Source of the DNA: Oikopleura dioica
Lineage: Eukaryota; Animalia; Chordata
DNA: 64,000 nucleotides
Reading direction: 5' to 3'
NCBI GenBank assembly: GCA_907165135.1
Contig: OU015567.1
Coordinates: 10,354,001 to 10,418,000 of the forward strand
A program made the position numbers and the translations under genes. Under the pieces are notes generated by a model. The model made no database searches, was not told where the DNA came from, and worked only from the letters and a program-made list of their open reading frames with translations. How positions within the stretch are numbered: position 1 is the first letter of the stretch; each line of letters opens with the position of its first letter. Positions 1 through 64,000 of this stretch are shown one piece after another.

Positions 1-2
1 AT

Positions 3-215
3 AGTACTGCACCGCTCCATACTACACCTTCGCTAGGTACAGTAGTATTTACGACGGTGCCAGCGCCAGCAGGTACAACTTACACCACCGAGAACCCGCA
101 ATTGGCTCCGGATTACATAAGCGCTTCTAAAAGGCGCTTCTCCACGCTGCTAGAAAATATAATTGGGGGCACCCGGACATACGGAAAACATACCAAGCAA
201 AGAACAAACTATTAA
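3..215 (+). CDS. Possible 3' end of a gene entering from the left edge (T/P-rich, ends ...HTKQRTNY*)
   Basis: Frame open from position 3 to TAA at 213-215; no homology recognised. Confidence 0.25.
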   Translation, partial: STAPLHTTPSLGTVVFTTVPAPAGTTYTTENPQLAPDYISASKRRFSTLLENIIGGTRTYGKHTKQRTNY

Positions 216-303
216 AATGTGTTTCATGCAAGTAATTGTTATTTATGTTTATTGGACAGATCAGTAATCTAAAAATTAGGCGGGTCAGTGATTTTAGCTA
301 AAA

Positions 304-819
304 CTAATTAATGATATTCGTGATGAAAGTAATAACTATTAGTCCGCAAAAGCACTTGCATATACAGAAAAGACACTGGCAACAGGAGCAATCTTCTTCA
401 TTGTTTCGAGCTGTTCTTGTTGAAACTGTGGATGAATAAGGAAAAGTTGAATAAGATAGCGGCTGGTTTGTGTAGACAGGCTCAGTATATCGGTCATGAC
501 GCATATTCGTTCTTCTGGTGGTTGTCGGATTTCCATGTGGTTGTGAACTCGTATGAAAATTGTTCCTTTGAGGCTGAGGAAGTGCGGGGACTGATGAAAT
601 AGCAAGTTGAGCATAAGCGCTTTCCCACCACCTCCCACATATGCATTTATAATATCCAAAAAGCCGCCCATCACCGTGATATTCACGTTCTTCTTCAATT
701 TCAAACAATCTCTCCCCACAAGATCTACAATCAATTTCGTACTTCTGATAGTCAGTTGAAAATTGTTCATACTGGCAGCGGTAACAGTAAAATTTTCTTT
801 TTATCCAGGCTCTAGCCAT
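304..819 (-). CDS. Small zinc-finger protein with a ZAR1/3CxxC-like motif and a Cys-rich hydrophobic C-terminal tail
   Basis: ATG at 819 directly follows AG. Contains CYRC-x15-CRSC and FGYYKCICGRWWESAY, resembling ZAR1 YGYYHCxxCxxRWESAY. Tail is DCSCCQCLFCICKCFCGLIVITFITNIIN. Confidence 0.65.
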   Translation of the reverse strand: MARAWIKRKFYCYRCQYEQFSTDYQKYEIDCRSCGERLFEIEEEREYHGDGRLFGYYKCICGRWWESAYAQLAISSVPALPQPQRNNFHTSSQPHGNPTTTRRTNMRHDRYTEPVYTNQPLSYSTFPYSSTVSTRTARNNEEDCSCCQCLFCICKCFCGLIVITFITNIIN

Positions 820-898
820 CTCTTTTTTCAATAAAAACACAAATCAGAACAAATAGCAAAGCGCAGAGTAAATATTAGGAGTTAGTAAGAAGAGTTTA

Positions 899-3800
899 TT
901 AAAGATGAATATTGTGCATATAACGAACTCGATGATTTCCATATTGATTTCTTCTCGCGGTGATTTCTTCCTCTCGAAGCTCATTCCTCGGTCTTCTTGG
1001 TTTAGGGATAGGGACGTGTTTTACAACTTCATTCGAATGAACATTTCTTTCAACGATATGTTTTTGTCTGATGCTTTCTTCAAACTCACGCTTTCGTGCT
1101 AATAATTGTCTATAAATAATCAAGTAGACCAAAAAAAACCTGTAACGACAGTCTGCGAAATCGAAAACAGGTATCGAAAGATGATGAAAACACTCGCATT
1201 GCTCATGAAGTTCCAGATAATAATGACTATTCGATAGATGGATAAAAGGTAATTATCATGCAGAAAGCTTGGGACTTACTAGGCGATGAATTTTGAAAAT
1301 AAATATAGTGACAGATTGAATTCTCGCCCTTCCTGTATCTGTGCCTGCAGAGAAGAAGGATGATGACATTAGATAATACACAGAATCGCCAAAGGACCAC
1401 CCTTCGATCTAATAATTTTCAATGTTACCTGATGAATTCGCTAAAAACTTCACCTGTGAAATAGCATTCGATGGTATAAGCACAAGAAAGCAAACCCAAA
1501 ATGAAATAAGAAAAAGTACAAAACCAACGTGAATTCTATACTTTTTATCAGACGAATAATTCTTCCCAAGCTTGTCAGCGTAATTATTAACCTTCGCAAG
1601 AACAAATGAAGAAATTGAGAAATATAAAGCCAGGAAAGCGCAGATGCCAACAAGCGAATAAAAAACCTTGAAAACCTTTCCCGATGTTGTGAAGGGCTCC
1701 ATGTCTTTGCTCCCCAAAACGGCGATAGTATTGAAAACGTAGAAAAGAGAGTTTTTGTAATTCCAGAAATTCGGACAAGTGAATGTTCCATTTTCAGTGC
1801 CATAAGAAGGAACGAAGTTTTGGAGCGAATCGTGTATTTTCTTTTCCGGCTGAAGATAGGAGTCTGTTCCGTAAATCGATCCGTTCATCATCCTCTTTGG
1901 AACCCGACAATCCAAATATTTTTCAAGAGTACTTTCAAGATTGGCCCCACAGGTGTCTATCTTCTCCGATTGATCTTCAACCAGCTTTTCTTTGTTGATA
2001 AGAATGAGTTCTACTTGCTTCAGTTCCTCCGCCATTCTCATTTCTGATTCTATAGCTGAAGTGAGATTTCTACTGAATTCAGTCGATAAGGCTCTCATAA
2101 AATATATCGATTGACTCTTTGCCTCTTCTAGCTCGTCGATTACTGAATTGACATCGTTAATAATATGCTTGATGCGCTTAGGTTCGTCAACAAGAAAGTC
2201 GACTACAAATCGTTCAAAAAGACTGTCCACCTCGCACGTTATGTTTCCTACATCATCTCGTGTTTTTTGAAGCTTGGCGATAGTATACAGCCGGTCTCCT
2301 TGCTTCACATCGATGAGTTCTATTGACTGATTAACTGTTAGATTTGCTCTCTCAACAAGCAACTCCACTTCGTCTCTTATAATCCCACTGACAGATGATA
2401 GAATTGATTCTGAAAGCCTTCTGGCCTCAAGATTCGCTCTTGTCAAACCGAATTCCCAAATTTGAGTCTCACCAATTGTTACATTTTCAAATACTGGGTC
2501 TGTCAAGTTGTAACTAAATAAAGTCAAGTTCTGGGTAACGACGGTTAGATTTCTCGATATTTCCATCAGCATGTCAGTCACGTTGCCATCAAGAGCATAG
2601 GGGATTCTGACATTGTCCAGAGTGAAGCTGAACTAATCAAATTCTATTAAATTTCAATTATCAAGCATTCTTACCGTCGCACTTTGATCGAATAAAAGAT
2701 TACTTTTTCCATTTATATATGTCATGTTCTGCATGATTTCATAAACACATGGCGGCAGTCCCTGTCTTTTCAATGCTTCACATTCTTCGGACTCAACTTC
2801 TATAACTTTATCGACTTCTTTGATGATTTCTTTAACTTCAGGTTCTTCGCAAACGCACTCGCTAGCTTTCTCTGTCGCTGAAGAAACTGTAGTAGATACT
2901 GTTGACACTGTCATATTGTCTATGGTTACATTTTCAGGTGACACTGCAGTCGCACACTTTTCGTTTGTTTCACAAATTTCTGCTTCAAATTCTCCACCGA
3001 GGCACTCATCACCAGACACTTCACACTTTCTATTGCGATAAAGAACTCCAGTACCACAAGTCTCAGAACAATCAGACCAGTTCGACCATTCAGTGATAAC
3101 CGGACAGGTTGAATTCAAACAAGGCTGGTTTTCGATGTAGTCCTCCTCAAGATTGGCGCAAAGTCGGACTTCATCAACGGGCAAAACGGTGAATCTTTCG
3201 CTTGGAATAGCTGCAAATTCATTATAATTCTGCTTCTTTTGGCCACAAGATCGACTTCGTTGCCTGGTGCCAAGTCCACATGAGCTTGAACAGCTTCCCC
3301 AGTCGGCCCAAGACGTCCACTCGTAATCAAAGAAGTAGTTTGAAGTTTGACGACAGTTCGTTGATATTTCAAACTCTTTCCTGTCGATAAAATCATCGCA
3401 CTTAGTACTGAACCAAATATAATTTGCGTTTCTCTTCTCCTTTGCAATCAAATCGGCTTGCATCCCATTCGGAAGCTTGAGAATCAATCTTTCAAGACAT
3501 ATCGCAGTTGAGCCACTCCATTTCAGCGTTAATTGAGCGAAATCGTTTACAAATCGAAGTCCTGTTGTTATCGAAGAAGTCTTTAGTCCTCCAAACAAAC
3601 TTAAATTTAAAATTGAATCGTAATCATTTGAACTTGCAAATTTACCTTTTATATTCATCAGCATTCTCGAATTCCTTGTTCTCCTCGTTGATCCCCGAAA
3701 TAGAAACTGTGTGAGAGAAAAATCCTCGTGGGAGGATCGCAAGATCATCAGCATATCATCATCTGGAAGCTCCATGATGATTGCCCCGTTTCGTTGTGGG

Positions 3801-4307
3801 TACAGAAGCTGTACTCCAACAGAATGCTATCAATATTTACTTGCCGTCGAATTCTCGCTGGTGCCGGGGATATTGAATAAGTTTCAGTTGCTTCAGCGAC
3901 AGTAAAGTTTTGGGTAGATAGGATCGTTTTTGGGGCTAGAGTCGAGACATCAAATATTGCTGTTGTAATGTTCAGTTCTGGTGGGAGGGTCGCATTTGGA
4001 AAAATAAGCTCTCTGGTCAAATACTCTTTCGTTTTCTCGTAATTTTCGATCCTTCAAGAACATTTGATAGTGAAAGGGACACTGATGCTTACTGAATTTC
4101 AATTTCTTCAATCGCTTCATTACAGAGTCTCTTTTCCAGGGGATGCTCAAGTAAGCTGAAAATGTATGCGCCGACAAGGATGTAGAAAAAATAAAAAGAC
4201 GCCACTAGAATTCTTTTAACGTAACGTTGTTTCGTCGTTAATCTTATTTTTGCATATTTTGCTTTTTCGTCCTGCGGAATTTTCGGGTAATAAGCTCTCC
4301 TTGTCAT
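899..4307 (-). CDS. Two-pore-domain (K2P/KCNK-fold) channel-like protein, ~1,040 aa, with a huge TSP1-containing M1-P1 ectodomain and degenerate pore loops
   Basis: M1 YILVGAYIFSLLEHP; P1-M2 WNYKNSLFYVFNTIAVLGSKDMEPFTTSGKVFKVFYSLVGI; P2 IEGWSFGDSVYY. In-frame GT-AG introns at 4052-4092, 3809-3840, 2633-2674 and 1409-1453 join ORFs 4089..4307, 3748..4020, 2654..3775 and 1409..2581. Joining the last exon needs one extra T in the 1131-1138 run. Confidence 0.75.
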
Positions 4308-4580
4308 ATTTACAATTAGTTTGTGAAGGAAAAGATGCGGAAGCGCGCGGGGGTTTTGAATTTTTAAGGGTTCATGAATTTCAAGCGGGTTATTCTTGTA
4401 TTTATAAGAGAATGCAGGCTGCTTTGTTTTCCATATGCTCTTGATTAGCCTGCTATTGAGAGTGATTTACTGGTGTTTTTATAATCAATGTTATTGTGGA
4501 TAACCTGCATCAAATCAATTACAAACTAAAAGATAAGAAAAAGAGGTTTATTTCTTGAACTTATTATTTCAAAAATGAAT

Positions 4581-6154
4581 TTAATATTCCTCTTCGTCTT
4601 CTTCGCCCTCAGCGTCGTTGGTGTCCATTCCAACTTCCTCGTAATCCTTTTCCAAGGCTGCGAGATCCTCTCGGGCTTCGGAGAATTCGCCTTCCTCCAT
4701 GCCTTCACCGACATACCTGAAGGTAACTTTAGCTCTTGCATATTTGAGTATTCTTACCAGTGGACGAAGGCTCTCTTCGCGTACATGAGATCGAACTTGT
4801 GGTTCAATCTCGACCAGGCGTCTGCGATCGCCGTCGTGTTAGAGAGCATGCAGAGTGCTCGTCGAACCTTGGCGAGGTCCGAGTTCGGCACGACGGCGGG
4901 TGCCTCGTTGTTGATGCCAACCTTGAAGCCGGTTGGGCACCAGTCGACGAATTGGACGGATCGTCGAGCTTTGATGCCGGCGATCGCAGCGTTGGCATCC
5001 TTGGGTACAACGTCGCCGCGGTAGAGCAGGCAGCACGACATGTACTTGCCTAGACAAAATTTTAGGATTAGTTTTCTCTTTTAAAAATTTACCAGTTCTT
5101 GGGTCGCATTTGACCAGCTGTCCGCCCGGCTCGAAGCAAGCGTTGGTCAATTCCGCTACAGAAAGCGATTCGTGGAACGCTTTTTCGGCGGAAATGATCG
5201 GCGCGTAGGTCGCCAACGGGAAGTGGATTCGTGGATACGGCACCAAGTTCGTTTGGAACTCGTTAAGATCCACGTTGAGCGATCCTTCGAATCGCAGCGA
5301 AGCGGTGATCGAGGAGACAACCTGAGCGATAATTCGGTTAAGGTTGCTGTACGATGGTCGCTCTACGCCGAGTCTAAAGATTTTCGGTTGGATAATAAAA
5401 TGGCGTTGACAATCTTACCTCTTCGTACAGAGATCGTAGATGGCCTCATTGTCGACCATAAACGCACAGTCGGTGTGCTCCAGAGTCGTATGTGTGGTCA
5501 AGATCGAGTTGTAGGGCTCAACCACGGCAGTCGACACCTGCGGAGCTGGGTAGACCGCGAACTGGAACTTCGCCTTCTTTCCGTAGTCGACGGAAAGTCG
5601 CTCCATCAGAAGCGAGGTGAAACCGCTTCCGGTGCCGCCACCAAAGGAGTGGAAGACCATGAAGCCCTGGAGACCGGTGCAGTTATCCGAGAGCTTTCGG
5701 ATTCGGTCCAGGACCCGGTCGATGATCTCCTTGCCGATGGTGTAGTGGCCACGGGCGTAGTTGTTCGCTGCATCTTCCTGAAAATGATTTTAGTCCGGAA
5801 TCATAAAAAAACTGCTACCTTGCCAGTGATCAGCTGCTCCGGGTGGAAGAGCTGCTTGTAGGTTCCAGTGCGGATCTGGCCGATGACGGACGACTCCAAG
5901 TCCATGAAGACGGAGCGAGGAACGAATTGGCCGGTTCCAGTCTCGGAAAAGAACGTCGAGAAGTTCTCGTTGTTCATTCCTGCTGGAACGGTTCCGTCGG
6001 GGTTGATCCCGTGCTCCAAGCAGTAGAGCTCCCAGCACGAGTTGCCGATTTGGCAACCGGCCTGAAAATAGGTCAGCGATTGAAAAATAATATTAATTCT
6101 ATCTCTCTGTTTTCGCTTTACCTGGCCGACGTGGATGGAGATAACTTCCCGCAT
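4581..6154 (-). CDS. TUBA: Alpha-tubulin, divergent, 5 short GT-AG introns
   Basis: [52 protein letters not shown]-terminus ...EEDEEEY*. Confidence 0.97.
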
Positions 6155-6622
6155 GATAAATTGGTTTCAAAAATCAAAAACTCAAGGGCTCTGGTTTTGG
6201 CGAGATTTTAAAATCTCGGCGAAGACTGGAGTGAGGCGTTTTCCGCTGCCGGGCTGTTTATATCCGAAGCACTTTCGAGCCAACGAAGTCGACCCGCTTG
6301 GTGGCAAGACCAAACCAATTTTCCCAAAACGCCATGACCCCCGCAACTTTTTGAAAAAGAGGTAGTTTATCGGGGAAATGCCATCTTTGGAGCATGCGTG
6401 AAAATCGTGCATCTTGGTTTTTCCGTTGCGCGCTGTCTCTAATTTAGCCTCATAGTTTGTTCCTCAATAAGATCCATCAGAAATCATAGAAGAGTCTTGT
6501 TTGCTTACCCGGAATGTCGCCATTTCTGAAGCAGGTTATGATAAGTTGACTGATTAACAGCAGTAGTTCTCTCGAAAGGCAGTTTTAGTAAGTCAGGATG
6601 AAATTAAAAATACTACAGAAAT

Positions 6623-7650
6623 CTAAGAAAAGAATATGTCAAAAGAAAAGTCAAAGAGTCTTCGCCAAGGTCCTTTCCTTCTGAATCCATTTTGAATAAA
6701 AATTTTCTTCTGTGAGAAGGGGGACTTGACTGTGACGGTAAAACTGTTTGTCTCTTTTGATTTAACGGAAACAAGCGGGAAAGACGGGCTGATTCCTTCA
6801 AGCATAAGTTGGGAATTCTTATCCTCATCGCCAAGAAAATCGGAGATTCGACACTCTTGAACTTCATATTCCGCTATTTTGAAATCTGTCTCTTTTTCCA
6901 AGGCACTAGAAACAAGGGATAAAAAAGGTATTTTTCAGGGCTACTCACAAGCAGTAGACAATATCGTCGTCGAACAAAATTGATTCCACCTCGCAATTGT
7001 CGAGCATTTCTTTCTGGAAGAAAGCAATAAATTTGCAACTGGGAAAATATTGCATCTGGGTGTATTTCTTCGGTACAATGGGGATAACATCCGGTATCTT
7101 CGTCTTACGCCACTCGTTCTTCTCTTTCTGTTCTGTCCCTATTTTCATTATCTCATGATGAAAATATCGAAGCTTGACGAAATCCCGCGCTAATGACACT
7201 GGAAAGACTTCCAGGTCGCCACCAGCGTGAAACCACGAAGTCTCAATCTTCTCTTTCAGTTGACACAATTGTCCTGACGGATAACTAACTAGCTTTTGAT
7301 CAATCTGCAAGAATAGAATAGCATCTCTAATGCTACCAGGAAACCCTTCGGAACCATCATTTATTCCGGCAAGATCTTGCAGAAATGCTTCGCCATTTTG
7401 ACAAAACACATCGAAAACCGATCTCTTCATCGGGAGAGAATATTCGTTCTTACTGAAGAATTGAAATATAAAGCGGGATTGTAAAAAATTACCAAGCATC
7501 GCTCATTCCAGATTCAAATAGTGCCTTGAAGTAGGGAAAATTCTCACGCAGAAAGGCTTTGCTGTAGCATCCTATGTCATCAGAAAATTGCAGTCCGATC
7601 TTCGTCAAATGATCTTCCTGATCTTTATCATGAAAATTTTCTCTATTCAT
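6623..7650 (-). CDS. BTB/POZ-domain protein
   Basis: Exon 1 from ATG 7650 reads ...ENFPYFKALFESGMSDA (BTB signature), then IRDAILFLQID. In-frame GT-AG introns near 7490 and 6930. 3' end uncertain. Confidence 0.6.
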
Positions 7651-7764
7651 ATTCTTAGATCAAGAGATCTAGCGATGTTTGTTAATTCAGCTGGTGGTAA
7701 GTTTGTCGGTGAAAAGCAGGTCTTCCAGTTTCCGGACTCCCCAAAAGAGCACTAATTTGACCGA

Positions 7765-7782
7765 CCAATCAGGCGCGCGCGG
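7765..7782. promoter_or_regulatory. Compact divergent promoter (BTB gene / GRB2-like A) with CCAAT box and GC-rich GGCGCGCGCGGG
   Basis: CCAAT at 7765-7769 next to a GCGCGCGC run, in the 184-nt gap between head-to-head ATGs 7650 and 7835. Confidence 0.4.
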
Positions 7783-7834
7783 GAGAAATTACAAATATCT
7801 AGAGAAGTCGAAGAATCCCAGTCGAAATCTTCCG

Positions 7835-8728
7835 ATGGAAGCCGTGGCGATTTGCGATTATCAAGTGCAAGCACAAGGCGACGAATTCACCCTTACTGTT
7901 GGCCTAGAGATTAACATCCTCGATAATTCTGTATGTTCTTGAAAAATCCTCGCGTTCGAAGTTTCTTTTTAGGGGATTTTTCTTGGCTGACATAAAAGGA
8001 GAAGAACGATACGTTCCTGGAAACTACGTCAAGCTCAAACGAGATGTTCCGTGGTTTCTTGGTCATATAGAACGTGAAGAAGCAGAAGATATCCTCAGAA
8101 ATGCGCCTCACGGAAGCTTTCTCATCAGAAATCGCCAAAAGACGAAGCCGAATGACACATTTCTGTTTGGCTTGTCAGTGAAAAACGAGAATTGTCCAGA
8201 GATTGTCCAGCACTATCGGATCGCCAAGGACGAAGAAGGGCTTTACTGGATGTATGAGAATAGAAGATTTTCGAGTCTGGATGAACTAGTCCTTTGGTAC
8301 AGTGATCCTCAGAATGACCCCGAAGCACCACAAGGTGCACCACAGCTTCATCATGTTGATCTTGGCTTCAGAGGCGGCGAGAACGATATTGGAAAGCCTA
8401 CACCAGGTAATTCCACTTTATCACCATTCTAGTCTCAGGCCATTTTGGATACACAAATATTTCTAGCAATCGCCCTTTTCTCCTTCAAAAAGAAGAAATA
8501 AACGAGCTCAGCTTTGGTGCCGGGAGTCACATAATCGTTCATAAGAAAATACCAGTTCCACAAGAAGGTCGAAAGAAACCCGCTTTTGAAACTTACGATG
8601 GTACTCTACAAAAATACGAATTCATTTTGTGAAAATATTTATTAGATTCCGAGTGGCTATATGGCAATCTTGAAGGAAAACCGTCAGAGAAGGGCTTTTT
8701 CCCTCGCGAGTTCGTGAAGATTTTGTGA
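7835..8728 (+). CDS. GRB2-family SH3-SH2-SH3 adaptor, copy A
   Basis: MEAVAICDY...YVPGNYV; PWFLGHIEREEAE...GSFLIR...VQHYRI; AIALFSF...NELSF...EWLYG...GFFPREFV. 3 introns; two apparent homopolymer frameshifts (~7972-7981, 8487-8491). Confidence 0.85.
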
Positions 8729-9018
8729 GTTCACAATCTTGATTCGTTGAAGATTCTATTCTGAGAGAATACCCTGCTTATTATTCAAAATCACTGCTCC
8801 AGCTGTATGTATAGTTCTGTATAATTAAAATTGCGGATTGAAAAATGCATGCGCTTTTCCTTGAGTTGATCCAGTTAGACTGCGAATAACGACTGTACGA
8901 GTGTGTCGATGACTAGAGCACTCAATTAAATGATTGTGTGATCGTTCGCGAAAAACAGAAAGAAACAAAAGGAACCAGAAGAAAAAGGGATTTTTCTAGT
9001 GAAAACCGAGAAAGATAA

Positions 9019-10039
9019 ATGGAAGCACGGGCGCTTTACGATTTCAACGGTCGATCGTCCGATGAGCTCAGTTTTCGTCAGGGAGATTTCCTGACTGTTA
9101 TTGATATCGTAAGTCTTCTTAATCTTCTTGTTTAAATCTCCATAATATAATTAATCATTTCAAAATTAGCAAAATGAACACCACAGAGCCGAATTTCAAG
9201 GAAGAACTGGTTACGTTCCTGCGAATTATGTCGAACTTCTGGTAAATCTCAAATTTTCTTTTCTAAATTACAGTAATTAAAGCCTAATCCATGGTTCCAC
9301 GGCGGCGTGCCCAGACAACATGCCGAACAGATTCTCTCCAGACAAGAGTACGCCCCTACTTCAACTGATTAAATACTAACAAATTTGTTTCAGTCTGCCT
9401 CGAGGGGCGTTTTTGATCCGCGCGTCTGAAAAGAGTGGCGGTCCGGGTGCTTTCTCGTTGTCGGTGAAGAATACCTCGCATAGAAATTTGGTCGAACACT
9501 ATCGAATTTTGAAGAATCAACGTAAGAATAACAATTTTGACAGTCAAAACACTATCTCTAGCTGATCATTAAATTCAGAGGGTCAATATCATCTCTGGTC
9601 AGAAACGTTCTTCAGTCTCAACCAACTCGTTCATCATCACATGCAGCACTCGGTGAGCCGAGAAACAGATCTTCGACTCGTTGAAGTCAACTTAAATCAA
9701 ACGCAACAAGTCGAAACATTCCAAGGTAAAGAACTTAAATCCACCACTTGCTCTGATCCCTTTTTTCAGCCGTCTCTGCTTATCGTTTCAAAAGTGAAGT
9801 CGGCGACGAATTGGGCTTCGAGCCTCACACGAGGATCCAAGTTCATGTTTCAGTTCCTGGACAAGAAAAGAGCAATCTAGGTAAAACACCGATATTCCTT
9901 CTTCTATTCAAATTTTCTTTCAGATAGCGACTGGTGGTTTGGGCATCTAGAATCGAACCCCGAAAAACGCGGCTTCTTTCCGAAAAATTACGTTAGTGTC
10001 GATGATCAAACGCGGCGAAAATATCGACTAAATCTTTAA
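9019..10039 (+). CDS. GRB2-family SH3-SH2-SH3 adaptor, copy B
   Basis: MEARALYDFNGRSSDELSFRQGD, GYVPANYV, PWFHG, GAFLIRASE, VEHYRI, DWWFG...GFFPKNYV; 6 GT-AG introns, all in frame. Confidence 0.9.
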
Positions 10040-10591
10040 TTTTCTTAGTTTTCTCGAAGAAACAAGAGCATCAGTCTTTTCTCTTTTGTAAATTAGTTAA
10101 TTTGAGCATATTACCACATTTTTGCGAATATACCGTAAAAGTCATGACTGTTACAATTCTTTTCCAAGTTTCCGTACTAAGCATGTAAAAAAATGCCTGG
10201 GTACTACTTATTGATCTTTACCTTTCAATGTTCTTTCTTTTGCTTATCTTCTGCTTCTGTAAAATTTAACTCATTCCATTTAATTATTCTTTGCCCCCTT
10301 GTTCAGCTCTCTTCCCTTCACTATTTGGTTGAATATGGTATTTATTAAAATAAATTCTACTTCGCATAGACAACTTTTTATTCATTATTCTAGGTCAAAG
10401 CACACAGTTGCCCAGTTGCAAGTTCACCAGCTGAGAGAGCTCTTTTTCGATAAACAAAAGAACTGAATAATCATTTCCTTCGGCAAATTTGCATATCAAA
10501 TTTACAAATAATAAATCGGAACGTTTTCAAGCGCGGCCTTTTTCAATTTTCACTGACCGCGAAAGTCCAGTATCAAAAATAAGTCTGAATA

Positions 10592-11111
10592 ATGAGCACT
10601 TTGCAAGACGAGAATGCGATTCTCGTAGATCATATTAGAGAGCTTCAAGGAAAAATTGAAAAGGATGAGAAAGAATTCAACGATTAAAGGTACCTTGAAC
10701 CCTTATGTATGTTTAATCAAATCTCTGAAGGCGAATGTAAGCGACCAACAAAATGAGATTGCCCAGCTCAAGGGGCAATTAACGGAGTTCGAACGCGTCC
10801 TGATTCTTGAAAATGAAGCTCATGAATTGACGAAAAAGTAGGCGACTAAACATTCCTATCACATTCAAAACAATTAGGAAAATGACAATCTGAAGAAGAA
10901 GCTTGAGGAAAGTAACCAAGCTGAATCGCCAGAAAGCGAAAATGATGAGAAGAAGGTCGATGATAAGCTCGAGGACACGAAAATCGAGCTAGATGCAATT
11001 CACCAGCTGATAAAAGAATCTCAGAAGCGAATTTCTGAAGCAACAGCAAATGAATTCAAGCTTCTTGAGGAAAAAATCGCAAAGCTTCAGAGCACACCAC
11101 CTTCAGAATAA
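10592..11111 (+). CDS. Small acidic coiled-coil protein (3 exons)
   Basis: MSTLQDENAILVDHIRELQGKIEKDEKEFN / ANVSDQQNEIAQLKGQL / ENDNLKKKLEES. The first junction needs either one extra T at ~10684 or a GA donor. Confidence 0.5.
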
Positions 11112-13203
11112 ATTGCCGAATGCATAAACATATTCTCAATCTTATTTTTGAGTCTTTGAGTCCCGGAATTTATCAATCTAGCTGTCTGTCCGTAAATGGC
11201 AATGGCGCGATCTACTGAGACTAAATTTTATCAAGCTCGCATCAAAATAAAGCCAGGTCACACAGAAAATAGCGCATAAGAGAAATTAGCTGCGGGAATC
11301 AAGTCTCGTCAGCAATCAAAGATAGGACTGATTGGCAGACGATCGAACTCAACAGGGGTTCATCTTGTTATCCTCTGTCTGCGACGATTATCTAGGCCAC
11401 CGCCTTCCTAGAAATGCTTATGAAATCAACAAAGAGACGCGGCCATACGCGAGTCAATCCTGTTAGTTCGTCAATAATTTTTTTCTCTCATTATCGCTTG
11501 ATTTTGCTGCGCTTACAGATTTAGTTCGACCAAAGATGAAGCTTTTTCATGATGTTTTACAAGTGTTGAATTTTGAATTCGGCGTAAAAAAATCGCAACG
11601 GCAGCCATTCCTTCCAAAAAAGGGATGCTGAATTGACGTCACAATGTTTATACGTTTTTGGGACCTCGCGCCAAGGATGGCAGTCCTAGGGTGTGACCTC
11701 TAACTTCTAGTGCTTACTCTTCGTAGAATATTGTTGTCCCTTCAGAAAAAAAAACAAGGATAAATCAATGTTATTTCAAGACATCAATTTTGATAGCTTC
11801 AAATATTTCTCAGGATTCTCAGAAATCTACTTTGAGGGCAGGTCTCGGAATAACCGGTATCATCCATACGTAGGGTAACTAAAGTTCCCACGCTATCGAA
11901 ATTGTATTTGCGACAGTTTCCTTGCCTTATCACTCGTCTAGCATATATTGCCCTTCGAATTTCTTCTCACACCCGGCAACAAGTAATTATGTAACTGCAA
12001 CTGGCACGATCATTTTCCATGATTTCTATTCTCAATACCATCATATTACCATTTGCACAGTAGAATTCTCAATCTATGAGAGTCATTGTGATATTCTCAG
12101 CCGGCTTCCAAGAAAATAGCTTATCGATTCATATTTTACGTCAGGTAACCCATAAACGACAAAAGACTGCCGCCGGTGGAATTTGAATGATCTTTGCCGA
12201 AGGTCAACAAAGCACACGACTTACAAGTAGGATCATTCCCGCTGAGACAAGGCCGCTCGTTTTCTCTAATGATGAATAACTGCGGATTTTCTTAAGATTC
12301 TCCATTGTTTTCTTATGCCAAAGAAAAGCATTCGTTCAGTTAAGCCCGGTATTCAATTGTAAAACATCATAGGTTTTGTCCATTCTACGTCAGAAATGGT
12401 TAATTATGATGACGAAAGTAACAACTTCGACCTTGTCAAGGGTGACAAGAAGCCATTTGATTTACTGATCGTGGGTGGACGCTTTAGGCACCATGTGACA
12501 TTAAGAGACTTCTTAGGATATTCTCTAATTCACCAAAATTCTTGCCTATAGAAATAATTAATTAATGTTCTCTGACATCATCAGTACTAGAACCCATCTT
12601 CTACCCAAAGATGTTAATAAATTAAACCTAAAGAGTTCCTCCTGTAATATTCAAGTGGATTCAGCTGACGATTCTCATGTTTATCTGTTGTTTCTAAAAT
12701 GTAAATAAATCACAGTGGGTTCACGAAATTCTGATTATCTCCATAAAAATCAGTGGATCAACAGAAATTCGTGGAAACGTATTCTGTTGATCTTGTTAAT
12801 ACGTTGTTGTTCATCAGAAAAGAATGGCTTTCAATGATTTTACTACAGTGGTAGTATAGAACGAAAAGTATTTCTTGAAGCACTTCCATATTTAGCTATA
12901 TTTACTAAGAAAAAGGCAACTAAAGCATTCTATTTGGAATATTTGGCGACCCTAAGTGGCAGCTCGAGCGCAGCTTCAAGCCTGGGGCGCCAACGACTTG
13001 ACTCACAAAGGGACGCTCTTTATTTCCTCGCGGCTCACTTTACTCCAGAAACAGAGCCTAGAGACAGCTTGAGAGAGAAAACCTTTTAAATTTTGTATCC
13101 AGGGCAAATACGAAAAAAGAACGACTTCTTCAGTCAATTTTCTTTTCTCCACGACTTCGCTGCGACTGCCCAGCAACACACACACAAGCTGGCAAAACTA
13201 TTG

Positions 13204-13366
13204 ATGAACTTGGCTCAACTTGATTCCCGATCAAGTGCTCCAACTGCAGGTCAGTATTTTCAAAGCTAGGAAGATTTCTAGTGATGGTTACTTTATGATT
13301 CTAGGCACCGAAAAACACCCTGTTGTCGCACCACGAGTAGCTCAGCCAAAGGACGACTTTGGTTGA
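13204..13366 (+). CDS. Spliced 35-aa ORF (possible uORF)
   Basis: ATG 13204; phase-1 GT-AG intron (GCAG|GTCAGT...TTCTAG|GC); MNLAQLDSRSSAPTAGTEKHPVVAPRVAQPKDDFG*. Confidence 0.35.
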
Positions 13367-13419
13367 AGGAAACGACCCTGTCTAACTGCACCAAACGGCG
13401 TTAACCCACTCTCGCCGAC

Positions 13420-13856
13420 ATGACCCATCAATTCGAAATCTCATCATCCCTCAAAACCACCATCCAGCGGCTCAAGGACCGACTCTATTTGCGCAAAGTA
13501 GCGGCAAAAGGTAAAAATTACGTATTTTGAGCATAAACACTCCCCTCGTTGAAAGTAATGTTTACATGAATATGTAAGACTTGTTAAAATAGCCGAACTC
13601 ATGTTAGCTCTACCAATTCAGCGTATTTTTAATGATCTTTAATTAACGAGCAATTCGTAAAATTGGGTCACAAAATTATGAGACCAAATTTTGATCATCA
13701 AAATTGAAATTCCGCCAAGCCCGAAAGCGATATTCGTGTCTAAAATAAACCTTACAATTTCTTTCAGAACGGGCCATTGAAAAGCTGCAACAGGAAGTAA
13801 AAGGAGGAACTTCGCGAAGCGAAAAGACGCGCACGACTCGTTCAAATTGGCTCTAA
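13420..13856 (+). CDS. Short basic/helical protein, ~59 aa, 2 exons
   Basis: MTHQFEISSSLKTTIQRLKDRLYLRKVAAK, intron 13511-13767 (G|GTAAAA...TTTCAG), then ERAIEKLQQEV. Confidence 0.4.
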
Positions 13857-14304
13857 TGCACGGGCATTCTCCAACCGACGATCTTATTCCCCTTCCAATC
13901 ACTCGCTTTAATCAGTATTCTAGTAAAATTTAGCTACCTAACTTACCCAATTAATAAAGCCCTTTCTTACCAACAACTAGACTTTCAAATTCAAATCTGG
14001 TGTTACCTGCTTCTTTATAAAAATCAACTTACCAAAGTATTTATCAGAACTCAATGACCCGTATTCATTTTCAGCCATCATTTACTCCTTGCTCCAAATG
14101 TCCAATTCGTCACTGTAAATTAATCACTTCAAATTCTGCATTTAGTTAGTTTTTCATCTTCAAGAATAAATTTTATAAAAAACATTTGTCTATCGATGAG
14201 TCATATTTATCGGGGAGAATTCGCTTTGCCCTGCGGCGTGACTCATTGAAAAGAGAGAAAACTCGGGATTAAAATCGGATATTTCAGAACAGAAAAAATA
14301 ATAA

Positions 14305-15363
14305 ATGACAAAACGGGCTATCGATAAAAATTGGAAGGCATTATTACAGTCAGGAGCAGTCACACATAACAAGAAAAAGAAAGAACAAGTGAACTATGAG
14401 AAGAAAACAAAAGATGGCAAAAAGACCATTTGGTTCGACGTCGACAAGTCGATTTTAGAGCAGCATGATGCTTTGATGCCTTCGAAAGGGAAGGCTTCAA
14501 GTTTGAAGAACAAAATTGTTGCGATTGATTGTGAAATGGTGGGGATCGGCTTTGGCGGGAAGAAATCGGTCTTGGCGAGAGCGAGTGTTGTTTCGGGCGA
14601 CGGGGAAGTGCTTATAGGTAATTTCAATTAGGCTGATTTCGAAAGAGTCTGCCATCTTTAGACAATAATATTGTTTTGATAAATAGGCGTAATCATTAGT
14701 CTACTAGTATCAGATCCCATCAATCACATGTCGTGTTCAGACGAGTTTTGTCGGGCGCCGGAGAAAGTGACAGACTACAGAACACTTGTATCAGGAGTAC
14801 GGCCCAAGGACCTCAAGGACGCGCAGCCATTTGAATCATTGAGAAAGAAAGTAAAAGAAGCTCTCGCTGGAAAGATTCTTGTTGGCCACGGTCTTTCAAA
14901 CGACTTGAAGTGCTTAAAGATAAATCATCCTGCTGCAGATATAAGAGATACAGGAAATGATTTATAAGCTCTGGAAAAATTTCTATTGATGTTTTAATCG
15001 AGAAATTAGAAAATAATCATGAACAGCTAATTATTTCAAAAATGCGAAAGGATCGAAGCAAAGTCTCCAAACATTAGCTTCTGAAAGGCTTGGGATAAAA
15101 ATCCAGACAGGGGAGCATTCTCCTATTGTTGATGCGCGAGCTGCATTGAGAATATACGTAAGTCTCGAAGAAGCCTCACCATATTTGAAGATAATTGAGT
15201 TGTTTTGTATCAAATTCCGTCAATATTTTCGTAGCTCCAAAGCAGAAGAGAATGGGAAGAAAAGCTAAAGAAAGAAAAACAACCAAAAAAGGGAAAAATA
15301 GACAAAGTTGAAGAGCACGAAAGCGGGGTGGTCGACGAACAAGAAACTGAAAAATCTGTATAA
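14305..15363 (+). CDS. REXO4: RNA exonuclease 4 (DEDDh)
   Basis: AIDKNWKAL, VAIDCEMVG, TDYRTLVSG, ILVGHGLSNDL, DIRDTANY, GEHSPIVDARAALRIY; 3 introns, one of them GA-AG. Confidence 0.92.
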
Positions 15364-15426
15364 AAAGCGCCATAAAAGTCAGATATTGAGTTTAATCATG
15401 AAAATTGTTCAGAATTTCTGTGTAAA

Positions 15427-17842
15427 ATGGCAAATTCGAATTCGGATAATGAGCTGGAAATGGAAGTCATCAAAGAAGCGCGCTTAGAAAAAGAATCGAT
15501 TGTTGAGCCACAGAAATCAGTAGATTTGAAAGACTCGGACGAAGACTCAGATGAGCAAGATTCAGATGACGACGAAGATATTCTAACGACGGGAACAGTG
15601 GTGAAGGAAGCCGACATTCTCATTCACCCCCGTGGCGGTTGTCCGATTCATCCATTCAGAAAAACGTTCAAGGAGAAAAAAGTCATCGCGAAGAATGAAA
15701 AGTTCTGCGAAAAATGCTTCTGCTACATTTGCGACATTGAGTGAGAGAAAAAGCTGGTTTGTCATTCTACATTTCTTTCAGGGCATCAAAATGCGATTAT
15801 TGGACCGATGCAAAAGTACGTCATTGTAATGCGTACCACACGAAAGACGGGCTATGGAGATTTATTCGCGAGAAATATAAAGAGCGAAAAGCGAAGAAAG
15901 AAAATCTGTTGGCAATTAAACGAGATCTCCATGAGGTAAATTGGTCTTACGTAAAAGATAAACCTGTTCTTTAGCAGCGGAAACGTAAGCGACCCGAAAC
16001 ATCAAAAGCTGCATCAGTCATTGATCTTGCAGACCTCGAAGAAAAAATGAAAAAATTAGAAGAAGTTAGGGTTCAAAAAGAGAAAGAACGACTCAAGCGA
16101 AAGGAAGAAGAACGACAACAAAAAATCCAAAACCAAGAAGCGTTTACTTACCAAACTCATGAAGCATTTGAAGCCTATGAATCTACTGCACCGCCAGCTG
16201 CTGGAGTTACCTTGAATGATACAGAAACACTTCCAGACTTTTCTAAAACTCAGCCTGCAAAGCCAAAGGTAAAAACACATTTTAACGTTTCAGTTTCAAA
16301 TGTTACTATTTCAAGATTCAAATGAAGATAAATTTCTCCAAATCACTAGGCCAAAGCTCAGAACAGATTGATCAGGATGACAATGACGGTCTGACAGACC
16401 CATCTGCTCCAAAGAAAAAACGGCCTGAGGAGAAGAGCTCTGAAGAATCTCCAGAAAAGTCAATTGCCCTTGCAAGAGTTCGAAATGCGAGTGGAAAGTC
16501 AGGAGAGTACTCAGATCTACCGCATACGGCGGTGGCACTTCCAGAAGATCAACTCAAACCTGCTGGTTCTGGTCTTTCAAACTCAAGTCTGAGCCATTTG
16601 CAGCAATGGCTCGCATCAACAAAACACAACGCTAACCTTGAACTAAAGAAAGCCCAGGAAAATTTAAAGGCGATCGAAGCGCCTGGAAGATCAACTGCTC
16701 ACTTCAAAAGCTCAGCGGTATTCGATTCCAGAGAGTTTATGATGAGAAGGAAGACGCAAGCAAAAAGAATGAGCCAAAAAGTTTCATACGTCGATTCCAT
16801 TTAATTACAATCAACGAGGCGGAGGTCCACCATCAAGGGGATTCGTTGATCGAGGACGAGGAGCACCGCTGGGAAGGGGAGGTATTCGATTCGACATTCG
16901 TGGACGCGGTGGAGGATCCAATACAAGTGGAGGAACAAGTCAAGGTGGATTCACTTTCCGTGGAAATAATTCGCGAGGTTTTCCCAACCGCGGTGGGCCG
17001 CCTTTACGAGGAGTTCCGCCCGTCAATCATCGTGGAATGCCATTTTCTAATCGAGGAGGACTCCCTCAAAGAGGCCACCCAAATTTGAGAGGTGATTCTT
17101 TCAGAGGAGGAAGGCCGCCATCAAGAGGCGATTTTGGACGAGGAAGAGGGAATGGATTTTCTTCCCGCGGCGGCCCCGGATTTTCTCGTGATCCACCGCG
17201 GCGGGAATCATACGAAGAAGAAAATCGTCCTCGATATGGAAGTGCTCCAAATCCTCGTCGAGGGCCTTCCTCTTATACAAGCTCGAACACTGGTCAAAGA
17301 AGACGAGAAAACGACAGGACACAAGGCGATTACTCCCGTGGAGGTCAACGAGATCATCTGTCGTCGCGTGATAGTCGCCCAAATTCAACTCGGAACGTTC
17401 CGCGATTTGACGAAGGAAGAATCGACCGCCCCATGGGACGACGCAGCGGTCCTCACTCAAGCGCCTATGATCAGCTTCTGCAGGACGTCGATAAGCACCG
17501 TGAAATCTCAAAGAAAAAACAATGGGAAAATTCAAAACTCGATCGAGACATTCAAGCAGAACTGCGGCGAACGGAAAGAAAATCTGAGCCTATTTTACTT
17601 GGTGAAGTAAAGGTCGCTGAACCAGAGACGTTTGGAAAATGGTAAAAGAGCACTGCCGCGCGAGATATCGAAGGAATGGTGACACTTTTTCGCGAAATGT
17701 CCCAACCAGCGAACGAAAAATCGAGAGAGCTTGTTCAATCACTGGTCCAGATATTTCATTTATTGATTTAGTGAATAAGTTATTTATATCGTCACCAAGA
17801 GAAGCCAATTTAATCCATCTTTTTCCTTACCAAAAATTGTAA
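15427..17842 (+). CDS. Protein with N-terminal Cys/His zinc-binding domain (RIN13/zgc:112980-like), coiled coil and RGG-rich C-terminus
   Basis: HPRGGCPIHPF...NEKFCEKCFCYICD.EASKCDYW...HCNAY...LW. GT-AG introns join ORFs 15427, 15741, 16047 and 16322. The RGG region (16805-17640) is joined if one A is added in each of runs 16706-16709 and 16776-16780. Family name is from memory. Confidence 0.55.
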
Positions 17843-18008
17843 TTAAAATTTTATAACATAATTCAGAGAAGTAGAAGTCTTTAATAAGATCGAGATAACT
17901 TTTTGTAGCTAAATTCAACCTAAAGTCTTTAGGCTAAAGACATGATGATATTTTACTCTGTATATATTTTGATATCCAACGTTATATAAAAATATTTCTT
18001 TCCATAGA

Positions 18009-18535
18009 ATGGCAGACGCTGCTCGAAAGCGACTGGCAAAAGAGGTGAAGCAGTTGAAGAAAAAACCACTTGACTTGATCTGGACTGAACCAGATCCAGC
18101 GAACATCCAAGAGTGGCACTATTGCTTCGAGGGACCGAAAGATACTCCGTACGAAGGCGGCTTCTATCATGGTGTTTTGAAGTTCCCCAACGAGTACCCT
18201 TTCAAGCCGCCTGCAATCTATATGTACACGCCAAATGGACGATACAAGCAAAACACTCGAATTTGGTACAGACTTATTGAAGAGCGACTGATTTATTACT
18301 CAATTCTAGCACTTCGTTCTCCGACTTCCATCCCGAGTCCTGGCAATCGACGCAAACCATTTCAACAGTGCTAGTTGGACTCCTCTCTTTCATGACTGAG
18401 GAATGCCCCAACGCCATCGGGGGCATGCAAGAATCCAAAAGTGAACGAAAGAAGATGGCCAGGGAATCTGGTGCCTTCAACAAACGGAACGAAAAGTTCT
18501 GCAAGCTCTTCCCCTATCTTCTAGAACGAATGTAA
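18009..18535 (+). CDS. UBE2J2: Ubiquitin-conjugating enzyme E2 J2-like, copy A (no transmembrane tail)
   Basis: EWHYCFEGPKDTPYEGGFYHG, YPFKPPAIYMYTPNGR, RIC|TSFSDFHPESW with an intron inside the catalytic Cys codon; stops at ...LFPYLLERM*. Confidence 0.85.
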
Positions 18536-19026
18536 ACAATCCTGACAATCATCCAGCTCAATAATGTTCCCATTTCGCTTTTATACTGATCCCTTTCCAC
18601 TTTATCTGGACGTGCGTGTGACTGTAACGAAATAACTCTAAAATTTAATCACTCTATTTAGTCACTCTAAATACGAACTACAATTCATTGAAAAAAAAAA
18701 CGCTTAACTCTTCAGGAAAAACCTAATGCTCAAGCAGTATTATCACATCCGCGTTCAGACTCCTTTTAGTGCTTCATATTAAACTTCTTTTCTTCCCTCT
18801 ATGATTGAAACCTCATCTCGTGTAATTGAAAACAACTGAAAAACAAATTGAAAACAAGTTGTTAATTCATTGTGATTGAAAACTCTGCCACCAGAAACGC
18901 TATTCACCTAATCGGACAATAAATTTGTGATTATTATCTATCTAAACAAACTGGACTACTTCGCTTTCAATGATCAATAGTTCTGTCTTGAAATTTAGCT
19001 AAAATGATTTTATACTTTGAAGATAA

Positions 19027-19991
19027 ATGGCGGCCCAAAGACGCCAAGGACATGTGAGCGCGTTGAATCGCCTGAAGAACGATTATGCACGACTAAAGAA
19101 AGACCCAATTCCTTTGATTCATGCAGAGGTGAGTTGGCTTTTATACGCGCTAGGATCCACATCCTATTCTATGAGAAAGAGATAATAATGAAATAAAACT
19201 AAGCTTTTTTGTTTTTATGTCCTTCGCAGGAAGGAAATCTTGTCAGAGGCGTGTTTGCAATAATACCGTAAAATAAACGAAAGAGACCAAATGAGTACTT
19301 CAGCCCGACCCGGCAAATATGTTAGTATGGCATTACTGTGTAATCGGGCCGCCGCATACTGCCTACGAAGGAGGCTATTTTCACGGGAAACTTCAATTCC
19401 CGCCAGAATTTCCATTCAAACCTCCTTCAATCCTGATGATGACTCCCAACGGCCGTTTCAAAATAAATCAGAGACTATGGTAACTTTGTATTCTCTTCCT
19501 TGATTGCAACAAAAATTTGTAGCCTTTCCATATCAGATTTTCACCCAGATAGCTGGAATCCAGCCTGGTCAGTCGGAACAATTTTAAATGGGCTTCTTTC
19601 ATTTATGGTCGAGGAAGCAACAACATATGGATCCATCGAAACCCCCAACGCAGTCCGCCAGCGATTAGCAAGAGATTCAGGCGCAGAAAACTTGCGTAAC
19701 GAAAAGTTCTGCGAGTTGTTCCCCGAGCTTGTCGAAGAGATAAATTCAAAACTTGAAAAGAGAAGAGCGCAGACAAAGCCAATACCAAAGCCAGAGAAAG
19801 AGTCAGAAGAAACAACCAAGGAAGCAACAAATGCCACAGCGGATTTAAGGGCCGCTGTCAAGCAAGAACAGGGACTCTCAAACTTGGCAATTTTCGCGAT
19901 GATCACCCTTTTAGCGTTATCGGCAGGCGTCGTAAGTAACGTATGTATCTTTTACGACGTGATTGTGGTCGTAAACATTTATCAGACTTAA
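19027..19991 (+). CDS. UBE2J2: Ubiquitin-conjugating enzyme E2 J2, copy B (tail-anchored)
   Basis: NRLKNDYARLKKDPIP, WHYCVIGPPHTAYEGGYFHGKL, RLC|LSISDFHPDSWNPAWSVGTIL, C-terminal TM LSNLAIFAMITLLALSAGVV. Confidence 0.92.
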
Positions 19992-20167
19992 AACTGACAT
20001 GAACAATCGGACACTAACGCGGATTTTTTAGATTCTTTATGGAGAGAGCTAGTCTGTATTCTGTCATTATTCTCACTCTGTCTCGTCTCTTCAACATTTT
20101 CTATAAAAACAATCGAAAAAAAACTATCATAGTTTTCACAACTAAAGTGACTTCTTTTCACGTTCAG

Positions 20168-21571
20168 ATGAAAAATGAGAGTGTGGACGTAGAACACAGA
20201 CCTCTAGGTCGAGTTGGTGGTGCGCTCTTCTGCTTTCTGATCTTCATAACTTCATTTTATGGTGCAATATTTCTACTTGGCCCATGTTTTGCGTTAATTT
20301 ATATTTGGCCCTGGTTGTACAGAAGAGTTGTTGATCGGATTGTTGCGTTTTGGCTAATTTTTCCCATTGGTGAGTTCGACTTTTCATCCTATAATAATCT
20401 TGTTATTAAGCCTTGCTCGAAAAGGTCTTTCGTGTCCAGTTTTTTGTCAAAGGCGATGGGTTCAACTACATGGAACGAACTGTCATCATTCTCAATCATC
20501 GAACTCGTGTGGATTGGATGCTCTTTTGGCCCTGTCTGTTTCACTGTGCCCGATTGCGAAAGTTGAAGATCGTTCTAAAGTCCGACTTGAAGTACATCCC
20601 TGGCCCAGGATGGTTAGTCTTTTATCACTTATTAACAATAATGACGCGTCTTTCCCCAGGGCGATGCAGGCGGCGGGTTTTATTTTCCTTGACCGAAAGT
20701 GGGAAAGAGATCGACCACATGTTGAAGATTTACTTCATTACTTCAATGATCCGGACATCAACGAGCCACTTATTTTGCTTATGTTTCCTGAAGGAACTGA
20801 CTTGACAGAGAACACGAAGTCAAGGAGTGACAAGTTCGCTGATAAGCAAGGACTTCCAAAGTACGATTACGTTCTTCATCCAAGGTAATAAACTCGCCTT
20901 TTCGGTTAAATAACTATTGATAATAGAACTACTGGGTTCACGCACTTGGTAAAACAGCTGACGGAAGCTAATGCCATCGATTCTATTCATGATATCACTG
21001 TTGGATATCCAGCCGGGTTGATAAGAGATGAAAACGACCTTATCGACGGCAAAATGCCTAAAGAAGGTATTTAGTAAAACTTGGCTAAGATTTTGACTGA
21101 TTTCAGTCCATTTCTCTATCACGCGTCATCCGGTCGACACTCTGCCAACATCGGACCAGGATCAAATGTCCACTTGGCTCAACGAAAAATGGCGATTGAA
21201 AGAAGAGAAACTAAAAAAATTTTACACAGTCGATCGAAAATTCAACGATACTCGCCAACCGTACTGGGATAAAAGGACGATTAGCATTTGGATCGCTCTT
21301 GTTTTCTGGCCCTCTTTCACGTAAGATCAAGCTTTGAATCATTTCAGTAGTGACACAATGTTTCAGTGTTGTTTGCTCTTATGGCCTCATTGTGAGCCAT
21401 ATGCTCAAGTGGTACGGACTCGGCTCCATTGTCTTCTATATATTCGCTCTCAGAGCAAACGGGGGTGTAGAAAAGCTAGAGATGGCCGTTTTCCAAGCTC
21501 TTCATCACAAAAAGTAAAGTTTACTACGGCAACAAAATTTTATATTTTTCTTTAGTCCGAAAGAAGATTAA
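20168..21571 (+). CDS. LCLAT1: Lysocardiolipin acyltransferase 1 (AGPAT family)
   Basis: NHRTRVDW, KIVLKSDLKYIPGPGW|AMQAAGFIFLDRKW, FPEGTD, YDYVLHPR|TTGF; multiple GT-AG introns. Confidence 0.92.
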
Positions 21572-22055
21572 TCAACGAGTCCCGAACTGAAAAAATAACT
21601 GCTTCTTTGTAAATAGCGATTTCCTGTCTTCTTCAACTCAGTGCACAGTTCCATTTTTGTCCATAAACTATATTTTATCGCAAAGTCCACCTGTTTTTAA
21701 ATAGTACTTGTACCTATATATTTTTATAAAGCATCTTGACAGATAATTTCTAAAGGAATCCTGAGAGCGCAATAATCAGCTGCTCGTCGCGTTTTTACCT
21801 ATTTTCTTCCAAGCACCAATTTATGAAATTATAATCCTTTGTAGTTTCCTTTCTTTCACGAGCCTGTTTTCTAATCATGGCTATTTCCCGGTTTTATATT
21901 TTCCTTCAACGTGATTTTACCTTTCTTTTTACTATTTCCATTTATTCGTGTTCATGTTTTGTTTAGTGTCCAAAATTCTGATTTGTAGCACAAAACTTCA
22001 ATCCTTGCCTTTCATAAACACCTCTTCAGTTTTGTATTTCAGAAAAAAGTAAAAA

Positions 22056-24820
22056 ATGCATAAAATGGGTAAAAAAGACGAGGAGGCGGGAAACCCCTTT
22101 CAAAATGTTGACCGCTCAACCGCACTCCAGGAAGCTAAAAAGTTCCACGAAACCCCACTCCGACCAAGACTCTGCTCGGAAACTTGCACCAAGGTTATCT
22201 ATCTTGCAAACCAAGGTGAAGAATTCACTACAACAGAAGCAACCGACTTTTTCTTTGCCATGACCAAACTCTTCCAAAATAACGATATCACTCTCCGTCG
22301 TATGTGCTATTTGACTATCAAAGAGCTCTCTAAAATGACCGAACACGCTTTTATCATGACCCAGTCGCTGACCAAAGATATGAACGGCAGTCAAGATCTT
22401 TTCCGACCAGGTGCTGTCCGAGCTCTTTGCTCGATTACAGATCCCACTACTCTTCAGTCGATCGAAAGATACATGAAGCAAGCTATTGTTGATAAGAACA
22501 CAGCTGTTGCATCCGCCGCACTCATTTCTTCTTTCCATCTCTGTGACAGAGCCTACGATATCGTTAAACGATGGGCAAATGAAGCACAGCAAGCTAGCAG
22601 CTCCGACAACCAAATGGTGCAATACCACGCTTTGGGTCTCCTTCACCACTTGAGAAAACGAGATCCTCTTGCCATCGAGAAGCTCGTCGTCAAGCTCTCC
22701 CGAAGTGGCCTCAAGTCTCCCTTGGCCTACACTCTTTTGATCAGAATCGCCGCCAAGCTTCTCGCCGAGGATGACGATCGAACAGCTCTTTTCGATTTTA
22801 TTGAGTCCTGCTTGAGAAACAAAAACGAAATGGTTGTTTATGAAGCCGCAAGTGCCATCGTCAACATGAAAAACATCACTCACAAAGAGATCGCTCCAGC
22901 TGTTTCAGTTCTCCAACAATTTTGTGGCTCTCCAAAGCCAGCCCTTCGATATGCTGGTGTACGATCGCTTAATAAGGTTGCGATGAAGCACCCATCTGCA
23001 GTTACTGCTTGCAATTTGGACTTGGAGAACCTTATCACCGACTCTAACCGATCCATCGCCACTCTTGCTATCACAACTCTTCTGAAGACTGGATCAGAGT
23101 CCTCTGTTGAGCGCCTCATGAAACAGATCTCCAATTTCATGTCGGAGATCTCAGACGAATTCAAGATCGTCGTTGTCGAAGCTGTTTCTGCGCTTTGTGC
23201 AAAATACCCACGAAAACACTCTGTTATGATGGAGTACCTTTCCAAGATGCTTCGAGACGATGGTGGATTCGACTACAAGAAAGCCATCGTTAACTGCCTC
23301 ATTACTATCATTTCCGAGTCCCCTGAGTCCAAAGAACTCGGCCTCATGCAGCTTTGTGAATTCATCGAAGATTGCGAACACACCTCTCTCGCTACTCGAG
23401 TTATCACACTGTTGGGCGACCAGGGTCCACTATGTGCTAATCCTTCAAAGTTCATCAGGTTTATTTATAACCGAGTCATCTTGGAAAACGAAGTTGTTCG
23501 AGCTGCTGCGATCTCTGCTCTTGCTAAGTTTGGAGCTGTCCGAGAGCTTACAGGAATGTTTATGCGCTAGAATATTTATTTCTTTATTTTCGGCAGCTCA
23601 AAAACTCTATAAAGACTCCGTTCTCACTCTCCTCCACAGATCCATGGTCGACGAAGACGATGAAGTTCGAGACCGAGCAACTTTCTACTACCATATCCTG
23701 AAGCTCAAGGATGATAAGCTCAACTCTCAGATGATCATCAACGGTCTCGTTGTTTCTCTCCCAGCACTAGAGCGACAACTTGCTGGTTACCTCGAAGTCT
23801 GCCCAGAAGAACCATTTGATATGAAGACTGTTCCTGTCATGGCAGTCAAGGAAGAAGTCGAGAAGCAAGCTACTGCTACTAAAAAGAAGGAGCCAAGCCG
23901 TGATGAGATCTACGCCGAAGAACTTTCGCGCATCCCTCAATTCGCTGCTCTTGGCCCTCTGTTCAAGTCCTCCGCTGAGCAGAAGCTCACCGAAGCCGAG
24001 ACAGAGTACCAAGTTTCCGTTGTCAAGCACACCTTCCTCAACCACATGGTTCTCCAGTTCAACTGCGCCAATACGCTCAACGACCAAGTTCTCAAAGATC
24101 TTACGATCGAGGTTGAAGGCGCTGATGGATACGAACCCACAAGCTACATTTCTACGGAAGAACTTGTCTACGGCACTCCTGGAAAAACCTACTGCATTAT
24201 GGATCTACCAGAAGCCGATGAAGTTTGCGCTTCCAGCTTGAGCTGTCAGATGAAATTCATCGTCCACGACTGCGACCCCAACACTGGAGACGTCGATGAA
24301 ACCGGTTATCCAGATGAATACGTTATTGATGATATCGAAATTTCCGTCGGAGATCATATTCAGGTAAATCATTTCTTATAAACTACGAGCTCACTTTTCG
24401 ATCAGAGAGTGCTTAAACCTAACTTCCCCGCTTCCTGGGAAGAAGTCGGTGACGAGCATGAACTCGAAGAAACCTATCATCTTTCTGAAATCGGCACTCT
24501 TGAAGAAGCTGTCAAACAGATCATCACATTCCTCGGCATGCAGGTTTGCAAGATATTTTTTAAAAACAGTTTTCAATTATTTATAGCCATGTGAGAGGAG
24601 TGACAAAGTGCCAGAAGGAAAAGTTCACCATGTTCTTATTCTCAGCGGTGTTTACAGAGGTGGCCATGAGATCCTCGTCAGATCGAAGCTTGTTCTCAAG
24701 GTAAGAAATCAAGACTTGCTTCGAGAAACTATCATTATTCAGGACGGTGTTCAAATGCAATTGACCGTGCGTGGAACAGATCCAACTTCAGTCGCTGTTG
24801 TTGCATCGGCGATCGCCTAA
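22056..24820 (+). CDS. COPG: Coatomer subunit gamma
   Basis: [75 protein letters not shown]; 4 introns (one GA-AG). Confidence 0.97.
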
Positions 24821-25663
24821 ATTAGTCAAAATTCTATCTATCTATTTTTATTTGTATCATTATTTTCCAGTGCAATACCATTCGTCCCTTCCTTTCAGTT
24901 CTTCGATATATCTGCTGTTTTCCCTGTAGCGTCTTCTTTACTTCAAGAGGCAATTAGATTACATTTGGGTTAAATTTTATGAAGTAAGATGATGTCTGAT
25001 GTGGATAACAGGTCAAAATCCAAAGATACTCTACAAGTGCAAATATATCGAAATTTACCTTGACACAAATAAAATGTGATAAGTCGCAAGACTACTTATG
25101 TAAGAATCAGTTGTGATCATTGTGTAGAAAAATATTCGAGGGGCAAGGCAAAAAACGGATAGCTGTAAAGCTGCAACTTAGTCTTTCAATACTTTTTACG
25201 CAGTTTGCATACAGTCTACCAACTTGCTAGTGAAAGAGAGCAGGCAATCGTGATGAGCTTCAGCTTCGAATTAAGCCCGTTATCGTACGAAACTAGGGAA
25301 GGGTCCAGAAATGTAGACGTTGCATTAACATTAGACACAGTTCGATGAGAATATTACATGTGTGAAGCTACGTAAAATATCGCGTTTCTCCTGCGTCAGC
25401 TTTAGTTTATAATTTTTAATCATTTCTGGCTCCTTCTTTGACCTCCGACAAAAGGTATTTTTTGTGACCATTTAACGAACTTTTATTGGGCGTGACCTGA
25501 TTTCGCCACTAATTGTTTTGGCTGTTAGAGAGAGTGATGATATTTAGCTTGAAGTTTTTGATATTTGACTAGAAGTCTTTTCGAGTGCTTTTGTGCATCT
25601 GTTTGACTTCTTTGTGCGCGAGAAAGATTGTATTTTGACGAGTTTTACTTTTCAGGAATTCAT

Positions 25664-27609
<1,946 letters not shown>

Positions 27610-27928
27610 TAGAATCTTAACCTACCCATCTAGACTTTTCATTCTGTAGACCTCAAGAACCTGTATTTTACGAAAATCCGAAAGACTCCGCTTTCATGCC
27701 ATAGTGTCCATGTAACCAATTTTACTTTCTGTATCAAGATTTCAACGCAAGTCCAAAACTATGATATTTTGTTTATAACTGTTTCCGTCATAGAGCCTAT
27801 ACTATACATAAATTTCTGTATCTATTCTTTGAATAAATCTATTCCAAAAATATCACATCAGTGTCTGATCAAGAATTGATCGCACACTTTTTGGTCTTTA
27901 CCATAAACTTGGTATTGTAAGTTTCAGA

Positions 27929-30900
27929 ATGTCTAAAAGGGCACGTCTGATAAAAGAGTTCGCAGAAGAGCTTGAATCAAAGTCAAAAGACACGTATATT
28001 TATGATCATCCTCCCCCAAAGGACGATGAATGTAGAATTGCAAGTCAGATATCGAATAATGGAATGAATTCGACAGTTTTTGATAGCAACAGTAACAAAG
28101 AAATGATGCATGATTTTTCCATTTTCCACGAGAAAACGCAAGATAATGTATTCGACCAAACACTGCATAGGGTTGATTCTATGGCTGAAAGCCCCGACTT
28201 CCGTTGTAGCTACTCTGCTGTTTGTATTGAGGTCTTCTCTGATGGCCGGCAAAATTTACCACAAGATCCCAAGGAAGATCCTCTAACAGCAGTTTGCATC
28301 GTGTACTATCACTCGGATGAAGACAGAGAAGACGAAACATGGTTGTTATATACTCGTGACAAGATATATTCCGAAGACGATAGATACGATCTGAACCCCC
28401 GTTTGATCTTCTGCAAAAATGAAATGACACTTTTCGATAAATTTGCTCGACTTTTCCAAAGTCTTAATCCTGACGTAGTTCTTGGCTGGGAAATGAGACG
28501 ACGATCGCTCGGATTTCTGATCAAAAGAGCAGTTTTCGGCCTTGGATGGAAGAAATTCGGGTTGTGCCTCAGTCGACACTTTGGAGGGGATGAAAATAAT
28601 TACTTCGAGAAAGCAACGGTTGGGGATGTGGCGATCCCTGGCCGAACTGTCTTAGAGTTCTGGCGCCTGGCTGCTGATGAGTTGAGTCTGAGATCAACGA
28701 GTTTTGAAGCGGCGGCGTATGAAGTTCTCGGCAAACGCACTCCAATGATGAAACGGATAAAGATGCGGATTATGTGGAACTCTACTGATTGGGAAAAAGT
28801 GTTAAATTTCCTCACGTGCAGAACAGAAAGACTTGCTTTGATGATAAAGAAGATCGGGTTGTTAGAAATCGGATACGAAGTCTCAGGAATCGCAAATGTA
28901 TCCATGAAAGATTCGCTCACTAGAGGATGTCAAGTAAGACATGAAGGTATATTCGGAAACTGCTGTACCTATCTAGGAGAGTTTTCAATGGTAATTTATA
29001 AAAAAAAGAGTAACCTGTATTAAAACTAAGTGAAAGAAATGGTAATGGATTCACCAACTGAAGCTGATGTTCGGGAATCAAGAGCAGGAGAACAAATTGC
29101 TCTCAATCTTGAGCCCGAATCTGGCATGTATACTGGTGGAGTTGCTGTTCTTGATTTTACATCACTGTATCCCTCTGTTATTATCGCTCAAAACATGTGC
29201 TACACCACCATTCTCGGAAATTATCAAGATCATTTGAATGGAGAGCCTCAAAATGTTGGTACGAAATTTGCATGGGCGCTGCCTCGTGAGCAACTTCCTG
29301 ATGAGACGGACGTTCATTATGCTTCAACAAACTGTTGTTTTGTTAATAAAGAAAAACGAATGGGGATTTTGCCGCAAATTCAGACGAAGGAAGGTTTTGA
29401 ATACCAACTCATGGTTTTAGTTGAATTTATTTCGAAACTTAAATAGCTCCTGTCTAGCCGAGCAGCAATAAAGAAAATGATGAAATCCGGCACTCATTCT
29501 CACCGAGAATACAAAATGCTCGATTCTCGTCAACACGCACTAAAAATGATTGCAAACACGATGTACGGATACACCGATGCTGGATTCTCCGGAAGAATGC
29601 CAAACCGACATCTTGCAGAAGCAATTGTCGGTGATGCAAGATGTTTGACAGAAAGAGCAGCGATTGCTTGTAGAGATATGTTCGGCAAAACAGTCATTTA
29701 TGGGGATACGGATTCTGTCTTTGTCGATATGGAAGAAACTGTAAATAGGATCGGTTCAATTAATTTTTAGAATCCAAACTCATCAAATTAATCAGTCCGG
29801 TAAAAGAGAGAATATTGGCGATCTGATAGATTATGTTAAAACTATGGCTGAAGAAATCACAGCAATGTTCCCGCCACCCATTGACTTAAAGTTCGAGAAA
29901 GTCTACTGGCCCTGTATTCTGGAGACAAAGAAGAGATACTGTGGATATCCATGGGAAAAGGCTGGTAAAAAGCCTGAGCTGGAATCAAAGGGAATCGAAA
30001 ATATCCGAAGAGATGGAGTTCTTGCGGGTGGTAAACTGGTAACGAAGGCGGCGAAAACGCTCTTTGACATGGTTGTTGATGGCAAACTCAGTTTCAGGAT
30101 CGCGCTCCATTATCATAGATCATATTTAGGTATCGAACTCCTTGTTGATTTCAAATGTAGAGTGCTTGCAAAGTAAACTAAAGGGAATACTGATAGACGA
30201 AATCGTAAAGATAAAGTCTAACCCAATAGCTTTTCTACCTGATTTGATATTTGAGAAATCATGGCGTGGATATGATGGCTATGCGCCAGGAGCTAAAATT
30301 CCTGCTTGGAAAATAGCAAGAATCAAATACAAACGAGGAGGACCCCTCAATGGCCCTCCTTCAGGAGAACGGATAAAATATTGCGTGGCGGTTCCTACCC
30401 CAGAATCCGGAGAGTCTGTTTTCTCAAGAACGTGGGAAGTTGAGGAATTCTTATTTGGTGATCTTCAGGAAAAGAGCTTCAAAACTCACTTTAGTGAATA
30501 AATATAAGATCTACTACAGATTATTTTGAAACTCATTTTCTAGCCTGATATAGACTGGATAATCAGAATTCATATTCTTCCTGGTTTAGAGCGGTTACTA
30601 GGCGCAGTTCACCCTCTACTTCGAGCGTCACGGTGGGAGGAAGACATTACAGGCCAAGAAGCATCGGTTACTGCCACGAATGGTTCATGGAAAACCTTTT
30701 CTGCCGCCGAACAGTGTATTGCTTGCGAAATGGATGATCCTGCACCCAACAATGTTTTCTGCGAAGGATGCAAAGAAAATAGCGCAGTGATGCGTGTCGT
30801 CGCGAACGAGAAAGAAAAAGTCGAAAACGATCTATCAAAATATCAGCGGAAATGCTTTAATTGCCACAAAGAAGGTAACGGTCCAATAAAAATTGATGAC

Positions 30901-31062
30901 AACACTGTCGTAGCTTTCGGGACAGCGTCGATCGAAGATTTAGACGAAGAGTTTTGCACGAATCTTGACTGCTCGAACAACTACCGACTGATCTACACCG
31001 AGAGGAACATGCCAGCAGTACTCAGAAACCGCCTGTTTGAACATTTCTGTTCCTCTGCATGA
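27929..31062 (+). CDS. REV3L: DNA polymerase zeta catalytic subunit, short form (~950 aa)
   Basis: LEPESG, LDFTSLYPS, KMIANTMYGYTDAGFSGRMP, VIYGDTDS, LKFEKVY, KKRYCG, KGIENIRRDG; C-terminal CxxC...CxxC and CxxC...CxxxxC clusters. Some junctions unresolved. Confidence 0.9.
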
Positions 31063-31889
31063 ATCAAAAGCCTTTTATATGTTACACTGCCTCAAAGACG
31101 GACAATAAAAGAGAAACACACTGATAGTAAAACAATAAGCGGAGGTCGATTGCCCACCGTTTATTTTCGCAATGATTTGTTTGTCTGGCTAAGCTTTCTT
31201 TATTGAAGATTTATCATACAGCTGGAAGATATTTTATTAACAAGATTAGCTTGTAAGTTGCAACGCTGCGAGTTTATTATTTCAATTTTCGAATTTTGCA
31301 TTTAGTAATGATAGGATAATGATAGTTGGATTAACAAGGTCTGAAGAAAAAGGCATATTCGCGATGCAGTCGGTTTTAAGTTCGTTTTCTGTTTGAGCAC
31401 AATGGTGAAGATAGAAAGCATGAATTGAATTTCGTGAGTTAAGAAATTGTTATTTGTCGTTTTTTTTAATAAATAAATACAATTTGTGAAATTTTCGGGT
31501 TTTAGGAACTGTCGGAGCCAATAGATAGTCTGATGGAAAAAAGGAACAAAGGGAGATAAATAATTACAACTGTTATCGCACGCAAATGAAAATCTGTACA
31601 TTTGTAAATAAAATAATTAGTTGAACTGAGTGTAAATTGATAAGTTCTTCGAAGATTCTAAGCAATGAAAGATCATAGGCTCACAATGTCGGAAATAATA
31701 AGGAATCTGTATCGAATTTGGTACAATAGCGAGAATAAAGAATTGTGATTGAGTTAGTAGAGTTGAAGTTTTCTGAGGCACAGTGATAAGAAAAGTTCTC
31801 ATGGGAGCCTTGAAATGTAGTGGGAATGTACGCTCAGCGAGGGTAAGTAGAATAAAAAAATTGAATTAGTTTTTAGAAAGGAGGAATTA

Positions 31890-34641
31890 TCAGCTGCGAA
31901 CGACGCGGTCGGGAAAAAGAGCCTTTTGTAAGATATCCTTTGGCAGGTCGGTTCCAAAAGTGCCAATGTCGAGTTCGATTTGGCTCAATGGATCATTGTC
32001 AGCGAAGCCAGAAGAGTTATTGTTCGAACTTTGCTCCATCCCTTGGAAGTGCTGACTTTGGAGGATATCGTGTTGATCGCCTGGGTTTTGATAGTGTCGT
32101 TGTTCGGCCATGGAGATATTTGAATGTGATCTGGGAACCGGCTGGTGGAGTCTAATGCACCTTGAGAACATGTCCAAGAAAGTACTCGTTTACCTGTCTG
32201 GGAGAAGATGGTGAGAATGGGATCGTTGATGAGGGTAGATCGGCCTCTGTGGGAACTGCTTCATCTGAATTCCTCTTCTAAAGATGGATTATTTTTCGGA
32301 AGCTCGACATGCTAGAATACCGGAGGCTTTGGGGCAATGATTGCGATGAATTAGACTGAAAATGAGAGTAACGATTTGGATCAAGTCCCATGTCCATCAT
32401 GTAGTCTTGGACCTGCGAGTCGATGTGTTGCTGATTATGAGGGGAGTTAGAAAAGGTAGGATTCGAATTCTGATTGTGGTCGTATGAAGGCGCCTGCTGG
32501 GGAGAGGGGGACATTTGGTGCATTTGAAGGCGGCTCATCATGGAGGTGGTCGAATCGTAGTACATAGTGCCGTTTCCAGTACTTTGGCCATTGCTTCCGA
32601 ATTGGCAATTGTTTTGGGACTGAACGGGCATATTCGTCATGTGTGAAGGGCGCTGAAAAGAATTTCAATTGACTCTCAATGAGCAACAAATCGAATGACA
32701 AATTGAGCCCTTTGATGTTTTCTTGTCTGATAGACAACGAAAATATAAGAGTTGTGAATGTGCCAAGAGTTGAGAACCATAAGCTGGTAAATAGAGTCTC
32801 GCGTTGATGATTTTTGTGCCTTTAGAGGTCAACAAAGAGATCTCTGAAGCCTACTTTTTCGGTCGGGTGATAACGAGTTAAATTGAATTTTGAAGCATTC
32901 TGGCCTTATCGATGCACTAGAATGCCGAATTCAACTCGTCACATCCGACTGAAACAATCATCGCTCTGGCAACAAACTCCTCTTTCTCGAGAGAGAAGCT
33001 TTCGGAATGAGAGGACGGAATCTTATTATCGACTTGAATAGATTCTGATCTCAGCGCCGAGGCTTCAACGCGAGATATTCGACTAACCTTGGGGCTCAAT
33101 GAGGAGTCAAAACTTGAGTGCATATTGATGGAATCGTCGGTCATGGAACTGTCGGTTGTTATTTCGCTGATTTGATCGTTGAGAGGTCCCTAGAGAGGAG
33201 CTATTAATGATACGGTCGGTATAAAGACTTCTATCAATACATAAAGTGCGGAAAAATGATCCTTACGTTAAGGTGCATGCAATCGGGCCCAGGAAGGGAG
33301 TGTGGTTGTCCCACGAGTGAGTTTTCTGGTAGTAACTGTTGCTCGACGAGTGGGTGGATCCAGCTCGTTTGTTTAGTCTCATGATTAATGAAAAGACCTT
33401 CTGGTCACGTGTCACTTGTCGCTCACAATGCGACGGCAATTGTGAAGCCTAAAAATGAAAAATGGGTTAGGGCGAGAATGAGAAGCTATAGTGTTATAGT
33501 TGGCGCGAGCTCTGGGACTTACATCGTTGTATTCGCACAGTTCCATGTGTTTTCGCTTGAACTGCTCTAGAATCTGCACTCTGGGATCTTCCATCTGCGA
33601 GTTTTCTCGATCTGTCGACGAAGTAGCGTATGCCGTTTTGAAAACACATTTCCCAGTTTCCAGGCAATGGGATTCGCTCGATATCAACTGCGAGTGGCTG
33701 TATCCGGCCCCTGAAGAAAATTTCAGGGTAAAAATCAGATCGATTTCCTGGCATTGTGGTTTATAATTCTTTCTTGTTTTCTTACATTGCTTGGGTGGGC
33801 TGACGTTTTGGTATTATCGGCAGCGAACGCGATCTTGAGTGTTGCGAGTGGTTGATTGACGTTGCTTGGGCGTTCGGAGGCTTGCCGGCGTTGTGGACAC
33901 CAACCGTGCAGTGAGAGCCTTGAAGTGAGTTACTTGCGTGTTGAGGCGAACCAAGGGATGACGAGTAAGCAGAGCCGGGAGATCCAACTCCTTTGAGGTG
34001 ATTCTGTGCGCTGGGAGGTTCGCTTTTGATAAGAGACTTATCAAAACGCTCGAAAATGATGTCACGAAGAGGAGAACACATTCTTTTCAAAACGGTAAAT
34101 CGTTAAAATACTTGGAAAGATCTTTGAGCGCTTTCCTGGAGTTGTTTATATTGTCGACCCTTCTTGTGCGAGTCTTTGTTTTCGATTTCTCTATTTCGGT
34201 TTCTTTTAGAGGAAGAGTGCGTTCGATGGACCCGCATTGGGCCAAGAGAGCCAGAGTCTGATGAATTTTGAAGAGAGTCTGTTGAAGAATGTTGTTTGAG
34301 CTTTTGCTCGAAAAATGAGGCTGGAAAAGATCCTATTGCTTGAAAGTTACCACTTTTCAAGATTAACCAACTTTACCTTTCATGGCACGAGGAAGACTTT
34401 TCGATTTTTGATGCTTTTGGTCGAGGAGGGACAAACTTTGCTCAAAGTGTTTTTCGATTTCATCGCAAACGGAGCCTAATTTTCTGTGTGAAAAAGAAAA
34501 CAGAAAAAGATGTTTACCTGTGAAACTATAAGTTTGGCTCTTTGACCTGCAATGTCCCTTTGTTTTAGCCGAGTCTTCCATTTTTGTTTTCGCATTCTCG
34601 TTACTTTTCAAATTGGGACTTTTCGTTTTCCCCGAGTCCAT
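31890..34641 (-). CDS. YAP1: YAP/Yorkie-like Hippo effector with TEAD-binding region and two WW domains
   Basis: LPRAMK|GSFPASFFEQ...HSSTDS...VHRTHSS (cf. PMRLRKLPDSFF...HVRAHSS); HSRSRS; WW1 PLPGNWEMCFQNGIRYFVD..EDPR; WW2 LPSHCER...FINHETKQTSWIHP. Both WW domains carry apparent homopolymer frameshifts. Confidence 0.8.
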
Positions 34642-35025
34642 TCACGAATACCTCTATTTTTTTCTAAAAAGAGAAAAAAGCTTTAAGAAATCTGCGCGCT
34701 CGTAAAGTGCTGGCTTCAGAACAACAATCATGAGTCAACAATGGACGAATATTGGTGATAGAGCACCTGCGATAAAAAACAAGAAAATTAAGGACGGATT
34801 GTGTAAGCGACGCTCCTACGTATCATCGCCGAACGGGACTCTAATAAGGCTCATTGTGACGATTGAACACTGCTCGAGTAAATATTGGTTCAACGGAACA
34901 GATCATAAAGATTTTACAGCGAGCTCGAAGTTGTAGTAAGCGTGAGATGATTCCCCATGGGAAAAATTCCTATAACTCGCTGCCTTACAATAATTACTTC
35001 ATTTTTCCGTTCCTCTTTAATTTAA

Positions 35026-35666
35026 GGGGAGGTCGTCGAGAAATTTTTTCGCCTTTTCAAAATTTTGATTATATTTTTGGATTCCTCGATAAAAAGGAGT
35101 ATTTTTGGTCCCTAGCTTTTTCTTAATTTGTTAACTTTTAATGTAAAATTTTCGATTTTAAGTCTCGAACTTGAAATTTCTTGAAAATTATTCGTTGGTG
35201 ATTTCGTCCAAAAACTATCTGAAACTGATTATTATACTCTAGGCATTGTTTTAAAATGATTTCTGACTAATTATTTTTAAAAATCCGAGTCTTTGTGATT
35301 TTTGAATAATTTTCCATGAAAAATGGGTAAAAATGTCGATTTTGACGAAAATCAAATATTTTTAATCAATAAGAAAAATTTTTTATGAAAGTAACCCTTA
35401 ATTTTTGATCGCCGGTTAATTTTTAAGGGTCTAAACTACTTATTAATTATATTTGATGAAGAAAAAACTCGGTTTTCGAGATTTTGGTCACGAGACACCC
35501 CACTTCAACCCTAATTTTTGAAAAATTTTTCAAAAAATTTTTTCTGCTTTTCGCCGGTTAATTTTTCAAACCCTTTTCTTTCAATCCGAAAAGTCAGAAT
35601 TTTTCTATCTAATCGGGTTTCTCCGCATTTTTGGTCACGGAAATCCCAATTCTCGTCGACCTCCCC
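35026..35666. mobile_element. MITE-like non-autonomous DNA transposon, 641 bp, TTAA flanks
   Basis: 17-bp TIRs GGGGAGGTCG(T/A)CGAGAA with 1 mismatch; TTAA at 35022-35025 and 35667-35670; AT-rich interior with repeated GCCGGTTAATTTTT and TTGGTCACG. Confidence 0.8.
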
Positions 35667-35762
35667 TTAAGGAAAATATAAATATGGCAAGTGTGTATTT
35701 GGGATGAAAGGTAAATGTAGTATTTATTACGGGCAGTACGCAGACTCTGATAACAGTAGAAA

Positions 35763-38700
35763 TTAATAAGGTCCACGACGACCTCCTCGATGTCCTCCGC
35801 CGCCACGTCCACCACGGCCACGCGAGTCGGTAAAGCCGCCACGGCCGCCACCTCTGAAGTTTCCTCCTCCACGATACGCACCTCCACCTCGTTGGGGAGT
35901 ATTGCCGCCGCGCTGTTCCTGACGTAATTCATTGATAGTTTGTTCGAATGTTTCGTCGTTCAATAAGTGATGAGGGGATTATTCAAAAATGCTTTAAGGA
36001 AGATAGCGAGTGTGAGATAGGGTCGGCATCCTCTGCAGAAATCTAAACTTGCCAGCGTGATTATGTGCTGTCTTTGATTCCCGCTCAAAACTGACCCCTT
36101 CTTATGTCAGCTGCTTGCTGTTTGCATATCTGTAGAGCGGCTCTACCAGAGCCTTTAATATACCTTCATAGTTCTCCGCTTGATAACAGGTAATCTTTCT
36201 GAGAGATTCGAAATGCTGAGGCCAGTTTTGATTCTGTGCATAAAACATTTGAAATGAAAATATATAATCCTGCCTTTTTTCGAGTTCTTGGATCTTTTCA
36301 TCTATTGCAAGAGAACTTTCTGGGACCTAATCGAAAATTAGCTGTCATATCTTGCATCTATAAGCAAACAGTTTCGTGGAAGAACGATCTTAAGCGTTAA
36401 ATTTATGCCTTTTCCTTCCAGATTTATAGAATAGAATGCCAACCCTAGCCGATCATTTTTAAAAAGTGCTAATATAAAATTAGTCCTCGGTGACAAATTG
36501 ACGACGTGTAAAACGGCAACAAAGAGGGTAATAGCATGACGAAGTGTGTTTATGCTCGTAGGACAAAATGATTTTGTTACGAAAGGGTTATTGAACAAAA
36601 TTTGTGAACTGTTTTACGCGATGACGTTGGGTACCTGGATAGGGTCAAAGTTTTGGCTACCAGAGAAGCCGCCTCGCGGTCCTCCTCCGCCACGAGGTCC
36701 TCCACCTCGACCGCCTCTTTGTACAGGAGATGGCCACTGATTGTTTTGGCCTCGGGAGTCATTATCGAAGCTTTGGTTCTGGGAGCCGAAGTCATTATCT
36801 CTCCAACCCCGTCCATTTCCATTTGCTCTAAGACATGTTATTTTTCCAAAGAACTCGAAATAATTTACCTGGCTTTCTGTAGGTTGGAGGAGGTCGGTAA
36901 GTCTCAGGCGCGCGCATTCCGGCACCTTCAACAAGATTCTTGAGTTGTTCGTGATTTTCATTGAGAGAGAGTCGTTGACGCTTCGACTGTTCAATTTCTT
37001 GCTCATGACGGGCACGGAGTTGCTCCTAAAAAGTGAGTGTTACTGTGACGTCCGGTTCCCAGATCTCGCATGAGAAATAATCTCAATTGCAATTATTACC
37101 TGGCGCTGACGTCGAGATTCTTCCATTTGTCGCAATCGAGCTTGTTGTTGTTCCATCTCTCGTCGAATTAGTCGTTCCTGATTTAGAAAGCTAGAGTTCT
37201 CTTCTATGATTTCAATGGCTTACCTGCTCCTCGCCGATTCCTACTCGCATCTCCTGCTCTAGGCGTTGCTTTCTTTCTGCAGATTCGAACTTCACTTGCT
37301 CGATTTGAGAACGCTCCAGTTCTTCTAGCGCTTTCCATCGATTTCCAAAGTCCATTTCGAAAGTCTCTGGCGCAGCGAATCGAGGAGGGTACGAGTATTC
37401 TTCTTCAAAGCCGTAAGTATTGTAGAGACACTCTTCTTGGAGACCGTCGGCGTCATCGACAGAGTCAACCGCGGAGCACACAACGGCTCGCGGAGACAGC
37501 GTTAAAAAGAAGCAACCTTGGTTGACTTGCTCGATCGCCTTCGTTGCCGAGTTTTTCGGTCGAATTCGACGATTCCCCTTTGAAAGACAATTTTTATAAG
37601 GTTCTCTCGATTAAGATTATTTTTAATGTATCTGAGTTTTCTGTAATTTGAATATATTCTGAATACGATTTAAGCGACGAATGTCGCTTTGCTTTTTCAA
37701 TTCTGAAGATTTTTTCCGAAAACATATGATATCCTTCTGCGTTTCTACGTTCTTTATTCAGATCAAAGATCCATTTAAGTTTTTATGTAAATCAAATGAC
37801 GAAAAGAAAGATACTTCTTAGATAGCAAGCAACAAGACAAAGAATTTTACTTCTTGGTGACAACGAAGCTGGCTCAAAATTCGTCGATCGAGATTCTGTG
37901 TCGATCAGAATCAACTTGATCTCTTATGAAAGATTTTTAGACAAGAAAGGGACAAACAAGTTGAAATTTCTCGGGTTATAGCCTAACCAAAATCTAACTA
38001 AAACTATCACCAATAAAAATTTATCTGTTACTAAACTAAATATTCGAAATGCATGTCACCGAGAAGTAAAAGAAGAATATGTGAGATAAATGAAGGAGAT
38101 AAGTGAACATTCAAACAATTCTGTGACCTACTTTTCGAGGGATTTGCCTCGTTCATCGACCATAACAACGGCTCGTTCGATTTTACCGAAACGAGAAAAT
38201 GCATCATAAAGACGCTCGTTGGAAATGAGAGGAGATAGGTTCTTGACTTCAATGCTCGTTCCCTGAGCAGCGAATTTTACTCGGATGGGGCGATTCTGTC
38301 CAACAATGGTTTTGCCGCTGAGGCCATATTTAGCCTGGTCGGCTTGCATGCGGTTGGTCATTTTGATAAAGGCGAATGTTTTTCCTATTGAATATAAATC
38401 AATATCTTTTTATAAATATAGAAAAAATAAATAATATCGTTTATAATTTTATGGATAGAAATATTTTTGCTCGGACGATAATTTCTAAATAAGGTTTCTT
38501 CAATGAGATTATGACATAAAGACCCGATACTTTTGATAGATTGATTCATCTGCTCATACGAAAAACATTTTCAAGAAGGGACTCTTTGAGAACGATTCGA
38601 TGAAGATGCAACTCTCTGTCAGAGAGTTTCTCAAGAATTACGCTTGAATACTATTTGTGAACATTTTCTTTTCAAATAGAATTGATGAGATACCGCTATG

Positions 38701-39946
38701 AGATTCTTGGAATATGAAATGTACGTATATGGTTGCATTCTTGGGATAAAGATATACAGTCGGAGTCCAAAATAAGGGACTTTTGCTCCAAAATTTTCGA
38801 AAAAGTCCCTTAAATTGGGTCATCAAAGCAAAAATATGTCGCTGAGAAGTTTTTTCGAAGTATATTTTTACGGCAAAATAAGCTGAAGTTATTGTTTTTG
38901 TGACTTAGAAGACATTTTTGAAAGAGGAAAACATATTCTGAAAGGCAAATCACTTCAGTTTGGGGCAAAGCTGGTTGAAATTAAGGTAATTGATACCCTT
39001 TATCAGCTCTCAACTAACTGAAGAAGCTTACTGATCTCGGAAAGTCCCTTAAATTGGATTTTTTCTGCCGCTGATTTTCGGCATTTTGAGCAAAAGTCCC
39101 TTATCTTGGTGTCCCTTATTTTGGACTCCGACTGTAGTTCTAAATTCTGGAGTTTTCAAAAATTATCGTGAGGCGAAAAATAACTGAATTCTGACATTTA
39201 AATAAGCTGGTAAAATATTTACCCTGAGGGATAAAAACTTCCTTGACTTCGCCGAACTTTTGAAACATGGAGCGAACTTGTTCTTGAGTGATATTCTCTG
39301 GTAGACCGCCGACAAAAAGTCGGGATTGACCAGTAGATTCTGTAGATCCTTCCTCTACAAGAGAAAGATGAAGAGTTATGATAATAAAGATTTGGTTGTA
39401 TACGTTCTGAATTCTAGTTTTGCGCTCTTTTCGTGGAACTGAAAATATAAGCTTTTTAACGAGTCAATAAAAGTAAAAAAAGACTAGCTGCTACCGATGC
39501 TAGTATGAGCCGATTATCGACCAAGAGTTCTTTTCGAATCAATAAGAAGTCCGGTCTATAGAAAAAAACAGAGAGCCCGGATATCAACTGAAAACATAGA
39601 GGAGTTCAAACAAAAAAGCTTTCTATGCAGATCCACGAGAAAAGAGGCCTTATACTTTTCTATTTGGTTATTTACCCTTCTCTGGATCTGGCTCAAACTC
39701 GATGGGCTTTCCATCGTTAAAATTTTTGGTGCTAGAACTTTGCTGGCCCCTGTTCTGATTGCCTTGGTGCCCTCTATTATGGCCGCCCTGGTTGCCTCGG
39801 TTCATATTATTTCGGGGAGTGTTTTGTTTTCGATCGTTGTTTCGATCGTTATTTCGGTTATTTGGTGTTTGGTTTTTGTCGTTTGGGGTTGCAGGTTGAG
39901 GATTGCCTCCTTGTTTCTGATTCGGAGTGGAGACACGGTTGGGCAT
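35763..39946 (-). CDS. DBHS-family protein (NONO/SFPQ/PSPC1/NonA-like): 2 RRMs, NOPS, coiled coil, RGG tail
   Basis: RLFVGGLPENIT; VKNLSPLISNERLYDAFSRFGKIERAVVMVDERGKS; GIVEF; PPRFAAPETFEMDFGNRWKALEELE; charged coiled coil; ends ...RGGRRGPY*. Confidence 0.85.
38757..39134. mobile_element. Tc1/mariner-type MITE, 378 bp, inside a DBHS intron
   Basis: Perfect 24-bp TIRs CAGTCGGAGTCCAAAATAAGGGAC; TA on both flanks (38755-38756, 39135-39136); internal repeats of AAAGTCCCTTA. Confidence 0.9.
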
Positions 39947-40103
39947 TGTGCTGCCATTCTGTTATTTGGGTAGAGAAAAGTTTCACTTATCAGATCATCA
40001 CTCTGATGAGCCATAAAACAACCAATTTAGACAATTTCAGACGAGTTTGAGGACGAAATTATGAGCCAACAGAGCTAAGACGACCTTCGATTAGAGAAAA
40101 AGT

Positions 40104-40491
40104 AAGCAGTGACAGCGTTTTTTAAATGGGAACACCGATTTTCGAACCCCTCTAGAAAACGCTGAGTGAATCACCTGGCTCTTTAAACCTTACTAATGCA
40201 CAGAGTAGACCTAGAGCTTTATTTCTATAGCTTTAGAGATCCTGTATGATGACTGTACTCGGAGCTGTTTGACTCCCAAAATAGGTATAAATGAGCGAAA
40301 TCGGAGAATTTGGAATTGATGACGTAATATCTTCCAGATCACGTGTTGTATACATTTTATAAACCCTACCAGTGCACAGAGTAGACCCTCAGCTACATTT
40401 CTAGCCGTTATCGGACTCTCTCCTATGATTGTACTCTGAGAAATTTCACTCCCCAGGTTGTTCCCATTTAAAAAAAACGCTGTCAGTGCTT
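40104..40491. mobile_element. Inverted-repeat-bounded element (probable MITE), ~390 bp
   Basis: ~31-bp IR AAGCA(G/C)TGACAGCG-T6/T8-AAATGGGAACA at 40104-40134 and 40459-40491; internal direct repeat GCACAGAGTAGACC; no clear TSD. Confidence 0.55.
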
Positions 40492-41129
40492 TGAAACTAC
40501 CCTTGTTATTGTTTTGAGGTTCAGTCATAGGTTGAACCATTTTTGATTTATAGGTACGGATTCGGGTTTCGAGTTATTCTGAATATGATATGAATTAATT
40601 TCTCAAAATTCTTTTCACAATTCGCAAATTATCAGTAGCTTGAAGAAAATAGGTCGATCACTCGGGTTTATCGTAAATTAGAGACAATGTCCCTGAAACA
40701 TTAGTAATCTCTTGAAGTCAACACTGGAAGCGACAAAAAGGAAATTTTTCTTTTGAAATGAAATTCGAGTGAGTCATGAACACCCTGTCCGCGGAAAACC
40801 TTCGGCGGATCTTTATCCTGCTCAGTTCGTAGGCGACTGGGCTTTCTTGCTTGGGGGCTCATTCTGTCTGGATGCGAAGCAAAACCGATCAATTCTAAAA
40901 TGGGGATTCCGCATTATTCGAAATTGTCAAGTTTTCTTTCTAAAGCCTGAACTTGCAAAGTAAGTCGTTTGATTCCAGCATCCTCAATAAGTTTATTGCG
41001 AGGGGGAAAATGGGCAGTCGTTCTAACAATTGTTCTAGTCGTGAAAATATTAATCTAAGAACGTCAGGGAGGCGTTTACAGGAGCAGAACAGATCACGGA
41101 TGTACAGTTAGCGGGTTTAGGCCGGTTGT

Positions 41130-42119
41130 TTACTTGGCCTGCGCTTGCCACCACTTGAAAACGTCCGAGAACCATTCTTCTTTCTGGCACTTCATGGTGT
41201 TTCGGAGCCAGTTCTTGAACTTTTCTTCCTTCTTTGGCTTTCCTCCCGGATTAGCCTGGATAGCTTTCTTCAGCTCCTCGACGGTGCTGTATTCTTTGGG
41301 CGCTGCAAAGAAGGATTAAAGAGGACCATTGAAAGTAAACACTTACCCTTCTTTGCCTTCTTGTTGTCAGCCTCTTCTTCGACTTCAGAAGCTTTTCTCT
41401 TCGTAGCGGCCTTTGGCTCTACTGTTTTCGCCGCAGCTTTCTTTGGCGAAGCAGCTTTTACTGGCTCGGGCTTGACGGGCTCTTCTTCCTCTTCTTCACT
41501 TTCTACGTCTTCGGCGGTTCGGAGTTCCTAGTGATATATGTTTCAAAGCAAGACAAAAAAAAACTGTAACGTACCGCTTCCATCTCTTCTTCATCCATGT
41601 CCGACTCGTCGTCTTCATCATCCATTTCTTCATTGACCAAATGATTGGCGCCGATGTTCACTGGCCCCTTGCCCTCGGAGAGCTTCAACAAAAGTGGTGG
41701 CTCGACGGAAATATCGGGCAATCGAAGGTAGGGATTCTAAGAACGGTTGGAAGATAATTAAAATTACTCGACTTACAGCATCCGTGAGAATGCCAAGAAT
41801 GACTGTGGCCTTCTCGGAATTGGCATCAACAGCGGAAAGCTCGATGACATGCTTTCCTTTGGCGCCGGGGCCAAGAGCGCAGGATTTGAAGATGACCTGT
41901 TCATCTTCGTTGTCTCCGCCCTCGAATTTGTATGGTGCAGGTCCTAGGCAAAAAGTGGAAAGTGGGATCGAAGATAAAAAGAAAACCCTCAAGATTTGTG
42001 GCCCAAAGATACTCCTTTCGTTCCGGGACGGGAGCTCCCATCATGGCAGAATCGTCCATATCGAACTCAGACTCGTCCATGTCAATTTCAGGCTCTTCGG
42101 CGGGAACTTTGGAAGGCAT
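41130..42119 (-). CDS. Nucleoplasmin/nucleophosmin-like histone chaperone with NPM1-type C-terminal domain
   Basis: YLWATNL, SCALGPGAKGKHVIEL, LPDISVEPPLLLKLSEGKGPVNIGANHLV, acidic tracts, K-rich linker, VEELKKAIQANPGGKPKKEEKFKNWLRNTMK...VFKWW. Confidence 0.85.
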
Positions 42120-42316
42120 TTGAAGTCTGAATTTTAAGAACTTTAGAATCTCTTTCTTTCGAACAGTTGTTTCCACAATTCTTAAAGTCGAGGTATCTCT
42201 GTTTATCTCTTGAGGTAGAAATTCACAATAGTTACAGAGTAGTCTCTTATTTCGATAAAAGCTCTTTCTCGAATATTTCTTTGCGAATTACGCGTCTACG
42301 AAAGCTCAGAAAATGC

Positions 42317-42366
42317 CCAATCGGGGGTGGCGAAAGATTCGTCTGGCCAATCGTTTTACGGATTGG
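42317..42366. promoter_or_regulatory. Three CCAAT boxes in the divergent promoter between the NPM-like and dsRBD genes
   Basis: CCAAT at 42317 and 42347 (30-nt spacing) and ATTGG at 42362, between head-to-head genes. Confidence 0.45.
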
Positions 42367-42492
42367 CGCTGGCTTGCCTTTCGGATCGAACCACTACCAA
42401 GTTCTATTCTCGAAAAAAAAAGAGATAAAAATCGTTACTGTTCTTGAAAAGCGAAGAAAGAAACTGATGGAAGAAAAGCGAGGTCAGATGAA

Positions 42493-45400
42493 ATGAGTCG
42501 ACCGGTGAAGAAAGTCGTTCTCGACGTTTCATCAAGCTTCCCAGAAAATATTTTTGCTCAGGAAGGGATAATCACTTAGAACGACAATGAAATGAAACCA
42601 ATGAAATCGTTGGTAATCAAGTATAAATCCCTTTTCGAAGACAAGCTACAATCGCGGTGGCAGAGGAGGCGGCCGTGGTCGAGGACGCGGTGGTGGCAGA
42701 GGATCCGGAGTTGAACAACCGTTGAACGAACTGGTCCACTACTGCAGATCTCAAAAATACGGCGCCGTCACTGTTATTCAAACGGATCTTACTGGTCCAC
42801 CGCACAAGCCCGTCTTCACCTTCGAATGCTCCGCGAAAGTAAAGGGAAACTGGTACGCAGCGAAGGGCAAGGACCACTCCAAGCAAAAAGCAAAACATGC
42901 TGCTGCCGCCGCCCTCAGAAAAATCATTCACGAGGTAGAGTTTTCCCGAAATCCGGAAACGATTCCAACGCGACAGAACAATGAGCAGCATCCTAATCCT
43001 GCGCCACTTGGTCCTGGAACTCGAGGAAAACTCCTGACTGGAGATGAAATGAGCAATTTGGCCGGGATCGGTGATCATGCTCATCTTCCCGAGCCCCCAA
43101 AGCCGCCTTCATTTTTGGAACCAGGGGAATGCAGAGATAGTGATGAAGAAGAAAGCGAAGAAGAAAATGACGACCCAAACACACCTGCCTGGATGGCTGC
43201 CGGTTTGAACGAGCCTCCTTCTAGCGCGTTGTCGAGGAAAAAGAGACAAGCGAAGAATCAGAAGGAGCGCAAAAGGGCTGGAAAAGAATGGGCTTCGAGA
43301 CAATTTACGTACGAACCTGACCAGTACGATCCTAATAGTTTGGCGAAGATGGCAACTCCGTTTAATGAATCAGTGCCTGAAGAAGGTATTCGTGATCCAG
43401 TCGAGGAGGATCCCGCCCAGATTAGAAAGATAAACGAGTTAAAAGCTGAAAATAAATCAGCTCCATGGCCCGAGCTTATAGAAGAAGATGACAAAGAAAA
43501 GCCTTCGACATCAACTGCTCCAAATGCTGGAATGTCCAGTACTGGAGTTCTTCGGCCGCCAGTGCCACTTGCACAGGGAACAACGGGACGAGCAGGGAAT
43601 TATCACCCACCGCAAGCGATGGGTAGTCAGCCACGCCCACCTCGTCCGTTGGGCTCATTCCCTCGACCTCCTGGCTCATCCGGATTGACTGCTCCTCGTC
43701 CACTTTCTCAACCAACTCGTCTCAGAGCACCGACACCAATGAGCCAAAACTTGCGCCCACCAAGGCCCCTCGGGCCTAAAAGTATGCAAGGCACAAATCA
43801 GTTCAACCTTTTGCCAGATCGAAATGGGACAGGATCGAGTCAAACCATGCCCTCCCGCAAATCCCCAAAGAAGAAGACTCATACAACTCCACTCCCTCCA
43901 CCACCAGCTCCGCCAAAACTAAATGGTGAAAAGAAAAACGCCAAGAATACATGGTCCGGCTGGGATAAAAACGACAGCTGGGAACCATCATCAGAATTTT
44001 ACGTGGATCCTCAGTTCTCAGATGATGCCTTCGTTGAAAACAAGGAATTGATGCCACCGCCGAAAACGGATAACAACATCATTCCTGCGTCTAAAATGAA
44101 AAAAGTCTCCTATAACAGCGCTAAAGGATTAGTCAAACCAAAGGGCTGGTCCAGTGTTTGGGGCTGCAAGAGTCACATCGAAGCTGGATACGAGGTGTAT
44201 TACGATGTCGATGATATCAAATTCGGTTTTCCAACGTATGAGGAGAAGCAAAACTCGATTACTTCTGCAGAGGCGATTTGGAATGATGAGCTTTTTGATA
44301 CTGAAAAGTATCAAGATTGGGAGGACGAATGGGCTGAGTATGATCTCAAAAAAGGTAGCTTATCCAAATTTGTTATTATTTTCTTCATCTTTCAGACAAA
44401 ACAACATATTTTGATGAATCTTTTGCCGAAAAAGGCCTTATGCACCACCAACGAGATCCTCGCGAAAACCAAGGAGTGCCTTGGTTCGCCCCTCCTCGAA
44501 TAGATGGCAACAACCTTCGCCCCGAGCTTCGTGATCAACTTGAAAAGCTAGATCGAGAAGCTCTTTGGAAAGCTGATGAAAAAGGTGGTAAAGGTGCAAC
44601 GTATGATCTGCCAAACTTTGCTAGAATTCAGGTATATAAACAATTATATAGAACAAAAATATTACTATTGCTAAAAATTGTCGACTGAAGGGGAGATGGC
44701 AAAATATTACACAACATTTAGTCATGTGTAGACGACTGGATCAAACAGTCGTTTGGAGTTACCGGAACCCAATTTATTTACGAATTCTACTCCAGGTGAA
44801 TGACAACTCAAGGCCACTCTCGTGCCTTTTTGATGTATGCTCCCGTCCGTAGTCGTTTAAAAGCCCAATTCTCAGTATTTTGGGCTATTAAATCGAACTA
44901 AAAATGATTGGAAGCATACTTCAAGATTCCCAGAAAAGCTTTTTTTGCTTTCAAATATTGAGTATTTCAAGTGTTTATTGCACAGTAAAGAAACTTATTT
45001 TCTACTAGGCAGTCGAACTACTTTAAAGAGCAGAGTGCATCTCAATTTTTGTTCTTTAAAATGGTACTTTATAATCTCTCTTACCAACAAAAATGACCCC
45101 CTAGTAGGAAAGAGTTGAATGCAAGAACATATGGAATACTTCAATATCGACAACCGCTTGAAATAACGAAATTATTATTACTCCTTTGAAGTTAATTTGT
45201 ATCACCAAAATTACGTGTCGATTCTTACAGTTATAAATTTTAAGTTAATAATCATCGTTATATTATCGTTATATGTCGTTATAATATAGCTGTTCTATAA
45301 CTTTGTTTTAGCAATGGATTGCTAAATGGATACTATTGTGCCCTTTGCTGCTATGATTGGCCACCTACAGTTCATCAAGACTGTATTCGAGATCATTTGA

Positions 45401-48400
45401 CCTCGCATGGCCATAAATTAGGTTAGCAGTCGGGAACTGCAGAACTCTTTTTGATCTTGTTTTAGGATACCTACGAAGGCAGTACATGAAGGAATACATT
45501 GCTCTTACCAACTGGCCTCATTACGGGACAGGTAAATACAATCTATAGTTTATGAATAAGAAGTTATCAAGCTCATAAACATAAATATCGATTTACTTAT
45601 TACTTTTGCAGACGCCTTGCGAGATTATGATCTGGAGGAAGCACTGGAGGAGAAAATAAGCATGATTGCAAATAAAGAAGCCGCCTCATTCAAGAAAGTC
45701 GCTGTCAATGTCCGCACCATGCATCACAGAGGCCTGATTACTTCACAAGCGGAGAAATTGAGAGATGGTTTCTTCAAAAAAACAAAGACGAATCGTACAG
45801 CAAAGAAGCTGACCGAATGGTCACTTGATGAGTGGCAATGCTCAAGGTATCCGTGTGATTCCGTGAATCAATCAACGCGACTTAACTGTTTGAACTGCGG
45901 CGAAGCAGCTCCAGCTGATCCGTACTTCTTTTATATCATCAAAGCTGAGGAAGATGATGCTCGCCAAAAAGAGCGCATGGAGCGAAGAAAGACAAAGTAT
46001 GCCATTCGTGATCGCAGAAAAGAATTCCTTGAGCGAATCCGACAAGGCGAAGAGCTCGCGAGGGGTCCCACTTTGCCAAAATACATAAACGCGATGTCGC
46101 AGGTTCCTGTCATGACTGATGACGAAATGCAATTCTTCCAGGTGCAAGATTTCATGAAATCAATTGAGGAGTCTCACCCGGGCTTGGATCTCGATAAGGA
46201 CCAACCGTTGCCAATGGAAGATGCTCTCGAAGAGAGAATCAAAGAGAATGCTTATAAAAATGCGGATACTGTTGCTTGCCAGGACGGTTACGAATCCGGG
46301 GAAATTCAAGAATCAAGTGATAGCAACGAGGAAAAAGAACCAGAAGAAGAAATTCCAGAAGAACCAAAATCTCCAAAGGGTGATGGAAGCAAAACGAGGA
46401 AGAGATATCGAAGAGCTGTACAGGCGGAAAGACGAAAAGCGCTGATGTACGAGCGTCCTGAAATCAGACAACAGCTTGAATCAGAAGCCTGGATTCCAAA
46501 GAAACTATCCTCGGGTTGGTGGCTCAAAGATGGTTGCTGGCTGTGCAAGGTGTGCTGTCACAAGAATCCCGGAAGTTACAAATTTTGTTTTGGTTGTGAT
46601 ATAGCTGCGCCAAAGAATATCGATGGAAATATGAATAAACAGCTTATTCATCCGTCTGTCTTTCACGAAAATGACTGGAGACATACTCAACAGTTAAAAA
46701 AGTGGATCGAAAGCAACCCGGAAGCTGAAGCCGAGAAACCGCAAGATGTTAAAGGTCTTCCCATTTACATGCAAAGAGAGCACGCAAAGGAACAAGGTTT
46801 ATTCGGTGGTGATTTCTTCAAACACGGAGCCGTGCGACAAGATTTGGTGGAATACAGAGCTCTCCGAGTGAAAACTGCCGAACAGACGAGAAAAATCATG
46901 AGTCAACAGGGTTTTGCCGAGTCGCCAGACTATCTAAGTACTCTAGGTGCTAATAGCCTGGATACGAGCGTCGGCAAGGGATGCAAAGAACGTATAATCA
47001 GAGCAATGCAACGTCGTGCTGAAAAACAGCTTGCTGGTGAAAAAGTCACTGGTTACCTAAATCGCTTCCGAAAGAACTTTTCCCAGTGCGGATGGTGGTG
47101 CGAGTCCTGCGATTATTACAGTTTCTTTCCTCGTGATAAATGCCACGAGTGCAATACTCCTAGACCTCTTCCTTCTGAGATCTGGAAGTATGCATACAAA
47201 CGCTCTGAGCGAGCCGAAGCTGTCATGAATATCGAAAAACACATAAAGAATACGGAAAGTGAAGGAGTAAACTACTTCGTCGGCAAGGGAAAATACGCTC
47301 AAACGGCGGCACCTGACTGGCTTGATGCTTCTGATGGGAATCCACATGGCTTCAAACGTACACAAAACGAATGTGGTGGTAGACAAAAATACTACATGAA
47401 TAGACAGGATGATCTCGCCACGGAATCACAGAAAATCGCTGCTTACAACATGATGATATACATGACGAACGAGACCATGGGTGGTCAGGGCTCTGTCCCA
47501 CAAGGGTTGCCAATCACTGAACATGCTCATCCAAATGCTACCAATGAGAGCGTTATGGATGAAGTGCGGGCCGAAATCGACGCCGAAGACAGCGGACAAC
47601 CCGTTCCGCAGTTCAATCCACCAAAAGATCCAGATAATGATGAAGATGCCTGGATCAACAAACTTACCGCAACACCTCTTTTGGATTCTAACAACCAACT
47701 TCTCTCATTTGATGATAAGCTTCTTGTTTACAAAAAGATGTTCGAGGAACTAGAACAGCTTCGAGAGGAAGCAAAGCAACTTGAAGACCAAGCTTCATCA
47801 TCGGAGTCCGAAGATGAAGATGCAAAAAGAATCGCTGAAGCTAAGAAGAAAGCAAAAGAAGATGCTTTCCGGTCTCAAATGGCTTATCTTCATCATGAAG
47901 ACTTCTTATATCAACTTGGACAGGAAGTGAACGATCGAGAAGACCGAATTCGTAATAGAAATGCGACCTACGATGATGTAAAGGCAGAACCTGTAGATGA
48001 GGACTTTGTTCCAGCTCGACTCAAGAATCGATTTGCTGAAGAATTTGACAATCTGGTCCCAGACGAGTGTTTTGATTTGACTGGAAAAACAGATTCCGAA
48101 GGGTCGAGCTCCTCTGGATCAGACTCCGACAGTGGTGATTCAGACTACTACAACCCGCGACGCAAAAGAACTGAAAGGGGTAAATACAGAATCCCACATC
48201 GCCGTGATGAGTACACTGTTTCTGATGAAGAGCGCGATATCCGTGCTCGAAAGAAGAAATACGCTCATAAACCACCACCAGGCATCCCACAATCTCAGTG
48301 GGTCGGAAAATCAGATCTCCAAAAGTTGAAAGAGCAGTATCGGGAACGAACTATAGATGAGGCTTCATCCCGAAAAGCTGAAACCTTTGGTGACTCTTCA

Positions 48401-51400
48401 AAGGTGACTTTCGTCGATGGCGTAGAAAGGATTGAAGTTCCAAGTTTCACGATTGCTGGCATGTCCGAGAAAGAGATCATGGATATGAACGAAGAGCTTT
48501 ATCAGATGTCAGACAGAGCTCCTGATACGTTTAGTGGAAGATCTCAACGTAAACGCGATGGCTTGTACTTCGACGAAATGGGCCGCAGACGATACCTTCA
48601 TAAAGAAAGTGACAGATATCGATCGCCTTCTCCGGACTGGCGCGTTCGTAGAGATGGTCGACATAGACGAGACGATCGCGATAGAAGATCGCCTCCGCGT
48701 GAAGCTCGCCGATCCCCTCCCCGCCGTCGTCGGCGGTCGAGTGGATCTCCCGAGTTCACTCGCAATGAATACGATAAGAAGCGATACAAGAATGTGTCTG
48801 GCTTCTACCCAGACGGAACACCTCGATGGGGCCCTGATCATCCCGATTTTGATATGGAAAGAGACAAGATTCCGTATTGGTATTGTGTCAAGCATGGAAT
48901 CAAGGCGAAAGAACACAAAGGATGGCGTAGCACAGAACAGAATAATACCACTGATTTGATGCCTATTGAAAAGTGGGGCTTCGACAGAAAACGCATGCGT
49001 CAAGATGTTGATAAAATGTATGAAGGCAAAAAAGAAGCTCACGGATGGGGGACCAAAGGAGCTGATTATGAAGCAAGGCGCGAGCGTGATATGGAAAAGC
49101 GCGAGAGACCTATCAGTCCTGAACGGAGACGAAGGAGACAGAGTTACGAAAATCGTGTTCGTTATTCTGACGAAGAGGATAGCCAAGAGCGAGTCTTTGA
49201 AGCTGGTAATGATCGCCTTCGTGATGCTATCGGTCGTCGACATGGAAGAGACTCATCGCCTCAGCGACAAAGAAAATATTCAGCAGAGCACGATGATCGC
49301 TCTAGCAGACGTCGACATTATAGTAGCTCACCAGAAGATAGATCTCATCGAAGAAGAAGATATAGCGGCTCACCTGAAGATAGATCATCTCGAAGGAGAA
49401 GGGATGACAGGCGTAGGCCAGAAGATGTTGATGGCCGAGATGAAAATATGGTTGATGATATCGTGGATATCTTGCATTCGCGGCGTTATGGAAAGGAATC
49501 GGAAAAGATACGAGACATTCCAGAGGACGAGCGTGACGCAAGAAAGAAGAAACGAGAAGAACGCTGGGAAAAGAAACGCAAGAAAGAAGAGAAGAAAGAG
49601 AAGAAGCGCAAAAAGAAAGAGAAACTCGAAGAGCTCGAGGAGAATCTCAAAGAAAAAGTACTCAAGAAAATCGACGAAAAAATTTCATCCCTCAGCAAGA
49701 AACGGAAGGGTGACGATTCAGATGCTGAGCGTAAGTCTTCCTCGACAAATAGTGGCGGTGAAAACGAGGGAGATGAACATGAGAAACCTCAAGAAATCTC
49801 ATCTGATTCCGAAATTAGTGACAATGAACACGGCGCGAGAAGAAGTCAGCCTCATGAAATCTCTTCTGAATCTGAGCCCCACACTGACCAAGAGTTCTTT
49901 GATCTCCCATCACCAACTGAGGAGGGCGAGGTTGTTCCTTCAAAGGAAGAATTCGAAGAGTACGGAAAGGAGAACTTCTCAAAAATGGAGCGAGAGTTTA
50001 GTTTGAAGGAGAAAATTCGTAGACGGCTGATCGAGCGAGAATCTTTCCTTCCGTTTGGTTCTGTACGATTTGATACGAAAGGAGCTCCGGTCGAATATCA
50101 AACTGATATTCACAAGATGTTTGACGAGTTAAAGGTTGGTAAAATATTCTTTGGAATGATTATTTCAAATTATTTATTTGTCAACGTGCGTTTTGTTGTT
50201 GCGAGGAAATATGGTAGAAAACATCCGTTGACATGTAATCATTGGTAACATATTCAAATTTACAGTTGTCGCTCGGTCAAAAAAAATAATGGAATATAGG
50301 AGAAACTAGAACGAGAGAAGAATAATCCTGAGCCGGAACAGTCAGTTGCCGAACGCGTCAAGTCGAAGACCTTCTTTGATTCGATTACGAATGCTCAAGA
50401 GCCAATTATGACTGATATTGAGACGGATAATGAGTATGAAACGGCAGCGGAACAATCAGACTACGAGGAGGACGAGCTGGAAATTGAGATTTCTACTACA
50501 CTGAGGCCATCATTTGACGTTCTGAATCCGGCAGAATTAGCCGCCGCGCAGAAAAATGCTGAAAAGATTGTCAGGTAAATTTATTGTCTATTTTATTTGC
50601 ATTTAATATCCAATTATGCAGACGAGTTACATCACCCACGGAGCAAAAACCAGTTTCTTTGACCATAAAGCCGTCAAAGCCAGCGAAGCAAATCACTCAC
50701 TCAGTAGATCTTGACTCTGAAACAGAGTTCGACCCCGCTCCGCCAGAAACATCCGCCTTTGGAGATGCTCCCCCGAAGCCCGTCTCGCCACCCAGGAGCA
50801 GGAAATCGCGACAAGAACCAAGGACTTCAACTGAAGAATCTAAATCAATTGAAGGTCGAACGCCTTCTTGGGCAGCGCCAACGGAGAAAAGTGATGAGCC
50901 ACGCCCCGTCCCGCCGCCATCAATCACCAAAAAGGATGAGTTGATGCCCGATCGAAGGCGTACGAGAAAAAAATCATCCCCCGAACCGCGAGAAGATTTG
51001 ATGCCCGATCGACGAAAAACAAGGAGGAAATCATCTCCAGAGCCTCGCTCAACGCGTTCCAGTGCTAGTATCAAAAAAACTGCTGAATCGTCTCGACCTT
51101 CCGATCGAAGTCCAACGACCTCAAAGCCGAACAAGAGTTACAGCAAACATCGCGATAGAACAGAAGATTCTCATGAGAAAAAGTCGAAGGCCTCAAAACG
51201 TCGAAAATCTCCTTCTCCTGTCAAGGCGAGAGCGTACTCCCCGCGAAAGACGCGAGGTCAACGGGCTGCTGAAGCGAAAGACGCAAAAAGCAATATGGAA
51301 AATTTCGAAAATATGCCTACGTTGTGGGTGAGCCCAGAACGAAATCGAGATGATAAATCCCAGCCTTCAACTTCAAAAAGTAGACGTTCAAGGTCGAAAA

Positions 51401-52020
51401 CCCCGAAACGCAGATCAGCAGAAAGGAAACCAACAAAGAAATCCAGATCGCGATCTAAAACCCCAAAACCTTCATCGACAGCTGCACCTGAAAGGCGAAG
51501 CTCAAAACGAAAACGAGACTCCTCGTCTGAGGTTCGTACTAATGAAGTAATCTAGTTATTAAAATGCTCATAGGGTAAAAAGAAAGAGCGTTCTCGCAGA
51601 GACTCTATTGACGCTTTTGATGATATCAAACCAAAATCAGACGTCACGACGAACGATTTAAAGGTACTGTATTCTTCATCCTAAAACCATACAAATTTTC
51701 AAAAGGCAAGACTTCTAAAGCGGATGCGGGAGCGTAAAGAAGGCAAAGATTCACGATCACCAAGTCCTTCACCAAAGAAACTATTTGCTGCATCATCTTC
51801 TGGTGGTTTCGGAAAATTGAAGGAGTCATCGCCCAAACCAGAAGAAACAAAAAAGCCCGAAACATCTCTTGATCGTTTGAAGAGGCGTCTTCAGGCTAGA
51901 AAACGAAGAGAAGAGAACCCTGACGCTGATGGAAACGACAGTGATCTCGAATCCATCGCTCCATCGGAGACATCTATTCTTGCTGTAGAAAAAGGACTCA
52001 AAAAGTTAATCGAAAAATAG
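42493..52020 (+). CDS. Very large RNA-binding protein: RGG, dsRBD, Pro-rich, C2H2 (matrin-like) finger, 3 RanBP2-type fingers, RS/RE-rich
   Basis: dsRBD LNELVHYC...GPPHKPVFTF...KQKAKHAAA; small exons 44722-44795, 45312-45421 and 45466-45531 give GTQFIYEF...YYCALC...DHLTSHGHKLGYL and link the halves; WQC..C...N...CLNC, WLCKVC...CFGC, WWCESC...CHEC. Exact 5' start uncertain. Confidence 0.7.
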
Positions 52021-52225
52021 TTAATATCACAAATTATTAATCGAAAATGACTGTAGTTAAACGGCCCTTCAAGCTAACCAACTCTTGACCAAAACACATT
52101 TCACTCTCACTTCTTTAGAGCTCATTTATTGAAAAAATATTGTCATTTTTACTGCTGCTTCACATATTTTTCTTCACTGAAAATATCTACTTAATAATTT
52201 AAATTTAATTTGTTTCAATTCTCAG

Positions 52226-53647
52226 ATGCTTCGATTGGTACGAAAGGGAGTTTCGCAGCGAGCCCTGTCTGCTGGATCTCCAGTTTTCCCTGGAACTGGC
52301 CTCAACGAGGATCAGCTTGTCTGGCAAGACGCCGCTCAAAAGTGGGGTGCCGCAGAGCTCGGTCCGTACTCGGCTGAGTGGGACGCTAAATGCCACTATC
52401 CAATCGACGTTATCAAGGTAAAATGATAAATGAAGATGGATGTTTTCCGTCTTGGGATCTGACAACGATTGCTTATCCTCAAAAATTTATGTAGTCCTCA
52501 GCTGAACAAGGTTTTCTTGGACTGTATACTTCCGAAGATGTTGGAGGCATGGGCCTTTCCCGATTGGAAACGTCTATTGTTGTTGAGGTAGATATACTCG
52601 CTGACGATTTATTTATATCAACCCCATCCCTTATAAAGCCAGTGCTCATAAAAGATATTTTCGCAGATGATTTTAGATATTTCTTCAAAGAAGGTACAAT
52701 CATCGAGCCCCGATCTTGAGCAGAATTTTCCTCTGAAACCCAATAATTTACAATAAATTAAGGCACTGAGTGAGCATTGTGTTCCCACCACGGCCATGAT
52801 GACGATTCACAATATGGTATCCTGGATGATCGATGTTAACGGAACTCCCGAACAGCGGGAAGAATTTTGCCCAAGATTGACGTCCGGCGAAATCATCGGC
52901 TCTTACTGTCTTACTGAGCCTGGCTCCGGCTCCGATGCCTCTGCTTTGGCTACTACTTGCATTCGTGATGGCGATGACTATGTTCTCAACGGCTCAAAGT
53001 GCTTCATCTCCGGCGCAGGCGTCCATGATCTCTATGCCGTCATGGTCCGAACTGACCCTTCCACTAAGGGGCCAAAGGGAATTTCTTGCGTTCTTATTCC
53101 AAAAGATACTCCTGGTCTTTCATTCGGAAAGGACGAAACTAAAATGGGCTGGAAGTCCCATCCGACTAGAGTTCTTATCATGGAAAACTGCCGAGTGCCA
53201 GTCAAAAATCTTCTTGGCGTCGAAGGCAAAGGCTTCAATATTGCCATGTCTGGTCTTAACGGTGGTCGAGTAAATATCGCTAGCTGCTCTCTCGGTGGCG
53301 CCCAGAAGGCCATCTTAGCCGCAAAGAACATATCGGCGTGCGAAAGGCGTTCGGACAGACTCTTGACAGACAACAGTATCTTCAGTACAAAATGGCCGAA
53401 CTTGCTACGCAATTGGTGACCTCGCGACTTATGGTTCGACACGCAGCTTCGGCTATTGGTAAACAAAGAATTTAATATTTCTTGTCTTACAAAATTTTTA
53501 GACAATAAGGATCCAGCTGCTGCTTCTCTCTGTGCCATGGCGAAGCTTCACGCTACTGATAGTTGCTCTGAAGTCGCTAACGGGTATGTTTCGCGATATC
53601 TTGTCTGAAAAACAAACTTTTCAAGTTGCTTGCAAATGTTTGGTGGA
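52226..53647 (+). CDS. ACAD8: Isobutyryl-CoA dehydrogenase (acyl-CoA dehydrogenase family), truncated by the assembly gap
   Basis: TIHNMVSWMID, SYCLTEPGSGSDA, LNGSKCFISGAG, GKDETKMGW, GLNGGRVNIASCSLG, VRKAFG, LQMFGG; one apparent frameshift at 53323-53325. Confidence 0.9.
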
Positions 53648-54147
53648 NNNNNNNNNNNNNNNNNNNNNNNNNNNNNNNNNNNNNNNNNNNNNNNNNNNNN
53701 NNNNNNNNNNNNNNNNNNNNNNNNNNNNNNNNNNNNNNNNNNNNNNNNNNNNNNNNNNNNNNNNNNNNNNNNNNNNNNNNNNNNNNNNNNNNNNNNNNNN
53801 NNNNNNNNNNNNNNNNNNNNNNNNNNNNNNNNNNNNNNNNNNNNNNNNNNNNNNNNNNNNNNNNNNNNNNNNNNNNNNNNNNNNNNNNNNNNNNNNNNNN
53901 NNNNNNNNNNNNNNNNNNNNNNNNNNNNNNNNNNNNNNNNNNNNNNNNNNNNNNNNNNNNNNNNNNNNNNNNNNNNNNNNNNNNNNNNNNNNNNNNNNNN
54001 NNNNNNNNNNNNNNNNNNNNNNNNNNNNNNNNNNNNNNNNNNNNNNNNNNNNNNNNNNNNNNNNNNNNNNNNNNNNNNNNNNNNNNNNNNNNNNNNNNNN
54101 NNNNNNNNNNNNNNNNNNNNNNNNNNNNNNNNNNNNNNNNNNNNNNN
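53648..54147. other. Assembly gap (500 N)
   Basis: Run of N of exactly round length. Confidence 0.99.
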
Positions 54148-57100
54148 CCTTCGCGTCCGCTGATGAATGTGTTTTATGCCCAGCCGGATTTGCTTGTTCT
54201 GGTAGTGGCAAAATCGATGCTTCTCATAAAACAGCATGCACCGCTGGTTACTACTGTCCTGACGGCCAATCTCAACAAACCAACGTCGAATATGAATGCC
54301 CCAAAGGCTATTATTGCCCTGTAGGATCTCCTTATCCAGTTGCTTGTGAACCGGGAACTTATAATCAATTCGAAAGAAAAGATGCCGACACAGACTGCCT
54401 CCCATGCACAGAGGGCTACGCCTGTCCCGGATATGGTAACACCGCTGCAGATAAGGCATGTGAAGCTGGTTATTATTGTCCTGCAGACAGTACATCAACA
54501 CGAGAAGAACCCTGTCCAGCCGGTTATTACTGTCTAGAGTTGCAGAGCAGAGGTGATATCAATCCTTGTCCTCAAGGAACTTGGTCTGATAGAGAACGAC
54601 TAACCAGTCAAGAAGAATGTCAACTGTGTCCAGCAGGAAAGCTTTGTGAATGGACCACGGATCCACTTAGCGATTACAATGACTTGCAATCTTGCCCAGC
54701 TGGCTTTTATTGTATTGATGGAGAGCAATTCGAATGTCCTGAAGGTCACTACTGTCCGACACAAGAAATGTCAATGTACATACCGTGTCCTGAAGGTACT
54801 TATCAACCTGATTTTGGAAAGGATAGTTGCATTGCTTGCGGTATTGGCCAAGATTGTCCATTTTCCGATCTTGGACGAACAAGCCCAGAAAACTGCAATG
54901 ACGGTTGGTTCTGCGCCGAACAAACTCTTCTTCCTGATTATATTTACCCTGTTCCTTGTGATCCAGGAACATATCACGATGCAGCATCAGGTGCTCTTAC
55001 AAGTGCTACATGCAAAACATGTGAGGCTGGAAAATACTGCAACACAATCGGTCTTTCTAGCTCATCCCGTTGCGAGGCTGGTTATAATTGCAACGCAGGA
55101 TCAGATCATGCCGCTCCAGACGCATCCTGTCCTGGGATTGGAGAGGGAGACATTTGTGCAGAAGGAAAATATTGCTCATCCGGCCAGCCAGAAGCAGATT
55201 GCAGAGATGGTACCATCAGTCCCTTCACTGGAACAAGCACTTGTTTCTCATGTCCGAAAGGATTTTCTTGTAATGATAAAATCACCCTCAATGAATGCGC
55301 TGATAACAGTTACTGTGAAAGAGGACGACCTCCAAAAGAATGCAGTCCTGGAGAGTTCAATGATAATAATCGTGGAACATCAAGAAATGCCTGCGAAAAA
55401 TGCCGTCCAGGTCATTATTGTGAAGGTGGAACTAATTTCTTACCTCAAATGTGTTCTGCTGGAACGAGCTGTTTCCGAGCAGATTCCGAAACACCTTGTG
55501 TAGCTGGAGAATTCTGCCCTGCTAATTCAACACTGCCTTTACTTTGTCCTCCTGGCATGGAGTGCTTGGACCCATCAACTCCGACAACATGTCCTGATGG
55601 GTCTTATTGTGCTCCAACAAGTAATGAGTCCGACTGCCCACAAGGTCATTTCTGTAATTCCACTGAAGTCTACCCGCAACCGTGTAATATGGGAACATAT
55701 AATGACCAGTTCAATCAATCAGATGAGTCAGTCGCCTGTAAAAACTGTGGTAATGGACGATATTGTCCAGGTGTCGGCACAACTCAAAGTTCTTCAAGCA
55801 TCTGTGATGACGGCTACTACTGTCCTGATTCTCAGCCGAATTACGAAGCAACTTCAATCATTTGTCCGCCGGGAAGTTTCTGCAGTAACACCGGAGAAAA
55901 AGAAGCATGCGATGCTAAAACGTATTCTCCAACTGAAGGATCTAGCGAGTGCATTGATTGCCCCGATGCTTTCATGTGTGATAATCAGCAAATTATTCCA
56001 GAGCCTTGTGATGAAGGCAAATACTGTCAGAACGGCGAAGAAAATACTTGTGGAAGCTCAAATCTTGGCTATTACAGAGATCTTAAATATGGCGTCACCG
56101 AAGAGGACTGTTTTACTTGCCCAGAAGGTTACTTCTGCGATCGAACCGGCATACTCAATACAACCAATGAATGTGAGCCTGGATACTTCTGCACACAGCT
56201 TGGTGATGCTGCTCAGCCATCCGGTAGATACATCGATGATGCCGCTATCTGTCCCGCTGGATACTTCTGTGAAGATGGAAATCAACGAAAACCATGTCCT
56301 CCGGGAACCTATAATCCATCTCAAGGTGCCAAAACTGAAAATGACTGCATCGATTGTACAGGAGATTGTCCATATGAAGCAATGACTGCTGATAGCCAGT
56401 GTCCGGCAGGCTACGATTGTGCGAATGCTACTGTGAGATGCCCAGCTGGATATTTCTGCGCGCCTGGTGTCGGAAAAGCGCATTGTCCTGAAGGAACTTG
56501 GACTGATCGTCTCGGACTCAAATCAGCGGATGAATGCTACGATTGTCCAGAGGGATATTATTGCCCACAACGCGTTGATGGGGATCCACCTCTTGCTAGT
56601 TTTTCAGACATAAGCTCATCGTATGTATGCAATCCAGGATACTACTGTCCAAAAGGATCGTCAAGAGGAACTGAAAGACAATGTCCGACAGGTTTCAGAT
56701 GTCCCGTCGGAAGTTCAATCTATTTGGAATGTGAGCCTATTCATTATTCTGGACCAGGGCAAGCAAGTTGTGATCCCTGTGAAAGCGGTTTTACTTGCTT
56801 CTACGCAGATGCTGACTCGAACGGGCAGAGAAAATCGATCAGAGAAACATGTCCTTACGGAAAGTACTGTCCTGGTTATGGTGCTATTTCAGATCCGCCT
56901 GGGGGTCAAAATCTATGCCCTGTTGGAAAATATGGCCCATCACAAGGAGCAGCTCAAGCCGATGATTGCAAACCATGTCCTGAAGGGTCTTATTGCAACA
57001 TCCCAGGTCAAGGAACAGATAACCTGGAGAATTGTGGCGATGGAAGCTACTGCCCAGAGGGAAGTAGAGTTGAAGCTCAAGAAGCTTGCCCAGCAGGAAA

Positions 57101-60100
57101 TGCTTGCAATAATGGAGTTACATTTGAATGTCCAGAAAATCAATTTTCTATCGAAGTCGGTTCAACTCAATGCTCTCCGTGTAACAAAGGCTACAAGTGT
57201 AATGGCGGTGATAATGTGACAGACTGTGAAGAAGGAAAATATTGTACTAGCGCTGGAGCTCTTCTTTGTCCTGCTGGAACCTATAATAGCTACACGACTG
57301 GAGGTTCTCTTGAGGATTGCATCCCATGTCCTGCTGGTAAAATTTGTCCTGAAGAAGGAGCAATCGATACTTCCAATGCTCTTGATTGCGATGCCGGCTT
57401 CTATTGTGCAGGTGGGAACACGGATATTTCTAAAGAGAGCTGCTCTGTTGGGTCATTCTGCCCATTGGGATCTCGTTTCCCTACCGCTTGTCCACCAGGT
57501 TATGAGTGTGATGGAACTAATGCTGTCGACTGTGGCCCAGGAGATGCATGCAAGATAGGATCTGACATTCTTCCATGTCCTGAGGGTCATTTCTGTAATG
57601 CGACTATCTCCAGATATCCGATCAGCTGTAATAGAGGCACGTCAAACTTTGGCATATCTGAAGATAGTATCGATGGGTGCACTCCATGTGAAAATGAAGT
57701 TTGTGATGCAGTTGGCCTCGGCGGCACATTGAACAATATCGACACCCCATGTCTTGGTGGATACTACTGTGATAAAGAAGCGGACCGACCAGATTTCAAA
57801 CAATGTCCTGCGGGATCAAAATGTCCAGACGATAGTTCAGAAGCTGAAGAATGCTCTGAAGGCACTTTCCAGCCATCACAGGGTCAGACAGAATGCGAAA
57901 TGTGCCTTGATGGTTTCCTCTGCGTGAATAACTTCACTGATCCGTTTGCAGATCCATGTCCACAAGGTAGCTACTGCGCTAATGCTAAACAGACATTGTG
58001 TCCGAAAGGGACCTGGCTAGGTCTTCAAGCGCAAGTTAATGTCAGTTCCTGCGATAGATGTCCAAATGGCAAAGCTTGTCCTGATAGAGGTATTGCTGCG
58101 ATAGTTGACATGGAAGATTGTCAGAATGGATACACCTGCATTTCTGGTGCAACGAAAAGAAACCCATCAACAACTAAACTTGGAGGCTTCCTTTTGACAG
58201 GTCGATGTGAACCCGGAACATACTGTGATAATACTGATGTTTCAAAAATAACTTATCCCATAAAATGTCCTCTTGGAACTTATCGAGATCGACGTGGTGC
58301 TGAGAACCAGGACGATTGCTATCCATGTTCGGCTGGTCACTTTTGCGGTGAAACTGGAATAGATATCAAACCGAATGCTACAACTGAATGCGCAGCAAAA
58401 TTCAACTGTGATATTCAAGGTTTAACAAGGTTGTATGGAGCTATTGATGAGTTTGGAAGTTCATTTGATCCCCTCGAGTTAGCGTTTCCAACTCTTCCTT
58501 TTGATCAAAATCCTTGTGAAGCAGGTCATTATTGCGAAAAGGGTAGCTCTTCTGATTCTAAGTGTCCATGCAAAAAGGGCTCCTACAATGCCGCGGAATA
58601 CAACGACGATCCTTCTTGCACAGAATGTACTCCTGGATTTTATTGTGAGACCGACGGACAAACCGACGTGAGTGAAGAATGTACAGAAGGATACTATTGC
58701 CCAGCTGGAAGCAAATCAGCTAGAAATAAGTGCGGGAGAACAATGCAATGCCCAGAAGGGTCTGCTGATGAACAAGATTGTAAACCAGGATTTTATAACA
58801 AGGAAACCGGTCAGCCCGACTGTCAAAAGTGCCCAGATGGAAAGTTCTGTGATCCACGCGAAGGTGGAACTCTTCCTTGTCCCAAAGGTTTTACTTGCAA
58901 AATGGCATCCGAGGATGAACCACTCAAAAAGTGCCCGAAAGGAACATATAAAATTCGAGAAGGAAATAGTGAATGCCTTGAATGCCCATTGGGTAAATAT
59001 TGTGACGGTGCAGAGCCATGGGAAACTACTGGCGATTGTGCTGGTGGCTTTGTTTGCAACAGTGGTGGCTTTGCTGAATATCCATTTGACACCGCTAATT
59101 TTACTGCCTGCCTTCCAGATTCATCATCAGCTGAGTGTGAGCCTGGACATTGGTGCGACGGTGCAAGGCAAACTCCGTGTGACCCAGGATCTTACATGCC
59201 ACATGGAAAAGCAAGTCAATGTATCGAATGTCCTGATGGATATGCTTGCAATGATTCTGGTATCATTGATATTGAGGATTACGCATGCGAACCAGGATAT
59301 ATTTGCACTGGTGGTCTCATCCAAATTCCTTGCGAGCCAGGAACATATAATCCGCGACCATATGGAATATCAAAAGAATTGGATTGCCTTCCGTGTCCAA
59401 GAGGATACGTCTGCCCTAACTCAGGAATGTCTGATGTCACAGCGGATAACCTTTGCTCAGCGCGACATTATTGTCCAAAAGGATCTGCAATCGAGCAACT
59501 ATGTCCTCAAGGATTCTATTGTCCGAACTTACCAGAAGATAATGCTGGTGCTTCTCCTATTCGTTGCCCAGCTGGATACGACTGCTCTGAAGGAGGAATC
59601 GAAAATTTCACAGAGAATCCCTGTCCACCAGGACTTTTCTGCCCAACTGGAATGCGTGTATCATCAGACGCTATCAGCTGTCCCATTGGTAGTTATTGTG
59701 AACCAGCAACATCGCATCCAGTTTTATGTCCACCGGGTCATTATGGACCCCAAGAAGGTCTCTCAGACGAAGGCGACTGCGAACAATGTACTGAGGGTTT
59801 CTTCTGTCCTGGATATGGAAACACTCCGGATACTATGCAACCTTGTTTGGCTGGTTATTACTGCCCTGCTGGAAGCGACCGAGGAAATCAACTCGTTTGT
59901 CCCGAAGGATTTATGTGCCCAGAAGGTAGTGAAATGCCAATTGCGTGCAACGTCGAAGCCGGCGACTCTGATGGTGGTGTATATCAAGATCAAAGAGGTC
60001 AGGCAAACTGTAAGAAATGCCCTGCTGGCTTTTACTGTTATGTGAACAATGATGGCTCAGGTGAAACTGGAGTTGTTGTTCCTGCGCTTTGCCCAGCTGG

Positions 60101-63100
60101 TTTCTATTGCCCTCCAGAGACAGGCGACTATTCCGAGACCATGTGTGAACCTGGAAGTTACAACGGAGTTCTTGGTGCAACTGATCCAACTGAGTGCACA
60201 CCTTGCTGGGGTGGCTACTACTGTCCAAGTGAAGGCCATTCTACAGGTGACGGAAAGACAAATGACGATCCAACTGAAAAACTCTGCGAGGAAGGATACT
60301 ACTGTCCAGCTGGTTCTATCAGTAAATTCGAAGAAGAGTGTCCCGGAGGTGCCTATTGTGAGGCCGGATCTTCTGGTTATCATCCATGTCCAAGAGGAAC
60401 GTCAAGATCAAGCAAAGCTGGAGCTGTTTCAGTTGATGAATGCAAGCCCTGCCCAGCTGGATATTACTGCCGATTTGGTGATTCTGGTGATGTTGAGAGT
60501 ATAACTGAGACACGATGCGAGAAGGGCTTTGTATGTGTTGAAGGAGCATATCTTCCAGCACCAAATGATGACAATAGCACAGATCCATTCAGCCCTACCT
60601 TTGATTGCGACGGCCTCAGAACGAATGAAACATATTCTCACGGACAAGCTTGTATCGACAAAGCATACGATCTTGGATACACTGGATTCCCATGTCCGAA
60701 AGGATTCCGTTGTCATCAACGATCAGCAGCACAGCAGCTTGACATCTGCGCTCGTGGATATTACCAAGATCAATACGCTCAATCTGACTGCAAGCCATGT
60801 CCAAGAGGTTATTTTTGCCAAGAACTTGGAACACACGAGCCTGAAGTTTGTCCAGTCGGTCATTATTGTCCTGCTAGACTTGAAAATCCGATCCCGTGTT
60901 CTCCTGGATTTTATTCCAATGTCACTGGTCTTTATGAGTCGAGCCAGTGTAAACAGTGTCCAGCGGGTCACTTCTGCAAGGGTGAAAATCACATAGATAT
61001 TTGTGAGGGTGGTTACTTCTGCAGGCGCGGTGCTTCATCAGGAAAACCATCATTTGACCAAAACGGCAATGGCGAATGCCCGAGAGGATATTATTGCGAA
61101 GCCGGAACTGTTCTTCCGAAACCGTGTGCTCCAGGCCGCCATGGTCAGGCAAAATTGCTTGAATCTGCGGATTCTTGTGACCCTTGCCCTGCTGGCAACT
61201 ACTGTCCGTATAAATCGATGAATTCGTTAGAATATCCATTGAACAGCTTTAAATGCAAAGATGGCTTCTATTGCGACCCACAAAATGTAACTGATGATAC
61301 ACTCATTACTGTTCCAGATCCAATGAACTTTATCTGTCGCCCAGGTAGCTCCTGCCAAGCTGGAAGACACCAAGAATGCCGAGAAACTCGATATCAATCC
61401 GCTGCCGGCCAAGGAGACTGTCTTCCAAATCCTCCGGGCTCGATGGCCGACGTCGCAGGAACTGCTTTCCCCGAGCAGTGTCCGCTTGGTAAATTCTGTA
61501 GTTCTTCTTCATTTTCGTCCTTTTGTGAGCCAGGAACATACAATGATGAATCGAATAATATGGGTCGTCAAAGCGATTGTAAGCCTTGTCCAGCAGGAAA
61601 GTACTGTAACAACGGTTTTATCGAAGGAGATTGCTATGGCGGAACGATGTGCTACGGGGGCTCGTCAACTCCAAATCAGGACAATCCCGACAAGATCTGC
61701 CCAGATGGGTACTACTGTCCTGAGGGCACAAACGAAACTCAAATATGCGATGACGGAGAATTTATCAAGGGTACCGGTCAGCCAAGTGACGCTGATTGCA
61801 AACCTTGTCTGGATGGTGAATATTGTCCTGAAAGCGCCAAAACAGTAGCTGAGTGCGGAAAAGGAGGCTGGTGCGAAGACGGAAAATTCTTTCCTTGCCC
61901 AGAAGGTACATACAATGACGAAACATCAGGAAAATCTGAAGCTGGTGCATGTAAGCCTTGTCCAGTTGGTCACACCTGTCCGCATGAAGGAATGACTGAG
62001 CCGAAGCGATTCCCAGCACAAGCCGGTTATTTCATTAATGAGACAGGATCAGATAGCATGGACTTTCAAGAACCATGTTTACCAGGATTTTTCCTCGCAA
62101 AGACGGCATCGGAAGATATATTGGAGTGCACTCCTTGTCCTCCTGGATACTTCTGTCCCGATGAAGCCATGGACTATCAGCTCGGATGCCCAGAAGGCTC
62201 TTATTGCGTTGAAACTGAAACTGTGGCAGATGTTAATTCTACCGAACCAGCACTTTGTCCAGAAGGATACTTCTGTGACAGAACAAACAAGATCGAAAAA
62301 TGCCCAGCCGGCTATTACTGCCCAGAAGGTTCAGCGTTCCCAACAACTTGTCCTCCCGGAACATATTGTCCAGAAGACGGGCAATGTGGCTATGATAAAT
62401 TTACAGGGGAAGATCTGGGTATTTCTGCAAATAATACTTCGCCTTGCCGATGTTCTTCCGGATACTTTGAGCTTGAAGAGTCAAAGAGAGAATCTGAAGA
62501 AGATACTTGCCAAGCATGCCCACCCGGTTATTACAGGGAGCTAGACACTCGCGTAACAGAGTCTTGTTTACCATGCCGAAGTGGTGTTCTTTGTTTCTCA
62601 CCAGCAATTACTGACTTATGGAACGTAACGATCGCGAATAACACGAATACTATCAAGTGTCCTGATGGGTACTTTTGTCCAGAAGCAGCTCTCGAGCCAA
62701 TACCTTGTCCCCAAGGAACATATTACAATCTGAATGAGACTGACAATCTCGGTTTAGAATTCGAAGAAGTTTGCGAGCTTTGCCCTGTGAATACATTTTC
62801 AAATTATGAAAGATCCTTTGAATGTTCTCCTTGTGGGGATCTTGCTGAACAAAAACAAGAAGGAATGAACAAATGCCAGTGCTATGGCAAAAACCGCGTG
62901 TTCCAACCATCAAGTGGAAACTGCCCATGTCGAACAGGCTATAAAGCTTCCGAAGAAGATGGCGAGGAAGGTGATTGTCGACGAGTAATTTATGAAATCT
63001 GCGCTTCCGATCAGTTCCGAAAGTCAGATGGTAAATGCCTCACAGAAGATGCACTTGAAGAAGATTGCAGAAATTCCGGGTGTCCGGCCGGTACTTTTGT

Positions 63101-64000
63101 CGGCGTCAATACTCAGCTTGGAATCTGTGAATGCAAAGTTAGTCCTCTCGACGAAACCTGTGATATCAACTGCAGAAGAGCAAATGAAGAAATTTTCAAG
63201 TTTAAGTGTCCAGATCCGCTTGATGGAGATGAACCGACATTTGTTATCGACGGAATCGAAACAGATATCGGTGGTCTGAATATCGAATCTGTCGTATGCG
63301 AAAACAGTGAAGAATCAGATCAGTCAATTTTTATCGTTTCGATGGAGAATGAGCAGTTCTTAGGTTTGTACAACCCTGATCCTTCTGAACTTGCTGATTT
63401 ACTCATTCCATCTCGACGAAAACGAAGACAAGCTGATCAAATTGCCCCTCGAGAAGGACTTGGAGCATCAATTATTGAACAACCAGTCGTTTGTTTCGAG
63501 CTAAATCAAGTTGTCATGTTCATGGTTGATCAAAACAACTTCCCTGTTTATGATGATACAATCCTCTTCAATGAAGGAGACTTCGACAATGGCGCATTCT
63601 TACAGCTCGAAGAAGATCTACAGTCCGTTACAGAGCCGACTCCTTTCTTTTATCAGTTCAGAAGCCCCGGTGTTTTCAATTCGCCTTGGTAGAAATGAAC
63701 CTGCCCGTCATATTTACATCCAAGTTATGGAAGAGGAAGGCACATGCTTTAGCACAGGCCCATTCTTTTCTGCGAGTCCAAGATCATTGAACCAAGCGAA
63801 TGTTGAGCAGAATCAGCAATTGTTACTCGAGCCCGATTGGATATTTATTTTCTCTTTCATCGGTCTTCTTCTCTTTATTATTCTCCTCTGCCTATTTATC
63901 TATTGGCTTACCGACAGATATGGTTGGTACCAGACCGTTTACACCGATACTTGGTACCATCGTTTCAATCTTGGAATGAACCTCTTTGGCTACCACAGCC
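54148..64000 (+). CDS. Giant cysteine-repeat (GCC2/GCC3, ephrin-receptor-like/TNFR-like) type I membrane protein; 5' end lost in the gap, 3' end beyond the window
   Basis: More than 3,100 uninterrupted codons of CPxGxYCPxGS..PxxCxxGTY repeats; RRKRRQ furin-like site. After an apparent frameshift at ~63675-63687 the frame continues HIYIQVM...PDWIFIFSFIGLLLFIILLCLFIYW (TM). Confidence 0.85.

What the first reader, a model, noticed from the sequence alone, without database searches (positions are those of the whole stretch)
1766..4130. K2P channel whose cap is replaced by a ~750-aa thrombospondin/coiled-coil ectodomain
Seen: three in-frame GT-AG micro-introns (41, 32, 42 nt) join the K2P M1 exon to the P1-M2 exon. 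The intervening sequence encodes a furin-like RIRR site, a possible PLAT-like segment, two TSP1 repeats (WTSWADWGSCSSSCGLG..RSRSC; WSNWSDCSETCGTG..RNRKC), a T/E-rich stalk, many NxS/T sites and a long coiled coil. Known: the M1-P1 cap of KCNK channels is ~55-60 aa, and I know of no K2P with adhesion repeats there. Inference: a receptor- or adhesion-like channel chimera that could sense matrix, house material or ligand, possibly processed proteolytically.
Basis: partly seen in the sequence, partly recalled or inferred. Interest (0 to 1): 0.82.

Follow-up and report, generated by a model that had tools for sequence, protein, structure and literature searches.

The report
K2P channel relative with giant ectodomain
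This tunicate (Oikopleura-type) gene encodes a two-pore potassium-channel relative whose small outer cap has grown into a roughly 750-residue adhesion-type domain, an arrangement I found in no paper, and in this species both ion-selectivity filters are also lost.

Summary
The core of the finding holds. One minus-strand gene (4307 to 899, about 1,060 aa) joins a K2P M1 helix to P1-M2-M3-P2-M4 through a roughly 750-aa extracellular insert. The insert holds a conserved R-x-R-R motif, an unclassified domain, two TSP1 repeats, an acidic Cys stalk and a predicted dimeric coiled coil.

No usable RNA evidence was obtained. The single-gene reading rests on comparison: every exon junction is bridged by an uninterrupted ORF in at least one of three independent related contigs (L005, L012, L007).

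- The 32-nt "intron" is coding in the orthologs. It compensates for one-base homopolymer differences, which the allelic copy on contig C11 lacks.
- A real 46-nt intron (3645-3600) was missed.
- The P2-M4 intron is GA-AG.
- A T8 run breaks the C-terminal frame.
- PLAT is not supported.

The gene is under purifying selection (pN 0.10-0.30, pS saturated), so it is not a pseudogene. Distant relatives keep canonical TIGYG/TIGIGD filters on a TREK-like core. The three O. dioica-type sequences carry VLGSK / SAG-x-D instead.

Function is inferred only: a matrix-tethered K2P-type dimer. Earlier scan notes s1-360638 and s1-378191 on the degenerate filters agree.

The parts
4093..4307 (-). Exon 1: start codon, cytoplasmic N-terminus, M1 helix (about 4214-4149) and the post-M1 motif LLEHPLEKRLC
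   Evidence: Translation. Hydropathy segment at residues 32-53. All 13 weak PDB matches are K2P M1 helices. 75% identical to the L012 M1 exon.
4052..4092 (-). Intron 1, 41 nt, GT-AG, phase 2
   Evidence: Read-through hits TAA at once. L012 has a 40-nt GT-AG intron at the same place and phase.
3646..4051 (-). Exon 2 (corrected): N-glycosylated linker, RIRR|Q motif (3855-3844), first half of an unclassified domain. Contains two one-base homopolymer deficits (G4 at 3787-3784, T5 at 3722-3718).
   Evidence: The allelic copy L001 has G5 and T6 and gives one ORF (L001 111-491) that follows L005 and L012.
3809..3840 (-).
   Evidence: It encodes VNIDSILLEY, homologous to ANINDVIFEY in L005 and ANINDVILEY in L012.
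3600..3645 (-).
   Evidence: It restores ..DEYK-S-LFGGLKTS.., which matches the contiguous ..EDYKKLYSGLKSS.. of L005 and L012.
2675..3599 (-). Exon 3: second half of the unclassified domain, TSP1 repeat 1 (about 3322-3206), TSP1 repeat 2 (about 3091-2954), T/E-rich Cys-containing acidic stalk (about 2953-2675)
   Evidence: Pfam TSP_1 E 1.8e-16, two stretches. 71% identical to L005, pN 0.16 against pS 0.74.
2633..2674 (-). Intron 3, 42 nt, GT-AG
   Evidence: Precisely absent in L005 and L012, where ..LLFDQSAQ|FSFTLDN.. is one ORF.
1454..2632 (-). Exon 4, one ORF: glycosylated helix-rich region, predicted parallel dimeric coiled coil (2164-1904), Cys-containing pre-P1 segment, P1 with degenerate filter AVLGSKD (about 1774-1697), M2 (1681-1589), M3 (1540-1454)
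   Evidence: Ion_trans_2 28.7 bits; dimer score 0.41 against best control 0.00. pN 0.10-0.15 against saturated pS.
1409..1453 (-). Intron 4, 45 nt, GT-AG
   Evidence: Absent in L005, L012 and L007, where ..SNAISQ|IEGW.. (L007..CFTYIEGW..) is contiguous.
1326..1408 (-). Exon 5: P2 pore loop with degenerate filter (..SSSFFSAGTDTG..)
   Evidence: tblastn to L005 (E 4e-12) and L007 (E 7e-4). Alignment to the canonical L007 P2.
1268..1325 (-). Intron 5, 58 nt, non-canonical GA-AG, phase 2 (inferred)
   Evidence: Same position and phase as a 56-nt GT-AG intron in L012. No canonical donor keeps the frame. 11% of introns in OKI2018_I69 are non-canonical (PMC8008620).
899..1267 (-). Exon 6: M4 (about 1233-1174) and conserved C-terminal tail ending ..RVRYMHNIHL. 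The frame is broken at the T8 run 1138-1131.
   Evidence: L005 (to its contig end), L012 and L007 read M4 plus the tail as one ORF. The tail beyond the break has pN 0.18 against pS 0.75. The allelic copy has T7, so the run length is unreliable.

Best explanation
Shown: the locus is one gene for a protein of about 1,060 aa with four transmembrane helices, derived from a K2P (KCNK) channel. The extracellular M1-P1 loop, normally a 55-60-aa cap, is expanded to about 750 aa. In order the loop contains:
- a short post-M1 helix with a conserved Cys;
- a glycosylated linker;
- a conserved R-x-R-R|Q dibasic motif;
- an unclassified domain of about 150 aa;
- two TSP1 repeats;
- an acidic Cys-containing stalk;
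- a helix-rich region ending in a predicted parallel dimeric coiled coil of about 87 residues that leads into P1.
The same architecture occurs in at least three other independent contigs. The more distant ones keep canonical K+ filters on a TREK-like core. The three O. dioica-type sequences have replaced both filters, yet evolve under purifying selection.

Inferred: the protein forms a K2P-type dimer. Its coiled-coil stalk extends the cap helices and holds the TSP1 repeats and the unclassified domain above the membrane, where they bind matrix or glycan ligands. Binding or pull is passed through the stalk to the pore-loop gate. A furin-type protease may cut after R-x-R-R, separating M1 from the rest.

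In this species the pore is probably no longer K+-selective. It may pass other ions or none. I put about 0.85-0.9 on the architecture and about 0.3 on the tether mechanism.
For: Domains: TSP_1 E 1.8e-16 and Ion_trans_2 28.7 bits (cut-off 22.5). The M1 exon matches only K2P M1 helices, weakly. Hydropathy finds M1, M2, M3 and M4, with no hydrophobic segment in the 750-aa insert, so the TSP1 repeats lie on the extracellular side as the K2P topology requires.

Junctions bridged by ORFs elsewhere:
- L012 has the M1 exon, a 40-nt intron at the same place and phase, then one 595-codon ORF from exon 2 into the helical region.
- L005 has one ORF from exon 2 through both TSP1 repeats into the helical region, and a contiguous M3-P2.
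- In L007 an intron splits the K2P motif ALEG|PTEAQLC, so the post-M1 motif sits in the same ORF as the R-T-R-R-Q domain (E 6e-21 against L005). P1 through the C-terminus is one 349-aa ORF.
- The window itself has the helical region plus P1-M2-M3 in one ORF.

Collinearity is shown by tblastn. Skipping exons 2-3 would shift the frame and reach a stop after 18 codons (read).

Selection: pS 0.72-0.89 (saturated) against pN 0.10-0.30 in every segment, including the pore and the tail.

The L007 core matches TREK-1 and TREK-2 at E 4e-38 and has two Ion_trans_2 stretches. The L012 core against the L007 core gives E 3e-39.

Homodimer model of window:1763-2260: score 0.41, best control 0.00, partner pLDDT 70, runs agreeing in at least 70% of contacts. 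That mark was reached by 21 of 30 solved homo-pairs and 0 of 23 solved single chains. Contacts are in register at i/i+3/i+4 spacing.
Against: - No transcript evidence for any junction. The only RNA runs offered come from a divergent lineage. About 10 reads per run matched, all under 95% identity and only partly, and no joints were found. The one informative loose end equals L005 genomic sequence, where that junction has no intron.
- As assembled, the window copy has three frame problems: G4, T5 and T8. The allelic copy fixes two and worsens the third (T7).
- Intron 5 needs a non-canonical GA donor.
- Pfam does not detect the second pore domain in the O. dioica-type sequences.
- Structure models of the ectodomain were unusable (pLDDT 35-39).
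- The dimer pass is a model score only.
- There are no data on expression site, ligand, cleavage or conductance.
Confidence: 0.8

Rival explanations
1. Two or more genes: a secreted TSP1/coiled-coil protein gene nested between, or merely adjacent to, the exons of an ordinary K2P gene. The apparent continuity would be an artefact of joining ORFs.
For: No RNA junction evidence was obtained. O. dioica genes are densely packed.
Against: The helical region and P1-M2-M3 share a single ORF in the window. In L012 and L005 the TSP1 repeats share a single ORF with exon 2 and the helical region. In L007 the K2P post-M1 motif shares an ORF with the ectodomain's first domain. The M1 exon has no other pore exon to join. 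Order and strand are conserved in four contigs.
Confidence: 0.03
2. A decaying pseudogene in this genome: the frameshifts at the G, T and T8 runs are real, and the lost selectivity filters are part of the decay.
For: There are three frame breaks in the assembled sequence. The allelic copy also breaks at the T run (T7). Both filters are degenerate. The window's Ion_trans_2 match scores among the lowest of the 78 in the genome.
Against: All breaks lie in homopolymer runs of a Nanopore-based assembly (PMC8008620). The region is also present twice in the assembly (primary plus C11 copy), which would hamper short-read polishing; that last step is my inference. The allelic copy reads through two of the three breaks. 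Every segment, including the tail beyond the T8 break, shows pN far below a saturated pS against two other lineages. The degenerate filter residues GSKDMEP are identical in three lineages, so they are conserved rather than drifting.
Confidence: 0.07
3. Rival on function: in O. dioica the protein no longer conducts ions at all and acts purely as a dimeric adhesion or scaffold receptor that keeps a K2P fold as its membrane anchor.
For: Neither pore loop has the T-x-G-[YFL]-G signature. P1 carries a Lys where the second Gly should be. The ectodomain and the C-terminal motif are as conserved as the pore.
Against: The pore loops, M2 and M3 are under the same purifying selection as the rest (pN 0.15). 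The replaced filter residues are themselves conserved, which suggests a retained pore-related role. Nothing here tests conductance.
Confidence: 0.3

Closest known systems
K2P / KCNK two-pore-domain potassium channels, closest solved: TREK-1 (KCNK2) and TREK-2 (KCNK10)
   Same: The order M1-P1-M2-M3-P2-M4. The M1 motif G-A-x-x-F-x-x-L-E-x-P-x-E. An Ion_trans_2 pore domain. The canonical-filter relative L007 matches TREK-1 and TREK-2 at E 4e-38. A dimeric helical element precedes P1, as in the cap (model only).
   Different: The M1-P1 loop is about 750 aa with TSP1 repeats, instead of a cap of about 55-60 aa (cap size from general knowledge of the family). In the O. dioica-type sequences both filters lack the K+ signature (VLGSK, SAG-x-D).
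TSP1-repeat extracellular proteins (properdin, spondins, ADAMTS, CCN)
   Same: Two repeats with WxxW, CSxxCG and RxR layers, above the Pfam TSP_1 and TSP1_spondin cut-offs. The nearest non-family database hits of the ectodomain are nematode properdin-like proteins.
   Different: Here the repeats are a loop inside a polytopic ion-channel fold, not part of a secreted or single-pass protein.
P0004, an unannotated MMETSP protist transcript product (2,117 aa)
   Same: A K2P-like protein with about 1,300 aa between M1 and the first pore loop, including a C-type lectin domain. It is an independent case of an adhesion-type domain in this loop.
   Different: It is a protist protein with four pore domains in tandem. 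Its ectodomain is unrelated (lectin and Cys-rich repeats, no TSP1), and its filters are canonical.
Ion channels with protease-processed or tethered ectodomains (ENaC cut by furin; MEC-4 DEG/ENaC with matrix tethers). Analogy from general knowledge only.
   Same: A conserved dibasic R-x-R-R motif in an extracellular domain, and the idea that an extracellular attachment controls gating.
   Different: An unrelated fold. Neither cleavage nor tethering is shown here.

Membership tests
K2P (KCNK) channels | Four transmembrane helices and two pore loops in the order M1-P1-M2-M3-P2-M4 | tested here: met
   Hydropathy segments in exons 1, 4 (two) and 6. P1 and P2 align to the L007 canonical core.
K2P (KCNK) channels | Two Ion_trans_2 pore domains per subunit | tested here: inconclusive
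   The first domain is above the cut-off (28.7 against 22.5 bits). Pfam does not detect the second in the window or L012 pieces, and it is seen only by alignment to L007. L007 has two stretches (97 bits). The joined protein was not scanned.
K2P (KCNK) channels | K+ selectivity signature T-x-G-[YFL]-G in both pore loops | tested here: not met
   Window, L005 and L012: P1 is ..AVLGSKD.., P2 is ..SAG[TAS]D... The signature is present in the relatives L007, P0002 and P0138, and in the P2 of P0139.
K2P (KCNK) channels | Short helical extracellular cap (about 55-60 aa) between M1 and P1 | tested here: not met
   The loop is about 750 aa by exon arithmetic. Helical segments flank it, so the cap may be expanded rather than replaced. 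No usable structure was obtained.
K2P (KCNK) channels | Homodimer | tested here: inconclusive
   Model of two copies of window:1763-2260: score 0.41, best control 0.00, pLDDT 70, mark reached by 21 of 30 solved homo-pairs and 0 of 23 solved single chains. This is a model score, not a measurement.
Thrombospondin type 1 repeat | Match to Pfam TSP_1 above the curated cut-off, with the WxxW, CSxxCG and RxR motifs | tested here: met
   60.5 bits against 21.6, two stretches. The motifs are read directly and are conserved in L005, L012, L007 and L008.
   No PLAT hit at E<=1 in the window exon or at E<=0.1 in L005 and L007. The Atlas feature search was blank. The AF2 models were too poor for a fold search.
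Furin / proprotein-convertase substrates | An R-x-[KR]-R motif in a lumenal or extracellular segment, and actual cleavage | not testable with these tools
   The motif is present and conserved: ARIRRQ, VRARRQ, VRVRRQ, NRTRRQ. Cleavage needs an experiment.

The most novel reading that the evidence does not exclude
A tunicate-specific family of matrix-tethered K2P channels. The TSP1 and coiled-coil ectodomain would act as a gating tether onto the filter gate of a TREK-like core. In O. dioica the K+ filter would have been rebuilt into a conserved alternating Lys/Asp ring (P1 G-S-K-D, P2 G-x-D), giving a channel of new selectivity gated from outside by matrix or house material.
Probability: 0.15. 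Interest if true: 0.9.

Novelty: new variant of a known kind. Interest (0 to 1): 0.72.

Why it matters
The extracellular cap is the structural hallmark of K2P channels, and as far as I know it has only been described as a small helical dome. A conserved family in which that cap carries adhesion repeats on a dimeric stalk would show that the K2P pore can be coupled to an extracellular receptor module. It would also give a natural test of whether force or ligand binding applied from outside can drive the filter gate of a TREK-like channel. The family contains its own control: canonical-filter members alongside filter-lost members that are still under selection. Three full-text searches found no paper linking K2P channels with thrombospondin repeats or with Oikopleura. 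On the practical side, gene models in this Nanopore-based assembly can hide homopolymer frameshifts behind plausible micro-introns.

Tried and rejected
- RNA evidence: 24 runs were listed, and none is on record as holding the stretch. I laid four raw-read RNA runs on 250-4560. About 10 reads per run matched, all under 95% identity and only partly, with no joints. The single-cell run gave none. The loose end at 1455 equals L005 2676-2705, where the junction has no intron, so at most it suggests the ortholog is transcribed in an L005-like lineage. It says nothing about splicing.
- Ectodomain structure: AF2 on L005:141-608 alone gave pLDDT 38.8. AF2 on a 14-row alignment of the 595-aa L012 ORF gave pLDDT 35.4. 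Both are unusable, so no fold search was run.
- The Atlas feature search was blank.
- 3' end splice models considered and rejected: GTAAGT donor at 1279 with acceptor at 1227, which removes the conserved ..YLLSIYRI..; GT at 1312 with AG at 1268, which is off by one base; introns of 29, 30 and 41 nt around the T8 run, which remove sequence that is coding in L005 and L012.
- Taxon of L007: its flanking ACAD10-like gene has Styela clava as best named hit at 46%. It is a metazoan and probably a tunicate, but the species is unknown.
- Search for a second copy of the ectodomain in this genome: only the window locus and its C11 copy were found.
- Annotated O. dioica protein containing this ectodomain: none within the length limits of the word search. 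That is not evidence of absence.
- The adjacent alpha-tubulin gene (4754-6154) was kept out of the search and read tools because it is highly conserved.
Full report
**What is in the sequence.** On the minus strand an ATG at 4307 opens an exon that encodes a basic N-terminus and a 22-residue hydrophobic helix. The motif ..VGAYIFSLLEHPLEKRLC.. follows. Searched alone against all PDB sequences, this 71-aa exon matches only K2P channels, at their M1 helix. The matches are weak (best E 0.026).

Downstream on the same strand, Pfam finds two TSP_1 repeats (E 1.8e-16, 60.5 bits against a cut-off of 21.6). It also finds one Ion_trans_2 pore domain (28.7 bits against 22.5), at the end of a 393-codon ORF whose first 280 residues are extracellular-looking. 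That part has 11 NxS/T sequons and is charged and poor in Pro and Gly.

**Source genome.** The assembly has 64,281,565 bases in 19 contigs. This fits the published O. dioica OKI2018_I69 assembly: 64.3 Mbp, 19 scaffolds, Nanopore reads polished with Illumina, median intron 49 bp, 11% non-canonical introns (PMC8008620). Named OKI2018_I69 proteins also map at 94-99% identity to this genome. The identification is an inference.

**RNA evidence failed.** No listed run is on record as holding the stretch. Three bulk RNA runs and one single-cell RNA run with the same species label gave about 10 partial reads each, all under 95% identity, and no joints. The informative loose end at 1455 is letter-for-letter L005 2676-2705. 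Those runs therefore come from an L005-like lineage in which that junction has no intron. At most this suggests the ortholog is transcribed there. It does not show splicing.

**Comparative evidence replaces RNA.** A full HMMER search with exon 4 found a 74%-identical fragment (P0001), fragments with 35-42% identity, and ordinary K2P channels. Fetching their contigs gave three independent comparators.

- **L005** (ENA, 3.0 kb, genomic). One ORF runs from the exon-2 equivalent through the R-A-R-R-Q motif, both TSP1 repeats and the stalk into the helical region. It lacks the window's 46-nt and 42-nt introns. M3 and P2 are contiguous.
- **L012** (Logan, 4.7 kb, genomic, 85% identical to L005). It holds the whole gene: the M1 exon, a 40-nt GT-AG intron at the same place and phase as the window's 41-nt intron, and then a single 595-codon ORF reaching the helical region. 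After a 50-nt intron comes P1-M2-M3-P2, then a 56-nt GT-AG intron, and then M4 plus the C-terminal tail in one ORF.
- **L007** (ENA, 22.6 kb, much more distant). The same order appears on one strand. A 308-nt GT-AG intron splits the K2P motif as ALEG|PTEAQLC. The post-M1 motif therefore lies in the same ORF as the R-T-R-R-Q domain, which matches L005 at E 6e-21. Three TSP1 repeats, the stalk and the helical region follow. A 349-aa ORF then holds the pre-P1 segment, P1, M2, M3, P2, M4 and the tail.
- **L008** repeats the order TSP1, TSP1, stalk, helical region.

Taken together, every junction of the window's gene is bridged by an uninterrupted ORF in at least one lineage. The introns differ between lineages at exactly the predicted exon borders. 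Skipping exons 2-3 would shift the frame and hit a stop after 18 codons (read), so a TSP1-free isoform cannot arise by simple exon skipping. This supports a single gene strongly, though not as directly as cDNA would.

1. The 32-nt 'intron' (3840-3809) encodes VNIDSILLEY. This is homologous to ANINDVIFEY in L005 and ANINDVILEY in L012.
2. The frame break that it bridged comes from run lengths. A 98.9%-identical allelic copy on contig C11 (L001) has one more G at the run 3787-3784 and one more T at the run 3722-3718. It then reads as one ORF that follows the orthologs.
3. That frame needs a real 46-nt GT-AG intron at 3645-3600. The junction ..DEYK-S-LFGGLKTS.. then matches the contiguous ..EDYKKLYSGLKSS.. 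of L005.
4. No canonical donor keeps the frame between P2 and M4. L012 has a GT-AG intron there in phase 2. The window has GA at the same position, giving a 58-nt GA-AG intron (1325-1268).
5. The T8 run at 1138-1131 breaks the frame between M4 and the tail. L012 and L007 read M4 and the tail as one ORF, and L005 does so up to its contig end. One more T would restore this, but the allelic copy has T7.

All three breaks are in homopolymers of a Nanopore-based assembly. They lie in a region present twice in that assembly, which would hinder short-read polishing. I read them as probable assembly errors. This needs accurate reads to settle. The corrected protein is about 1,059 aa, and the M1-P1 loop is about 750 aa.

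**Not a pseudogene.** Against L005 and L012, synonymous differences are saturated (pS 0.72-0.89). Non-synonymous differences are 0.10-0.30 in every segment. This includes P1-M2-M3 (pN 0.15), P2, M4 and the tail beyond the T8 break (pN 0.18).

**Family membership and filters.** The L007 core has two Ion_trans_2 stretches (97 bits). It matches TREK-1 and TREK-2 best (E 4e-38), with the filters TIGYGN and TIGIGD. Fragments P0002, P0003, P0138 and P0139 are also canonical in the pore loops they cover. The window, L005 and L012 instead carry ..AVLGSKDMEP.. in P1 (identical in all three) and ..SAG[TAS]D.. in P2. This agrees with the earlier scan notes s1-360638 and s1-378191.

The L012 core still aligns to the L007 core at E 3e-39. 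All members share the C-terminal motif ..YM[HN]NI-x-[LV]. The protein is therefore K2P-derived, but in this species it fails the defining K+ filter test.

The nearest canonical paralog in this genome is P0140, at 40% identity to the L007 core. It lacks the shared tail. Neither of the two ectodomain queries run against this genome, the L012 N-terminal part and the L007 TSP1-stalk ORF, hits its locus.

**The ectodomain.** No hydrophobic segment interrupts it, so it lies wholly on the extracellular side, as the M1-P1 loop does in K2P topology. The motif R-x-R-R-Q is conserved in all four sequences. The domain of about 150 aa after it has no Pfam or Atlas match and could not be folded. PLAT is not supported.

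Two copies of window:1763-2260 were modelled as a pair. The score was 0.41, the best of three controls 0.00, partner pLDDT 70, and the runs agreed in at least 70% of contacts. That mark was reached by 21 of 30 proteins solved as homo-pairs and by 0 of 23 solved as single chains. On eukaryotes it was reached by 17 of 29, so a pass may partly reflect memory. Contacts are between the same residues of the two copies at i/i+3/i+4 spacing over fragment residues 33-119, which is window 2164-1904. This is the pattern of a parallel in-register coiled coil ending about 45 residues before P1. It supports a dimeric stalk but does not show one.

**Mechanism (inferred).** I propose a K2P-type dimer whose cap helices are extended by the stalk. 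The TSP1 repeats and the unclassified domain would bind matrix or glycans, and the stalk would couple that binding to the pore-loop gate. Convertase cleavage after R-x-R-R is possible. In O. dioica the pore is probably not K+-selective. The conserved Lys (P1) and Asp (P2) two positions after the surviving Gly would form an alternating ring in a dimer, which hints at a changed selectivity rather than a dead pore. None of this was tested.

**Novelty.** Full-text searches linking K2P with thrombospondin, tunicates or Oikopleura found nothing relevant. A protist transcript product (P0004) has a C-type-lectin-bearing insert of about 1,300 aa in the same loop. Large adhesion-type inserts in this loop therefore exist elsewhere without annotation.

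**Limits kept.** All searches were run exon by exon, by reference.

Noticed in passing
G000:C11:51227-55405 (L001) against window 471-4600: A 98.9%-identical second copy of the locus sits on a small contig, most likely an unmerged allelic haplotig. Its 30 substitutions cluster in the stalk and intron 3 (window 3005-2620). The indels are all in homopolymers.
   Followed up: yes
L005:1672-1915: A lineage-specific intron in the helical region carries an insert of about 200 nt with long terminal inverted repeats, which looks like a MITE. L012 has a plain 50-nt intron at the same site, and the window has none.
   Followed up: partly
window 1325-1268; L012 about 2886-2941; L005 about 2758-2815: The same intron position has a GA donor in the window and a GT donor in L012. 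L005 has either GG or a GT donor 20 nt further on. This is a compact example of donor dinucleotide turnover between O. dioica-type lineages.
   Followed up: partly
window against L005 and L012, whole gene: Four of the window's five introns (46, 42 and 45 nt absent, 58 nt shared) differ in presence from L005 and L012, which have one intron the window lacks. Intron gain and loss is rapid between lineages whose proteins are 70-85% identical.
   Followed up: partly
G000:C2:2745000-2754999 (L019), minus strand: The nearest canonical-filter paralog (P0140, named OKI2018_I69 XSR.g14001) is annotated without an M1. An M1-like exon (..GGVVFMWLEKPEEERVC..) lies about 3.6 kb upstream on the same strand. 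Several same-strand ORFs lie between, and one has an EGF-like Cys pattern. This is either a second enlarged-loop K2P or a nested gene.
   Followed up: partly
P0004 (MMETSP transcript product, 2,117 aa): A protist K2P-like protein with four pore domains. It has about 1,300 aa between its first M1 and P1, including a C-type lectin domain.
   Followed up: partly
window 931-899; L012 3285-3314; L007 8252-8281: The C-terminal motif ..[RK]V[RQK]YM[HN]NI-x-[LV]-stop is conserved in all family members, both canonical and filter-lost. It could be a PDZ-type or trafficking signal.
   Followed up: no
window 4754-6154, minus strand: An alpha-tubulin-like gene lies directly upstream of the K2P-like gene on the same strand. 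It was read only in the ORF list and was kept out of all search and read tools because it is highly conserved.
   Followed up: no
window 304-840, minus strand: A 178-aa ORF rich in CxxC pairs starts about 60 nt downstream of the gene's stop codon on the same strand. It has no Pfam match at E<=0.01.
   Followed up: partly
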